From Phyllosticta citribraziliensis (taxonomy: Eukaryota): 64,000 bases of DNA. The notes under the pieces were generated by a model. It saw only the letters and a list, made by a program, of their open reading frames with translations, did no database searches and had not been told where the DNA came from. Below, piece by piece: positions 1 through 64,000 of this stretch (positions are counted from its first letter, which is position 1; the number at the start of each line of letters is the position of its first letter). The stretch spans positions 682,001-746,000 of the forward strand of contig NW_027117341.1 in assembly GCF_038025025.1 (NCBI RefSeq), given 5' to 3'. The translations under genes were made by a program, and so were the position numbers.

Positions 1-984
1 GTTCTTGCGTGAGCCGCGCTGGATGGCTGGCTGGCTGGCGATGTGAGAGGCTTGCTAGTTGGTCGGTGACGACTGTTCGCTTCGAAAGTGTGGTTCGGAG
101 AAGATGCAATGTTTGCAATATCCACTGCATTTCGAAACACCAAGGCCTAGGAAGAGAAAGCAGGCGGTGTCATATTGAGGACCACTGGATGATGGATCAT
201 TTGGGTTGTTCCCCTCGACTCAAGAACGAAGCAAAAGAGCAGGAAAACACCAGAAGCAGCGGACGGTGCAAACAGCGAGACCGGCGGAATACTGAGTTCG
301 ATTCCATCAGAATCGATTCCCAGCAAGTTCCAGCACATTCAACCGGCGTGAGAAATCAACCAGCGATCGAAGCAGAATTCGCGAACAATCTGCCGTTCAT
401 GAACCAAAGTGCTAGCCTTACCAGCATTCAGGCCGGCAGTTGGTTGACTGTTGCGCCGGTAGTATGGGGACATCCACTTGCGTTAAATTCGCCCATGCCA
501 ACCGGCCACCCAGGCTGTTCTGCTTCCGATTTCGAGCCACAACAGGTTTTCTCTTTCTTCGCGATCATGAATTCTCCTGCTGCATACCTGCTTATTTCTG
601 TCAGCCTGTAGTTTTCAAATGGCGTGCTGCACCCTTTTGCTCTGTGTAAATTCAGAGGCTGAGACGATCTAGAGAAGTGAGCTAGAAGCAAAGGAGACAT
701 CCTAAATGTAGGCAGGATCAACAGAAAGTCAAAAGCAGGCTAGTGTCTTGTTCATTCGCGATGATCAATGTACAAATGTTCCGAGCTGGCACGCTCAAGC
801 TCATGATTGTCCTGCTCTTTTGATGTCTTTGCCTGCTCTGATTACTCGTTGTTGAAAAAAGTAGCGTTTGAATGTCACAAGGCCGAATCATAGTTTGTAA
901 AACGCATTCAATTACCCAACATGAAGTGACGCTGTACTTTGGCCATACACGAAAGGTATCAAAGTTCGCAAAAGGAAAGATACC

Positions 985-1940
985 TCAAGGGAGGGTGTAG
1001 CCGCCGTCAATGACGAGGTTAGCGCCCGTCATGTAGCTGCTGGCATTGCTGGCCAAGAAGACGTATGCCTGAGGGAGGAACAAAAGTTAGAAGGATCGCC
1101 GGACCGAAAGAGGCCAGTGGGAACTTACGCCCTTGAGCTCATTGGGATCGCTGAATCGCCCGCCCGGAACCATGTCGTACCACTTCCGGCGCCATTCGTT
1201 GGGGTGGACAGAGAGCACTGTCCAGGGTCAGCTTTTCGTTCTTTGTCTCCTCTCATTGGCCGAGTGAGAACGGTGGAGAAAATAGACTTACTATCTGTGT
1301 CGATGAAGCCGGGGCTGATGGCGTTCACACGCGCAAAGTCGACCCACTCGACACTCAAGCTCTTGCACAGGTGCACCACTGCCGCTTTGCTCGCATTGTA
1401 AGCAGCCTGCTTCTGGGGAATGTTGACCAGAATGGCCGACACGCTTGCGGTGAAGATGATGTTCCCGCTGCCACCCTCCAGGGTACCAGCGGCTTTGGCC
1501 TTCTTGAAGATGTTGGCAGCCGCTTGGGCCGTCCACATGGCGCCGTCGAGGTTGACGCCCATCATCTTGGACCACGATTGCTCGCTCTCTTCTTCGGCGG
1601 GCTGGTGTGCGGCAATGCCTGCGTTGGCGACCACAATATCCAGCCGTCCAAAGTCCTTGGCCACCTGCTCCAGCGTTGCCGTGATGGTAGCTCGCTCTTG
1701 CACGGAAGATTGGTAGGCGCGCGTCGTGACGCCTGTCTTTTGCGCCAACGACTCGGCCACCTCGTTTGCGTTCTTGCTCGAGGTGTAAATGATGGCAACG
1801 TGGGCACCGGCTTCGGCCAGTGCGGTCGAGACGGCCAAACCAATGCCGCGCACGCCGCCCGTTACAGCGGCGACCTTGCCTTTGAGGGAGAAATGGGAGA
1901 GGACTGGAGCAGCGGGATCGGGGTGAGGAGCGAGAACCAT
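985..1940 (-). CDS. Short-chain dehydrogenase/reductase, sorbose reductase / L-xylulose reductase / mannitol dehydrogenase family (3 exons: 1940-1292, 1217-1129, 1068-985)
   Basis: TGGVRGIG nucleotide-binding motif, VVANAGI, catalytic YNASK in [18 protein letters not shown]. Introns 1291-1218 and 1128-1069 (GTAAGT..CAG) restore the C-terminus [27 protein letters not shown]. Confidence 0.9.
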
Positions 1941-2350
1941 GATGGGCAGTGATGGGATGCAGTTGACAATTGAAGCTGAACTGGTAGACAAGATGAGGAG
2001 CAGTTGTTTCGCGGGGTGAGAGGAAAAAGTTTGGAAGGATTAGGGGAAAGAAGCCAAGTAAACAATGACGAGGACGTTGTGGCTGGCCGGACCGGTAAAC
2101 CTGACAGTTGTGACGACGAGTTGCCCCACCTGTCGTTGGAGGTGAGGGCGACTGACGATCCCCCGCTTTTGCACCGCGTCACTTGCCCCGCTTCACCACC
2201 ACACCCCGCTTGCCCCAGGAAGGTAATCCGGCCTCTACTGACCACCAAGTGCAGCCTTTTCTTTTGTTTATTCAGTTGTCCCCTTATAAAGAACAAATTC
2301 ACACATTCTGGGTTGGGATTGTGACCACCTTTTCCCAATTGACTGTGAGA
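1941..2350. promoter_or_regulatory. Bidirectional promoter with six SYGGRG (CreA/Cre1-type) sites and a TATA-like box
   Basis: GCGGGG 2011-2016; CCCCAC 2124-2129; CCCCGC 2161-2166, 2186-2191 and 2204-2209; CCCCAG 2213-2218; TATAAA 2285-2290. Confidence 0.55.
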
Positions 2351-3655
2351 ATGGCCACTCAAACTGTTCAGGGACCGGTACACCACCACAATATTTGCTG
2401 TCACTATTAATCTCTAATTCTTTTGCAGAATCCGGCCTTCGTCCTACGCGCTATCAAAGACGTCAAGATTGAAAACCGACCAGTTCCTGAATTTCGCTCC
2501 CCACATGATGTCCTCGTCCATGTAGCGCACACGGGCATCTGCGGCAGTGATGTATGACCATCCATTGATATATTGCTTCCTCTTGGAGAACAAATCAACA
2601 AACTATTGGAAGGCGCAGGAGAATAGTCGCTGATGGAGAATCCCAGGTCCACTATTGGCAACGCGGCCGCATTGGCGACTTTGTCCTGACTTCTCCCATC
2701 ATCCTAGGCCACGAGTCTAGCGGCGTCGTGGTCAAGACCGGCCCTGCAGTCAAGCACCTCAAGCCGGGCGACCGGGTCGCCATTGAGCCGGGCGTGCCCT
2801 GCCGGCACTGCGACTTTTGCCGCGACGGCGCGTACAACCTGTGCGCCGACACCGTCTTCGCCGCCACCCCGCCGTGGGACGGCACTTTGCAAAAGTACTA
2901 CTCTGTGGCCGGCGACTACTGCTACAAGGTGCCCGACCACGTTGACCTGGAAGAGGCCGCGCTGGTCGAACCCGTCGCCGTTGCTGTCCAGATCATGAAG
3001 CTCGCTGGTAACGTCGCGGGCAAGTCGGTCCTTGTATTTGGCTGCGGCCCCATCGGTGTGCTGTGCCAGGCAGTCGCAAAAGCTTATGGCGCGGCCAAGG
3101 TCGTTGGTGTAGATTTGTCGCAGGCACGCATGGATTTTGCAAAGCAGTTTGCCGGCAGTGAGACGTTGGCGCCGCCAAAGGTCGAAGCAGAGGGCAAAGA
3201 GCCGATAGAGAAGGCGGAGCTTTCCGCAGCCAAGCTGAAGGAGGCGGCCGGTTTGGGAGAAGGCCCGGATGTGGTGTTGGAATGTACTGGCGCTGAGCCG
3301 TGTATTCAGACTGGCGTCTATGCGGCCAAGAAGGGCGGCACCTATGTCCAGGCTGGAATGGGGAAAGAGGTCAGTTTCTTGAAACCCCCGTGACTATTCT
3401 AGGCTGACCCAACCGCAGAATGTTCTCTTTCCCATTACGACTGCTTGTATCCGCGCTCTGAACATCAAAGGGTCCATCCGGTACACCACTGGCGTTTACC
3501 CGGCTGCGGTAGATCTAGTAGCGTCTGGAAAGGTTAAGGTGAAAGAGCTCGTCACCAACAGGTTCAAGTTTGAGGAAGCGGAGCAAGCTTTTGAGTTGGT
3601 AAAAGCTGCCAAGGAAGGTGTCTTTAAAGTTGTCATCCAAGGTGTTCAGGAGTAA
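2351..3655 (+). CDS. Zn-dependent NAD-linked xylitol/sorbitol dehydrogenase (MDR family), 4 exons
   Basis: Spliced product MATQTVQGP/NPAFVLRAIKDVKIENRPVP..GICGSD/VHYWQRGRIGDF..GHESSG. Structural Zn site CRHCDFCRDGAYNLC, GCGPIG, LECTGAEPC; last exon KGSIRY..VFKVVIQGVQE*. Confidence 0.92.
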
Positions 3656-4618
3656 CCAGGGGTAGAGTGTTGGAGGTTTCAGAAGTACGAGCTTCGTTTG
3701 CGAGCGAAATCATTTGAGAGCATGAGAAACGGAACTCCCTGCTCATTCCTGCAGAGAGTGTGCGCGTTACCTGGGAAGAGTGCTTGCTTACTTGCTTACC
3801 GAAAGATTGGAAAGCAAACAAACACTGGCCTTTTCGTCGACGATCAAAAGACAGTGACGTCCCAAAGCTCATGGTATCGCATATTCAGCTCTGGATCGAT
3901 GCTAAAGCGTGATACATGATTGCGAATGTCATCCAATCACACTTGATGCATTGGCGAATGCGAGGCGGCAGTTTTGCCGACAGAACGACGCCTCGTTCCT
4001 GACAATCCCACAAAGCTTGTTTTGCGTCCATCCGGCAAACTTGAAGCGCGACATCTCCAGAGCACAACAGCAGGATTCCCAAGGCAACTCAAGCGGTTCG
4101 GCAACGATCAGCCCGATTCCCGGGAGGAGTTCGGTCGGCAGTCCCGAAGCAGTAATCCAGACGACCCCGGTTGTAGGTGTCGGTCTTGAGACGGTGACGC
4201 AACGGACCGGGAATACCGCACTGAGGGGAGGACACGTCCCATGGGGTAAGGGGAGGCCGCAACCCCAGTCCCGCCGTTAGCGGAATCTGGGGTCGCCGTG
4301 TTCGGACGGCCAGCCAACCATCGTCGTGGACCCCGGAGTGGGCGCCAACCTTGGCATGATGGCATGATCATCCTGCCAGTCAGGTTACGCATTGGAGTTT
4401 CTGGGCCTTGGAAAGTACCTGAAGGTGCCATGGTCACGCCGCTGCTGCGGTTCTGGATCCTGGTTGCCCATGGGGTGGAATGACGATTCTGAGGGGTCGT
4501 CGCGGCGTGGGACGGTGGCTTATATGTCTGATGGGCGCCCTAAGAGGGGGACAAAGGACATACCGAGCACTCGAGAATTGTCCTTCAAGCTGGGACTCTG
4601 TGGTCTTGTACTGTCACT

Positions 4619-6380
4619 ATGAAGGCTGAAGAGATTGTCGGTGCCACTCTGGCGGAAGTGCTGCCCCAGACGGACAAGTACTGGTTCCAGATCCCGCATC
4701 TTTTGCAGCTCAACTTGATCCTGCTTGTCCCTCTTCTTTCCTCGGCTGTGGCAGGATACGATGGTACGTTGACCGATCTCTTCTGGTTCCTTGGGCTGAC
4801 TTGAGTCTGTCTGCAGGCTCGTTGATGAACGGCCTCCAATCCCTCCAACAATGGAAAGACTACTTTGGCAATCCTCAGGGGGCTCTCCTCGGAACCGTCA
4901 ATGCCGCCCAGTCTATCGGCTCAGTCGTGGCACTGCCCATGGTCGGCATGCTTTCTGATCGCTTCGGCCGCAAAGTCGTCCTGGTCTGCGGTCTGTTCGG
5001 CGTCATCATCGCCACCATAATCCAGGCCACGAGCACAACGCTCGCTCAGTTCATCGTATCGCGTCTCATCGTCGGTGCAGCGGGCATGCTCGCTGTCCAA
5101 CCTGCACCGCTCTTGATTGCCGAGCTTGCCTACCCGACACATAGAGGCAAGTACACGAGCGCCTTCTGGACAATGTACTACCTCGGCGCGATACTGGCGA
5201 GCTGGACAACCTTTGGCACCGAAGAGTTCAACAACTCGTGGAGCTGGCGCATTCCCACAATCCTGCAAGCGGGATACCCGTGTCTGCAACTGCTGTTCGT
5301 CTGGTGGCTGCCCGAATCTCCACGATGGCTGATTGCCAAGGAGAGGACGGAAGAGGCACGCCTCTTGCTGACCAAGTACCACGCCGGCGGCGACGACCAC
5401 AGTCCGCTGGTCGAAACCGAAGTGTCGGAAATCGTCAACACCATCAGGCTTGAGCAAGCGTCCAACGCGACGGGATGGGGCACGCTGGTGGCGACGGCGG
5501 GCAACAGGAAGAGACTCCTGATTGCCGTCTGCCTGGGCGCTTTTGCCCAGTGGAACGGCATCGGCGTCGTCAGCTACTACCTGACGCTCGTCCTCGACAC
5601 GATTGGCATTACCAATTCGTTCGACCAGACTCTAATCAACGGGCTGCTGCAGGTAAGTCATTCGTTGAACGCTCTATGGTGTCCGCGGCCATGACTAACG
5701 AACGCTCCCCAGATCTTCAACTTCATCGCCGCGCTCTCGGCCGCCTTCCTCGTCGACCGGCTGGGCCGCCGCCCGCTGTTCATCTGGTCCGGGATCGGCA
5801 TGCTGATCTCGTACATCGTGTGGACGGCGTGCAGCGCCGTCAACGTCGAGACGGGCAACAAGCCAGCCGGCATCGTCGTCGTCGTTTGCCTCTTCATCTT
5901 CTACTTCCATTACGACATTGCGTACACGCCCTTGCTGATGTGAGTCCTCCCCGGCCGCAAGCCCATCACAGAAAAAAAAAAAAAAAAAAAAAGGCCTCAA
6001 TAATGATGCTTCGACGAAGAAAACTTGTTTGCTGATGGAACGTCAGGTCCTATCCCACCGAGCTCTTCCCCTACAGCCTGCGCTCCAAGGGCATCACGTG
6101 CGAGCTGCTCAGCATCTACGGCTCGCTCATCGTCGTCGCCTTCGTCAATCCCGTCGGCATGGAGAACATCGGCTGGCGCTACTACATCGTCTATTGCTGC
6201 CTACTCGCTGTATTCCTCGCCGTCACTTGGGCGCTTTTTCCCGAGACCAAGGGCCACAGTTTGGAGGAGATTGCTGAGCTGTTTGATGGGCCGGGTGCGG
6301 TGCCGTCATCGAGTGCTAGGAAGGTGGACAGCGCGAAGGTCAAGGCCGGCGTTGAGGCGGAGCATATTGAGGTTGCTTAA
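4619..6380 (+). CDS. MFS sugar porter, lactose permease / cellodextrin transporter-like (4 exons)
   Basis: GYDG/SLMNGLQ, DRFGRK, AELAYPTHRG, WSWRIP, PESPRWL, QWNGIG, DRLGRR, YPTELFP and PETKG motifs. Introns at about 4764-4816, 5653-5712 and 5940-6046. Confidence 0.92.
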
Positions 6381-6883
6381 TTTGTGTCGTTTGCTTCGTT
6401 AGATTGGCGTTTGGTTGTGGGCGTTGGGCTTCTACCGCCGTGTTCAAATGCTTTGATTTAGTTTCATCCTGTCCAACATATTTTAGCCTTCAATATCAGC
6501 CAAAGCCTTTGGAGAATTACCATGCGGTCGATGTCTGGGAAGGGGATACCCCGGAGTGGAGACGAAATTGAGGCACAAGAAGCCGGGGCTATAGGGAAGA
6601 AGAATGATTGTGCGTGGAGTTCCGTATCGTTGCGAAGACCGATAGCACATACCCCCCCAGACAGAGAAAGGGACCACCAATTCCGCCTGACCCAGCATAA
6701 GGACGACGTCGCCCAAAGCGACCACATTTGAGGCAACGAACGACTTGGAAACAACAAAACGACCGGGTATCTTGAGGTAAACATGATCCAAACACAACAA
6801 AAAAGCCAGGCAACCCACCCACACACACGCAGATGGAAAGGCGAAGAAAGACCAAGAAATTTCCAAACCCCTCCCTCTCGCTC

Positions 6884-9800
6884 TCATGCCCCCCTTTCCG
6901 CCTCTTTCCCCTTCTCCTCCCCACCACCACTTCCTCCTGCAGCATGATCATCCTCCGCAATATCTTCAAAGCCCCACGCAGCACCAGCAACGCTGCCACT
7001 GCCGTTGCCACCGCCGAACCGCCTTCTACCCACGACACCGCGCGTCCCCGACCCGCCGCCGGCTGGGTAACCGCCCTGCGTCAGTTTGCGCGCAAACGGC
7101 GTGATGGCCGTCTTGAGCCGCGCGCCTGATGCAGCGCCTGGAAAGCCTGCTGGCGTTGCGCCGTAAGGAGGTGCCGGTCCTGTTGCGCGTCCGGGCGGCG
7201 GCGCGGTGCCTGGTACATTGAAAGAAGGGCCGGCAATGGGGTCTGTCGGAAATAGGGCCGTTGAGCGCGCAAATTGATGTGGCAACGGAGGCGCGGCTGC
7301 GGGGGTTGTGGAGCCGGTATGTGACTGAGCGGGCCCGGCGCCTGGGAGGATAAAGGTGCGGGTCGAAGAGGAGAATGCAGTGGGAGCGGTAATTGTCGCG
7401 GAGTTCGTGGCCGTGTTGTTGCTGTTTGTGTTTGTATTTGTGGGAATGGTTGAAGAAAGGGCAGCAATGCGGCGAGCGCGGATTGTGCTCCGTTTGGAGG
7501 GCGTGCGGAGATAGCCAGGGAGCGGAGCTGGAGTGGAAGTGAGGATGTTGGGATTTGGAGCACCGCCTGGGTTGATGGTCAGGGCGAAGGGGTTCGGGGG
7601 TTCCTTTTCGGGCTCGGCAGGGGGTTCGTTCTGGGCTGGTCGAGTTGGTGACGAATTTCGGGAGAAGAGAGGTCGAGAGGCGGCGAAGGTGGGAGCGGTG
7701 TTGAAATTGAGGTTGAGCTTGACGTCCCCGAGGTCCAGGGCCGACGGGTCAAAGGCAGTCCAGTCGTCGTTGCGGCCGCCGTTGTTTTGTTCTTCATCTG
7801 GCACCGTTGACCCGTCTGTTGTGCGACGCTGCGAAATTTCGATCTCCTGCTCTCCTTCTTCGACGACCGACTCTGCCAATGGCAAACCTCGCGCTTCTCG
7901 AGATTGTCGAGCTCGCGCTGCCCAGTGCTTAATCATGCTTTTGGCATGTCTCTCGAAATTTCTCTCTGCGAGCGCCTCGCCTGATCTTTGCTGTGTCCGC
8001 ACTTGGAACAAACGCCAATTCATCTTCTTCAAGCATTCAACTGCCGCAGAGGCAATCTGGGCGTCCAAAAATGCTGCTGCTCGGTCCTGATCATTGGATA
8101 CTTTTTGCAGCTTGCTGAAAAGAGCACCGTAGGCGCCGGACAGCAGCCTCACGCGCCTGATGCGTTCGGCCTCCTCGTCTTGCTGCTTGAACGAAGTCGA
8201 CTTCCCATGCCAAAAATCCAAGCAGTGAGTGGCCAACCTCAAGACAGCATTCTCACGCATCTCATGTGCTTGCCTCTGAGCCATTTCAACATGTGCTGCT
8301 TTGGCTCGCCACGTTTCGAAGGCTCGTCTTGCAATCCCAAGTTTGGTGCGTCGCCGGACAGTCGCGTATGCCTCTCTCTTGCGCATGCGTTGCGATTGAT
8401 GCGTGCTCTCCCGCCATTTCTTGAGCGCGTGTGTCGTCAGTGTGTAGAACTGAGCATCAGTACCCCACGCCTCCAGTTCCCGAATTTGCTGGTGCTTCGT
8501 TTGAAGAGCAGTCCAGCATCGAGTTACTACGCGAGGCGCGTACATGGCAAGAGCTTGTGACTCGCTTTGTCGCTGCTCCTGTAGCTTTACACGAAGAACA
8601 CCAAACGCCTTGCGCTTCAAGCGCATTTCTTCCGATTCTTGCAGAATTCGTTCTGACGCGGCCAGACGGTTCGACTTGTCGCCAGTCTTGTTTGCCCAGT
8701 TGCGGAACATGCTCCTTTTCAACTTTGTCTCCTGAAGGCGGGAAAGTATGGAGCCACGAGTCGCAAGAGACCACCTGTACAGCGCTTGAATGATGATGCG
8801 GTCGTCGATACGTTGCGCTAGCGCTTGGCAGCGAAGCTGATCATTCCAAGCGGTAAAGGCATTGCGCAAAACGAGCAGTCGGTTCAGATGCGCAGCTTTA
8901 CGAGACTGCTCTGCTCGGACACGCAGCGTAGTCAGGGCTCTTCGAGCGAGACCGATAATCACTGTCTGGGCCAGTTCTCTTTCGATGGGATTTAGCTTTG
9001 CCTGCACTTTAATGCTGTTGAAGCCGAGCGAAAGCAGCCTCTTGTTGCGTAGATCCTCTGCTGCAGGCCCAAGAGACTGAATAGACATGACCTTGTTCGA
9101 AAGAATCTGCAAGCTCTTCCTCTTCAAGTCCATTTCTCTCTTCGCCTGGACCTCGGCCTCCCTCTCCTTGACCTGCAACAAGCGGTCGATCAGAGTGGCA
9201 AAGGCTTTCCTCTTCAAAGTCGCATCATACCGCTTCGCTGCCCTCCGCTCGGAGAACTCCCAAAAACAGGCACTGTAAGCCTGTTGAATCACATTCTCCG
9301 ATCGAAAGGCCAGAGCGACGTCGCGCTCTTCTTGCAAAGCCGTGTACCTCCGGCGCCAAATCGCAAAGAACTTGGCCAGGACATGTCTTCGCACCTTGAG
9401 CTCTTCAACAGCCGTAATCTCATGCCAAGCGTTGAAATACTTGAATCTTAAAATGTGTCGCCGTGCAACCTGAGTACGCATGACCTCATCGGCAGCAGAG
9501 TTGGCCCAGTGCGTAAAGGCCTTTGTCAAGACGAAAAGATTACGAGCCTTCTCGGCACGTCGTTCGAGGTGATCAAAGAAGCGTTCCGTTTCCTTTTGCT
9601 GCCGCTTGGAGTTGTGCTGCAGTTTGAACATCTCAAGCGCAGCCTCCATGAGTTTGCGTTTGTTGAAGCGGTCTGCTGCTTCGTCCATTTGCATGTGGAG
9701 ATCGCGCTGCTCCATAGCCTTGTCTCTCCACGTGTGCATGGCCCTCCGAGCTGCGAAGAGAGATCGAGCGTACGAAAATGTTTCTGCGTCAGCGATCATC

Positions 9801-10855
9801 TGTGCAGGCGAGGGCCTGTACAGCATCTCGGGCGGGACATAATGCGGCGATTCTGGACTTGGGCCACCAATGGAGGATCTCCTTGTCCGAGGGCTGCCAA
9901 AGTCATCTAGGTCCTCAAACGATGAGATGTTGGGCTGTTGTCTTTGAATCTCCTCGGTCCTAGTAATCCTGATGCTGCCTTGGCTGGAAACAGACCTAGC
10001 TCGCCTTCTCGTATGGCGTACTTCCGAGGGGGCCCGGGAGCTCAATCGCCCTCGATAAGGCAAGGCTGAATGCATTGCTGCTCTTGGCTCCCTCGAACTG
10101 GACCTTGCCCTTCCACGCCGCCAAGTGCTAGGATCCAACAATTGACTTGACGACCTGGGGCGCCTGGGCGGTGCACTGAGTCCCTGATGCCCTCGTCCAG
10201 GCACAATGCCATTCTCGTCCTCATCACCCCACGGTCCCAAGTCCCTCGTTCTGTCGTAATTGGAGTCATTGAAACTCGCGCGCCGTGACCTCGGCGTCGG
10301 CATGGCGTGGCCGTAAGACGCTGGGGCTTCCTCCTCCTCCTCCACCTCTCCTCCCAAGTCGTCAAGATCGTCGTATTCATCGAATCGCCTAGTGACCTCC
10401 TCGACGCCCTCGCCTTGCTCGTCGACCTCGAGCTGGATTCCCATATCCCCGAGCAGCGCCGTGAAGCGTCCATACAGCGTCTCCGTGCTGGTAGGATCAT
10501 CGTGACCGAGAGCGCTGCCGGTTTGGACTTCACTGTGCGGACGAGTCGGGAGCTGTGGCTGGTTCTGCGGGCTCGCGGCGCGCATGCGCAATAGGAAGCG
10601 GAAGTAGACGCGGTCATGGTTGGGGTTGATGCCGCGCTCAGCGAGGACCTTGTCGTATGCGGCGAAGAGGGCGCGGTACGGTGGACCGGGGAGCTTCTCG
10701 GCAGTGGTGACGATGGTATAGAGGATCTCGACATCTGCGACAACGCGCGATTAGGGAAGTTCCGTGGCGGCCGCAAAGTGCAGCACTGGCGTAAGGGAGG
10801 CGCGCATACCCTGATTAGAGAGGTGAGGCAGCTCTTCTGCAATCGAAGCTGGCAT
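6884..10855 (-). CDS. SFI1: Spindle pole body half-bridge protein Sfi1 (centrin-binding repeats); exon 1 10855-10810, then one intron
   Basis: N-terminus MPASIAEELPHLSNQ/DVEILYTIV..PPYRALFAAYDKVL..DRVYFRFLLRM. Many Trp-containing repeats (KAFTHW, KYFNAW, KFFAIW, RNAFTAW, RRAFETW); low-complexity S/T/P tail. Confidence 0.82.
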
Positions 10856-11279
10856 TCGAGAAAGGCTGTTGTTTTCGTGCAAGTGGTTGAGGAGTCTTTG
10901 ACGCGCTTCGTCGGCCGCGGCACCATTCAAGCACGCGCGTAGGGTTGTTGCTGTGCGCGGTGTCGCTCATGAGATAAAAGTCATTACTCCAATGCGCCGG
11001 CTCCAATATAGCAAAAAGCTTGTGCTAAAAAATCAAAATGGAAGAATTAATCGAGCGTCGGTCGGAGGCAGCGAGGGGCTAGCGGGCGGGTGGCATCAAC
11101 AAAGAGCTCGAGACAGAGCAGAGCGGCTGTCGGGAGACGCGACTCGGCAAAGGAGCTCACCAAGGAATGGCTGGGCCCGCTAGCGCCTTGGCATGTTTGC
11201 CATGTTTGAGGAACTACTGCGCCTCCCGTGACGACAACGATGAACGCCAACTGACTCCCAATTCCAATCATCAAAAACC

Positions 11280-11564
11280 ATGCCTGGTAGAACGCGACCC
11301 ATCGAAAAGTTTGCAGCAGCTGCAACGCAATGTTCGGCAGAGGTGAGCCATCACAGGTTCACTCCAAATCAGCTCCGCCCTAAGTTTACGAACAGAGCGC
11401 CGCATATGGCAAATGCATCCTCGCCGACTACAAGAACGTGCACAAAGACATGTGCCTGAAGGAGTTCTTGAGACTTAAGGACTGCTATCTAGTGAGTTTC
11501 TCTCCCACCGGAGGTGGAGTAATAGGTTACTTATTCCCTTTAGGTGGCGGCCAAGAAGAAGTAA
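11280..11564 (+). CDS. NDUFAF8: 59-aa twin-CX9C mitochondrial protein, NDUFAF8-like complex I assembly factor (exons 11280-11342, 11396-11491, 11544-11564)
   Basis: Spliced MPGRTRPIEKFAAAATQCSAESAAYGKCILADYKNVHKDMCLKEFLRLKDCYLVAAKKK*. Two C-x9-C motifs, and resemblance to NDUFAF8 as recalled (C..EAAAYGRC..KDFCAREFEALRSC). Both introns are phase-0 GT-AG. Confidence 0.8.
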
Positions 11565-11691
11565 TCGAAGACGGTGTTCACGAAACTATCCGCAAAGAAC
11601 GTCATTTTACATCATGCCATAACGTGTTTTCATTTCAAGTCTATGGACCGAATCATGTCATCTCTTACTTCTTCCATCTTTTTCTCAGCCT

Positions 11692-14600
11692 CTACAGCTT
11701 GACAAGCCTCAACATGAAAGTGGCCCTCTGAACCTCCTGCTCTTCCTCCGCGATGATCGCATCTTCTGCGTTCTCCGGCGCCTTGCCCTCCAGTTCGGTG
11801 ACCTCGTGCTTGTCCAGTGGTCTCCGCAGCGCCTTGACCATCATGCTAGTGTGGCTCTCAAACACCTTCTCGATGCCCGTGCTCTCCGGGTCACTCAACA
11901 CGCGGTACTGCATGCCGACATCGTCGGTCGGCACAAGGCCAGCCTTCTTGCGCAGACGCTGGACGCGGTTGATGATCTCACGGGCCAGGCCTTCTTGCGC
12001 AAGCTCATGGTAAGACTCACAGTCCAGGATGATGAGGACGTCGTTGTCGGTGTTGACCTCTTGGGTCTTGCTGGCCGCGCTCTCCTTGAGGCCACGCTTG
12101 ACGAGAAGGTCCTCGGGACCCAGCTCGATGCCGTCGACGGTGATGGCACCGTTCTTGAGGTAAGCCTTGACGTCATCCGTGGAAAGGCTGGGCAGAGCCT
12201 TCTTCACCTTGACTGCATCCTTCTTGAGCTTCTTGCCCAAGACCGCCCAGTCAGCAGAGACGCTGTACTGAACATTGTACTTTTCCTCGTCAGCAGAGAG
12301 CACAAGGTCGCGCACGTTCATCTCCTCGCAGATGTAGCTCTCGAGCGACTTGACGTCATCAAGATATTGCTGGTCGGGGTGAATGATAACCAAGGTCTTG
12401 AGCGGCGTCTTCAAACCAATGTTCTTGCGTTCGCGCGACACGCGGCTCAGGTCGATGACAGCCGCCATGCGGGCCACCCGGCGCTCAACAACCTCGTCAA
12501 AGAGCTCTTCACGGACCTCGGGGAACGCAAGGAAGTGAATGGAGCGGGAGTCCTCGGCAAGGAGGCTGTCAGGAATGAGGGGGAGAAGACGCTGGTAGAT
12601 GTTGTCGGTGATGAAAGGAGTGAAGGGGGCGAGGCCACGGATGAGGGTGAAGATGACGTCGAACAGAGTGTTGAGAGCATGCTTGGTGTCGTCAATGCCG
12701 TACTCGCCCTTGAGGCGGCGGCGGTTGAGCTTGATGTACCAGTTTGTGGTGTTCTCGATGAGGCCAAGCAATCTAGGCACAACAGTGTAAAGCCTGTAAC
12801 CGGCCATCTCCTGGTTGACGAACTTGAGCAAGCTCTGACAGCTGGCCATGATCCAGCGGTCCATGACGTTGGTGTTCTGCTTTTGAATAGAAGGATCGAA
12901 CTTGAATTCGACACCAGCGACCTTCTTGAGCAGCGCAACTTGTTGCTCGAAGAAGTTGTAGCTGTTCCAGAGAGGAAGCAGCACCTTGGAGACAATCTCC
13001 CTGACACCAGCTTCCTTAAACCTCAGAGGCTCAGCTCGGACAACGGGCGAGTTGATGAGGTACAGACGGAGTGCGTCAGATCCATATTCATCCATAATCT
13101 TGGAGGGATCGGGGTAGTTCTTCAAGCGCTTCGACATCTTCTTTCCATCCTCGGCCAGAACAATACCGTTAACAACACAGTTCTTGAAAGGTAGCTTTCC
13201 AAACAGATGAACACCAAGGACGGTCATGGTGTAGAACCATCCTCTAGTCTGGTCAAGACCCTCAGCGATGAAGTCACCAGGGAAGGAGGACTCGAATTTG
13301 TCCTTGTTCTCGAAGGGGTAGTGCTGAGAAGCATAAGGCATGCTTCCAGACTCGAACCAGCAGTCAAAGACTTCCTCGATCCTCCTCAAGACACCCTTGC
13401 CTTGCTTGCTAGGGATCGTAATGTGGTCAATCTTGTGACGGTGCAGGTCGGTCAACTCGCCCTCGTAGCCACTCAACTCCTTCAACTCCTGGACGCTGCC
13501 GACGCAGACGACCTCCTTGAAGTCCTCACTGACCCACAGGGGAATGGGCGTGCCCCAGTAGCGGTTTCGGGAAACGGCCCAGTCACGCGCATTGGAGATC
13601 CAGCTTGCGAAGCGCTTCTCCTTGACGAAAGAGGGCACCCAGTGGGACTTGTCGATACCATCGAGCATCTGAGGGATAATCTCGGGGATGCGGACGAACC
13701 ACGAAGGCACAGCGCGGTAGATGAGAGGGGTGTCAGATCTCCAGCAGAAGGGGTAGCTGTGAGTAATCTGGCTGTCCACGATTACGCGGCCATTGGCCTT
13801 CAGGTGCTTGATGATGACCTTGTCGGCTTCCTTGACGTGCAAGCCAGCAAAGTCACGGACCTCGGGCAGGAAAATACCGGTCTCGTCGACCGGGTTTGGT
13901 GCAGGCTTCTTTTCGCTAAAGACGCCGGCCTTCAAACAGACGTTATAATCGTCCTCACCGAACGACGGGGCGTTGTGGACAATACCAGTACCACTGTCTG
14001 CCGTAACATAGTCGGCATTCAACAGCTTGAAAGCGGTGTCCTTGAAATCCTCCTTGAAATAGTCAAACGGAGGCTCGTACTTCCAGCCGAGCATATCAGT
14101 CCCCTTGAGCTTTTGTACAACCTTGTACTTGGCCTTCTTGGGGTCCTTGTACAGCGTGCGCAAAAGATTTTCGAGGAGAATGTAGTTGCGCCCCGAAGCC
14201 TCGTCGTGAATCTTGACGTACTCGAAGTTCGGGTTGGCCGCCAGGGCCATGTGGGACGGGAGTGTCCACGGCGTGGTCGTCCAGGCCAGGAAACCGGTGT
14301 TGGGGTCCTCGACGAGGGGGAAGTAAATGACAATGGCCGGGTCCTGCACGTCCTTGTAGTTTTGTTGCGCCTCAAAGTTGCTAAGAGGGGTGTTGAGGGC
14401 GGTCGAATATGGCATGACCTTGAAGCCGCGGTAGACAGCGTCCTTCTCGAAGAGCTGCTTGAAAACCCACCACTCGGACTCCATGAACTGGGGGTTCATA
14501 GTCTACAAATCCTCCGTCAGCCAGAGTCGCCGTCTCCTACGCCATCGCGCCAAGAACAAACCTTGTAATCGTTGTCAAAATCGATCCAGCGACCCAGCCG

Positions 14601-14990
14601 GTCAATGGTCTGCCTCCATTCTGACGCAAACCTCATGACGATGGCCCTGCACTCCTCATTGTACTTTTCAAGGCCAATGTCCATGACAGCGTCGCGGCCA
14701 CTCTTTCCCAGCTTCTTGTCGATTTCGTGCTCAATCGGCACGCCATGAGTATCCCAGCCAAACCGCCTCTCCACGTATCGTCCCTTCATGGACCAATACC
14801 GCGGGATAATGTCCTTGATGGTCGAGGCAAGCAAATGGCCGTAGTGAGGAAGGCCGGTCGCGAAAGGCGGACCATCGTAAAAAGTGTAGGGCGGCTTGCC
14901 CTTCGAGAGCTCGACTTGGCGCTGAAATGCATCGATTTCTTTCCAAAGCGCGAGGACGCGCTCCTCTTCCTTGGGAAAGGAGATGGACAT
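11692..14990 (-). CDS. ILS1: Cytoplasmic isoleucyl-tRNA synthetase (intron 14561-14503)
   Basis: [14 protein letters not shown] (HIGH-type), [38 protein letters not shown]. Confidence 0.98.
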
Positions 14991-15268
14991 GGTCGCGGTG
15001 TGCGGGCAGACCCAGGTCCTCTGCTTGCCGTAGGACGGGAGAGAATTGAGGGCGTGCGGCGGGGTATGTGCGTTGAGTGGTGGTGCAGCCCAGGTGGGAT
15101 GGCGGGCAGTTCCAAATTTCGGAGGTGACTGGGCCGTGAGTCAGACCGCCGCGGCGAACGACGGCAAGGCCGCAAGGCACGAATTTTGTATGCAAGGAAC
15201 CAAAACCATCTTTTTGGCGACATGGTTGATTTATGGAATTGTACAAGCTAATTTGTGACCACATGCAA

Positions 15269-18200
15269 CTATTCGACGTCGCCCTCGGCTTCTTCTTCTT
15301 CGTCGTCATCGTCATCGTCGTCCTCATCATCTTCCCCATCCGAGACCTCCTCTCCAAGTTCCTTGAGACGTTTCTGTGATAGTCGTCAGTGGACAACTCG
15401 AAAATCATGACGGGAAGATTTTGACCGACCTTGTCCTTTGACCTCTTCTCTTCCAAGTCGGACAGAACCATCAACATGTCGTCCAGCTCGCCTTGTGCGC
15501 TAGCTCTGGCTTCTTCTTTCTCCTTTGCTTCGGCCTTTGCCTTTGCGAGAGCCTCATCCTTCTCCTTGACCGAAGCTTCTTGCTTCTGAAGCTGGTTCTT
15601 GAGGTCTTTGACCTCTCCCTTCACCTTTTCAGCCTCCTTCCTCGCTTTCTCGGCGTCCTTCTCTGCCTGTTCGACTTTCTTCGAGAGCTCTTCGACTTGT
15701 GCCGTTTTGCGCCGCAGGGTCTCTTCCAGACTCGTCAAGTTGCCCTGAGTAGTGGATAGGTCGGCGCGCGTCTGGCTGAAATTGAGCTCGACTTCTTTCA
15801 ATTGCTTCGTCGTCTTTTCCAGGTTCTCTTCGGCTTTCTTGGCTCTCTGTTCGAGGCCAGTGATTGTTGCCTTAGCGTCCTTGACCTCCTTGTCAAACTG
15901 CTCATTCTTTTGCCGAAGCTCCGCCACCAGCTTCTTCGATGTGTCCAAGTCCCTCTCGGCATACCTGCTACGCTCGTCAAGCGCCTGCCGTTCCCTCTTC
16001 AACTGCGCAAGCTCCTGATCATGCTGCTCTTTTGATCTTGCTACTTGAGCCAGAGCATCTCTCTGGCGCTGCTGGAGTTGCACATTCAAGCTAGCTGTTT
16101 CCCTCTTCTGCTGCTCCTCCAATTGGGCTAGTTTGTCCTTCCATTCGGCTTCCAACTTGGCCATTGCCTGCTCGTGGCTGTTTTGAAGGGATTCATTCGT
16201 TTGTCTGACCCTGGTCAACTCTGTAGAAGAGGTCTCATGGTCTTTGCGGTGGACAGCTTGCTCTTCGTTGAGCTGTCTCTCGAGGGCCAACAATTGGGAC
16301 TCGGCGTTTTGCAACGCCTTGGCCTTGTCATCGAGCTGGCCTCGTAGAGAGTCCACCAGGTCACGATCCACACCATCAGGATTCTGATGAATCTCGATAC
16401 CTGGGTACCTGTCAATTGCGCGCGACATTCTGCTAAAGTTATCCTTGAGAAAATCAACAAAAGTCGCGTCGAAATAGACGTCAGGGAGCGTTCCGCCGTA
16501 TTGTGATGTGCCGCCCTGAGGCAAAACCTCGAATTCGCGCACAAGTGGGTGGGTCCGAAGTTGGGTTATAGCATCCAGATATTTCTCCCGCCCAAGTCGG
16601 TTCAAGAGTATAGGTTGGAAGTCTCGTCTCGGGATAGGTGAGTCTTTGGTAGAAAACTCGTAGATGATGCCAAGTAGCACCGCGCAGAGACCACGCACAA
16701 CAGGTTTGTCGGTGGTGGTGCGAGCAGCCGTAGTAACGAGTGATTGGATACTGCTACCTTCGCCCAAAAAGTCGTTGACAGCATCAGGGTCTTCGAATAG
16801 CCACCCGCATAAAAGCTGAAGGTAGCCGATTGTGATTCGTTCATCCTCCCCATTCGCAAGTCCGGCAATCAGATTGCTGCTCATGGCCTGTATGCAAGTA
16901 ACCACTTCTTCCCCGCTCTCCGCATCGCCTTCAACTACGCCCATGAGCAGGCTTTTGGCATCCGGATTTTCAAATATGAGATGGAAGGCAATGACAGAGG
17001 CAAACCAGAGCCGGTATGAATCGACTGTCTGGAAACTGTGCGGGCCACGGATGAGGGTAGTCACCACGTTCGCAGAGTCATCTTCGCCAGCGAGGTGAAC
17101 GTTGATGGCGTGGTTCAAAAAGTGGCGCCCGGTCTGGTCATGGTTGTGAAAGTAGGCCTTCAAACATTCGCATGCGGCAAAACGAGCATCGAACAGTTGG
17201 ACAGATGCGGCGGCAAGGATGAGATGGAGGAGCGCTTCGATGACGTGGACATGGGTGACACCATTATGAAGCTTTTCACCATTGACCTGTTCCGGTGGAC
17301 TTGTTGCGATGGTGACCTGGGTTTGCGCAAAGATTTCCTGAAGTCGCGCATTGCCTCGGATCACATCACCACACACATAAAGGGCCTATGGATATTAGCG
17401 ATTGAACGGAAAACTGCTGGGAATACTGACTTGCGACCTGATGGGCACCGATGCCGACTCATCAAAGGCCAGATCGAGACATTGTTGGAGAAGACCGTGT
17501 TTGTAGAACGCGTCCTGATTGGCTGGAGTTCCTATGCTGCCCCTGACGACAAACATTCGAAGAACCCCAAGCAAGCCGTACAGATTCTTTTCTTTCGAAG
17601 GGCTCTCCCAAGCATCATCATCTGGGCCTGGACCTTTTGGCTGGGGGGTGTGGACACCGTTTTGAATAAGGTGCGCAAGCTTGGGCATGCAACCAGATTC
17701 CCTAAAGGCCAACTGGTTTGACGCGTTGTACTGGATGAGGTTCGCCATCAGAGTCAGGCAGTCCTGAACGACAATTTCGCCTTGTCTGATGAGCCCGTCG
17801 GCCTCGATCAAAATGAATATCTTCTCGAACGCATTTTGGAACGCGACAATCTTTTGGAGCTCAGGGGACGACTGCGTCAAGTCAATGAGGAGGTCGATGG
17901 CAACTGCAGTGTGTCAGCGTGTGGTCTCTGGCCGTCAGCATCCATCTCACCCTCTCTGACTGGCTCCCTGGGATCATCCAGTGTTGCAACAAGTCTGGGT
18001 ATTCCGAGCGGCGCGGACAGTATGCATTCCTGGGTCCTCTCTGGTCTCAACCTGGAAATATCTTTGAGAAGCTTGAGGGCATAGCGGCGGGAGTAAAAGT
18101 CGTGATTCTCGAGGAGATCGAGGAGAATGGTGATGTTGTCTTGGCGCTACCATGAGCTCAGTACAAGCTGGACTAGGGGGAGCACCAAGCTTACTTGAGT

Positions 18201-18587
18201 GAACTCGTCGGCCATCCACAGGGAAATGTCTTCAGAAGCTTCAGGCTGTAGCACGCAGGGTCATTCAGCATTCCATTGGCTACACTGGTCCGATTGATTG
18301 CCGCTACATACACTATTGTCATCTGGGTTGAACAGCATCAACAGCGTCTCCAGCAACACCTTTATTGTGTCCAGATCCTCCGCATCCTTGGTCAGGGCAC
18401 TAATGAGATTGCGCAGAGCCCCGGACGCTACAGAAGCTGGAAACTGCTTGGCGAAGCTCCGCAAGCCCAGCACAGCAGCACGTCGGTCCTCGAGGAGAGT
18501 GGCGCTTGAAAGACGGCTGCATAATGTGTCGATGGTAGCAGTGGCTGTTTGCTTTGGCGGCGCTTGCGCCTCGAGCGCGCGCAACAT
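15269..18587 (-). CDS. USO1: Vesicle tethering factor Uso1/p115 (about 6 exons)
   Basis: TIDTLCSRLSSATLLEDRRAAVLGLRSF, QKIVAFQNAFEKIF, armadillo-type head, long coiled coil, ELDDMLMVLSDLEEKRSKDK and an acidic tail ending AEGDVE*. Confidence 0.93.
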
Positions 18588-19096
18588 GTTGTTCTGGACG
18601 GGCACTGGGCGATGTCTAGCGGAGGAGCATCGTAGGACGGCGGCGGTGTGGAATTCGGGGACGAGTTAGGGACGCAGTGGTTGCAGAGGGAGTCGACGCG
18701 TCTGTTCCTTAGGTTGGCCGAAAGCTGTCCCAAACCACAGGTGAACCGTGCCCGCTCGCGATGGATGCGGGCCCCTCGGCCCCGGTGCCGGTGCCCTTTT
18801 CTTGGCGCCCGCACCGCCTGGCCCGAGCACCACCTGCAGCTGCCCTGCTCCAGCGACGCGCCGCGTTCCGCTCCGTCGACAACCATCTTTGACATCTTGC
18901 TCCAACAATACAATCTCGGTCGCATTCTTACACGGAATGCGCATTGAGCACGTCAATCGCTTCTAAAACCAACCTTGGGCGCTGCCCGCGTCCCGCCTGT
19001 CAGCTCGACAGCTACGTCGCCTCGAGTTTCGCCGCCGAAGTCTCTTCCACGCCCTCGACTTGACCCTACCCGCGCACCTCGCTCTCGCCCGCAACC

Positions 19097-22000
19097 ATGG
19101 GTGTTCCGGCGCTTTTCAGATGGCTTTCGCAAAAATACCCCAAGATCGTCTCTACGGTGGCGGAGGAAAAGCCGCTGGAGTATGCCGATGGCTCCAAGAT
19201 GCCAGTCGATACAACAAAGCCAAATCCAAACGGCGAAGAAATGGACAACCTGTACCTCGACATGAACGGCATCGTTCATCCTTGCTCCCACCCTGAGGAC
19301 AAGCCGGCGCCCGAGACCGAGGAAGAAATGATGTTGGAAGTGTTCAAGTACACGGAGAGAGTGGTGAACATGGTGCGGCCGAGGAAGATATTGATGATCG
19401 CTGTCGGTATGTTAAGATGCCCCGTCATGGCAAACTTCAGGGCCCAGTGCTCCCCGGGAACTGTCACTGAGCGCCTGCATGACACGTCTCGAGAGGTCGC
19501 CCTTGTTGCTACTGTCGTTGGCTTTGTTCAACAAACGTGCTGACATTTGCAGATGGCGTTGCCCCGCGCGCCAAAATGAATCAACAACGCTCACGCCGAT
19601 TCCGTGCCGCCCAGGAAGCCAAGCAAAAGGACGAAGACCAGGCAGAGTTCATGAAGATGCTCAAAGCAAAACGGGAGACGAGTGGAGAAGAAGGGGTCCA
19701 CGAGGCAATCGTCAAGAAGACGTGGGATAGCAATTCGATCACCCCAGGAACGCCATTCATGGATATTCTCGCCAAGAGTCTGCGTTACTGGTGTGCTTAC
19801 AAGTTGAATACTGATCCAGCTTGGGAGATGGTATGTCCGAATCCCACAAACACACTCCTCCCCCTACTGACATATTGCAGTTGAAAGTCATCATCTCCGA
19901 CGCTACTGTGCCTGGAGAGGGTGAGCACAAGATCATGGAATTTGTCCGCTCGCAGAGACGGTCTCAAGGCCACGATCCCAACACGCGTCACGTCATGTAT
20001 GGATTGGATGCCGATCTGATTATGCTGGGTCTGGCGACTCACGAGCCTCATTTTCGTATCCTTCGCGAAGACGTCTTCTTCCAAGATTCCAAGGCAAGGG
20101 CCTGCAAAATTTGCGGTCAGACAGGTCACTACGCAGATCAGTGCAAAGGCGAAATCAAGGTCAAGCAAGATGAACACGACATCAAGCAGGCACCAGTTGC
20201 GGAGAAACCTTTCATTTGGCTGCACGTGTCGATCCTCCGTGAGTATTTGGCCGCTGAGCTGAATGTGCGGAATCAAGGATTTCCTTTTGACTTGGAGAGA
20301 GCTCTCGACGACTGGGTTTTCATGTGCTTTTTCGTCGGGAATGACTTTTTGCCTCATCTCCCCAGTTTGGAGATCAGAGAGGGCGGAATCGATACCCTCA
20401 TCGCCATCTGGCGGGATTGCTTGCCCGCCATGGGTGGCTATGTCACAAAGGATGGCCATGTGGACTTGAAAAAGGCACAGGTCATCCTCCAGGGTCTCGC
20501 CAAGCAGGAGGATGCTATTTTCAAGCGTCGCAAGGTATCGGAAGATAAGAGGGAAAGAAATTTCGCACGCAGGAAAGAACGGGAAGATGCAAACAGAGCG
20601 CGAATTGAAGCTGCTGCCGCACGAAAGCGCCCGAGGGTGTCCAACGAGGGCCCCAACACGCCTTCGGCCGGCAAGGGCGGAAGGAAAGGGGAGACGGCTG
20701 AAGATTTCATCAACAACGTCCCTCTGTTCGCCCCGGGAGAACTCCAGTCTAAAGAGGCTAGATCGATGACACACGAGAACTTCGTGAATCGAAAGGCAAT
20801 GTTCCAGGCAAATCAGAGCACTGCTAACCAAGCGAACAAGAGCGCGGCTGCCATGTTGAAGGAGAGCTTGAAAAAGCCTCCTGGACAAGCGTCAGAGGGC
20901 TCGAATGGAGCGATGGACGTTGACTCTACACCCGCCACTCCAGGTGGCGACCCGACGACCTCTCCACTTGGAAAGAGAAAGGCCGAGACGCAAGAGGTTG
21001 AGGCCACCGAGATTCCTGGCCAGGAAACCCCCGACGTTTTGTCCACACCCAAGGCCGAAGAGCCCGAGGACACTGTGCGATTGTGGGAGGATGGGTACGC
21101 AGACCGGTACTACGAGCAAAAGTTCCACGTTGATCCCTCAGACCACGAGTTCCGGCACAAAGTTGCTAGAGATTACGTCGAGGGACTCGCCTGGGTGCTT
21201 CTCTACTACTTTCAGGGATGCGCTTCCTGGACTTGGTACTACCCTCACCACTATGCTCCGTTTGCGGCAGACTTTGTCGACATAAGTGACATGGAAATCA
21301 AGTTCGACAAGGGCACGCCGTTCAAGCCTTACGAGCAACTGATGGGTGTCCTGCCTGCTGCGTCGAACCATGCCATTCCAGAGGTATTCCGGCCCTTGAT
21401 GACCGATGAAGAGAGTGACATTGTCGACTTTTATCCAGAAGACTTTGTTGTCGACCTCAATGGGCAAAAGGTGTCGTGGAAGGGTGTTGCTCTCCTTCCC
21501 TTCATCGACGAGAAACGACTTTTGAAGGCCATGGGAACAAAGTACCACTTGCTAACAGCAGAGGAACACGCTCGCAATGAGTTTGGAAAGGACGTGCTCT
21601 TGTTCTCCACAAGGCATCCGCTGTACGAGGAAGTCGCCAAGGTGTTTTACTCGAAAAAGCAGGACCAAACAAAACACAAGCTTGACCCTCTGGTGAGCCA
21701 AGGACTCTCAGGCAAGGTCGAAAAGAACGAGGACTACCTGCCCGAGAGCGCCTTGGTATTCCCGTTAGAGACCAAGGGCATGCCGGACTTGGACGAGGAC
21801 AAATCTATCAGGTGAGTACACATTCTTTCTGCTCTTTGACAATTACTGACAGGCCTCTACAGCGTACATTACGAAATGCCCAAGTCATCTAATGTACACA
21901 AATCGATGATCCTGCGGGGAGCTGAATTTCCTCCGACCGCTCTCGACTCTGCAGATGTCCAAACGATCGCAAGTCGCGCCGAGAACTCGGGTCGCTCTCA

Positions 22001-22640
22001 TGGCGGCGTGCCTCTGCGCAACGACGATCGAGGCTACTCTTCCCACAACCAGAACCGCTACTCGAACGGCCCTCGGCGTGACAACCATCGCAATGGTGGT
22101 CAAATCGATTTCGCACCCCGTGGTCCCCCGTCTGGCCCTGGTCAACGCGGCCCTGGCGGCCAGCTCAATCCTGAGAACCCCTTCGCTGCCTTCATCAACC
22201 CCAACTTCAACCCCGCCATGGGTCACCCACCGCCGCCCCCGCCGCACCATGCGGCTGCCAATGGCTGGGTCCCGCCTCCGCCCAACCTTGCGGCTGCCAA
22301 CGGATTCATGCCGCCTCCACCTGGACGTGGCGGGCAGCAAAACGGCGGCGGGTATGGTGGCGGTTACGGAGGTGGATCTAACAGATCTGGAAGTGGTGGA
22401 TACGGAGGCGGCGGCGGCGGTGGTGGTGGCGGCTACGGCGGCGGAAGACGAGATGATCGTTATGTGCCCGGCGGCGGCAATCGTGGCGACGACAACTACA
22501 GACCAGGTGGTCGCGATGGCGGGCACGACAGCAGGGGAGGCCGTGGCGGTGGAGGACATCGTGGCGGAGGCAGAGGTGGCCATGGACAGGGCGGCCAACG
22601 CGGTGGTCACCGTGGAGGCAATCCGTACGGCAGGCGTTAG
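19097..22640 (+). CDS. RAT1: Nuclear 5'-3' exoribonuclease Rat1/Xrn2 (introns about 19408-19552, 19831-19880, 21812-21862)
   Basis: [62 protein letters not shown], zinc knuckle [16 protein letters not shown]-rich tail. Confidence 0.97.
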
Positions 22641-24096
22641 GATCGTTCCAATCACAGGCCCGGTTGCTGTGGCGGACACAAAGGCAGCGGCGGCTATAGA
22701 AGTGGATGCATACCCCCTTGGCGGCTCTGACTGTGTTAAGCTCTGAAATGCGTTAAGGGGAATTCGACTGCCCAGACAGCCTTTCAGGCCTTGTGTGCGA
22801 GCAAAGATATTGACGCAGGAGGAAAACCGGCACTGGGCATGGGAAACACGGCGTTGAAGCAGCATGAAATGCCTTGAGTCGGGCTTCACTTTTGTCCCCG
22901 CGAATATCAGTTGCGGCGTCAGCTCATGAGTGGATGCGTACCTAGATATTCTTCTCAATGGAATCATGAAAAAGCTTGTTGTGCGACTGCTTAGTCCAAT
23001 GTCATCTTGATCTTGAGGAAAGTGTTTGCGTCTTCCAGGTGTGTTGGGGGTGGTGTGGTAGTGGAGTGTTGCGTCTATGAAGCTGCAACGCATGGTGGTG
23101 TTGTTTGCACGCTGCCTTCATCTTTGATTGCTTACATGTACTGACAATCCACCTGCTCCTTTTACAACGGCAAACATGTGCTTCTTGAGTGCAGCCGCAG
23201 TGCCAGAAGTCATTGCTTCCTTTGACAGCAACTATGGCTCAGGAGGTATGGGACTTCAGTGAGTAGGAAGAGCTTCAGCACCAGGCGACATCGCCGACGG
23301 CCCTTCACTTCAACATGTCACGTTGCTGCAGGTGAACAAGTTTAGCGTTATGATCTGATTACACACTTAATTGTATCCATAAGGTCTCAATCCAAATCCA
23401 TCAATTGTAGTCTCGAGAATATTGACTCCACTCGAGTCGGGGCATCGTACTATCGTCTGTTGCGAGACGATTGCGCGCAACGTCGCCAAAAGGGTGACCC
23501 CCCTTTGCTATGATTTGTTTGGTTAACAGCAAGTTTCCTGTCAGCCTGTGAAACTTGTAGATACACAAAACAGCGGTCCTGACACCAAGCCAATCAAGCT
23601 GTGCAACGACAACGAGAACGTTGTTCGGTGCGCCAACGGCGGCGACTTCAACGCCGCGACAAAGCACATCGACGTGTATTACAGGTACGTCAAACAAGCA
23701 GTGGAGGACGTGTCAGACCAGGCAGCCTGCTCAACCAGCGTGCCTAGTCCGCGATATCGCGTAGGTTCTTCGTCGGTATACCGAAGGACTTGTCGCTGTC
23801 GAGCGATACAGCTGATTAGTCGGCAACGGCGTCGTCGGCGACGGCGTCATTGTTGACTGCATTGCCGGAGTTGATGGTGTTTGAGGCGTTTTCAAGAAGT
23901 GATTCGTCGGCTAGTGAGTCGCCGGGAGGTGAAACAGGAGCTTCGGCGCTCATGATGGCGGCGAATACAGTGAGGTGAGGGAGTCGTTGAGACAACTACA
24001 AGACGATATCGCTGGAGGGCTGATGACGTGATCGCTGCTGGCGGGCAAACGAGAGAGGAGACGGTGCGGTTTGAAGACTCAACACCAAAAGATTGT

Positions 24097-24098
<2 letters not shown>

Positions 24099-24132
<34 letters not shown>
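24099..24132. repeat. (GA)n microsatellite in the retroelement leader
   Basis: About 17 uninterrupted GA units. Confidence 0.95.
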
Positions 24133-24136
<4 letters not shown>

Positions 24137-24145
24137 GTTCACGCG

Positions 24146-24320
24146 AGGGCTCATAACCTGATGAAGTGACTGTGTGAACTGTCGATTCAACTATCTACTG
24201 AACTGTCCGTTTTATGGAAAACACCAGACGGTTTGCCTAATTCGGCACCGCCGTCTGTAAACAGACCTCCGCGATATCGCGGATTAGGCGCGCTGGTTGA
24301 GCAGGTTGTCTGTTCTGATA
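24146..24320 (-). repeat. Complete ~162-bp LTR (24320-24159) followed by primer-binding site GGTTATGAGCCCT (24158-24146)
   Basis: Minus strand reads TATCAGAACAGAC...CAGTCACTTCATCA|GGTTATGAGCCCT. This is followed by a (CT)n leader and a possible gag start at 23953 (MSAEAPVSPPG..). Confidence 0.8.
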
Positions 24321-27300
24321 GATAGTTCAATCGACAGTTCACGCAGTCATCTTCATCAGGACGGAGTCGCGACTGTCTCGTACGTCTCGACGAACGAAAT
24401 GGCCGTTTTGTCGCCGAGTATGGTAATAGACCCGCTGAATGGCTCGCTGAGCTCGGCTGTGTTTGCGGCTGCCTATATGGTTGATTCGCAGGCCGTCGCG
24501 TCCGCGGCAAATACACTCGATACAAGTTGCTGCCGTCGACGCCGACGAAGATTCCACGCTCGGCTCGAGCGTCGAACTTCGCACTCTTGAGACGTCGAGC
24601 AGACGGTATGTGAGCATACGGTATGTGAGCGTACGCTGATGCTCCAAAAACCGGCACCTTAGCCAGTCATTCATGTGGCTTGCCAAGTGCTCCATGCAGT
24701 CGGATGGCATGCGTAAGAAGACTTTGTCTTTGATTGACGCATTGAGGAACGCCGTCGGCACATCTCCCTGCTCACAAAATAGGTAGTTGTGAATTTAGAT
24801 TGAAAGAAACAGCATGAACGAAGCAAACGAAGCGACTGGAGAGTACACTTCGAGCTCGCCAGCGTCAGACCGCTGAAAGTTGCCACAAACAGCGGATGAA
24901 CGAGGTTCTGCGAGTGGTGGTGTAGGTGGAGGTGGTTGTGAGGAGGATGAGCAGTTCATGGACTCTCGGTATGACGCGTTTGGTGGTTTTCTAGGGGAAC
25001 ATCTTTGGTATTCCGGACACATCGTACGACTGCCAATCTTCAATCGTGGTGAGAATACTGACACCAGAAGAGTAGGGACATGTCGCAGTTGACGTGTGAG
25101 AGTCGATCTTTCGCCACGTCAGGATGTCAGAAAAGACACCCTTTGTCATGATCTGCCTGGCTGACAACAAGTGGACTGTCAGATCAGGCACACGGAGTGG
25201 CGCCGCCTTTTGCGTTTACCAAGCTTCGAGTCCTCATACTCGGCTCGCTTCGGCCGTTGACAACTTCGATCATTTGCATGTTGTCGCCGAGCATGGAGGC
25301 AGGACTGCTGAATGGCCCGCTGAGCTCCGCCGTGGGTTGAGCTGCCTACATTGCTGACTTGCAGGCTTCACTTGCGGCGTAGAACTTCGATTCCAGTCGC
25401 TTCCGCCACCCTGACCGCCCAGAGAATTTGTTCGGCGGCAGGAGTGGAGTTGATAGACTTGGATTTGGTGGTTGATGTGGCGATGATGCGCCAGCAGAAA
25501 CGGATATCGAAGTCGTTCGGAAAGCTGTGCTCGCCGATATCCGGGTCCTTGACGATGGTGCCAGCTGACGGCAAGGAGTCGACTGGCGACCCTGGCTTCT
25601 CCTATTCACCTGCGTGGTCGTGAAGCTACACGCCAAGCAGATTGTTGTGGTTTTTGACACTCGTCATGCCCGAGGCGAAATGGTCACCGAAGATGGTTCT
25701 ATTTGGATTCCTGGGGATGTTTGGTGTCCAGCCGGGGTTGTGGCCAGCTTCTGAAAGAGGGAGGTGTATCCGAGGTCGTTGTGGTCCTGTTAGTCTCAGT
25801 CCCACCATACTTCGGTGTGAAGTACGGGCACAGCAGACGAACTTGCGGACTTGGTGTATCCCTCTCAAGCAGGACACGGTGAAGAGGCTCATCTCCAGTC
25901 ATCTCGGCAAGTGTGGCAGTTATTTTCCATCCGATGTCGCGTCCCGAGCCCTCCCCCTGATGTAGCCGTCGCTGATTCCCAGCTCTTTCCATTCGACGAT
26001 TTGTGCCCTGCAGCAAGCATCTTTCGACATCGGGCAGCACATCCTCATCAACAGTCTTTCCACAACAAAGTTTTCTTCGCTGGCGACTCACCAAGGATAT
26101 TTGCAACTAGGTCCGCCCATAACCACCATAGTTTCTCGCGTCTTGCCTGGCAGGAGCATGACCACATCCCGTAAGGCTAGCCTCCCAAGCAGCGGAAACG
26201 TCGGACGTTGAGATTGGCGTAGAGGCAATGGCCACCGAACATCTACACTGCGCATGAGTATCTCGACCTTAGCGTACCTACCTCTAAAACCCGACGCGTC
26301 CGCCGGATGAATCCGCGTCATTGACGGCAAGTCCGACGGCCTGCGCGGGTAGGTGCTTCAGGCAGCCGAGCTGAGCATGTTGACCGGCCAGGCGAAGTAA
26401 GTGGGTCTGTCATGCAGTGCGACGTGAGTGGTTCAATGAAGTGGGAATGCATGCATGCATGCATCGCAGATGGGCATTTGGGTGGTGGGGCAGGGAGAGT
26501 GTTGAAGTGTACTGAGGGAGCGGGAGGACATTGAGGACTTGTGTACTGCCAAGGAAAGCTTGGTGTTAAGGTTAACGCTGTGATGGAACTTTCAGGACGG
26601 ATTGGGAAGGCTCGAGGTGGTGAGTGTCATGTTGTGGTCCAGATCAACGGGCGTGAGTAGTGTCCTGATGCTTGGTTTTGGGATGTTGCTCTTTCGTGCT
26701 CTTGAGTGGATTATCTGGTTTTTTGTTCGTGGTTCGTTCCTGAAAATGCTCCGTCGAATATGAAATTATTCCCGTGTGATTCTATCACTCATTGACCTGT
26801 GGTTGTCTAGACGTTTGTCGTCAACCAAGGCCTCGGCCAGGCGTACCAGTAAACAGCAGGGAGTGCCAACGGCCACGGTGTCTAGGCGAAACAGACGGCA
26901 AATAAAAGGCGCTGGACGGATTTGGGTTTGTTGGCTGATTGCGGGAGGCGGGCGTGTCCTTGTTTCCCCGCCTTTTGGCTTGGACAGGGATGCAAGGAGG
27001 CATTTGGGGAGAGGAGCATGTCGAGAAGAAAAGGCGGTCGGGAGAGGTGCGCAATAATATGGGCCAGAGGTAGCACGCCACCGAATCCTTCGAGCGGGGC
27101 GGTCGTGTCATGGGCTCACTGACGGGGGCCTGAAGTTGTGCCATGGTGAGTTGAGACATGGCGCTGGTTGCGCGTCGGGTTGTGGAGGCGGGACCAGCCA
27201 GCTCGCCAGCCCGCGAGCTCGTGCCGAACGTCGATGTCTTTTCGTCAAGACGGCATACCGAGAAAATGGAAAACAAACAGCGAGAAACCGGAAGCAGGTC

Positions 27301-27623
27301 GTCGCAAAAGCTTGTTCCTGATGGTTGTTCCTGCATGTCTTTAGCCGGCCAAGCAGTTCCCAGCCACCGCTGAGGGTCATGGGTCGGTGCGTGCATCTTG
27401 CGGGGTACCATCAAGGAACACACGTAATGCTCGACTGCCCCGGGTGCTTGCATTAGCTATTGCGGCTCTTCCAGGCCAATTCCATATTAGATTCCTTTCG
27501 CCCTTGGCTTCGTCTGACAACTGTCCCGCCGTCGCAGCGACAACCTTGGACATCCTGCGAGCACCTATATCACCGCTCTTCGCTCCTCGGACGACTGCGC
27601 GACAGCTTGCATCAACTCTGAAA

Positions 27624-29147
27624 ATGGTCGCGACGGCCGTCTTCCACGCGGCCTTGACGCTGGTCCTGTTCACTGCCGGAGTGTCTGCCCAGAATCCTGA
27701 CGGCAAATACACCATTTCGGCGGAGGGCATCCGCGCCAACTTCATTCCTTACGGCGCCTCCATCTCCAACCTCTTCCTGAACGACTCCAATGGCGTCGAG
27801 CGTGACATTGTGCTCGGCTTCGACAATGCAAGCTACTACAGCATTGACAAGAAGCACCCGCACTTGGGCGGTGTTCCTGGTGAGTTTCTGCGTTAGCGAG
27901 TTGTCGACGTTGGCCACCATTGGCACCCGTGTCTCGCCTCGAGCACTCCCATTGGCCAGCTGCTCGTTTATTCCGTTTGGTTTCGTTTCCTGGTTCGCTG
28001 ACACACTGGCGTCGCCAGGTCGCTACGCCAATCGCATCAAGAACGGCACATTTGAAATCGATGGCGTCACGTACAACACCGTCAAGAACGAGAATAATGG
28101 TGTGAACACGATTCACGGAGGATCAAATGGATGGGATTATGTACGTCAATTCTAAATGGTAATCGGCATCAGCTAATCATCTTGCAGCGTAACTGGACAG
28201 TTGCCGCCCACACCGACAACTCCATCACCTTTACCATATTCGACAAAGATGGCGAGCAGGGCTTTCCAGGAGACGTGCAGTCGTTTGTCCAGTACACGCT
28301 GACGCCATACACCTGGCATCTGAAGATGGGCGCAACGGCTCTGACTAAGAAGACGCCAATCATGCTTAGCTCTCACGTGAGTCCCTTGGTCAATTCAGTA
28401 ATTCTCCGATGCTGACCTCCAAAAGACGTACTGGAATCTCGACGGCTTCCAGAATAACGACACAGCCAATGCGTTGAACCACACATTTTCCCTACCTTAC
28501 TCAGGCCAGCGCGTAGCCGTCGACGGCATCCTGATCCCTGACGGCACTATTCTGCCCAACGAAAAGGGCTCCGTCAACGACTTCTGGAGCGCTCCCAAGA
28601 AAATTGGCACCGACATCTCCAAGCCCGAAATTCTGGGCAACTGCGGCTCGGGATGCTCCGGTTACGACAATTGCTTCATCGTCAACCGCGCGCAAGAAGG
28701 TCCATACGACTGGCGCACCAAGGGACCCGTGGCTAGCCTCAGCAGCGACTTCTCGGGGATCAAGGTCGACGTTTTTACGGACCAAGATGCGTTCCAGATG
28801 TACTCCTGCAACTCGATGAATGGTAAGTAGTCGATCTTTCCATCCCGTTTCTCTGCCTTTTGCTCTGCACTGCGATTTAACGTTTGCTTGCTCACTGCAA
28901 AACAGGATCCATGCCCATCAAAGCAACCCAAGGCTTCTTCAACAACACCAACCGCCCGCGAGTCGTCGAGAAGTACGGCTGCGTAGTCATGGAAGTCGAA
29001 GACTGGATCGACTCGATCAATCAGCCCGAGTGGCAGCGCGAGAAGAAGAACATTTTTGGTCCTGAAACCGACCCCTACGTCCTGCAGGCCGAGTACCGCT
29101 TCACTGTCGGTGGCAAGGGCGCCACCAGTCGCAAGACTGAGTTGTAA
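27624..29147 (+). CDS. Aldose 1-epimerase (mutarotase) with signal peptide and C-terminal KTEL (5 exons)
   Basis: Signal-like MVATAVFHAALTLVLFTAGVSA-Q. Motifs RDIVLGFD, GRYANRIKNG, TIHGG, QGFPGD, MLSSH/TYWNLDG, YDNCF and VVMEVED; ends SRKTEL*. Confidence 0.92.
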
Positions 29148-30012
29148 TCCCAATTTTTGGTCAGGAGAAGAAGGGATAGCGAGAAAGGCGGTAAAGTGTG
29201 GTGTAATTATTCTTGGATGTGTTATGATTCTTAATGATACTCCCTCTATGCGGGTTCTTCCACTTTTATCACAGATATGTCACTGTGCGCTTCGTAATTA
29301 CTAACTCTGCTCGTATGACGCTCCAGCTTCCACGATATTGGCCAGGATATCCCAATCACCATGGATTGTAGCGCAACTCTATGTGCAGAAACGCTTCATT
29401 ATAGCAGACATGAGCGCTCTTTCCGGCACTGACCCATCAGACGCCTTTGTTGGCTTCCAAGGAAAAGACCAAAGGGCCTGCGACCGTCGGTATTTTGTCG
29501 AGATTGTTTTCGTAGCTCGAGAGCAGAGAAAAAGCTCGCTACTGAAACAAAGAGACCATTTCCGCTTTGGGACATATCGGTTCAACGAAGGCCTCTGCGC
29601 AGCAAGTCTCTCGCCAAAGTCAGCATTGCTGGGGTGAAGCCCACTGCTATGCTTCCAGGGCCGCGCACGTTTCATTCCCTTTTTTCCCTCCTGTATATCG
29701 ACGCTTCCTCCACCCCAAACCCTGAATTGTGACGATCATCTCTCTCCTTTTTCGTTACCCGAATAGGGGAGTTCCTTCGTTTTCTCTTCAGTTGATCATC
29801 AAAGCATGCTACGACCCTTCTTTGTGCGTACTCTGCCCTATTCTCTCTTTCCGGAGTTTTTGGTATCCTTTGTGGACTCAAGATGGATATCCAACTTTTA
29901 AGCAGAGAGTTAACACACAGTCATTCCAACTTCTCCTGTTGACATTTTGGACGCTCCAACACTCCAAAGAAGTCCCAACTGACCCCAACCCCATCCACAC
30001 AACCACCACACA

Positions 30013-31765
30013 ATGGCCAACAGCGACGACGAGGACGACACGTTTTTCGACGTCAGCGAGCCCCCGCCACGGACGCCCCAGAGAGAGCCAGGATGGTGGC
30101 GAAACCGCTGGGGAGAGATGGGTCGCCGAGCGATGCGCCCGTCGCAGCGGGAACAGCACACCAGACTGTTCCACGCCATGCTAAGCAAAGAAGGGGACAC
30201 GCGGCGCGCTGCGAACTCGCTTCGAGCCACGATTGAGGCCACTGGCCAGGATGACGAGGGCGGCGTGGAGGAGCTCGATCGCGTTGAGGAGAGGGATGAT
30301 CTGGGGTCGACTTGGTTTGGGCCGGTGAGTTGTCAGGAGAAAGAGGGCCAGGAGTAGTTTGAAAGTGCCGACTGGCTAACCACTGCGCTGTAGGCTCTCA
30401 ATGCAGGTCCTTCGAATCTGCAGCAGTGGCAAATAGAACAAGGCGCAAGCCCGCCAGATCCCTTGACGGCCCTGTTCGAGACGTACATCCAGGGAGGCCG
30501 GAACCTCATACCAGTCAGCGAACCGGGCGACCAATATGTTATCTTGGGCGCGGAGCGGCGCCGGGCCAGCAGAGTCGTCGCCTCCAGCTTGGTGAGAGGG
30601 TACCTCGTGCTTTCTCTAGAGGAGATTTTGGGGGACGACGAGATGACGCTGCTGGATGTGCACAATGTGACTGTGCGTGATACGCAGAGAGGTATGTGTA
30701 TTTTTGCATCACAGCCTATATAGCGCAGCGACAGCCACAGACGACTGCAAGCTCTATCTACCATCCATTTCCCTATTCCAATTCTTGTCTTTCGGAGTCA
30801 ATGTACGCACCGTATTGACAAACGCCTCCCTCTCAACAGGAACAAACACAACCTGGCTCCTAATCGTGCTCTCCTCAACCGCAATCCCCGAGTCGCAATT
30901 CATCGCCATTCCCTCCACCTTCGCCTCCCGCATGACGACAACCATCGACACAGAAACGCGGCTCACAAACTCTGTCACCGTCGAGGGCGTACTGCACGCC
31001 CCGCCGCAGCCCACGGCCGACAACACGATCCAGATCCGCGAAGTCGTCCACTCCGCGACGACGTATCTGGAGCTGACGCACGGCAGCGTCATCCCCTTGA
31101 CCTCGCCCAGCATCAACGCGCCGCAGATGAGTCGCTGGCGCGGCGTCCTCGCCCACTGCTCGCTCGGCGACTTGGCCATCGCCATCACGAGCGAGGCGTT
31201 CGAGCCGAGCTTGGACTATCGGGACGTTCGGGATGATGATTATGTTGTCGATGCTGACGGCACTATGTTGCGGGTCGAGGGCGCCGCGGCATGGGAAGCA
31301 GCCCGTGGGCGTGAAAGAGACAGTGGTCGTGGATTTGGGCCTGCTGCCGCGGCTGCCATGGCGGCGCTGGGGGGTCGCACACAACGGCTTGCCTTGTCGG
31401 AGAGCGGGAACCAGGGGGCGATGCTCGAGGAGGTGCACTCGGGGCGCGGTCAGGGTCTTGGGCAGCGCGGGGGTGCAAATGATGGGATTGGGTATGGACG
31501 CGGCTATGGAAATGCTTATGGCCGCGGAGGCCCCAACATCCCTTGGGGAACCGGGCGCGGTCGTGGGAACAATCCTGGTTCTGGAAACGCGTATGGCCCT
31601 GCTTTCGCGAGTGGATCTGCGTATGCCAGCCGTCACGGACCTGGAAGTGATGCTGCGCGTGGTCAGAGAGGGGGGCGCGGTCGTGGGCAAGGTCGTGGAG
31701 GTGGTCGCGGGGCTGGGTCCGGGTTCAACACTACGGCGAGGAGGGCGATGGAAAGGAGGCGGTAG
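30013..31765 (+). CDS. Hypothetical ~511-aa protein with RGG/GR-rich C-terminus (exons 30013-30324, 30394-30691, 30840-31765)
   Basis: Three ORF-track fragments join in frame through canonical introns (GTGAGT..GCTAAC..TAG; GTATGT..TTGAC..CAG). No family recognised. Confidence 0.7.
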
Positions 31766-32365
31766 GCAGAGGGGTTTCGTGAGGGATTGGGAGATGATTT
31801 GGTTGTCTATTGGTATGGCGTTTTTGTGCGTGGTAATTTGGGAGACCGTAACGGATGCATGCTGCTTGGCTTTGTCCGGATTGGAAAGTCGATCATGGTT
31901 CCGGTCTGTTTGGGCAGCTTCGACGTTTCGTCTTTCCTCTTGTCCTATCGAAGCGTTTGCGGTTGAGGCAGTGCGGGGATTGTCCTCTTTGTCCTTTGTT
32001 GCCGGTCTGAAGAACAACTCAACCGTAGCTCCAAAGATTTGCCTACGTTCTCCCAAAACACCAAGACCTACGGATGCTCCTTGCTGCAAAGTCTGCAATC
32101 TCAAAAGAAGAAATTTCAAAACCAAGTGTTATAATCGGGTATCAATGATGGTAGCGCATCGCGCGGCATCCTCGCCAAAAAGAGTACATGCCTCCTACCG
32201 GATGTCCAGGTATCCAAACTCGACAAATATAGAACCAAGAATAGTGACGGCAAAGAGAAAGGCAAAGAAAAATTTTTCCTCAAACACCTAACGACCCTTG
32301 CCAGCCCAAACAAGCGGTAATACCAGAACGCCGCAGACATCATCTAAACATGGGGTCAGTGACAC

Positions 32366-34994
32366 TCAAACGTCGGTCAAATCCAACATCTCGACACCAC
32401 TTTCCCTCCAAGCTTTGCGTTTCAGTGGCGCTGTCTTCGTTGGGCCCTTTGTGGCTTTGCTGGCCGTGTTCGAATCTTGCGAAGAGCCTGTAAGATCCAG
32501 ATTCTCGGTGTCTCTGTCGACGTACATCCAGCCTCCCTTGAGGCTTTCGCGCACCTTGATGGCGCGCTTCTTGGGGGCTTCGGTGGATTTCTTGGACGAC
32601 CCGAACACGCGGTCGATACGTGGTGAGCCAGGCGTAGGCGGGGAAGCTCGTTTTTGAGTACGCTTCTTAGGTTTGATCGCAGCTGGGGAAGGTTTTGGGT
32701 ACGGTTCGGTCGAGGGGTTGGAACCGACAGACTGTCGCTCGAGGTTGGCGACCGTGGTATTTTCTGACGTCGATGAGAGGGCTTCCCTGGTATTGGAGCA
32801 AGTAGGCAGGGTGGGAACACCGGCAGCGTTCTTATCTAGGGCTGTCCGAGGCTGCATCGGTGAACTTGTCAAATCGACTTGTTCCACTTCGTCCAAGGAT
32901 GGCAGCGCAGCTGAATTTCTCTTGGAAGAGGCGCCATGAAAGAATCGCAGAGACTCCTCAATCGAAACCTGCCGCTTTGAGGGCGAGTCTTCGATAGCAG
33001 ATCCTGCAGTTTTTCGACTCTGTGCATTTGATGCTGCGACCTTTTTGCTCCCGAGTCGGGTGAGAGTGGTGGCGGGCTCGTTGGCACTCTTTGTGCGTCG
33101 AATATTCTTCGCTCGTTTGGTAACGTTGGGTGACAGGTAATGCTCGTCGATTGCCTCGGAAAAAGAGTGAGCTTTTTCTGTTATCGGCACAGCAGGTGAA
33201 GAGCACAAGTCGACAAAGTCCGGCATAGAGGCGGTAGGCTCAGTGGGTCTTGTGCCTGAGGTTTCTTTCTGTGGACGAAGCGAGCCGCTCCGTTCCCCAT
33301 TCGAATCTCCGATTCCAGACAGGTCCAGCCTGTCGACGCTTGGGGATTTCGGCCTTGTTGGCTTTCCTGACGGACCGGCATTAGACTTGGTGACCGTCGT
33401 GAACTTGTCGAGGGCACCCATTGGCATTCCGCCCTTTCCAGCAGGCGGCTTCTTGGCTTTCTCTTTCCTCGGCTTCTTTTCTTTTGGGGCATTCTTCTTT
33501 CTCTGAGTTTCCTGCCAGTCCTCAACCTTGATTGGTACACCACATTTGAGGAATGAATCCATCACCCAGTGTCTTTCTGGCTGGTCTGGGTCGTACTGAT
33601 TTGGACGCTTCGTAGAACCTTCCCCTTCTTCTGGAGTTTCCGCTGAAGCCAGGTCAGCTTCTATGTCGACCAAGGACTCCTCATTGTCCTCATCCTCGGC
33701 ATCCATATCGATGGGAACAATCTTGCTGGGCACGATGGCAACACGTAGTTCGTCCATGTGGTCCGTCGAAAGATGTTGCCTCTGGCCGTGTATGCTCACC
33801 ACCAATTGGCCCTCTTCTTCCTCAAGTTCGGCAGTGGTCTTTTGGGATGACATCTCGGCTGCGACCCTCTGACCACGAAGTCTGAGCTGTCGAGGGAGCA
33901 AAGCAGGCGCAAGGTTGCGTATGAAGTGCTTTGCTCCAGTCTTTCCCTGCCACTTGAAAACCTCCCGGGTGATTTCGCGCACACCAGCGAGGTGTATTTC
34001 CTGATCCCAAGAAATCCGCGCTCTGAGACGATCAATGGCGGCTGCAGAGGATATTGCCGGGTGGGTGTAGTATTTTAGAATCTTCATCCGTGGAAAGTCC
34101 TCTGGCAGGACAAGTCCCGCGTGCTTCGTTTTGAAATATTTGCTCTGGTTGGTCCGTAGTTCTTCGGCAAGCTCTAGCTTCCACTCTTCGAGTCCTCTCT
34201 TATCACCCGGAGACAACTCGCAGAGCTTCTTCCCAAATCCAGCCCGAGCGGCCTCGCAAGCGACCTTCGGACCGCAACCCGGTATTCCTTCTGTCAAATA
34301 ATCGCCGCCGCTCATCATGGCCACCAGAATCATTCCCTCACGATCCAGACCGGAAGATCCAGCCTTGATCTCATCCGAGTCATACAGATTGAAATGTGTT
34401 GCACTTTTTGCGGATTTTGGATCCTGAGCGGGACGAATCGTGTTCCTGCTTCCGAACATGATAGTATCCACGTCTTCGCTCATCACCATGTCCACAATCC
34501 CGGATCTCTGGAGCAAGGCGCATTCGGCCTCTGCCTCGCCCGGTGCGTCATGGAAAGGAAATCCGAATTTTTTCAGTACTTGTTTGGCGAAATATTCGGG
34601 TATCGAGGCAAATGTTTGACCAGTCTTCTTGTTGCGCTTTTCCGAAGGTTTATTTGGTCCATCAAAAACGAAGAGCGGATGTACCGATAGTTTCATCAAC
34701 CGGAGCAGGCGGTAGAAGAATGTTCGCATGGCGGGGTTGGTTCCACCTGCAAAGCGTGAGTGGTGAAAGTGTTTTGAGTGGGAGTGTAGGAACCTTTCGA
34801 GGATTGAATTTGTACGAGCCATATCGCAGTATCGATGGCTATGCGCAATGGACGACCAGTCTCTTCGAATTTCTGGACGGCGAGTTTGGCTAGGGCTACC
34901 CGGATGCCCGGGCCAATCTCTTTGTAGATGCTGTCAAGTGTGAGTGTTGCTGTTGCTGCTCCACGTGCGTCTCGACATACCCAGGGATGCCCAT
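32366..34994 (-). CDS. YEN1: XPG/Rad2-family Holliday junction resolvase Yen1/GEN1 (introns about 34980-34931 and 34793-34747)
   Basis: MGIPG/IYKEIG, RPLRIAIDTAIW, FVFDGP, APGEAEAECA, SEDVDTIMFG, GGDY..GIPGCG (H3TH); disordered C-terminus. Confidence 0.88.
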
Positions 34995-35520
34995 TACAGA
35001 CACATGGTGTTGAAGAAGTGAGAAAAGGTTCCACGAGCGACAAGGGGTGCTCAATGGTTGAAGCTGGTCGCGCGCCTGGGAGAATGACCTGTGGCCGGGC
35101 GCGTCGACGCGCGACCGATGGAGGGTTGAGGAGAGGGGAGAAGGGCCGATGTTTTGCCGACTGTTTACAAACATTGGCCGGGGGACCCAGTTACCGCCCA
35201 CTCAAACCACTCCACCTACCATCCATCTTTTGCCTGGCCCACCATCACTACCATCGACAATTCAGCGACAGCCATTCAGTCCTCTACAAACGCCATCATC
35301 GAAAATCGCCAGACCTTCTAATGAGCATCTCTATCGCGTTGGGTAAGATCGCCCCAATAAGTAGCCGTTTCCTTCCGCGGGCACTTTCCACAATGGCCCA
35401 TTTTTTATCTTCTCATACTCCGACAAGCTATGCAGACGTCCATGTGCTCGGCGCACGTTTACTAGACCTCTATCTAATGCGCAAGCAGATCGACTTTGAA
35501 CATCCACAATCCAAGCGGCC

Positions 35521-38500
35521 ATGTCTTTGTCGTCGTCGCCGGATCCTTTGTGTCTGGTGACGAGCTCGCCTACAAAACATGATCCAGATTTTGGGACTCT
35601 TAAGAGGAGCTCGAAGCCCTTGGCATCTCGGTCGCCAAATGTCCTAAGCTCGGATCCATTTGCTCCGTCATCAAAGCTTTCTCCCTCCAAGAGCATTACT
35701 ATGACCACGCCAAAGGGCAAGGATGGGTCTCCTTGGCGGATCAAAGTAACCGTTGAAGCTGAACCTGGTGAATCGCAAGACGAGAATTCCATGAGTTCTC
35801 CGACATCGAAGCGATCTACGCGCATCATTTCCCAGACCACATCGGTCCCGTTGAACGATACCGAAGGCCAATCACCAGTCAAAAGAAGAGGCAGGCCTCG
35901 CAAGTCAGACGCAGCGCTAGTAAACAATCCTCAGACAAAATCCGTCCCGCTCAACGATGCATCATCCCCAGCCAGACGAAGAGGACGACCCAGGAAATCC
36001 GACACGGTTCCCGCTCTTACTTCTCAGGTAGAAGCTGGAGCCGAGATCGAGAGTGGAACCTCCTCTCCCACCAAAAGAAGGGGCCGGCCCAGAAAATCTG
36101 ATGCTGGGAAGGATTCACCCAAACCGCGCACACGCACACCTGTCCGCCGATCCAGGAGGTCCATTGTGAGGAGCCCTGAGGAATCTCAGGAGTCTTCGGC
36201 CGAGGATGAATCTTACAAGCCCCGTTCTCGACCTCAAACGCGCACGCGCAAGCCTGAACGTGGGGATAGTCAAGTGCCAGAGCCAATCCTTGTCGATGCC
36301 ATGTACGGCCCACGGTCACTACCCTCACCGCATGCACAGCCAGATGCTGGTCACGCCGCGCAGCAGTCAGGGACATCGATGCGCACGACGCGCAGATCTG
36401 TCAGGGAGTCAAGGCGGACGCGAAACAGCGACGTTTTCAGTGCACCACCAGATGCCCAATCCGACGAGTCAGAAGATCAAGAGGATCAACAAGCCACTCC
36501 CCGAGCAGCCTCATCACAACCTCAGGACGACGACGCCAGCATGTGGCAATCCATGGTTTCCCATCAGAACAACAATCACGACGTTCCATCCGAAGAACAT
36601 GTTAACTCGGAAGATGAGCTCGACATTGTGAGGCCGGATGATGTTGGGGATACCACTATGCTCCACAGCGAGGAATTCAGCATGGTTTCTCTCGACTCAC
36701 TCCCAAGCATGCAGGTAGCTCGCGGACCAAAGCAGGCTGAAATCCCGGAGCCCAAAGCGCTGGCGCACGCAAAGCCTCCAGTCTTTGGGACAGACCCGAT
36801 TCCAAGACACCGTGCTCATGTCATCAGCCGCAATGCAATCTCTTCTCCTATACCCGACGTCAATGACTCAGTTGTGTCCGTCTCGTATATGCCTTCATCC
36901 CCACCCGTCAGGTTTCCAGTACGTACACCCTCCGGCAATCAGAAACTCAAGTCGCCCTCTGCTCCCCCAGCTGTTCAGCACGCGCATTTCTCTCCGACGA
37001 CCGCTGACACTCCAAAGCTTTTGAACGTTGTCAGCGCTGGGAGAGCACTCCAAGGCGTGTTGGGTGGGAACGAGGAAGACACTTCTGCAAGGCGAGGCTC
37101 AGCGGATTCATCTACTGGGTCGCAACGAACTGAGGCCAGCCTCCAAACCGTAAATTTTCAGGCCAACTCAATGGAGGAGCCCAATTCTTACTTTGGCGAT
37201 CAGCTGAATCAGTCCACTCAATCATCAAGACAGGAAATTTGCAGCAAAGTGTCGAACCCCCAGGGCGCCGCCGAGGATAACGACACAAACGGACCTGACG
37301 GAAGCGTGTTTGATGGCCCAAGCACCAGCTCTGCGCAGAATTCTTCTTCATATCATCGCCTTCCAACGCCAGAGGAGAGCCAACCATATTCGCTCACTTC
37401 CCCACCTCCGCCTGTTTCGCAAATTGTCACCGATCACTCCACCCTTGAGCCAGCAGCCCAACCTACACAGTTGATCAGCCCGGCCAGGAGCCATCAAAGT
37501 CAGACTTCCGAAGAGGATGATGCTGGAGCCCATACTCCAGAGTCTGAGGCCGACGAGCAGCAACAAGAAGAACAAAGCTCATCAGAGTTGCCCTCGAACG
37601 TGGACAGCTCTTTGACACAAAAGCCGGGCGAAAACTTCGACGCTTACTGGCAACGGCGACGAGAAGCGATTTCACGCAGAATTGCAGAGGCCAGCCCCGG
37701 AAAGGTCGTCGTCATCAACTCGGAGACTTCCAATGAGAGTGGGGAGTCTTCTGAGCTACCTCAGAGCCAAGAAGGTACCAAAGGCCCGGGAGATGACATT
37801 TGGGAAGAAGAGGCCAGTCGCTCTTCTGAAACCCGCGCTGCAGCTCGACGTGAAAGGCGCGAAAGGAGAAGGCAAGCGGCTGAACAATCAGAAAATTCTA
37901 GCGTCTTGAACACCAGCAATCATGGGAACGAAAGGTCGAGTGGTAGAACGCCGCAGTCCTCAGCCCGCGGATCATCATCAAGACAGGACCAATACGCTCC
38001 ATCATCTTCTGGTTCTCGCGCTCAGAGCTCTTCGAACAGGGAGTATAGCGCTCCTCGTAGCTCACAGAGAGCAAGCCAGAGCAATTCAGGCTCGGATGCG
38101 AACGAATCTGATAACACTGGTTTTTGGAGAGCAAGCTCTGAGCCCCGGCCGCCTTTTCATATTCCTCAAAATAGGAGGGACGACGGCCTCTCTGCCATTA
38201 TGGACCAAATCCAAACACCTCAGGATCAGACTCCGCGAGCGACTCCAAAGAAGGTGCCGGTATTCAAAGCGCCCTACAACGTGGGTGGAGGTTTCAATTC
38301 TCCTGTCCGCAGTAGCCCACTGAGACAGCAAGTCATGTTCTCGTCTCCCTCGGCTGTCAATAGCAGCCCGTATCAAAAGAACCAAATGACCGTTGAAAGC
38401 TCGATGATGGAAGAATCAGTATTCGAGGAGCCGGAGCCGGAGTCGTCTGAAGCTTCAGACATCAAGCAGTTGCAGAAGGAACTTTCAGCTCGTCGTCGTA

Positions 38501-39777
38501 GCAGCGGAGCTTTTGAGAATCGTCGGATGAGCCAGAGGTTTGACGAGGAAGATGAACAGATTGAGAAACAGATTGAAGAAGAGCGCACGCAGAGACTCTC
38601 GTTGGATCACAGCACCGCCAATCTTTCAAATGACTTCACGGCACCCAGCGTTGCTTCTGTTGAGCCAAGTCAACACTCCAGGGTCTCAGCGACTCGTTTG
38701 TCGGCCCAGTCCAGGTCAGGGGGCGCCGGCCGTCCTCGCAATCCTCTGTTCGATGGCCCAGTACCCAGACTTGCACCTGGCCCTGTCAGACCCAACGGAG
38801 ATGACACCCTCAGGAGTGTTGACACCACCCACGACGATGACATGGATATCGACGGCGAGGAGTACTCTCGGTCTTCTGTGAGGCAAGAGCACTCCCACAT
38901 GATGTCGCTGAACATGAATCGCTCGTATCCTCGTCTATTCGAGGAGCAAAACAGCAATGGTTCGCAGGGACAAGGACAACTGCACAGATCGTCATCTTCG
39001 ATCAACCAGCCGGAACCGCAGCCAATGCCTCAGCAGCAGCAGCAGCAGCAGCAAGGGGGCGGGCTATTCGGACGAATTTGGTCCAGTATCGCTCCCGTCC
39101 AGCAGGAGTCCAAGCCGGAGCCCGCACCCATCCAACCTACCGCGGCCGCACCCCAACCCATTTCACAGACCGCACCCAGGCCCTCCATCAGTGGAGAGCC
39201 TACCTCGTTGCCCAAACCAACGCGCCTCCGCCACCACAAGGACTTGCCCAAGCTCAAGCCCTTTAGCAAAACGCACTTTCTCACGCTCCACCACATCTGG
39301 TCGCGATATCTGACGCACCCAGCCGAATTTTCCCTCTCGCACACGTCAAACCAGCGCCTCGTCGCGCAGCCCGTCTTCAACGACTGCCCAACACCCATCC
39401 CCGGCGTCCACGGGCACCCTTCGTTCCTCCCGCTCGCCGTCTACTTCGACATCACTTTCCGCAACCGCGGCTACGAGGTCAAGTTCCCTGAAGAGCTCAT
39501 CGTCGTGGCGGCGCTCTTCATGACCCTGCTGAGTCTCGACGACGAGGCCGCGTACATGGCGCGGTATGGCGAGCCGCTGCGGTGGGAGGAGGTGCGCAGG
39601 AAGGGCGAGGGCAGGATCGGTGGCTTTGAGGTTATCCAGCGTCTGGGGTTCCTGGAAGTTGGTCGCATCATTCGTCGCCATGAGGCGCTGGGCAAACCGG
39701 TCAGTACGGTTGGTGGCGCGTATGTTCGATGGCCGGTTGCGACGCCTGGACCAGGGTGGGTGCCGCTGCCACGGTAG
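35521..39777 (+). CDS. Large, mostly disordered AT-hook DNA-binding protein (1418 aa, single ORF)
   Basis: Three RRGRPRK AT-hooks at about 35880-36100, N-terminal SPWRIKVTVEAEP motif, polyQ at 39031-39054, and a folded-looking C-terminal ~170 aa. Confidence 0.8.
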   Translation: MSLSSSPDPLCLVTSSPTKHDPDFGTLKRSSKPLASRSPNVLSSDPFAPSSKLSPSKSITMTTPKGKDGSPWRIKVTVEAEPGESQDENSMSSPTSKRSTRIISQTTSVPLNDTEGQSPVKRRGRPRKSDAALVNNPQTKSVPLNDASSPARRRGRPRKSDTVPALTSQVEAGAEIESGTSSPTKRRGRPRKSDAGKDSPKPRTRTPVRRSRRSIVRSPEESQESSAEDESYKPRSRPQTRTRKPERGDSQVPEPILVDAMYGPRSLPSPHAQPDAGHAAQQSGTSMRTTRRSVRESRRTRNSDVFSAPPDAQSDESEDQEDQQATPRAASSQPQDDDASMWQSMVSHQNNNHDVPSEEHVNSEDELDIVRPDDVGDTTMLHSEEFSMVSLDSLPSMQVARGPKQAEIPEPKALAHAKPPVFGTDPIPRHRAHVISRNAISSPIPDVNDSVVSVSYMPSSPPVRFPVRTPSGNQKLKSPSAPPAVQHAHFSPTTADTPKLLNVVSAGRALQGVLGGNEEDTSARRGSADSSTGSQRTEASLQTVNFQANSMEEPNSYFGDQLNQSTQSSRQEICSKVSNPQGAAEDNDTNGPDGSVFDGPSTSSAQNSSSYHRLPTPEESQPYSLTSPPPPVSQIVTDHSTLEPAAQPTQLISPARSHQSQTSEEDDAGAHTPESEADEQQQEEQSSSELPSNVDSSLTQKPGENFDAYWQRRREAISRRIAEASPGKVVVINSETSNESGESSELPQSQEGTKGPGDDIWEEEASRSSETRAAARRERRERRRQAAEQSENSSVLNTSNHGNERSSGRTPQSSARGSSSRQDQYAPSSSGSRAQSSSNREYSAPRSSQRASQSNSGSDANESDNTGFWRASSEPRPPFHIPQNRRDDGLSAIMDQIQTPQDQTPRATPKKVPVFKAPYNVGGGFNSPVRSSPLRQQVMFSSPSAVNSSPYQKNQMTVESSMMEESVFEEPEPESSEASDIKQLQKELSARRRSSGAFENRRMSQRFDEEDEQIEKQIEEERTQRLSLDHSTANLSNDFTAPSVASVEPSQHSRVSATRLSAQSRSGGAGRPRNPLFDGPVPRLAPGPVRPNGDDTLRSVDTTHDDDMDIDGEEYSRSSVRQEHSHMMSLNMNRSYPRLFEEQNSNGSQGQGQLHRSSSSINQPEPQPMPQQQQQQQQGGGLFGRIWSSIAPVQQESKPEPAPIQPTAAAPQPISQTAPRPSISGEPTSLPKPTRLRHHKDLPKLKPFSKTHFLTLHHIWSRYLTHPAEFSLSHTSNQRLVAQPVFNDCPTPIPGVHGHPSFLPLAVYFDITFRNRGYEVKFPEELIVVAALFMTLLSLDDEAAYMARYGEPLRWEEVRRKGEGRIGGFEVIQRLGFLEVGRIIRRHEALGKPVSTVGGAYVRWPVATPGPGWVPLPR

Positions 39778-41326
39778 AGTGTGCCAGCCTCGTTGGCACG
39801 TTGACGTGTTGGATGGTTGGTTTGACGTGTGATGTTTGATGTTTTTCTCGCGACTGGCGATTCATGGTTCTTGATTTCTACTTGGTGTTGGATCTAGCGG
39901 CGTTGGGACTTCCTCTGTGCCTTACTATTTGGTCCATGCCTCTTGAATGGCCTAAGTGCTTTATTGCTTCCATTTCTCTACTCAAATTTCGTCCTTTTGC
40001 TAGATAGCTGCTGGGCACTTGGGTACTTTGTCAAAACGGGACGCTGTGGGCCCGGAGTCAGTACTGTACAGTAAGTACATACGAAGCTTAAACGACATTC
40101 CCCCATCTTCAATATCTGCCGCTTCACTTCAGAATATCTCATTTACCTCAAATATCCCGCAAATGTTTCTCTCCCAGTCCAAAGCCCATGGATGACACCC
40201 TCCGACTATGCATCCTGATATCTCAGCCCACCCTGCTCCTCTTTGCATTCCGCAGTCTCGATCCCACTTCCCATTCCAGCCGCATGCGGGCCCGTAGTAT
40301 CATGCACGCTCTGCCCTTGATCGCCCAGCTGGCCCGGGCCGCACCGCACTTCGCGGTCGTGGGACAAATAAACAAGCGCATCGTACGCGTGCCTTGCTTG
40401 CGACCCGCGCATCTTTGGATGCGCGTGGCCGGGTTTGCGGTAAGGTCGGTTGTGATGCGGATTGGAGGTACATTGGCGAGGAGTGGGAGAGCAATGGTGC
40501 AGTGATTATGAAGCGAGAGAAGATGAAGAGAAGAGCAAGACGAGAAGGTAGGGAGGAAGTGAAGGCTGACTGACTGTCTCTTCTTGCCCACACCACACCA
40601 CACGCACGCCATGCGTACATGGCCATGGCGATCAGCACGCGGCCATGGAATCCTAACCGTCATGATCGACTGTAAATCGTGTCATGAAATTAGGTCGTCA
40701 AACTTTGTCTGTCTCCCTGACCATCCATTCCAATCACGCCCGGGCATTTGCCATCGCTCACTCCACACCCACCTCCCTACCTACCTGTACCCTCAAACAG
40801 CCTTCCACACAACAGTACAGTGAGGTATGCCTCCAAATCTCAAGGGCCACAATTCGACATCAACAGGACTCAATTCTCTAGCTGCGTCACCCCACACGGA
40901 TGCACCGACCAGAAAGCACCAACACTCTGCATAACGACAAGACGGGGGGGCCAGCTAGATGGGCCGAAAAACGCAAGATATGACATCGCTTTCCTAGCGC
41001 CTTCCTTGACTCGACCTGGTACAAGAGTGAAAGAGAAAAAGAGAAGAAAAAAAGCTGAACAGAGCAGAAGGAAATCTATGCACATATGACGGCGCGGGTC
41101 AGGACAGCAAGGCCAGAGAAGAGACAAAGAGCGCCCTGCATCTAATACCATAGCGCAGCCCCAAATGGCTGCCGCGAAATCATCGCCAACCCATACCTGC
41201 GGCAGGAATCGGCGCGCGTCTGATGCTGAGAGGAGCCGTGGACGTCTGCCTCCCGGCGCTGCCTGCTCTGAACTACCCGCCGCTCGGAGACTGTACTGTA
41301 CTATCATCGACGGAACCTACGCGGGC

Positions 41327-42507
41327 TCATCCGCGCTGCCGACTACGGATCTCGGTTTGAGAGACTTCGATGGTGCGTCTCCCATCATCGTACAAACCCC
41401 TAGCGACGACGGGGTCCGTCTCGACGGCCGTCGTCGAGCCATTCGTGCGTTGTTCTACCTCCTCATCCGTGTCGAGCTCGATGCCCTCGACGAGCACCTT
41501 TTCCTCCTCCTTCTTGGCCTTCTTCGCGGGCCGCTTGGTGCCGAGCGGCGGGTCGAAGCGCTTGCGCACCGTCTCGATCATCTTGCCGAACCAGTAGAAG
41601 TTGAGCGAGTTGAGCGTCAGGTTGGAGGCGAGATACGTGTACGCGAGCCACATGGGCACCGTCTGCTCGTCGCCCGCGAAGCGCATCATGTGGCTCGTCG
41701 CCGTGTCGGCGGGCCCGCCCGGCTGCGTCAGCGCGCGGTAGACGTCGTAGAAGCAGCGGATCGACGAGTAGGTGCCCCAGCAGAGGCGCGCGCCGAAGAA
41801 GCTGCCGATCAGCAGGAAGCCGTTGTAGAGCTGCAGCTTGGAGCCCGTCAGGTTGAGCTTGTCGCAGAACCAGTGGACGTTGAGGAAGGGGCTCGACAGC
41901 TCGTAGAGGATGAACGTCGTCGCGTAGTAGTTGACAAAGGGGCGCTGCAGAAAAAGCATGAGGAGTCAATGATTGGCCCGTCTCGGCGCCGGCGAAGCTC
42001 GTTTGAGGCACAGGAGATACGTACGAAGCCAAAGCTGAAGACTGCCAACGCGCTGACTGCATGGGCCAGCAATCCAAGTCCAAATTCTCTAACGTAGCGC
42101 AGGCTTATCCACAAGTCCCATACAAAGTATCCGCAGGCCAGGGCCTGGACGAGCCCGCAACCTCCAGTGTACCCCCACACCCGCCCTCTCCAGTTCATTT
42201 CGGCGCGCTCGTCGTCCACCCAGTGTACCCACAGCGCAACGGCATTGATCAGGGTGCTTTGTAGCAGTGACACGACATGGACGTCCCAGTTTATGCGCGT
42301 CCGCCGGTTGAATTGGGGATATATCTTGGGGAAGAAGCGGGTAGAGAGCCATGGCGAGACCACGGTACAGGTGACGTGATAGAGCAGCGCGGCGAGCAGC
42401 ACTTCGTGGATATGGATGGGGAGCGTGGTGAGGCCGAGGCGATAGGCCAAGGGCTCGACGGCTCGCTGGAGAGCCTTGGGAGCCTCGAATGGGAACGGGT
42501 CGAGCAT
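41327..42507 (-). CDS. TLC-domain (TRAM/LAG1/CLN8; TMEM56/Tda4-like) membrane protein (intron 42024-41945)
   Basis: NWDVHVVSLLQS, GYFVWDL, LAHAVSAL, YELSSPFLNVHWF, FFGARL, LNSLNFYWFGKMI. Confidence 0.9.
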
Positions 42508-43394
42508 GGTGGGCGCCGAGGACGAGAGAGGCGAGAGGTGGAGAGCGAGCCTATAGGCAGCGAGCTCGAGCGGGGCTCTGGAATGGGGAGCGGGAAGACG
42601 GCGGGGAGGGAGGAATTTTTAGATTCTTGAAGGCGCAGAAGACATGATAAGGAGGGAGAGGTCGGAGCGTGACGGTCGGAGGGGCACGCGAGGGGAGGGT
42701 TTGTTGGAGGCCAGGAAGAAGGTAGAGGGAGCAGATGTGAGATGGGAAAGGGTAGAGCCGCAAAGGCGCAGGATCCCTGCACCAGCTGCCTTCGATTGTT
42801 GGGACGTGAACGTGAACCCCGAGTTGGCGTGACTAAGCAGCCAGCCGAGGACCAACGCCGGCCCAGCAGCACGCATGCGGTCTCAGTCTTCGTTTGTCTG
42901 GCACATGAGGTCTTTGACGCTGAAAATGCCCCGTCATGGGCGTCTCTCTGTTTGATTTTGTCCTGTGCCCAAAGTGCCTTGTGTTCCCGCCTGCAACACG
43001 CGCTCCCCTCAGCCGGCAGAGCCATGTGATGGCGCCTCGGCCGTCCATCCACGACGCACCTTTTTCCCCTGCCTCACATGACGTTGGCTTGATCCTTTGT
43101 TGCTCCTCCTCTATCTACGGCGACTGGCCTGCAAGCACAACTGGGGTCGTGAGCCCAACGTGCGTCACTTGCAAGCACCAGGTGTACAAGACCCAGGCCC
43201 AGCGTTGTGACTGGCAAAAGGAACCAACTCGAGATGCACTGCGTCGGATCGACGTGGCCTGTGTCTGGCCTTGCGACGTCTCAACGCCGCGAATTCCTTG
43301 GGTCTACGTCAACTGTGACGTGCCTGGGGCGGGGAAGTGGCTCATTTGCTCGGAGCCAACATACATCCAACTTGAATGAATTCCGTTGGGCTCC

Positions 43395-44420
43395 TCATCC
43401 AAGATAGATGTTGTCACGCATTCTTTGAAGGTTTTCCAAGAACCCGCCACTCTTTTCCGGGGCTTTGGCCTTGTCCTCAACTTTCGGGGGATCTGGTTTC
43501 CTTTGTGGCGGATTGCGGTTGTTTTTAAATTGCCTGTGGCGGTCCTCCGCGAGCCTGACCAAGCCATCTACAAATCTCGTGCGCGCCTTCTCTTCAGCAG
43601 TGTCTTTCCAGACCTGAGAGAGCTCACGGAGGGCCTGGATGCGTGTTTGCGCAGCCTCCAAGCCGTCGTCTGTACCGGTGATGAGCTCAGCAATCTCATT
43701 GCGCAGTCTCTCGGCAAATTCTCGTCCTTTTTCTTCGCGGCTTTGACTCTCTGATCCAGGTTCGGGAGCAGATACAGACACGAGGGACGAGGCAAAGGAA
43801 ACCTCGGAAGGGGCCAGCGTCCACTGCATAGCTTCGCCAAAGACTTTGATGACGCTCTCTAGGCGCGAGCGGACCAGCGTCAATGTGCGCAAGTGGTTGA
43901 GATGTTCGGGCTCCGAGGAGACTTGAGAACTTCTTTGCAGAGCCTCTGCGCTGGCAGTGCTGGGCCGTGTCGCGGGTTCATCGGGCCTGTCGCTGGAGGG
44001 CAATGCGCTTGAGGTGGGCTCTATCCTGAGGCCACCTGGAACAAACTTGGCCACATCGTCCTTCAGTCCATCTGTCAGGGCCTCGGACAATCCAGTAGTC
44101 TCGCCTCTTAGGACCTCTACTTCGTAGGCAAGCCTAGCGCCGCTCCGCAAAATGTCGTCCGTCATTTGGGTGAGCACGGCCGATAAGCGGGTGGTCTGAG
44201 CATTCAGCTGCGACAACAAGGTCTGTGTTTGTACCGAGAGCTCTGCCAGAGGGACGTCGGATGCATTGCGAGATCTGGCGGTTGACAAGGCGGGGAGGAC
44301 GGCGTTGAGGTGGTCGACGGGGTCGAAGTGGGGCTGGATGAAGGGCGCCAGGGACGGATCAGAGACGTGGGAGGACTTGGGCTCGACGACGGAAGCGCGG
44401 TGGGCGTCAGACACGGCCAT
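43395..44420 (-). CDS. COG7: COG7-like subunit of the conserved oligomeric Golgi complex (alternative start 44468)
   Basis: N-terminal FDPVDHLNAVL..LLSQL..QMTDDILRSGARLAYEVEVLRGET resembles the COG7 N-terminus as recalled ([31 protein letters not shown]). Predicted helical. Confidence 0.55.
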   Translation of the reverse strand: MAVSDAHRASVVEPKSSHVSDPSLAPFIQPHFDPVDHLNAVLPALSTARSRNASDVPLAELSVQTQTLLSQLNAQTTRLSAVLTQMTDDILRSGARLAYEVEVLRGETTGLSEALTDGLKDDVAKFVPGGLRIEPTSSALPSSDRPDEPATRPSTASAEALQRSSQVSSEPEHLNHLRTLTLVRSRLESVIKVFGEAMQWTLAPSEVSFASSLVSVSAPEPGSESQSREEKGREFAERLRNEIAELITGTDDGLEAAQTRIQALRELSQVWKDTAEEKARTRFVDGLVRLAEDRHRQFKNNRNPPQRKPDPPKVEDKAKAPEKSGGFLENLQRMRDNIYLG

Positions 44421-44809
44421 GGCGACGAGACGAGGCTGCTGGTGTTGGTGTTGGTGTTTGTGGAGCATCCCTAGGCTGAGGACCTGAGACTAACCACGGC
44501 ACGGCAGCAGTAGGCGGGGCGGGGCGGAGCGGAGGCGGGCCGCGAGGGTCAGGGCAGGGCAGGCACACGGTTCAGTCAACCGCCAGCCTGCACTCAACAC
44601 CCCAACGCCAACGCTGCCTGGCGCCGCCTGGGTGCATCCATCCGCTGGCCCTGCCCTGCAATGCTCATGATGCTAGGTACATGTAGAATCCACTCTCTTC
44701 CTGTTCATTCCCATCGCAGTCAACGTACATGCAACGTGGGCGTCGCCCCAAGGTCCGCTCCATAGCTCGTCGTTTCTGGCAGTTGCTCCAGATTGGGCAA
44801 CCTGGGTGA

Positions 44810-44902
44810 CCTCTTTTCCTCTTTTCCTCTTTTCCTCTTTTCCTCTTTTCCTCTTTTACTCTTTTCCTCTTTCCCTCTTTCCCTCTTTCCCTCCTTCCCT
44901 CT
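44810..44902. repeat. (CCTCTTTT)n pyrimidine tandem repeat in the divergent promoter between the COG7-like and PARP-E2 genes
   Basis: About 11 degenerate 8-bp units, ~90 nt almost purely C/T. Confidence 0.9.
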
Positions 44903-45045
44903 CCACGACAGCGACAGCGCCCACCGCAGCGCAGCGTAGCGTTGACTCTTCTCGCGACCCCCTCTCTTCGTGATCCGCCTCCCTTCCACCTTTCCATCGC
45001 CCTCCCACTCATTATTTCGCATCCATCGCTCCCACGCGTTGCACC

Positions 45046-48000
45046 ATGCCCCGGAAGGCTTACAACGCAGACCTGCGCGCCGTCATCGACTCGCAAGACA
45101 TTCCTCAAGGCGTTTCCGCCGTCCGAAGAGGTGAAGACGATGGCTGGATCGACTTCAACTTCGCTCCCCCCTCGGGCGGAAGCTTCCCAATCACCGCCAT
45201 GGTTTCCGACGTCTCTGACTATCCATCGTCTCACAGCTACATCCTGATGGTCGGCGAATCATCTCCTCCAGAGTTTACCAATCCTTTGGCCCTTGCCAGC
45301 AACAGCCTCCAGTCTGGGCTGAGCATACGAAGTCTTCTTGATCACGTCTCACAATTCTTCTACGACGAGGACAACGACTCGCTGGGATCCGACGTTGACG
45401 ATAGCAGTGACGCAACGGACAACGACCAATATGATGACTCTGAAGATGACCGCGGCCTTTTTGACTTTGATGGTGATTCTCCCTCTACTCAGTACAGACC
45501 TGAGACCCACTCGAACAGCACTCTTTCGCTGGAAGACCGGAACAAGATTCGTGCCGATCTTCGACTTGTCAAACAAGCTGGATACAGAGTTGGCGCATTC
45601 CCCTCCCTCCTCCAAGGCCAGCCCACCTACCTGTCAATATCTTGCAAGGTCAAGCGACTAGGAATCTCCGAAGAAGCAATGCAAGCCTGGAATATCGCTC
45701 CGGAAGATTACTTGATCCTGCTCATCCGATATCCGCAGGGCTACCAAGGTCTCGACGGTCGTGAGACTTCGCACGTCCCATCAAAGGCATCCGTTGAATT
45801 TCGAACCGGCATTGGATCCTCTTACAAGCCGGACACCAACGAAATCTGCAAAGCCTTTTCCTCGTCGGGCTTCAAGGCCCAGGCGGGCAGTGATCAAGGA
45901 GCAGTCGGCTTTCGGATGCACTTCATATCAGAAGCCATGCACCATCTTCTGAACGACACCTTCCTCATGCTGTTCAAGTGCAGGCTTTTGGGCATGTCCT
46001 GGGACGGCGCCATGCTCTTCTATCACGACCACCAGGGCGCTGTGGGGCTCAATGCTGATAGTGTCATTGCCACCAAGGATCCAAAGTATCATCGCCAAAC
46101 CGCACCAAACAGCGCATTCCCCGCGATAGTCACGGCTGACCACGTCAATGACCATGGCTCCAATATGCCATTATCGCTTCCGCTCGTTGCCATGCAGTTT
46201 TTCGTCCGCAGCTTCGTCCGCTCGCCTGACTATTGTCTCATCTGCCATCGACGCATGCCGGATGGGCTCGAGGCACTCAAACCCTACGTCTGTGATATTC
46301 CCCTTTGCTTATTTCAATACATGCAAATGGGTCTCGGACCTCGCATCGAACACGAAATCATGACCCAACCAAGGGTTGTCGATCTGCTCGTCACTCTCTG
46401 CTATTGCAGTGCCAAAACGAAGGCCCTTGATTCGAACCATCTGCCCAAAGGCCTTGGGTTGAGAATACCCCCTCTCGAGGTACTCCGCTTCGCTCAGATC
46501 AATACCGCCGCAAAGACCATTGATGGTATCACCTGGAACCTGAGGAGCGACGAGTCCCGGGAGCATCCATTACCAAAGACCAGTATAAACGTACGGGTGA
46601 ATATGGACCACGGAGACATAACGTTTCCGGCTGGCACGATGCGCAGCGATCTCGGTATCAAGAGAGGCGATTGGGTCGCGTTCAAGCTGCGATCATGGTC
46701 TGAAATCCTCCACGCCAAAATTGAGGACACCGTGGACTATCCCATGGTCCGGATATCCAGGCCTATCGTCATGCCGCTCACGCCTCTGCAGTCATCTGTC
46801 AGAGATGCTGCAAATCCAGACAAGAAGCCTAGCATTTCGCTGCCGTCCGGACCCCTGGACGCCTCAGTCTGGCTATATACCACTGATAGCGACAGCATGG
46901 AAGATAGTGAGATGCGGGAAGCGCTTTGGCTTCTCCTCGAAATGCTACCGAGCGTCAAAGAAATGAAGAATCACGTGGACCGTTCAGTGGATCTCAAGTC
47001 TTGGTCTGACCGCATTCCTCCGCCGGTGCTGGGCTTGCTCCGCTGGATCATCGCTTCGAACAGAGCGTGTATCATGCAAATTGATCTTCCGGATCCATCT
47101 AGCACTCTTCTTGCCGATGCAGGTAGACAAGAGGCGGTCTTTGGCATGCCAGGATGGATGCAGTTCAAGTTCGCCATGGGAGCACCAGTAAGTCGGCCAC
47201 TGTGTTTTCTTCGCCTGAGCTGAAGGCTGACTGCGCAACAGGACAAAGAGAGGAGGTTCTTGCAATCAGTCGGAACGATCAAGAACGAGATGAATCTCAA
47301 AATCGCCACACTATTCGCGTGGCACGGTAGCGGTCTTCAAAATTGGCATTCCATCATCCGCGATGGTCTCAATTTTTCCAGGGTCGTCAATGGCAGAGCA
47401 TACGGGGATGGCATCTATTTTGCTCGAGACGCTGGCACGAGCATGGGTTACAGCTCGAGATCTGCTTCACCATGCGATTCTTACCTTTGGCCTTTGAGTG
47501 AGATCAAGCCAGGCGTCATTCTTTCTCTGAATGAGGTTGTCAACGCGCCAAGCAAGTTCCGGTCCAGCAATCCCTACTACGTGGTGCAGCACCTGGACTG
47601 GACCCAAACTCGCTACCTATTTGTTCAGAAGCAGTATCGTGAAGGCGACTTGATGGTGCAGCATGCAAAAGAGGTGCCTGTTCCAACATTCTTCCTTCCT
47701 CAGGACCCTGCAGTCACGCCCAGAGGCTCGTCCTCTGCGAGCCTTGTGATACCGGCTTCGAAAACGCTGCGGAATGCCAATCATGCCGTTTCAGTGGGAA
47801 GCAAGAAGTTCAAGGCCCAAGGCTCCGCATCTGACCCCATCAGCATTGACGACGATAGTGCGTCCAGTGTGGTGACGGAGGACGAAGACCGCGAGCTGCT
47901 TGAGCTAGAGGAGGAAACCATTCAGGAACCAGCGAGACCAATGACTGACTTTGTGCCGGGAACTCTCGACCGCAGCAAGCTCCCGACAATGGCGCCTCCA

Positions 48001-48588
48001 ATGGGTGATTCTGCCTCTGGAATGGCAAGCAAGCGCCTTCTGGCAGACTACAATTCGGTACAAAAGTTGCAAAATTCGAGCCCGCCGCACGAGCTCGGTT
48101 GGTACATCGATCCCGCAGTCATCGAGGACACGGGCAACATTTACCAGTGGATTGTCGAGCTCCATAGCTTCGACCCATCGCTTCCGCTCGCCCAGGACAT
48201 GAAGACTCGTGGCGTCAAGAGTATCGTCTTGGAGATTCGCTTCGGCAAAGAATACCCCATGTCGCCTCCTTTCGTCCGCGTGATCCGTCCGCGCTTCCTG
48301 TCGTTCTTGGAGGGCGGTGGTGGTCACGTTACGGCAGGCGGCGCTCTTTGCATGATGCTGTTGACTAATGATGGCTGGAGCGCCGTATCAACGATAGAGT
48401 CGGTCCTCCTGCAGGTGCGTCTTGCCATGTCATCGACGGACCCTCGACCGGCACGATTGGACCCGGGACGGAGGAGCGAGTATGGCGTCGGCGAAGCCGT
48501 GGAGGCGTACAAGAGGGCCTGTGAGAGGCATGGATGGAAAATCCCTGACGGATTCGATGCCATGATGAAGGGATCTCGTTCTTCTTAG
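45046..48588 (+). CDS. PARP-like ADP-ribosyltransferase fused to a UBE2Q-like ubiquitin-conjugating (E2) domain, 1162 aa (intron 47188-47241)
   Basis: Cys cluster YCLICH..LKPYVCDIPLCLFQY (PARP6/8-like). ART motifs FAWHGS..NWHSIIRDGL, GRAYGDGIYFA and YYVV..TRYLFV. E2 motifs YPMSPPFVRVIRPRF and GHVTAGGALCMMLLTNDGWS (Cys codon 48349-48351). Confidence 0.9.
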
Positions 48589-50755
48589 AGAGATTGGGTG
48601 GCACTGCTTTGTTCTTGCAAAATGCCGTGCAGTTTCTGGTCGAGGAGGAACGCTCCTTGAGTGAATTCGGATGGAGTTTCAGAGTCTGGGTTGAGACGTC
48701 AAAAGACTTTCTTTTCGGGGGGGGGATATGACTGGCGTCAGGACGGGTCAGGCGCGGGATGACTCTTTTCGATTGCTTTACCCTGGAATCTTTTGCCAAT
48801 GGCTTTGCTTTGCCATGGCATCACTTTATTTTCTCTCCTCTCGACTTGCTTGATCTGGAGGACCGACTTTGAAGGGAAAGTCAGACCTTAGGTAGCTTAG
48901 ATTGCAACGGAGCTTGCCGTCGAAATGACTCTTGATACTTGGTCTCTTCTGCTCGGCCATTGTGGACGTTGATATAGCTTTGATTGACACTCTCGCTGTC
49001 TTCGTGTAGAAGCAGACGAATGCTCCTTAAATGCAGTCGCAGCTTAGTCGTCGTCATCAACTCCTCTGACACCTCGTTCTGTGGCACGGTGTCTTCCGGA
49101 TTTATATTCAATTGTACTCCTACATGTGCGCACCCCGTTACTCAAGTATCCAGACGCAGTGCTCTCAATCCAATCCGGATGTTGGATGATTCTTTCGAAT
49201 GACTTCCCCACTGCTACTCTCCGCTGTAGCACATACGAGCACTCCTGTGTCTAATGGCGAGCGTCTTTGGAAGCCAACATGTCTGGCCAGTAGTGACCAT
49301 TGCTGCTTGTCCCGACAATGCCATGACGACATGGTAGGCCAGCAACAGGCGCACCACAGTGACATATGCCGGAGCACGTACGGCACTTGCGGCAAGGCAT
49401 GGCATGGCATTATTCGGCGTCTCTCACCAACAACCAGCGCCAGCCAGCCGACCACCCTCCGTCCCGACCTACCAACGCGTCCGTGTCGTAAGTACCATCG
49501 TCGTGTCGACACATGGCACCAGCTCTTTACCAAGTGTCTGTCCCATCCGTGCGTGCATGACTGGCGGCGCAGCAGCAGCAGCAGCAGCACGCCCATCAAC
49601 CAACCGCACAGACGGGCAACAAGAACAAAAACCCAGGGAAAAAATTGACAGACACACGGAGCGCGCAGGCGCAGGAGCAAAGAGGGCTGAGACTTTGGCA
49701 GAGGGCAGGGGACGCGTGGGGGCTGGGGTGTTGGTGCCTGCGCCTGTGCCTGTTGATCGCGATTTGCATTGCGCGTGGGGTGGTGTGGGCGCGCGTGTTG
49801 GCTGTGCTACTGTTGGTGGTGCTGGCTGGCTGTGCCTCTCTGTGGTTGTTTTGCTTTTGCTGTGGCATGGTGAGGGAGGAATTCGTTCACGGCTGGTGAT
49901 GGATGCGAAGGCTGAGATGGCCTGAGAGCCCAGGGAGTGTTGGTACTCGTCGCGTCGCGTCACTCAGCTTTACGCAGCGTCAGGTCAGGTCGTGGGATGC
50001 CGCCCGTGGTCGCTGCTGTGGAGCTGGATGATGATGCAACGGACGGAAGCGACGGCAGCATCATTCTTTTTTTCTTCTTGCATCGTGACAGCGTGGCTGC
50101 TGGTCTCACCGCCGGTCGAGTTCGCCTTCGGGTCGTCGGCCGGCCGGCGGTTCTCGCGTTTGAAAAAGGACGCCGTGCAGCTTTCTTGCTCGTGTTCGTG
50201 AGCAGCAAGCGACCTGACCCGACCCGACCCCCTGGTGGCCGACCGACCGACCGACCGAGTTCAGGCACGCCACTCAATTCAGGGACTCGAGATCTGCGCC
50301 CACCCAGATACGCGAGGAGTGAGGCGAGCGAGCGGTGAGGTCATACGTCGCGCATTCTCATTTCCAGCCTCTGGCGTTGCACCGACGCCGTGTCTGTGTG
50401 CGTATGTATGCCGTTTCAACGCGTCCTGAAACAGTCGATCGAACGAGCGTGGGGGAACACAAGGAGGAAAGGTCTTGTTCGTTGGATGCGACTTATCGCC
50501 AACCTACATGTACCTACCTTACGTGCCGTGTCTTGATAGCTGACCGTCGGCGTGCCGCAGGTCGACCGTTGGTTGCTTATTATTCCCGCCGTCCTCAAAC
50601 ACCGAAAGACAAGCCTGCCTACACTCCAATTGACAGCCCAGCTTGCGTCGCCCTCGTACCTTCTCATTGACCATTTAACCCCGCGACTCTTGCTCCTCCT
50701 CGATCTGTTGTCGGAATTTGGATCGTCTGGCTCATCGCGACTCCACACAACAATC

Positions 50756-51187
50756 ATGTCGGCAATCAAACACCACCCCATCTTTTCCCTGATCAGCCCA
50801 GCTGCGACGCCACCACGCCCTGCACCCACCGACGATGATGCAATTCCCCTCGTCAACGTGCCCTCGTCGTCGTCGTCGACGACACCGCCAGAAGACGTCC
50901 ACATTGGCGTCGATCCGTCCGCCACCACCCCGCCGCCACAGAAGCTCTCCAAGAAGACGCCGCGCCGCCCTGCAACGTGGAAGTACGTCAGCCACGGCAT
51001 CGGCGGCGCGGGAAATTTCCATCTGCGTGAGTGCTCACCGGCAGACAGCAACTCCAATGCCTGACTCCAGCTTGCAGGTCACGTTTTCGCGAGTCGTTCG
51101 CGCACGCCCGCAAAACCCACTACGACGCCAGCGACGTCGACGCGCTGCGTCTGTTCGTGCAGCCGCTGCTTCAACCAGCAAATGTAG
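50756..51187 (+). CDS. Small hypothetical protein with SHGIGGAGN (DUF3602-like GRGGAGN) motif; 3' exon structure uncertain
   Basis: ATG in good context (ACAATCATG), P/S/T-rich ORF, GTGAGT donor at 51027 directly after the motif, CTGAC..TTGCAG acceptor at about 51077. Confidence 0.4.
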
Positions 51188-52167
51188 TGCGGGTGGCTAA
51201 ACGAGCCCGCGCCCGGGAGCTAGCCTGCTAGTTTGCCGTTGAATCCGTTCCGCCAGCGAGCCAGCCGGCCGGGCGCGACGCGACCAACGCCACTGATCTC
51301 ACTCCTGCGGTCAGCCCGTTCGAACGAGTCACCGACTGCCAGGAACGACGGAATGCTCGGCACCATCTCGTCCGCCCTCTCTTCGCATTCGGCTCGCGCT
51401 TTTCTTCTTCTCACGTATCGCTCCCATCATCGCGTTGATCATCTCGGTTCCGAGTTTACGTCGCCGTCGTCGTGACCACCAGATTCCAGGAACGTGTGCA
51501 GGAGGCCTGGGACCGGGATGGACGCACTCACGGCAGCTGTGGAATTTGCGTCGTCGGAGTGCAATCGCCTTTGCTCGTGAGAGAGCTCTGTACGGCCGCG
51601 AAAATCACGAATCACGAATCACGGGTGCCATTGGATTGAGCTGAGCCGAAGGAGGCTGGCGAGGAAAGGAAAAGGAAAGGGGAACGAACACATACTTCTG
51701 CGGAAAGCAAAACCAAAACAACGAGAAAAGTAAACCGACGACGCGGTGCGCGAGGAGCGGCTGGTTGCGGGGTCGACGTGAGTCAGCCCCCCGTCAATTC
51801 AAGCGACCCACCATCCCTCCAGCTGTTCGCAGCGAGTTTGAAGCAAAAAAGTCAGAGTCACAGGGAGATGTGTGTATAGTCAGAGGTTTAGACGCGGTGC
51901 GGGAACGCCCGAGCGTTGCTGCAGCCCAGCGTCACAGCCTGATGACTGCAGGACGTCGCTGGGCAGGGCCTGTTTGCCCAATTGCCATGTCTGGTCACCA
52001 TGGCACTTTTTTAATTCTCCGCCGCAGCCTTACAGTCAGACATACATACAGGCCGTCTGCGCCACACGCATCATTTCACGTCCGGCCAACCACAGGCGGG
52101 GAACGCCGACAGGCTTGGGAGGCATCACCGCCGCACCATTCATTTTTCCTCGACGATTGGGTCTTCT

Positions 52168-52168
<1 letters not shown>

Positions 52169-52202
<34 letters not shown>
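52169..52202. repeat. (GGCT)n microsatellite
   Basis: About 8 tandem GGCT units. Confidence 0.9.
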
Positions 52203-52203
<1 letters not shown>

Positions 52204-55200
52204 CCAACCTCTCGCTGACCGGCGGGCTGGGTTCGTTACTTAGCTTTTGCATTTGCGGATGTTGCCCCAGACACCACACCACGGCGGCGGCGGCGGCGGG
52301 GGGCGGATTCTAGAAACCCGGGCACGACGGCACCGCCCACATGTGTACCTGAGGCCGCAGCGCAGTCCCTGTCGCATTCCCCAAACACTGTCTCTATTTC
52401 GTCGCGAACATGGAATCGTCGACTGCTGCCAGCCAATCAAAGCGCTTGACCAGTTAACCAACCACCGGGTCGCCGGTTCGTCTTCTTCTTCTTCAGTTGT
52501 CTGATGTCGCGGCGCCCGCAAAACGCCACAGTCTCGCTCTCGCTCATTCGCTCTTGCGGCTGCTTGCTCACCGACTGCTTGGTCTGCTGCGTGTTTCAGA
52601 ATGGGAGACGAGTGCCGCCCACCGCCGTCCCTGCTTCCTTGATACTCGTCCTTGCCGCCCAGCAGGGCTCATGGAGGAGCATTGACGAAGATGTTGGTTG
52701 TCGCTGTCGACGCGCGGTCACGACTCTAACAAAGTCTCGCGAGTCGGTCACTCTCTTTTCCTTTGGCGTTGCTGGATCTTTTTGAAACGGCCGCGAGACG
52801 ACGACGGCTCGAGAGGGTCGGACTGTGCGTTCGTCCAGCCAGTCCAGCCAGTCCGGTCCAGCCCAGACAGCCTGGACGAGACGAGACGAGACGAGACCAG
52901 ATGAGATGAGACAAACGTGCCGGGTACCTAGACGGATAGACGGGAGGGAAGGATGGCGAGACGAGACAACGAACCAGCCATCCGTCCGCATGAGTGAGGG
53001 TGTTTGGCCGCCAACGTCCGCGTCTGTAACGAGTTCCCTACCCCTGCTTCCAATTGTCGTTGTTGTTGTTATGGTCAAGCACCGACCTACCTCCCTGGCC
53101 CAGCTTCCCCACAACCATGACAGCACTAGGTGTGTTTGACATGCAATCTACTTCCTCCCCCTCTCCATGTCTTCGCGACTCCATCCAATACTGTACCGTA
53201 GCTCCCAGTCCAAACCCATATCCCTGTGCCGCTCCCCTTCCCCTCCCCTTGTTGCTACAGCTACGGCCCACGCCCGCCACGCCACAGCTTTTCCGGTCAG
53301 GGCCAAAAGCAAAGCAGCTGCGAGTACGAGTAAAAAAAAAGAAAAGAAACAACATATGTACCCTGTCCACCACACGCGTAGCCAGTCGCCCGATCAATCC
53401 AGCGTGCGCCGAAGCTTGACCGGTCGACTCTACAGGGGTACGTTGCGGGAACTCGGTGCTGGGTCTGCTCCGCGCGCTGCGTCTGCGTCGCTGGATAGTT
53501 GAAAGAAAGGATAGGAAAGGATGAAGAGAGGGAACTGGTGCAGGATGTGGGGTGTAGGGAAGGGAAGGGAAGAGAAAGAGATGGGGAGATTTACCTTCCC
53601 GCCCGCGCGCGTATGCTGGCTGCTGGATGCTGGCCTTGCATAGCATATGCTCTGTCCCTTTTTCTTCTTTTCCGCTGATGTGTGGATGGATGATGGGTGA
53701 TGGGGCAATTTCCTTTCGAGTGCGGTGTTGGTTGGGCAGCATGACATTGTACTGTAGCTGTGTTTTTTCTCTCCCTCTCTGTCTTTTTCAGGATAGAGCT
53801 TCCCTCGTCCATGGACTGTCTGGCTAGTCCCTGCCGTGTGCCTGACTGACGAGAAGTATTCCCAGATATATTCTTGATACTGTTTACATCTGCGTTCGCG
53901 AGAAGCTAGACATCATGGGGAGAGCCTGACAACCTTGGTGCAAAGAGGTACCACACCGCAGACGCAGGTACATCTACGATCGACTCCAGGTAGCTTAACG
54001 TACCGTGTAGCCGACGAGATAAAATCGCCCACGCAGCCCAAACGGGCAATGGTCCCTCCCGCTCCGAGCCTTTCTGTTTTTGCTTCTCAGACAGCGCTCC
54101 CCTTAGTCTTCATCTCTTTGTCCGTCTGTTGTCTCACGACAACTCTCACGACTCTGCCTCTTCCTTTCCCGTCAATTGTCGTTTTTCAAACACTCTGTCT
54201 GCGCGCTTGCTTGTCGGCTCCCTGCTTGCTTCTGAAGCTTCATTAGCACGTGCCCCATCCTCACTCGCATCCTCGCCCCGCATCCCAGACGCGAAGGAGA
54301 GGAAGGGAAGGGGAGAGAAAGGCAGAAGCTCTGACTCCGAGCTTGTCGGACTGACTAACAACCGCCCTACCCGCGGCCGGCTACATGACTAACACGCCAA
54401 TTGCTAGCCCAACCCAACGAGAAGAGAGGACGAAGTGCTAGTGTCCGTGTTGTCGGTGGACACACCAACCGCCAACTGACAAACCCAGCCTCGAGTTCAT
54501 CAACCTGCGGACGCAGCTGGCTGGTGCTTTGATGCTTTACTCTACTCCTACTCTTTCTGCCTGCTTGCGCTCGTGCCTCAGCTTGCCCCCCAGCTACAGT
54601 ACCTACGCTCTTCACTCATTTCCCCCCCGCTGCCCATCACCTCAGCTCAGCTTTCCTGCCAGCCCCCCCTCTACCCTCTGCCCTCGTGGTCCGTGATCTC
54701 GCTCCCAACGCCAATGCCAATACCAAAGCCAATGCCCTGCGTTGACTCGCCTCACCTCCACCCACCCACTCACTCACAACCCGACCCGACTCGGGCAGTC
54801 CCTCGGCGCCGCTGGATCGCTGATCAATCGCCCGCACACGGAGCGCACGACGGACAGGCAAGGCAGGCGAGCCCACGTGGGCGGCATTTTGCTCGGAACA
54901 CTTCGTTTACCGCGATCCGAGAAGATGAGGGATGATTTAGAGTTTTGCGAATCTATTGATGGGATGGGGTATCTGCATCTATTTTGTCTATGCGAATGCA
55001 GCCAAGGTGGCAGGCTGAAAGGGGTATAGTACGTGCCGATGTACGATACGGGTTAATGTACAGTACGGTTGGTGAGGGAGCAGTGCGATAGGCAAGCAGG
55101 CAAGCAGGTAAGCAGGCAAGCAGGTACAAGTGCGCGCGCGAGTGGTGGTTGCAAGAGCAGTAGTGGTATAGAGCGGTAATGGTATGGTATCGAATACAAG

Positions 55201-56087
55201 TGGTAGTACACAAAACGACAAGTCTCCCAAACAAAGGAAATGGTCCTCTCCAGACGGCAACAAAAGAAATCCGCCTCTACTCGATAACACAACAAAGGAA
55301 AAGATGGGGAACAATGGCCCGAGATCAGCCGCAGAGGGCAGCCATGACAGCACAGCACGCCCGACAGGACCCTCCGACAGCGCCGGCGTCACCGATGACG
55401 GCCGCCGAGCAGCGACCAAATGAGGCGTTGGATGGGGTTGCTGTCGTCGGTGGGTGACGATGCGGCGCCGCCGACGTCGCTGCCGACGTCGCTGACACGG
55501 CTCGCGCATCGACGCCGATACCAAGCAAGCAATGCCAATAATAGCCATCGCATGGTTGTGGCTGAAGCGGCGCGGAGCTGGGGCCGCGAGCGAGGGCACT
55601 GAGAGGGTTTTGTGTGTCGAAGGATGTGGAGTGCGATCGACGCACTCAGAAGCGCGCGGACGCGCTGATAGGTAGAGATGGGGGCCAGCAGAGGCCAGGA
55701 ACGGCAGCACATGCGGCGGCGGCGGCAGAAGCAGAGGGCCATCAGCAGTGCTCGGCCACCGAGCGCGTCTGCACGCATCCAACGAGTACGGTAGGGGGCA
55801 GCAGCACAGTCGGGGGGCACGTGAGGCCCCAGAGGTGCGTGCGCGCTCTAGGTACATGTACCGTGGTGGTTGGGCAACACGGCGGGGCTGAACAGGCTGA
55901 GGCGCTGCTTGCTTTTTGCTAATGATGGGAAGGTGCGGTACTGAGAGAGTAATTAGCATGTGAGGAGGGGAAATGAGGGACGGGGACTCGACGTACTGTA
56001 TCACCATGATGCGCGACGCCAGCGATCACTGATCGCGTAGACAGACATGTTGAGAGGAGAGAAAGAGGGACATGATCAGAGTCGACG

Positions 56088-56759
56088 TCAAGCGACTCGG
56101 ATCAGATGGTCGTCGTGGTTCACGCCGCCAGGACCTTGAAGCCTGTGGTCTGGATGGAGGGCAGGCGAGGACGGGCGCCACCGCAGAAACGCTTGGTCTC
56201 GTGGAAGTCGCGAAGCTGTACGAAAAGGGTCACACCGGTCAGCAAAGGCGTTTTTCGGCACGACGTCGGGGCCGTCAGGGGGGGAGGGGATACGAACAGA
56301 TGGTGACATGTCGGGCATCGAGTTTTGTCGAGGACGATCCTCCGCCGCTTGGCACTGAGGCTGCGTCTCGCACAGCCAGCGCGAGATGGTGCGCACGTGG
56401 GACTGATCGGCAAAGAGACTGCGCTTGCGGCGCTTCTCGACTGGGAGCAGAGTCAGTCGACGGCCTTGGGGGGAAGAATGCAGCAAAGACGTACCGTTGA
56501 GGGCAGAGGGGAGAGGAGCAGCCTTGGAGGCGACTGATGCGGAGGAGGCGGCGACAGAAGAGCACGGAGCAGAGGGCACAGGTGCCTCGTTCAACTCTTG
56601 TGGGACCACGGACGGGTCAACCTCCATGTCGTCCTCGGTCATGGTGACGTCGTGATCTTCCTCCGGATGCGGGTACTCAGCCTTGGGGAGGACGAGGCCG
56701 GAGACGAAGAAGGACGAGTAGCCGGCGAGCATGAGGAGGTGGGCTTGGTGGTAGGCCAT
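56088..56759 (-). CDS. Hypothetical protein (possible in-frame intron 56494-56441)
   Basis: ATG context TCCACAATGG, coding-like C-ending codon bias, GTACGT..CTGAC..CCCAG intron signals, KRRKRS basic patch. Confidence 0.5.
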   Translation of the reverse strand: MAYHQAHLLMLAGYSSFFVSGLVLPKAEYPHPEEDHDVTMTEDDMEVDPSVVPQELNEAPVPSAPCSSVAASSASVASKAAPLPSALNGTSLLHSSPQGRRLTLLPVEKRRKRSLFADQSHVRTISRWLCETQPQCQAAEDRPRQNSMPDMSPSVRIPSPPDGPDVVPKNAFADRCDPFRTASRLPRDQAFLRWRPSSPALHPDHRLQGPGGVNHDDHLIRVA

Positions 56760-57173
56760 TGTGGAGGTGTGGGGGGGGTGGTGGTGGTGGTGGTGGTAGT
56801 AGTGGTAGTCGTTGGTAAGGACCGTGTAGGCGACTTCGATTCGCCCGAGCAACCAGGCTGGAGGGTGGATGTGGATGTGGATGGGTGGTGTTTGAAGGCG
56901 AAGCGAAGAGCGGCGGACAGATGGGTATTATAGATTTCTGGTGGTTGGTACGAGTGTCGTGTCGCGTCGTGTCGGACGTGGAGGAACCCTGCTGGGGGGG
57001 CAAGAAAGGCGCTCAAGCCCAAGTGGTGCCTGGAAATGTTTTTTGGGCGACGGGTCCAGGGCATCCCTGCTCCGTCACGGCCCTTCATCTGCCGCTTTTG
57101 AGAAGCTTCCATCTGGCGAAACTCTGAACCTGCAAGGGCCTCGCCACCATGACCCTGCGCCCAACCAAGACGC

Positions 57174-57199
57174 GACTCGACTCGACTCGACTCGACTCG
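57174..57199. repeat. (GACTC)n microsatellite; its reverse complement (GAGTC)n occurs at about 61990-62020
   Basis: Five tandem GACTC units. Confidence 0.85.
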
Positions 57200-58161
57200 C
57201 TGAAGACGCTGGCTGCTTCGTCAACGGCCCAACTGAAACTGGCACAGCTTCTTTCCGTTCCGCCTTACGGGTAGGTCATGGTCATGGTCATGGTCCCGTC
57301 TTGTCGGCAGTCCGGCGGCGCCGAAGGACGAACGACGAACGACGAACGACGAACGCAGTGGGAGATGAAGACATGTGGCTGGTGCGCTGCTGCGACAGTG
57401 CGTGCCCTTCTTCGACGTTTGTTCCATGAACCTTCTCCCGACCTTCATCTGCTTTGCTGTCGTCCCATCCTAGACTCCATCGCCTTCCATTGCGCTCCTG
57501 TCCGGAACGGGCCACTCTTACGACCTGACCTGCCTGCCCTCGCGACCTGCCCAAACCATTACAAGTCGGGCGGCATCAACGGCACCAAGAAGCAGCCAAG
57601 ACTCGTATCTCTTCGGCCATGTACCGGTCCCGTACTCTACGTGGTTCCACTGAAGAAACGCGCCGCACGTGATGGCCGGAATCTCGGCCTCTCTGCCTGT
57701 GCTGTACCACCGCATCGACTCGCGTCTGTCTCGTCAATGAACATCTGTCCATCTGTCCATCTGTCCATCGCCAACCCTCCACTCTGTCATGCGACTCTCC
57801 AGACTATAGCCTGGCTGACCACCACCCGTCTGTCTTTGGGCCCGCCTCCGCTCCTCGACGATGGCCAATACTGCAGCCACTCACTGCCGACCCCGCGCCC
57901 TTCGCCCTATGCGGACGGCAAACCTCTGTTCGTGCAGCCTGCCGTGGTTGACCCAATGATGGACTCGATCAAACGGGTATAGGCCCAACATGTCCTCGAC
58001 CTCTATTCTCCCGGGTGCAAGGGAGTCACCAGGCTCCAGTGTCTTTACCCACATTCCTCACTGTCGCTTGCGTGTTGATGCTGCTGGTCAAATACTCGAC
58101 GACGCGTCGTGTCGTCCTCTGCCGGACCAGACGCCTCTCTATCTAGCCTTGCGACGACAGC

Positions 58162-60013
58162 ATGCACTCCGGCTGCCTTGTGGCCGCTTTGGCCCTGGGT
58201 CTCTCTGCTGTCCATGCCGTCGATCCCCAGGTCCCCTTGAATTACAGCACTTACGAGGGCACACCTTATTCAAACGGAATCACTGCCTGGCTCGGCATCC
58301 GCTTTGCTGCTCCACCCACTGGTAACCTGCGCTTTGCGGCCCCGCTCGATCCACCCATAGTTGGTGCGGTTCAGGCAGCTGACCAGGTACGTTGCGATTA
58401 AGGTTCTATTAATCTTTAATTCTTCGCCGTGCCCTCTGATTCCTGCATTTGGCTGCTCCCCGGTCCCGGCCCGAGTCTGTGATTGGCCCATTGACGCTTA
58501 TCCCTCCCAGCACGGGCCATACTGTATAGCCACGGCGGCCTCGCCATCCGTCACCACCACCAGCGAGGACTGCTTGTTCCTCGACGTCTACGCCCCCTCC
58601 AACGCCTCGACCAATGCCAAGCTGCCCGTCTTTGTCTACATCCAGGGCGGCGGCTTCAACGCAAACTCAAATGCCAACAACAACGGCCAAGGCTTGATCA
58701 CCGCTTCGGGCTACAACATTGTCGTCGTGACCTTCAATTACCGCGTTGGTCCGTATGGTTTCCTCGGGGGCGCAGAGGTCGCGGCCGGCGCAAGCCTCAA
58801 CAACGGGATCAAGGATCAGCTCAAGGCCCTTCAGTGGGTTCAGCGCTACATTACTCGAGTAAGCAACCCTTCTTCCGCAACCAACTTCAATCCTGACACT
58901 GCGATAGTTTGGCGGAGATCCAAATCATGGTGAGCTCCCCCAACAACCACGACAACTCTGATCCCCTTACTCACCTTCTCAGTTGTCGTTGGTGGCAGCA
59001 GTGCGGGCGCCGCTTCCGTGTCTCTCCTCCTCACCGCCTATGCGGGAAGGAACGATGGCTTGTTCCACGCGACAGCCGCCGAGTCCCAATCTTTTGCGGC
59101 CATGCTGACTAACCAGGAGAGTCAATATTCCTACGACAACCTAGTCATGCGCACTGGCTGTGCCAGTGCAGACAATACTCTTGCATGTCTGCGAAGCGTC
59201 GACATTGCGGAATTGCAAGCCCAAAACATAGCTACACCGTTCCCAGGAGCGCAAAAGGCCCCCTTGTACCCCTACGCGCCCATCATCGACGGCGATCTTG
59301 TCCCCGACTACACGCTTCGCCTCTTCCAGCAGGGCAAGTTCATTCATGTGCCGACAATCTGGGGAGATGACACCAATGGAGGCAGCATGTTCGCACCGAA
59401 GACGACGTCCACGCTTGGAGAAAGCAATTCTTGGCTGCACGATCAATTTCCACCCCTGACGCTCACCCAAATTCGCAAGCTGAACCAACTGTACCCCGTC
59501 GACGGAACGCCCACGTTCAATGCCACGGGCCGCTACTGGCGCCAGCTGAGCAACGTCTACGGCGACCTGCGCTACACGTGTCCGGGGCTGTCCATCTCGT
59601 CCATCTACTGGCGCGCCGGCCTGCCCTCGTGGAACTACCTCTGGAACGTCGAGGACCCAGCCCAGGTCGCCCAAGGCTACGGCGTCCCGCACACGGTCGA
59701 AGTCAACGCCATCTTTGGTCCGGAAAACGTGGCAGGCGGCTCGGCGCCCGTCAGCTACTATACTGGCGGCGTCAATGCGCCTATCGTCCCCATCGTCCAG
59801 CGCTACTGGACCAGCTTCGTCAGGGCCCTCGATCCAAACCTGTATCGCGCCCCGGGCTCGCCGCAATGGGAGACGTGGCGGCCCGTGGCCGAGGACTTGG
59901 ACGGCAGCCGCTTGATTTTCCAGACGGATGCTACGAGGATGGCACAGGTGGATGCGCTGACGAGGCGCAGATGCGAATACACGACGAGCATTGGCGTGGA
60001 TATTCGCCAGTGA
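58162..60013 (+). CDS. Secreted type-B carboxylesterase / lipase (4 exons, including a 22-nt mini-exon 58908-58929)
   Basis: Signal peptide, WLGIRFAAPPTGNLRF, SEDCLFLDVYAP, IQGGGF oxyanion loop, FNYRVG, FGGDPNHV..GGSSAG nucleophile, GVPHTVEV His. Confidence 0.92.
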
Positions 60014-63000
60014 TGAGTGACGACTTTATGAGTGACGACATTCGGCTTGTTGGATAGATCAATTTCGATACCACCTTGCGTTCCCGTCCACCGTTCATCT
60101 ATTCGCGTCATTCTCTTGCTAACCGCGCAACAGCAGAAGTTGTCTCACTTGCCCGCGCCAAGTCTGCCAACAAACGCTTCAGCACCATCCTGACCGCTGA
60201 CCGGGCATCCCAGCAGAACCCGCTCAGCCACACGCTGCTTGCGCGTGTATCCGTCCCTGTGTTCCTTGCATAGCCGCAACTTCCCGCCTCCGCCGCTGTT
60301 CGCCCTGCTGCAGAGCATTCCGGTCAATCAGCCAAGACCGCCATCACGGCGGGTTGCTGTTGACACGCGGCAGGTTTTTCAGTTGTCTTTCGGCGCTTTT
60401 GACAAGGCTGCAGCGAGAGCTGGTGGTTGTTTCGCGGGCCACTCGCTGCACCGCACCGTGGAGACAGCTGCAGCGGGCTTGGCCAGCTCGACTGGAATCT
60501 CTCTCCACCGAAGCCGCTGCACCATTGACATCCTTTCCACACACCAGAGCTGCTCTTCCTTCTCCTCCGTCCTGTCCTGCCCGCACCGGTATCTCCCGCA
60601 TCATTACACGACACGCCCTCATCCACACCACCTACCTACCTTACCCTTCTTGCTCGCTCCCCTGCCCTCGTCTCCATACCCATACCCATACCCACCCCCA
60701 TAGCTACCAACCAAACGCAATCAACAAACAATCATGCTTAAGCTATTTATGACAACAGCAACAACGATGGATGGACGCGATCGCGCAGCCTCCCGTCCAC
60801 ACACGCATTTACGCATCCGTCGCCGCACTTTTTCTCTGCTTACTCTTATGATGACGCCCTGACTGACTGACTAACGTGACGACGAGGCGGAAGGGAAGAG
60901 GGAAAGAAGGTTGGCTGCGCGGCAGGGAGGTAAACGTAAACGCCAACGTATGTAGGTGGGTGTGTCTTTATTTAGAAGCACCAACCGCACCGCGATAACT
61001 TAGCTACTTCCTGTAGGCGACAAGTGCGCACGCGAGCTTGACTGCTTGGTTGCTTGACTGCTTGACTATGGTACCTCTGTGCCTACGCGCTTACTTAGAT
61101 ACTCTCACTGCATGCACACTGAAGGTAAGGAAGTGCCTCAGAAAGCTACCAAAGTTCGCTTGTGGCTTTCTGTCTTTCTTTCTTTCTTTCTTTTCTTCTT
61201 ATGCCCTGTCCTGCCCTGCCATACCCTGCTGCCCTATCCTGTCCTGACATGCCCCGGCCTGCCCTGCTCGTTGCTACTCGTAAACCAGACAGGGGAGGGG
61301 AGGAGCCAAGGGATAAACCGAAGCGCGGCGTTCGCGCGCGCCGTAAGCTTATGTACTGGCTGGCTGTATCTTATGCTGTACATACACACATGTTGCCATA
61401 CATAGGAGCGCCACTTGAGGTACCGCGCCATTGGCGCGTCAGGGGAGACGGAGACGGAGACGGAGACGGGGGGGAGAGGTACACACCGAGCGAGGGGAAT
61501 AGAGTAAGGAGTAGCAGCAGCAGGAGTCTCGTCAGGTAGCGTGTGAGAGTGGCCGGCTTGCATTATTGCGGCTGCTCTGCGCTGCTCTACTCTATTGTTC
61601 TGCCGTTCTGCTGACTGGTCGAAGGAGGCGTAGAGGAGCCGCACGCGTGCTGTTTTGGTCTAGGTACCTCACGCGTGTGCGAAAGGTACATACTGTATAT
61701 ACGTGCCTGGAGACGGCAATGCGTGACTTCATGCATGCAGGTACCGACCTACTGACCTGCCGTCCGCCGGCACACCACCACCACCATGATACCCCCTGTG
61801 TGTTCTAGACGCCCGCGTCCCCCCCGACGTACGCCCGCGCATTGCTGCGTCGGCTGTCGTGTTTGAAGCGTGCGCGCGTGCGTAGGCACGACCGGAGTCT
61901 AGAGCACAACGATCACTTGCCTGGGCACTTCGGGGCCAGTCCTGTGCAATCAAGTCTGCTGGCAGGGCAGTGTAGGTAGCGCGCAGCCAGAGTCGAGTCG
62001 AGTCGAGTCGAGTCTAGTCGAGCCGCGTCCATCTCTCTCCTCATGAAACACGCTCTTTCGACCGCTCGCTCTCGCCACACGACACAGTACAACACTGCGC
62101 TACCGCCATCGCAATCCTCGCCTCCTCCTCTTACTCAATCTCTCTCGCACCGCCACAGACCGCGCGACCCGGCCGGCAGGTCGATTCATGCCTGCACTGC
62201 ACTGGCTGGAGCAGTCAACGCCCGCGGGACACCTGATCGCCAGCCAGCCAAACCTACGTCTCGGCGCGGCGATACCTACCCTACCTCCTGCGGTTTCGGC
62301 AGACGCGCAAGCAGGCAAGCAAGAAAGCAAGCAAACGACCAGGCCCAGCGCAGTGAAGCGGCGCGTTCAAACTCTGCGACAACGAGACAACTTCGGTTCA
62401 GCTGGGTACAAGTCCGCGCAGTGCACCAGTTGAGTCACTATCGCGGACGAGCGTGGGGAGGCTGACTGCCACTGCTGCTGTTGGACTGAAGAACGGTGCA
62501 AAGGGCATCCCTGCAAAAACTTTTAAACTTTCCCCGGTCTGTCTGTTTGTCGCGCTATGCGGCGGAGGGCGCACGCAAAAAGACAATCCTGAAACACCGC
62601 AGCGAGCGAGCGGTACCCCAGCTGCCTGGGAAATTGGGCAAGAGGCTACGCGGCTCTGAGCTGAGCGATTGGGCACCGAGGTCTCTTTTTTTTCGTTTGA
62701 TTGCGCGTTTTGCTGTTTGGTTGGTTGATTTGATTGCGAATTTTCCTTTTATCCCTGGCTTTTGGGTTTGGGTTGGCGTTGGCTCGGCTATTTTTGTTAT
62801 CTTTGCTGATGATGTTGTTGCTGGAGCTGGAGTTGGAGTTGGAGTTGGAGTCGTTTGCTGGACTTTGTTTGTTGGTGCCTGACCGTCGATCAGTCACTCT
62901 TGGAACGAACGACTACACGGCGGCTTTGCACGCGGCGCGTCTCGTGACTCGAGTGATCGCTGTGCTTTCACCGCTGCTGTGCATTCATGGCGATCCACAC

Positions 63001-64000
63001 ACACGCCACTCAACGGAACCTGACCGGCAGGTGTTTTGTTGGAGGTGTGGGTGTGTGGAGAATGGAGAAATCGAAAAGTGTGGAGAGCGAGATGCTTGAG
63101 CTCCACTGTGGCTCCACCCCCGACTTGCCTAATCGGCTGGCCAGCAGAGCCCAACAGTGGATGCCTTTTCGCCTCCTCTCCACACCATCAACGCGCACGC
63201 GCAGTCCATCAACCATGAGCGGCGGACAACGAGAAACGTCTTGATGAGCGCGGGGTCTGTGGGTCACGGTCCAGTCAGTCAGTCAGGCAACTCACAATGC
63301 ATCTAAAGACCCCCCTGCGATGCGCCGCAGGACGGATAGATATGCAGCAGACGCCTGACGAGTCCCTCTGGATCACGAGCACGCCACTCGACTGCTTCGC
63401 AGCTGTTATGCAGGGCCGCCTACGAACTTCGGCATATTCCTGCTGCTGAACGGCACTCCAACCAACAAGAGCTTGAGAGACCAGGCCCGCCGCGCCGAGC
63501 CGCGCAGCGCCGCGCTGGGCAGGGCGGTTTTGCTTCAAGGCAGGCTGGTAATCGGCAGGCTGGCAGGCTGGCAGGTGTGGCTCTCGCCGTCGCCACGCCG
63601 CCACGCCCCACTGCGCATACTCCAGCCACGCTGGGCGTCATGTTTCATGTGCTGCAGGAGTGCTGGGCGAAGTGGCTGGTCTCGCCGCGAAGGCGAGCAT
63701 GCGCTTTGCCTGAAGCGAGAGAGCGAACGGCGAGGCGGCGATAGGCCGGATGGGGAGCGAGTGCGAGAGTTGATACGAACACGTAGAAAGGAGCAGAGGT
63801 TGGAAACACACCAGGCCGGCAGTATCAGCAGTGCCATGCGCTTGCCGGAAGCCGGAATTGAGCGGGTGATCGGCGCATCGAGCAGACCCGGAGGAGGAGC
63901 AGCAGCAGATAACAATTCCAGGCACGGTCATCGTCTGTTCTGAGCGCACCTTGCCCCGGAGCGGAGTGCAGATGAAGCTTGAGTTGTGGGGTTCCAGCGA

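Follow-up and report, generated by a model that had tools for sequence, protein, structure and literature searches.

Animal cells offer several systems in which mono-ADP-ribosylation and ubiquitin transfer occur together, including PARP14/DTX3L/PARP9, PARP7/DTX2 and PARP10. Their ubiquitin transfer relies on a RING-DTC E3 working with a separate E2. Ubiquitin is not ADP-ribosylated by PARP9; it is the Deltex RING-DTC that places ubiquitin on the 3'-OH of ADP-ribose. Ubiquitin-ADP-ribose esters occur in animal cells. Human UBE2Q1 and UBE2Q2 discharge ubiquitin onto Ser, Thr, glycerol and glucose without an E3, a reaction that needs His409 and Trp414, and UBE2Q1 also ubiquitylates maltoheptaose without an E3 (PMC10971424). 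The Tyr of the UBE2Q1 YHW triad tolerates only a change to Phe (PMC10971424). UBE2QL1 had no activity in the same discharge assay, and UBE2Q1 has been reported to act with cullin-2 E3s.

The fungal family designated clade 6A PARP, fPARP2 or PARP-Ubc has been known since 2010 (Citarelli 2010, PMC2964712) and is also treated in Milo 2026 (10.64898/2026.07.25.740670) and in a 2026 review, which contains a model of PARP-Ubc and describes its validation as still outstanding (PMC13720257); Af-PARP2 (AFUB_070850) is named in PMC13507078. Of 534 fungal genomes, 322 are reported to have a PARP-Ubc, and close to nine tenths of filamentous ascomycetes carry one. A published survey found the UBC fusion kept in 299 of the 322 PARP-Ubc proteins (92.9%), with 18 lacking the UBC domain. 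PARP6/8 homologues of other lineages are repeatedly fused to ubiquitin-related domains. No biochemistry for PARP-Ubc/fPARP2 was found in the literature, in agreement with the earlier note, which had called the fusion known but biochemically uncharacterised. Literature searches returned nothing relevant linking UBE2Q, PARP and RWD in fungi and, for deletion mutants of UBE2Q-like fungal PARPs, nothing beyond the Milo preprint.

The gene considered here, in a 64,000-nucleotide stretch of Phyllosticta citribraziliensis DNA (the window), is an ordinary member of this family. Its features are as follows.

45046, + strand: start codon ATG
45046..47187, + strand: exon 1, codons 1-714
45046..45372, + strand: N-terminal RWD/UBC-fold domain, aa 1-109 (model pLDDT 89.8)
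45373..45513, + strand: acidic disordered linker, aa ~110-156 (from D/E content and model pLDDT)
45526..46035, + strand: alpha/beta domain, aa ~161-330, folded in the model and known in the literature as the FPE/RWD region
46234..46308, + strand: C4* putative zinc motif C397-x2-C400-x15-C416-x4-C421
46321..47187, + strand: helical extension (PARP16-like) with beta-rich insert, then start of the ART
47188-47241, + strand: intron, 54 nt, GT-AG, with in-frame TGA and CTGAC branch-like site
47242..48588, + strand: exon 2, codons 715-1162 and TAG
47242..47637, + strand: ART catalytic core
47323-47325, + strand: His742, triad
47416-47418, + strand: Tyr773, triad
47575-47577, + strand: Tyr826, triad, E988 position
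47767..47934, + strand: flexible acidic linker from ART to E2; aa ~917-930 form a conserved D/S/T/ED patch
48013..48549, + strand: UBE2Q-type UBC domain
Within the UBC domain, + strand: GGH1074-1076, replacing HPN (Cys-10 to Cys-8)
48349-48351, + strand: active-site Cys1084
48529-48531, + strand: His1144
48535-48537, + strand: Trp1146
48586-48588, + strand: stop codon TAG

The gene is confirmed as a real, single spliced ORF encoding a PARP and a ubiquitin E2, as the earlier note had proposed. Removal of the intron (donor GTAAGT, branch-like CTGAC, acceptor CAG) leaves an ORF of 3489 nt that encodes 1162 aa with no internal stops; the unspliced frame ends after 725 aa because of the in-frame TGA within the intron. 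The product is identical at 1162 of 1162 positions to the annotated P. citribraziliensis protein P0326, which possibly comes from the same assembly, so that the identity is a match of gene models and not independent proof. The residues flanking the junction are contiguous in homologues, with Pro714, Lys716 and Glu717 each found in 120 of 120. An in-frame acceptor at 47250 was ruled out, as it would delete three residues that the homologues have.

The protein has the order RWD, acidic linker, C4 zinc motif, helical extension, PARP domain and UBE2Q-type E2, and the domain order given in the earlier note, with its Cys cluster, PARP and C-terminal UBC, is borne out by Pfam, the models and the C4* match. 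Its length of 1162 aa is close to the clade 6A mean of ~1154. The PARP domain is followed by the C-terminal UBCc within the single open exon 2, and the other marks of clade 6A are present as well: the N-terminal FPE/RWD, the C4* motif, the helical extension joined to the ART, the retained His and Tyr, the missing Glu and the E2 Cys. Among 1685 long homologues found, PF00644 was present in 120 of the 120 listed.

In a fold search, aa 1-109 gave a best Z of 10.0 (rmsd 2.8, 102 aligned), and the list was filled by RWD- and E2-fold chains; the domain has no Cys and is thus non-catalytic. An Atlas search with the same residues returned a single weak and unrelated match (0.76). Asp and Glu make up 45% of aa 106-145, and the pLDDT of the linker is below 50 in the P0003 model. 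The RWD label for aa ~161-330 is taken from published papers. The cysteines C397, C400, C416 and C421 match CX2CX9-19CX4C, each being present in 277-278 of 278 relatives. The clade 6 mono-ARTs of humans include PARP6, PARP8 and PARP16. The C4* motif and RWD domains are shared with human PARP6 and PARP8 (PMC10450202), and the helical extension and ART fold with PARP16, on which residues 3-274 align with model residues 425-845 (Z 16.7, rmsd 2.8, 222 aligned). The beta-rich insert at aa ~514-610 (~513-609 in the model) is a candidate for the beta-barrel insertion of clade 6A, with no fold match listed for it. Unlike PARP6, PARP8 and PARP16, the protein has a C-terminal E2 domain. It was considered whether a PARP module had been inserted inside a UBE2Q gene, in which case the N-terminal RWD and acidic linker would derive from UBE2Q; however, PARP8 likewise has an N-terminal RWD and linker.

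Exon 2 matches both Pfam profiles that the earlier note had proposed as a check, PARP (PF00644, E 2.8e-12) and UQ_con (E 1.7e-07). Conservation of the catalytic residues in orthologues, another check proposed there, is also evident: His742 and Tyr773 are present in 278 of 278 full-length relatives and Cys1084 in 274 of 278. Local sequence alignments to solved PARPs end before the third triad strand, and a 47-aa query gave chance matches only, so structural end registers were used. Assuming no gap across ~22 residues, these equate P0003 Tyr825 with position 988 of PARP1 and 254 of PARP16, where Y254 is a predicted catalytic residue. They thus agree with the earlier placement of a Tyr, here Tyr826, at the E988 position. 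The likeness to the PARP16 H-Y-Y triad holds for the residues themselves but is not a family trait. Among 150 cluster representatives His occupies the third position in 103 and Glu in none; H, Y, F, C, G, N, A and T all occur there, with 44 parsimony changes across 273 sequences. Judging from the relatives compared, Tyr826 is derived from His on the Phyllosticta stem, and H-Y-Y is a convergence with PARP16 that implies no PARP16 link. A Tyr in place of the His usual in clade 6A sets this protein apart from most members, as do Met at Cys+2 and a somewhat shorter spacer. No published H-Y-H triad in PARPs was found in the literature. The protein is not of the PARP1 type (fPARP1), as Pfam found no WGR or PARP_reg in it and Tyr stands at the Glu position, nor is it a PARP16 orthologue, being 1162 aa long and ending in a UBC domain and not in a membrane anchor.

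A triad of His742, Tyr773 and Tyr826, without Glu, is consistent with the mono-ADP-ribosyltransferase predicted earlier. The laxity of the third position would also fit a domain that binds NAD+ and does not transfer, in other words a pseudo-enzyme that senses NAD+ or ADP-ribose and steers or regulates the E2, leaving ubiquitin transfer as the only catalysis. The conserved His and Tyr would then indicate binding, and PARP9, whose ART domain has no assigned activity, is the animal precedent. This reading is unlikely, given that PARP16, the nearest solved ART, is also H-Y-Y and is an active mono-ART. In addition, no other PARP was found in a genome that keeps a gene for a macrodomain and two of the microbial PARG type, although this argument is weak because other ADP-ribose writers, such as Tpt1, are present.

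UBE2Q1/Q2 are the nearest relatives of the UBC domain by sequence (profile E 2e-27), by fold (Z 17.4, rmsd 1.9, 152 aligned) and by Atlas features. Like them, the domain has no HPN and belongs to a protein with an N-terminal RWD-fold domain (PMC10971424); unlike them, it sits behind a PARP6/8-like module and has His for Tyr343, and its loop leading to the C-terminal Trp is shorter. The profile alignment pairs His1076, Cys1084 and His1144 with UBE2Q1 Tyr343, Cys351 and His409. Trp1146 is probably the counterpart of Trp414, a pairing that needs a 3-residue deletion outside the aligned stretch. His1144 and Trp1146 are found in 271 and 267 of 278 relatives. The earlier note had called the E2 catalytically intact and UBE2Q-like. 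The affinity and the retained Cys, which aligns with that of UBE2Q1/Q2, stand; intactness was read from the Cys alone, in a domain with no HPN, with His for Tyr343 and with Met1086 at Cys+2, a position held by Glu, Gln or Asp in 269 of 278 relatives. The Phyllosticta protein also differs from the family consensus at many other sites. Cys1141 was considered for a role in catalysis or metal binding beside Cys1084 and ruled out, since Ala replaces it in 39 of 278.

With the gene model, the folds and the conservation of both active sites demonstrated here, the favoured reading, to which we give a probability of roughly 55%, is a two-enzyme chain: a predicted mono-ADP-ribosyltransferase tethered to a hydroxyl-reactive E2 of the UBE2Q type. 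The ART would bind NAD+ through His742 and Tyr773 and, having no catalytic Glu, would modify itself, or partners recruited by the RWD and C4 region, with single ADP-ribose units. E1 would load ubiquitin onto Cys1084, and the E2, having no HPN, would discharge it chiefly onto acceptors other than lysine, such as hydroxyls, the candidates being protein Ser/Thr and ADP-ribose. Through the flexible tether both enzymes would act on the same targets, so that mono-ADP-ribosylation would be linked with ubiquitin tagging and probably with turnover. The strong conservation of His742, Tyr773, Cys1084, His1144 and Trp1146, the absence of Glu from the third position, UBE2Q2/Q1 and PARP16 as the nearest solved structures overall, and the retained fusion all argue for this. 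The His in the place of a Tyr that tolerates only Phe in UBE2Q1, the deletion needed to pair Trp1146, the inactivity of UBE2QL1, Met1086 and the other departures from consensus, and the members without UBC argue against it.

The ART-UBC spacer is 137 aa here against a median of 164, and 130-187 aa in most relatives. A disordered acidic linker of this kind would suit largely independent domains, the fusion only co-expressing and co-localising a mono-ART and a fungal UBE2Q, the latter having a separate E3 as its partner and ordinary substrates. The reported work of UBE2Q1 with cullin-2 E3s and the lack of a stand-alone UBE2Q in a genome search with exon 2 point the same way. Docking of the E2 domain (P0003 945-1161) onto the PARP module (160-888), run without alignments, scored 0.00 and gave no verdict, and it counts neither for nor against any reading. 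The survey's 92.9% retention, and the recurrent joining of PARP6/8 homologues to ubiquitin-related domains elsewhere, make such independence rather doubtful. The conserved acidic and Ser/Thr residues of the linker, and the location of both sites on one chain, could also mean that the ART modifies ubiquitin, or the E2 domain of its own chain, with ADP-ribose and so switches conjugation off. This is very improbable, because its precedent has been overturned: the earlier note's analogy with PARP9/DTX3L as a source of ADP-ribosylated ubiquitin is outdated, the product being ubiquitin that Deltex attaches to ADP-ribose.

A special case of the tethered mono-ART/E2 reading, so far tentative and on balance rather unlikely, is a one-chain writer of MARUbylation, in which the ART adds mono-ADP-ribose and the fused E2 esterifies ubiquitin, without a Deltex E3, onto a ribose hydroxyl either of that ADP-ribose or of NAD+ in the ART pocket. 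Such an enzyme would use a His-His-Trp version of the UBE2Q hydroxyl-discharge triad. The E3-free modification of glucose and maltoheptaose by UBE2Q1, the conserved His1144 and the ubiquitin-ADP-ribose esters of animal cells speak for it; so does, weakly, a genome search that found no Deltex DTC domain, in which no positive control gave a signal. Nevertheless, the animal reaction needs a DTC to bind and activate ADP-ribose, and Pfam recognises no RING or DTC domain in this protein; no literature was found on UBE2Q acting on ADP-ribose, and His replaces Tyr343. The likeness to the animal systems, a mono-ART together with ubiquitin transfer, may be one of function; here the E2 is fused.

PARP-Ubc seems to be both the sole PARP and the sole UBE2Q in this genome. 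No other PARP, PARP1 included, was found in searches made without a PARP1 protein query, as a retrieval aimed at PARP1, PARP6 and PARP16 gave only PARP-Ubc relatives among the best 120 of 811. If PARP1 is truly absent, the species would be a clean background for knockout work.

A survey of the family across the kingdom and a model of it are already in print, and the gene itself is ordinary. Mapping the E2 onto the hydroxyl-discharge residues of UBE2Q1 gives a loosely stated connection of ADP-ribosylation with ubiquitin a specific form with named residues. No report of ubiquitin-ADP-ribose esters in fungi was found in the literature. One protein might write both marks, its ubiquitin half resembling the type that attaches ubiquitin to sugars. 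If the fused E2 does esterify ADP-ribose, this would be a second, E3-free route to ubiquitin-ADP-ribose esters, and fungi would arrive in a different way at the mark for which animals use Deltex E3s.

The gene of PARP-Ubc (clade 6A PARP, fPARP2) was read as two exons with the following features.

45046, + strand: start codon ATG, by sequence reading
47188-47241, + strand: predicted intron of 54 nt; donor GTAAGT, acceptor CAG, a branch-like CTGAC, and a TGA that is in frame with exon 1
48586-48588, + strand: stop codon TAG, by sequence reading

The predicted frame ends after 725 aa if unspliced, and the predicted spliced product has 1162 aa. The earlier note had proposed that a PARP and an E2 are joined in one predicted ORF. 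This holds independently of the splice call, because both recognisable catalytic cores, the PARP-type ADP-ribosyltransferase (ART) and the E2, sit within exon 2, a single uninterrupted reading frame; the splice call is relevant for attaching the N-terminal two thirds of the protein. The annotated P. citribraziliensis protein P0326 is identical to the predicted spliced product (1162/1162), although it represents a matching gene model only, since it may derive from the same assembly. The P. citrichinensis protein P0003 shares 1106 of 1162 residues with the window protein, and the junction-flanking Pro714, Lys716 and Glu717 each occur in 120/120 among the homologues listed.

A divergent ORF of ~340 aa (43395-44420, − strand) lies 626 nt upstream of the start codon, and a Pfam search with it gave no match. 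A TLC-domain (TRAM/LAG1/CLN8) gene with an intron occupies window positions 41327-42510 (− strand). These neighbours provide no clue to the function of PARP-Ubc. The shared promoter region, upstream of the start codon, contains a short pyrimidine-rich tandem repeat (~44800-44900).

The structure was predicted for P0003, not the window protein, from 113 sequences (mean pLDDT 81.9, pTM 0.67; disorder at 110-155 and 889-919); adding one to a P0003 position gives the window position. When folded alone, residues 1-109 of the window protein (pLDDT 89.8) resembled RWD and E2 domains, the best match having Z 10.0, rmsd 2.8 and 102 aligned residues; they contain no Cys, which makes this a non-catalytic RWD domain. 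Two features follow it.

Directly C-terminal of the RWD domain (aa 1-109), before the ~161-330 region: acidic linker
aa ~161-330: folded region in the model, named FPE/RWD after the literature

The motif C397-x2-C400-x15-C416-x4-C421 matches the PARP6/8 C4 pattern. Model residues 425-845 span the PARP16 helical extension and ART (Z 16.7, rmsd 2.8, 222 aligned), with PARP16 ranking above PARP4 (13.4) and PARP1 (12.5), and residues 971-1143 matched UBE2Q2 (Z 17.4, rmsd 1.9, 152 aligned). The spacer between the ART and UBC domains comprises 137 aa; across 274 relatives its median length is 164 aa. In this otherwise variable linker, Ser923, Thr926 and Asp930 are conserved within an acidic patch (aa 917-930; window ~47850-47890), a candidate self-modification site. 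In Neofusicoccum parvum the orthologue appears to be annotated as two proteins in two assemblies (P0329/P0327 and P0331/P0328), ~830 aa with the ART and 220 aa with the UBC; the same cluster has full-length 1182-aa forms, and either the annotation or the gene itself may be split.

Among 278 relatives of 1000-1320 aa (out of 323 fetched), His742 and Tyr773 are invariant (278/278). Sequence alignments to solved PARPs end before the third strand, and the third triad position was placed by structural end points, model residue 847 corresponding to PARP1 1010 and 845 to PARP16 274. Gapless back-counting puts P0003 Tyr825 (window Tyr826) at PARP1 988 and PARP16 254, so the Tyr assigned earlier to the PARP1 E988 position is confirmed. 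The identical back-count yields 987, 660, 1782 and 547 in PARP10, 12, 14 and 4, respectively, which we take to be their triad positions. Y254 is predicted to be the catalytic residue of PARP16, whose H152A/Y254A mutant is reported to be dead.

This position is occupied by His in 107, Tyr in 12 and Phe in one of the 120 nearest homologues listed. In 150 cluster representatives the counts are His 103, Tyr 20, Phe 11, Cys 7, Gly 3, Asn 2, and Ala, Thr, Pro and a gap once each, the minor counts being alignment-dependent (P0200 and P0209 read differently in two alignments); none of the 150 has Glu. Parsimony on a midpoint-rooted FastTree tree of 273 sequences, biased to filamentous ascomycetes (six gappy rows dropped; 455 columns, including the third triad column itself), gave His at the root and 44 changes, with non-His residues in 35 separate clades. 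One of these is a Tyr clade of the four Phyllosticta sequences (support 1.0), adjoining the His-bearing Aplosporella. Thus the H-Y-Y triad noted earlier as in PARP16 is correct for the residue, but the family mostly has His and the likeness is convergent. The Phyllosticta stem branch is long, and these proteins differ from the consensus of the family at numerous positions of at least 85% conservation, most densely around the C4 motif.

By the standard argument (review PMC13720257), the missing Glu supports a predicted mono-ART. Free variation at this position would also be compatible with a binding-only domain, that is, an NAD+-sensing pseudo-enzyme, which we consider unlikely.

In the source genome (G000; 31.4 Mb, 22 contigs), PARP-Ubc was the sole match to the PARP profile. 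The PARP_reg, WGR, canonical PARG, ARH and DTC profiles had no match there, with controls positive only for WGR and ARH. Searched in this way, the genome yielded Tpt1 and 31 UQ_con matches as well as one macrodomain gene and two genes of the microbial PARG type; intron-split genes are thus picked up. The latter three are candidate erasers.

G000:C4:198325-198687: macrodomain gene (L003), profile match
G000:C16:330641: microbial PARG-type gene, profile match
G000:C2:2047907: microbial PARG-type gene, profile match

Exon 2 as a query matched only its own locus in G000. PARP1 and a stand-alone UBE2Q therefore seem to be absent, and PARP-Ubc may be the only PARP of this fungus. PARP-Ubc without PARP1 was previously reported in other fungi (Milo 2026 preprint).

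The E2 active-site Cys1084 is present in 274/278 relatives, and GGH stands in place of HPN. Profile alignment to UBE2Q1 (2qgx) pairs His1076, Cys1084 and His1144 with chain Tyr98, Cys106 and His164; Tyr98 and His164 are UBE2Q1 Tyr343 and His409 (anchored on Cys351 of PMC10971424). Thus Cys351 and His409 are matched, whereas Tyr343 is replaced by His1076. The family has His1144 in 271/278, Trp1146 in 267/278 and, at 1076, His in 266, Asn in 8, Arg in one and a gap in three. Trp1146 probably corresponds to UBE2Q1 Trp414, which requires a 3-residue deletion. At Cys+2 (window 48355-48357) the window protein and P0003 have Met; 269/278 relatives have Glu, Gln or Asp, and other Phyllosticta carry Glu or Gln. 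In canonical E2s an acidic residue there aids lysine discharge.

According to PMC10971424, UBE2Q1/Q2 need no E3 to transfer ubiquitin to Ser, Thr, glycerol and glucose, whereas their reaction with lysine is weak; Tyr343, His409 or Trp414 mutants, except Y343F, are charged but blocked in discharge. UBE2QL1 is described as inactive in the same assay. This, together with the Tyr343-to-His change and Met at Cys+2, speaks against a simple transfer of function from UBE2Q1.

The reading that we favour, with a probability of about 0.55, is that a mono-ART and a hydroxyl-reactive E2 are tethered to each other: the ART would mono-ADP-ribosylate targets and the E2 would ubiquitylate the same targets. Two independent enzymes carried on one chain seem rather improbable. 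In the boldest form of the tethered reading, ubiquitin would be esterified directly onto ADP-ribose by PARP-Ubc. This mark occurs in animal cells, where it requires the Deltex RING-DTC to bind and activate ADP-ribose; no RING-DTC-like part was seen in PARP-Ubc, and we regard this form as doubtful. Because it overlaps the favoured reading, the probabilities sum to other than one. ADP-ribosylation of ubiquitin, suggested earlier by analogy with PARP9/DTX3L, is very unlikely: the precedent was overturned, as PARP9 does not do so and what is formed carries ubiquitin at the 3'-OH of the ribose.

The gene is real, was correctly described in the earlier note and belongs to a known, widespread, functionally uncharacterised family. 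Citarelli 2010 (PMC2964712) defined clade 6A by its FPE, PARP and UBCc domains together with an active Cys and the absence of Glu; the Cys motif and UBCc fusions in moss and Chlamydomonas were given by Perina 2014 (PMC4245714); Milo 2026 found PARP-Ubc in 322/534 fungal genomes and named the UBE2Q subfamily; and a 2026 review modelled Af-PARP2 with AlphaFold3, with the same domains, calling validation outstanding (PMC13720257). Further literature comprises PMC10450202, PMC12687431, PMC13507078, PMC3372510, PMC10951314 and PMC12000418. The literature search, with most subscription papers outside its scope, found no H-Y-H triad named and no link of the fungal E2 to hydroxyl discharge; the predominance of His in this column, or the genus Phyllosticta, may already be covered by Milo's tables and the alignment files of Citarelli. 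The present analysis adds that His dominates the third triad position, that discharge residues of UBE2Q can be traced in the E2, and that PARP1 is apparently lacking; function is only predicted from these points. Together they make a long-standing question about this family testable.
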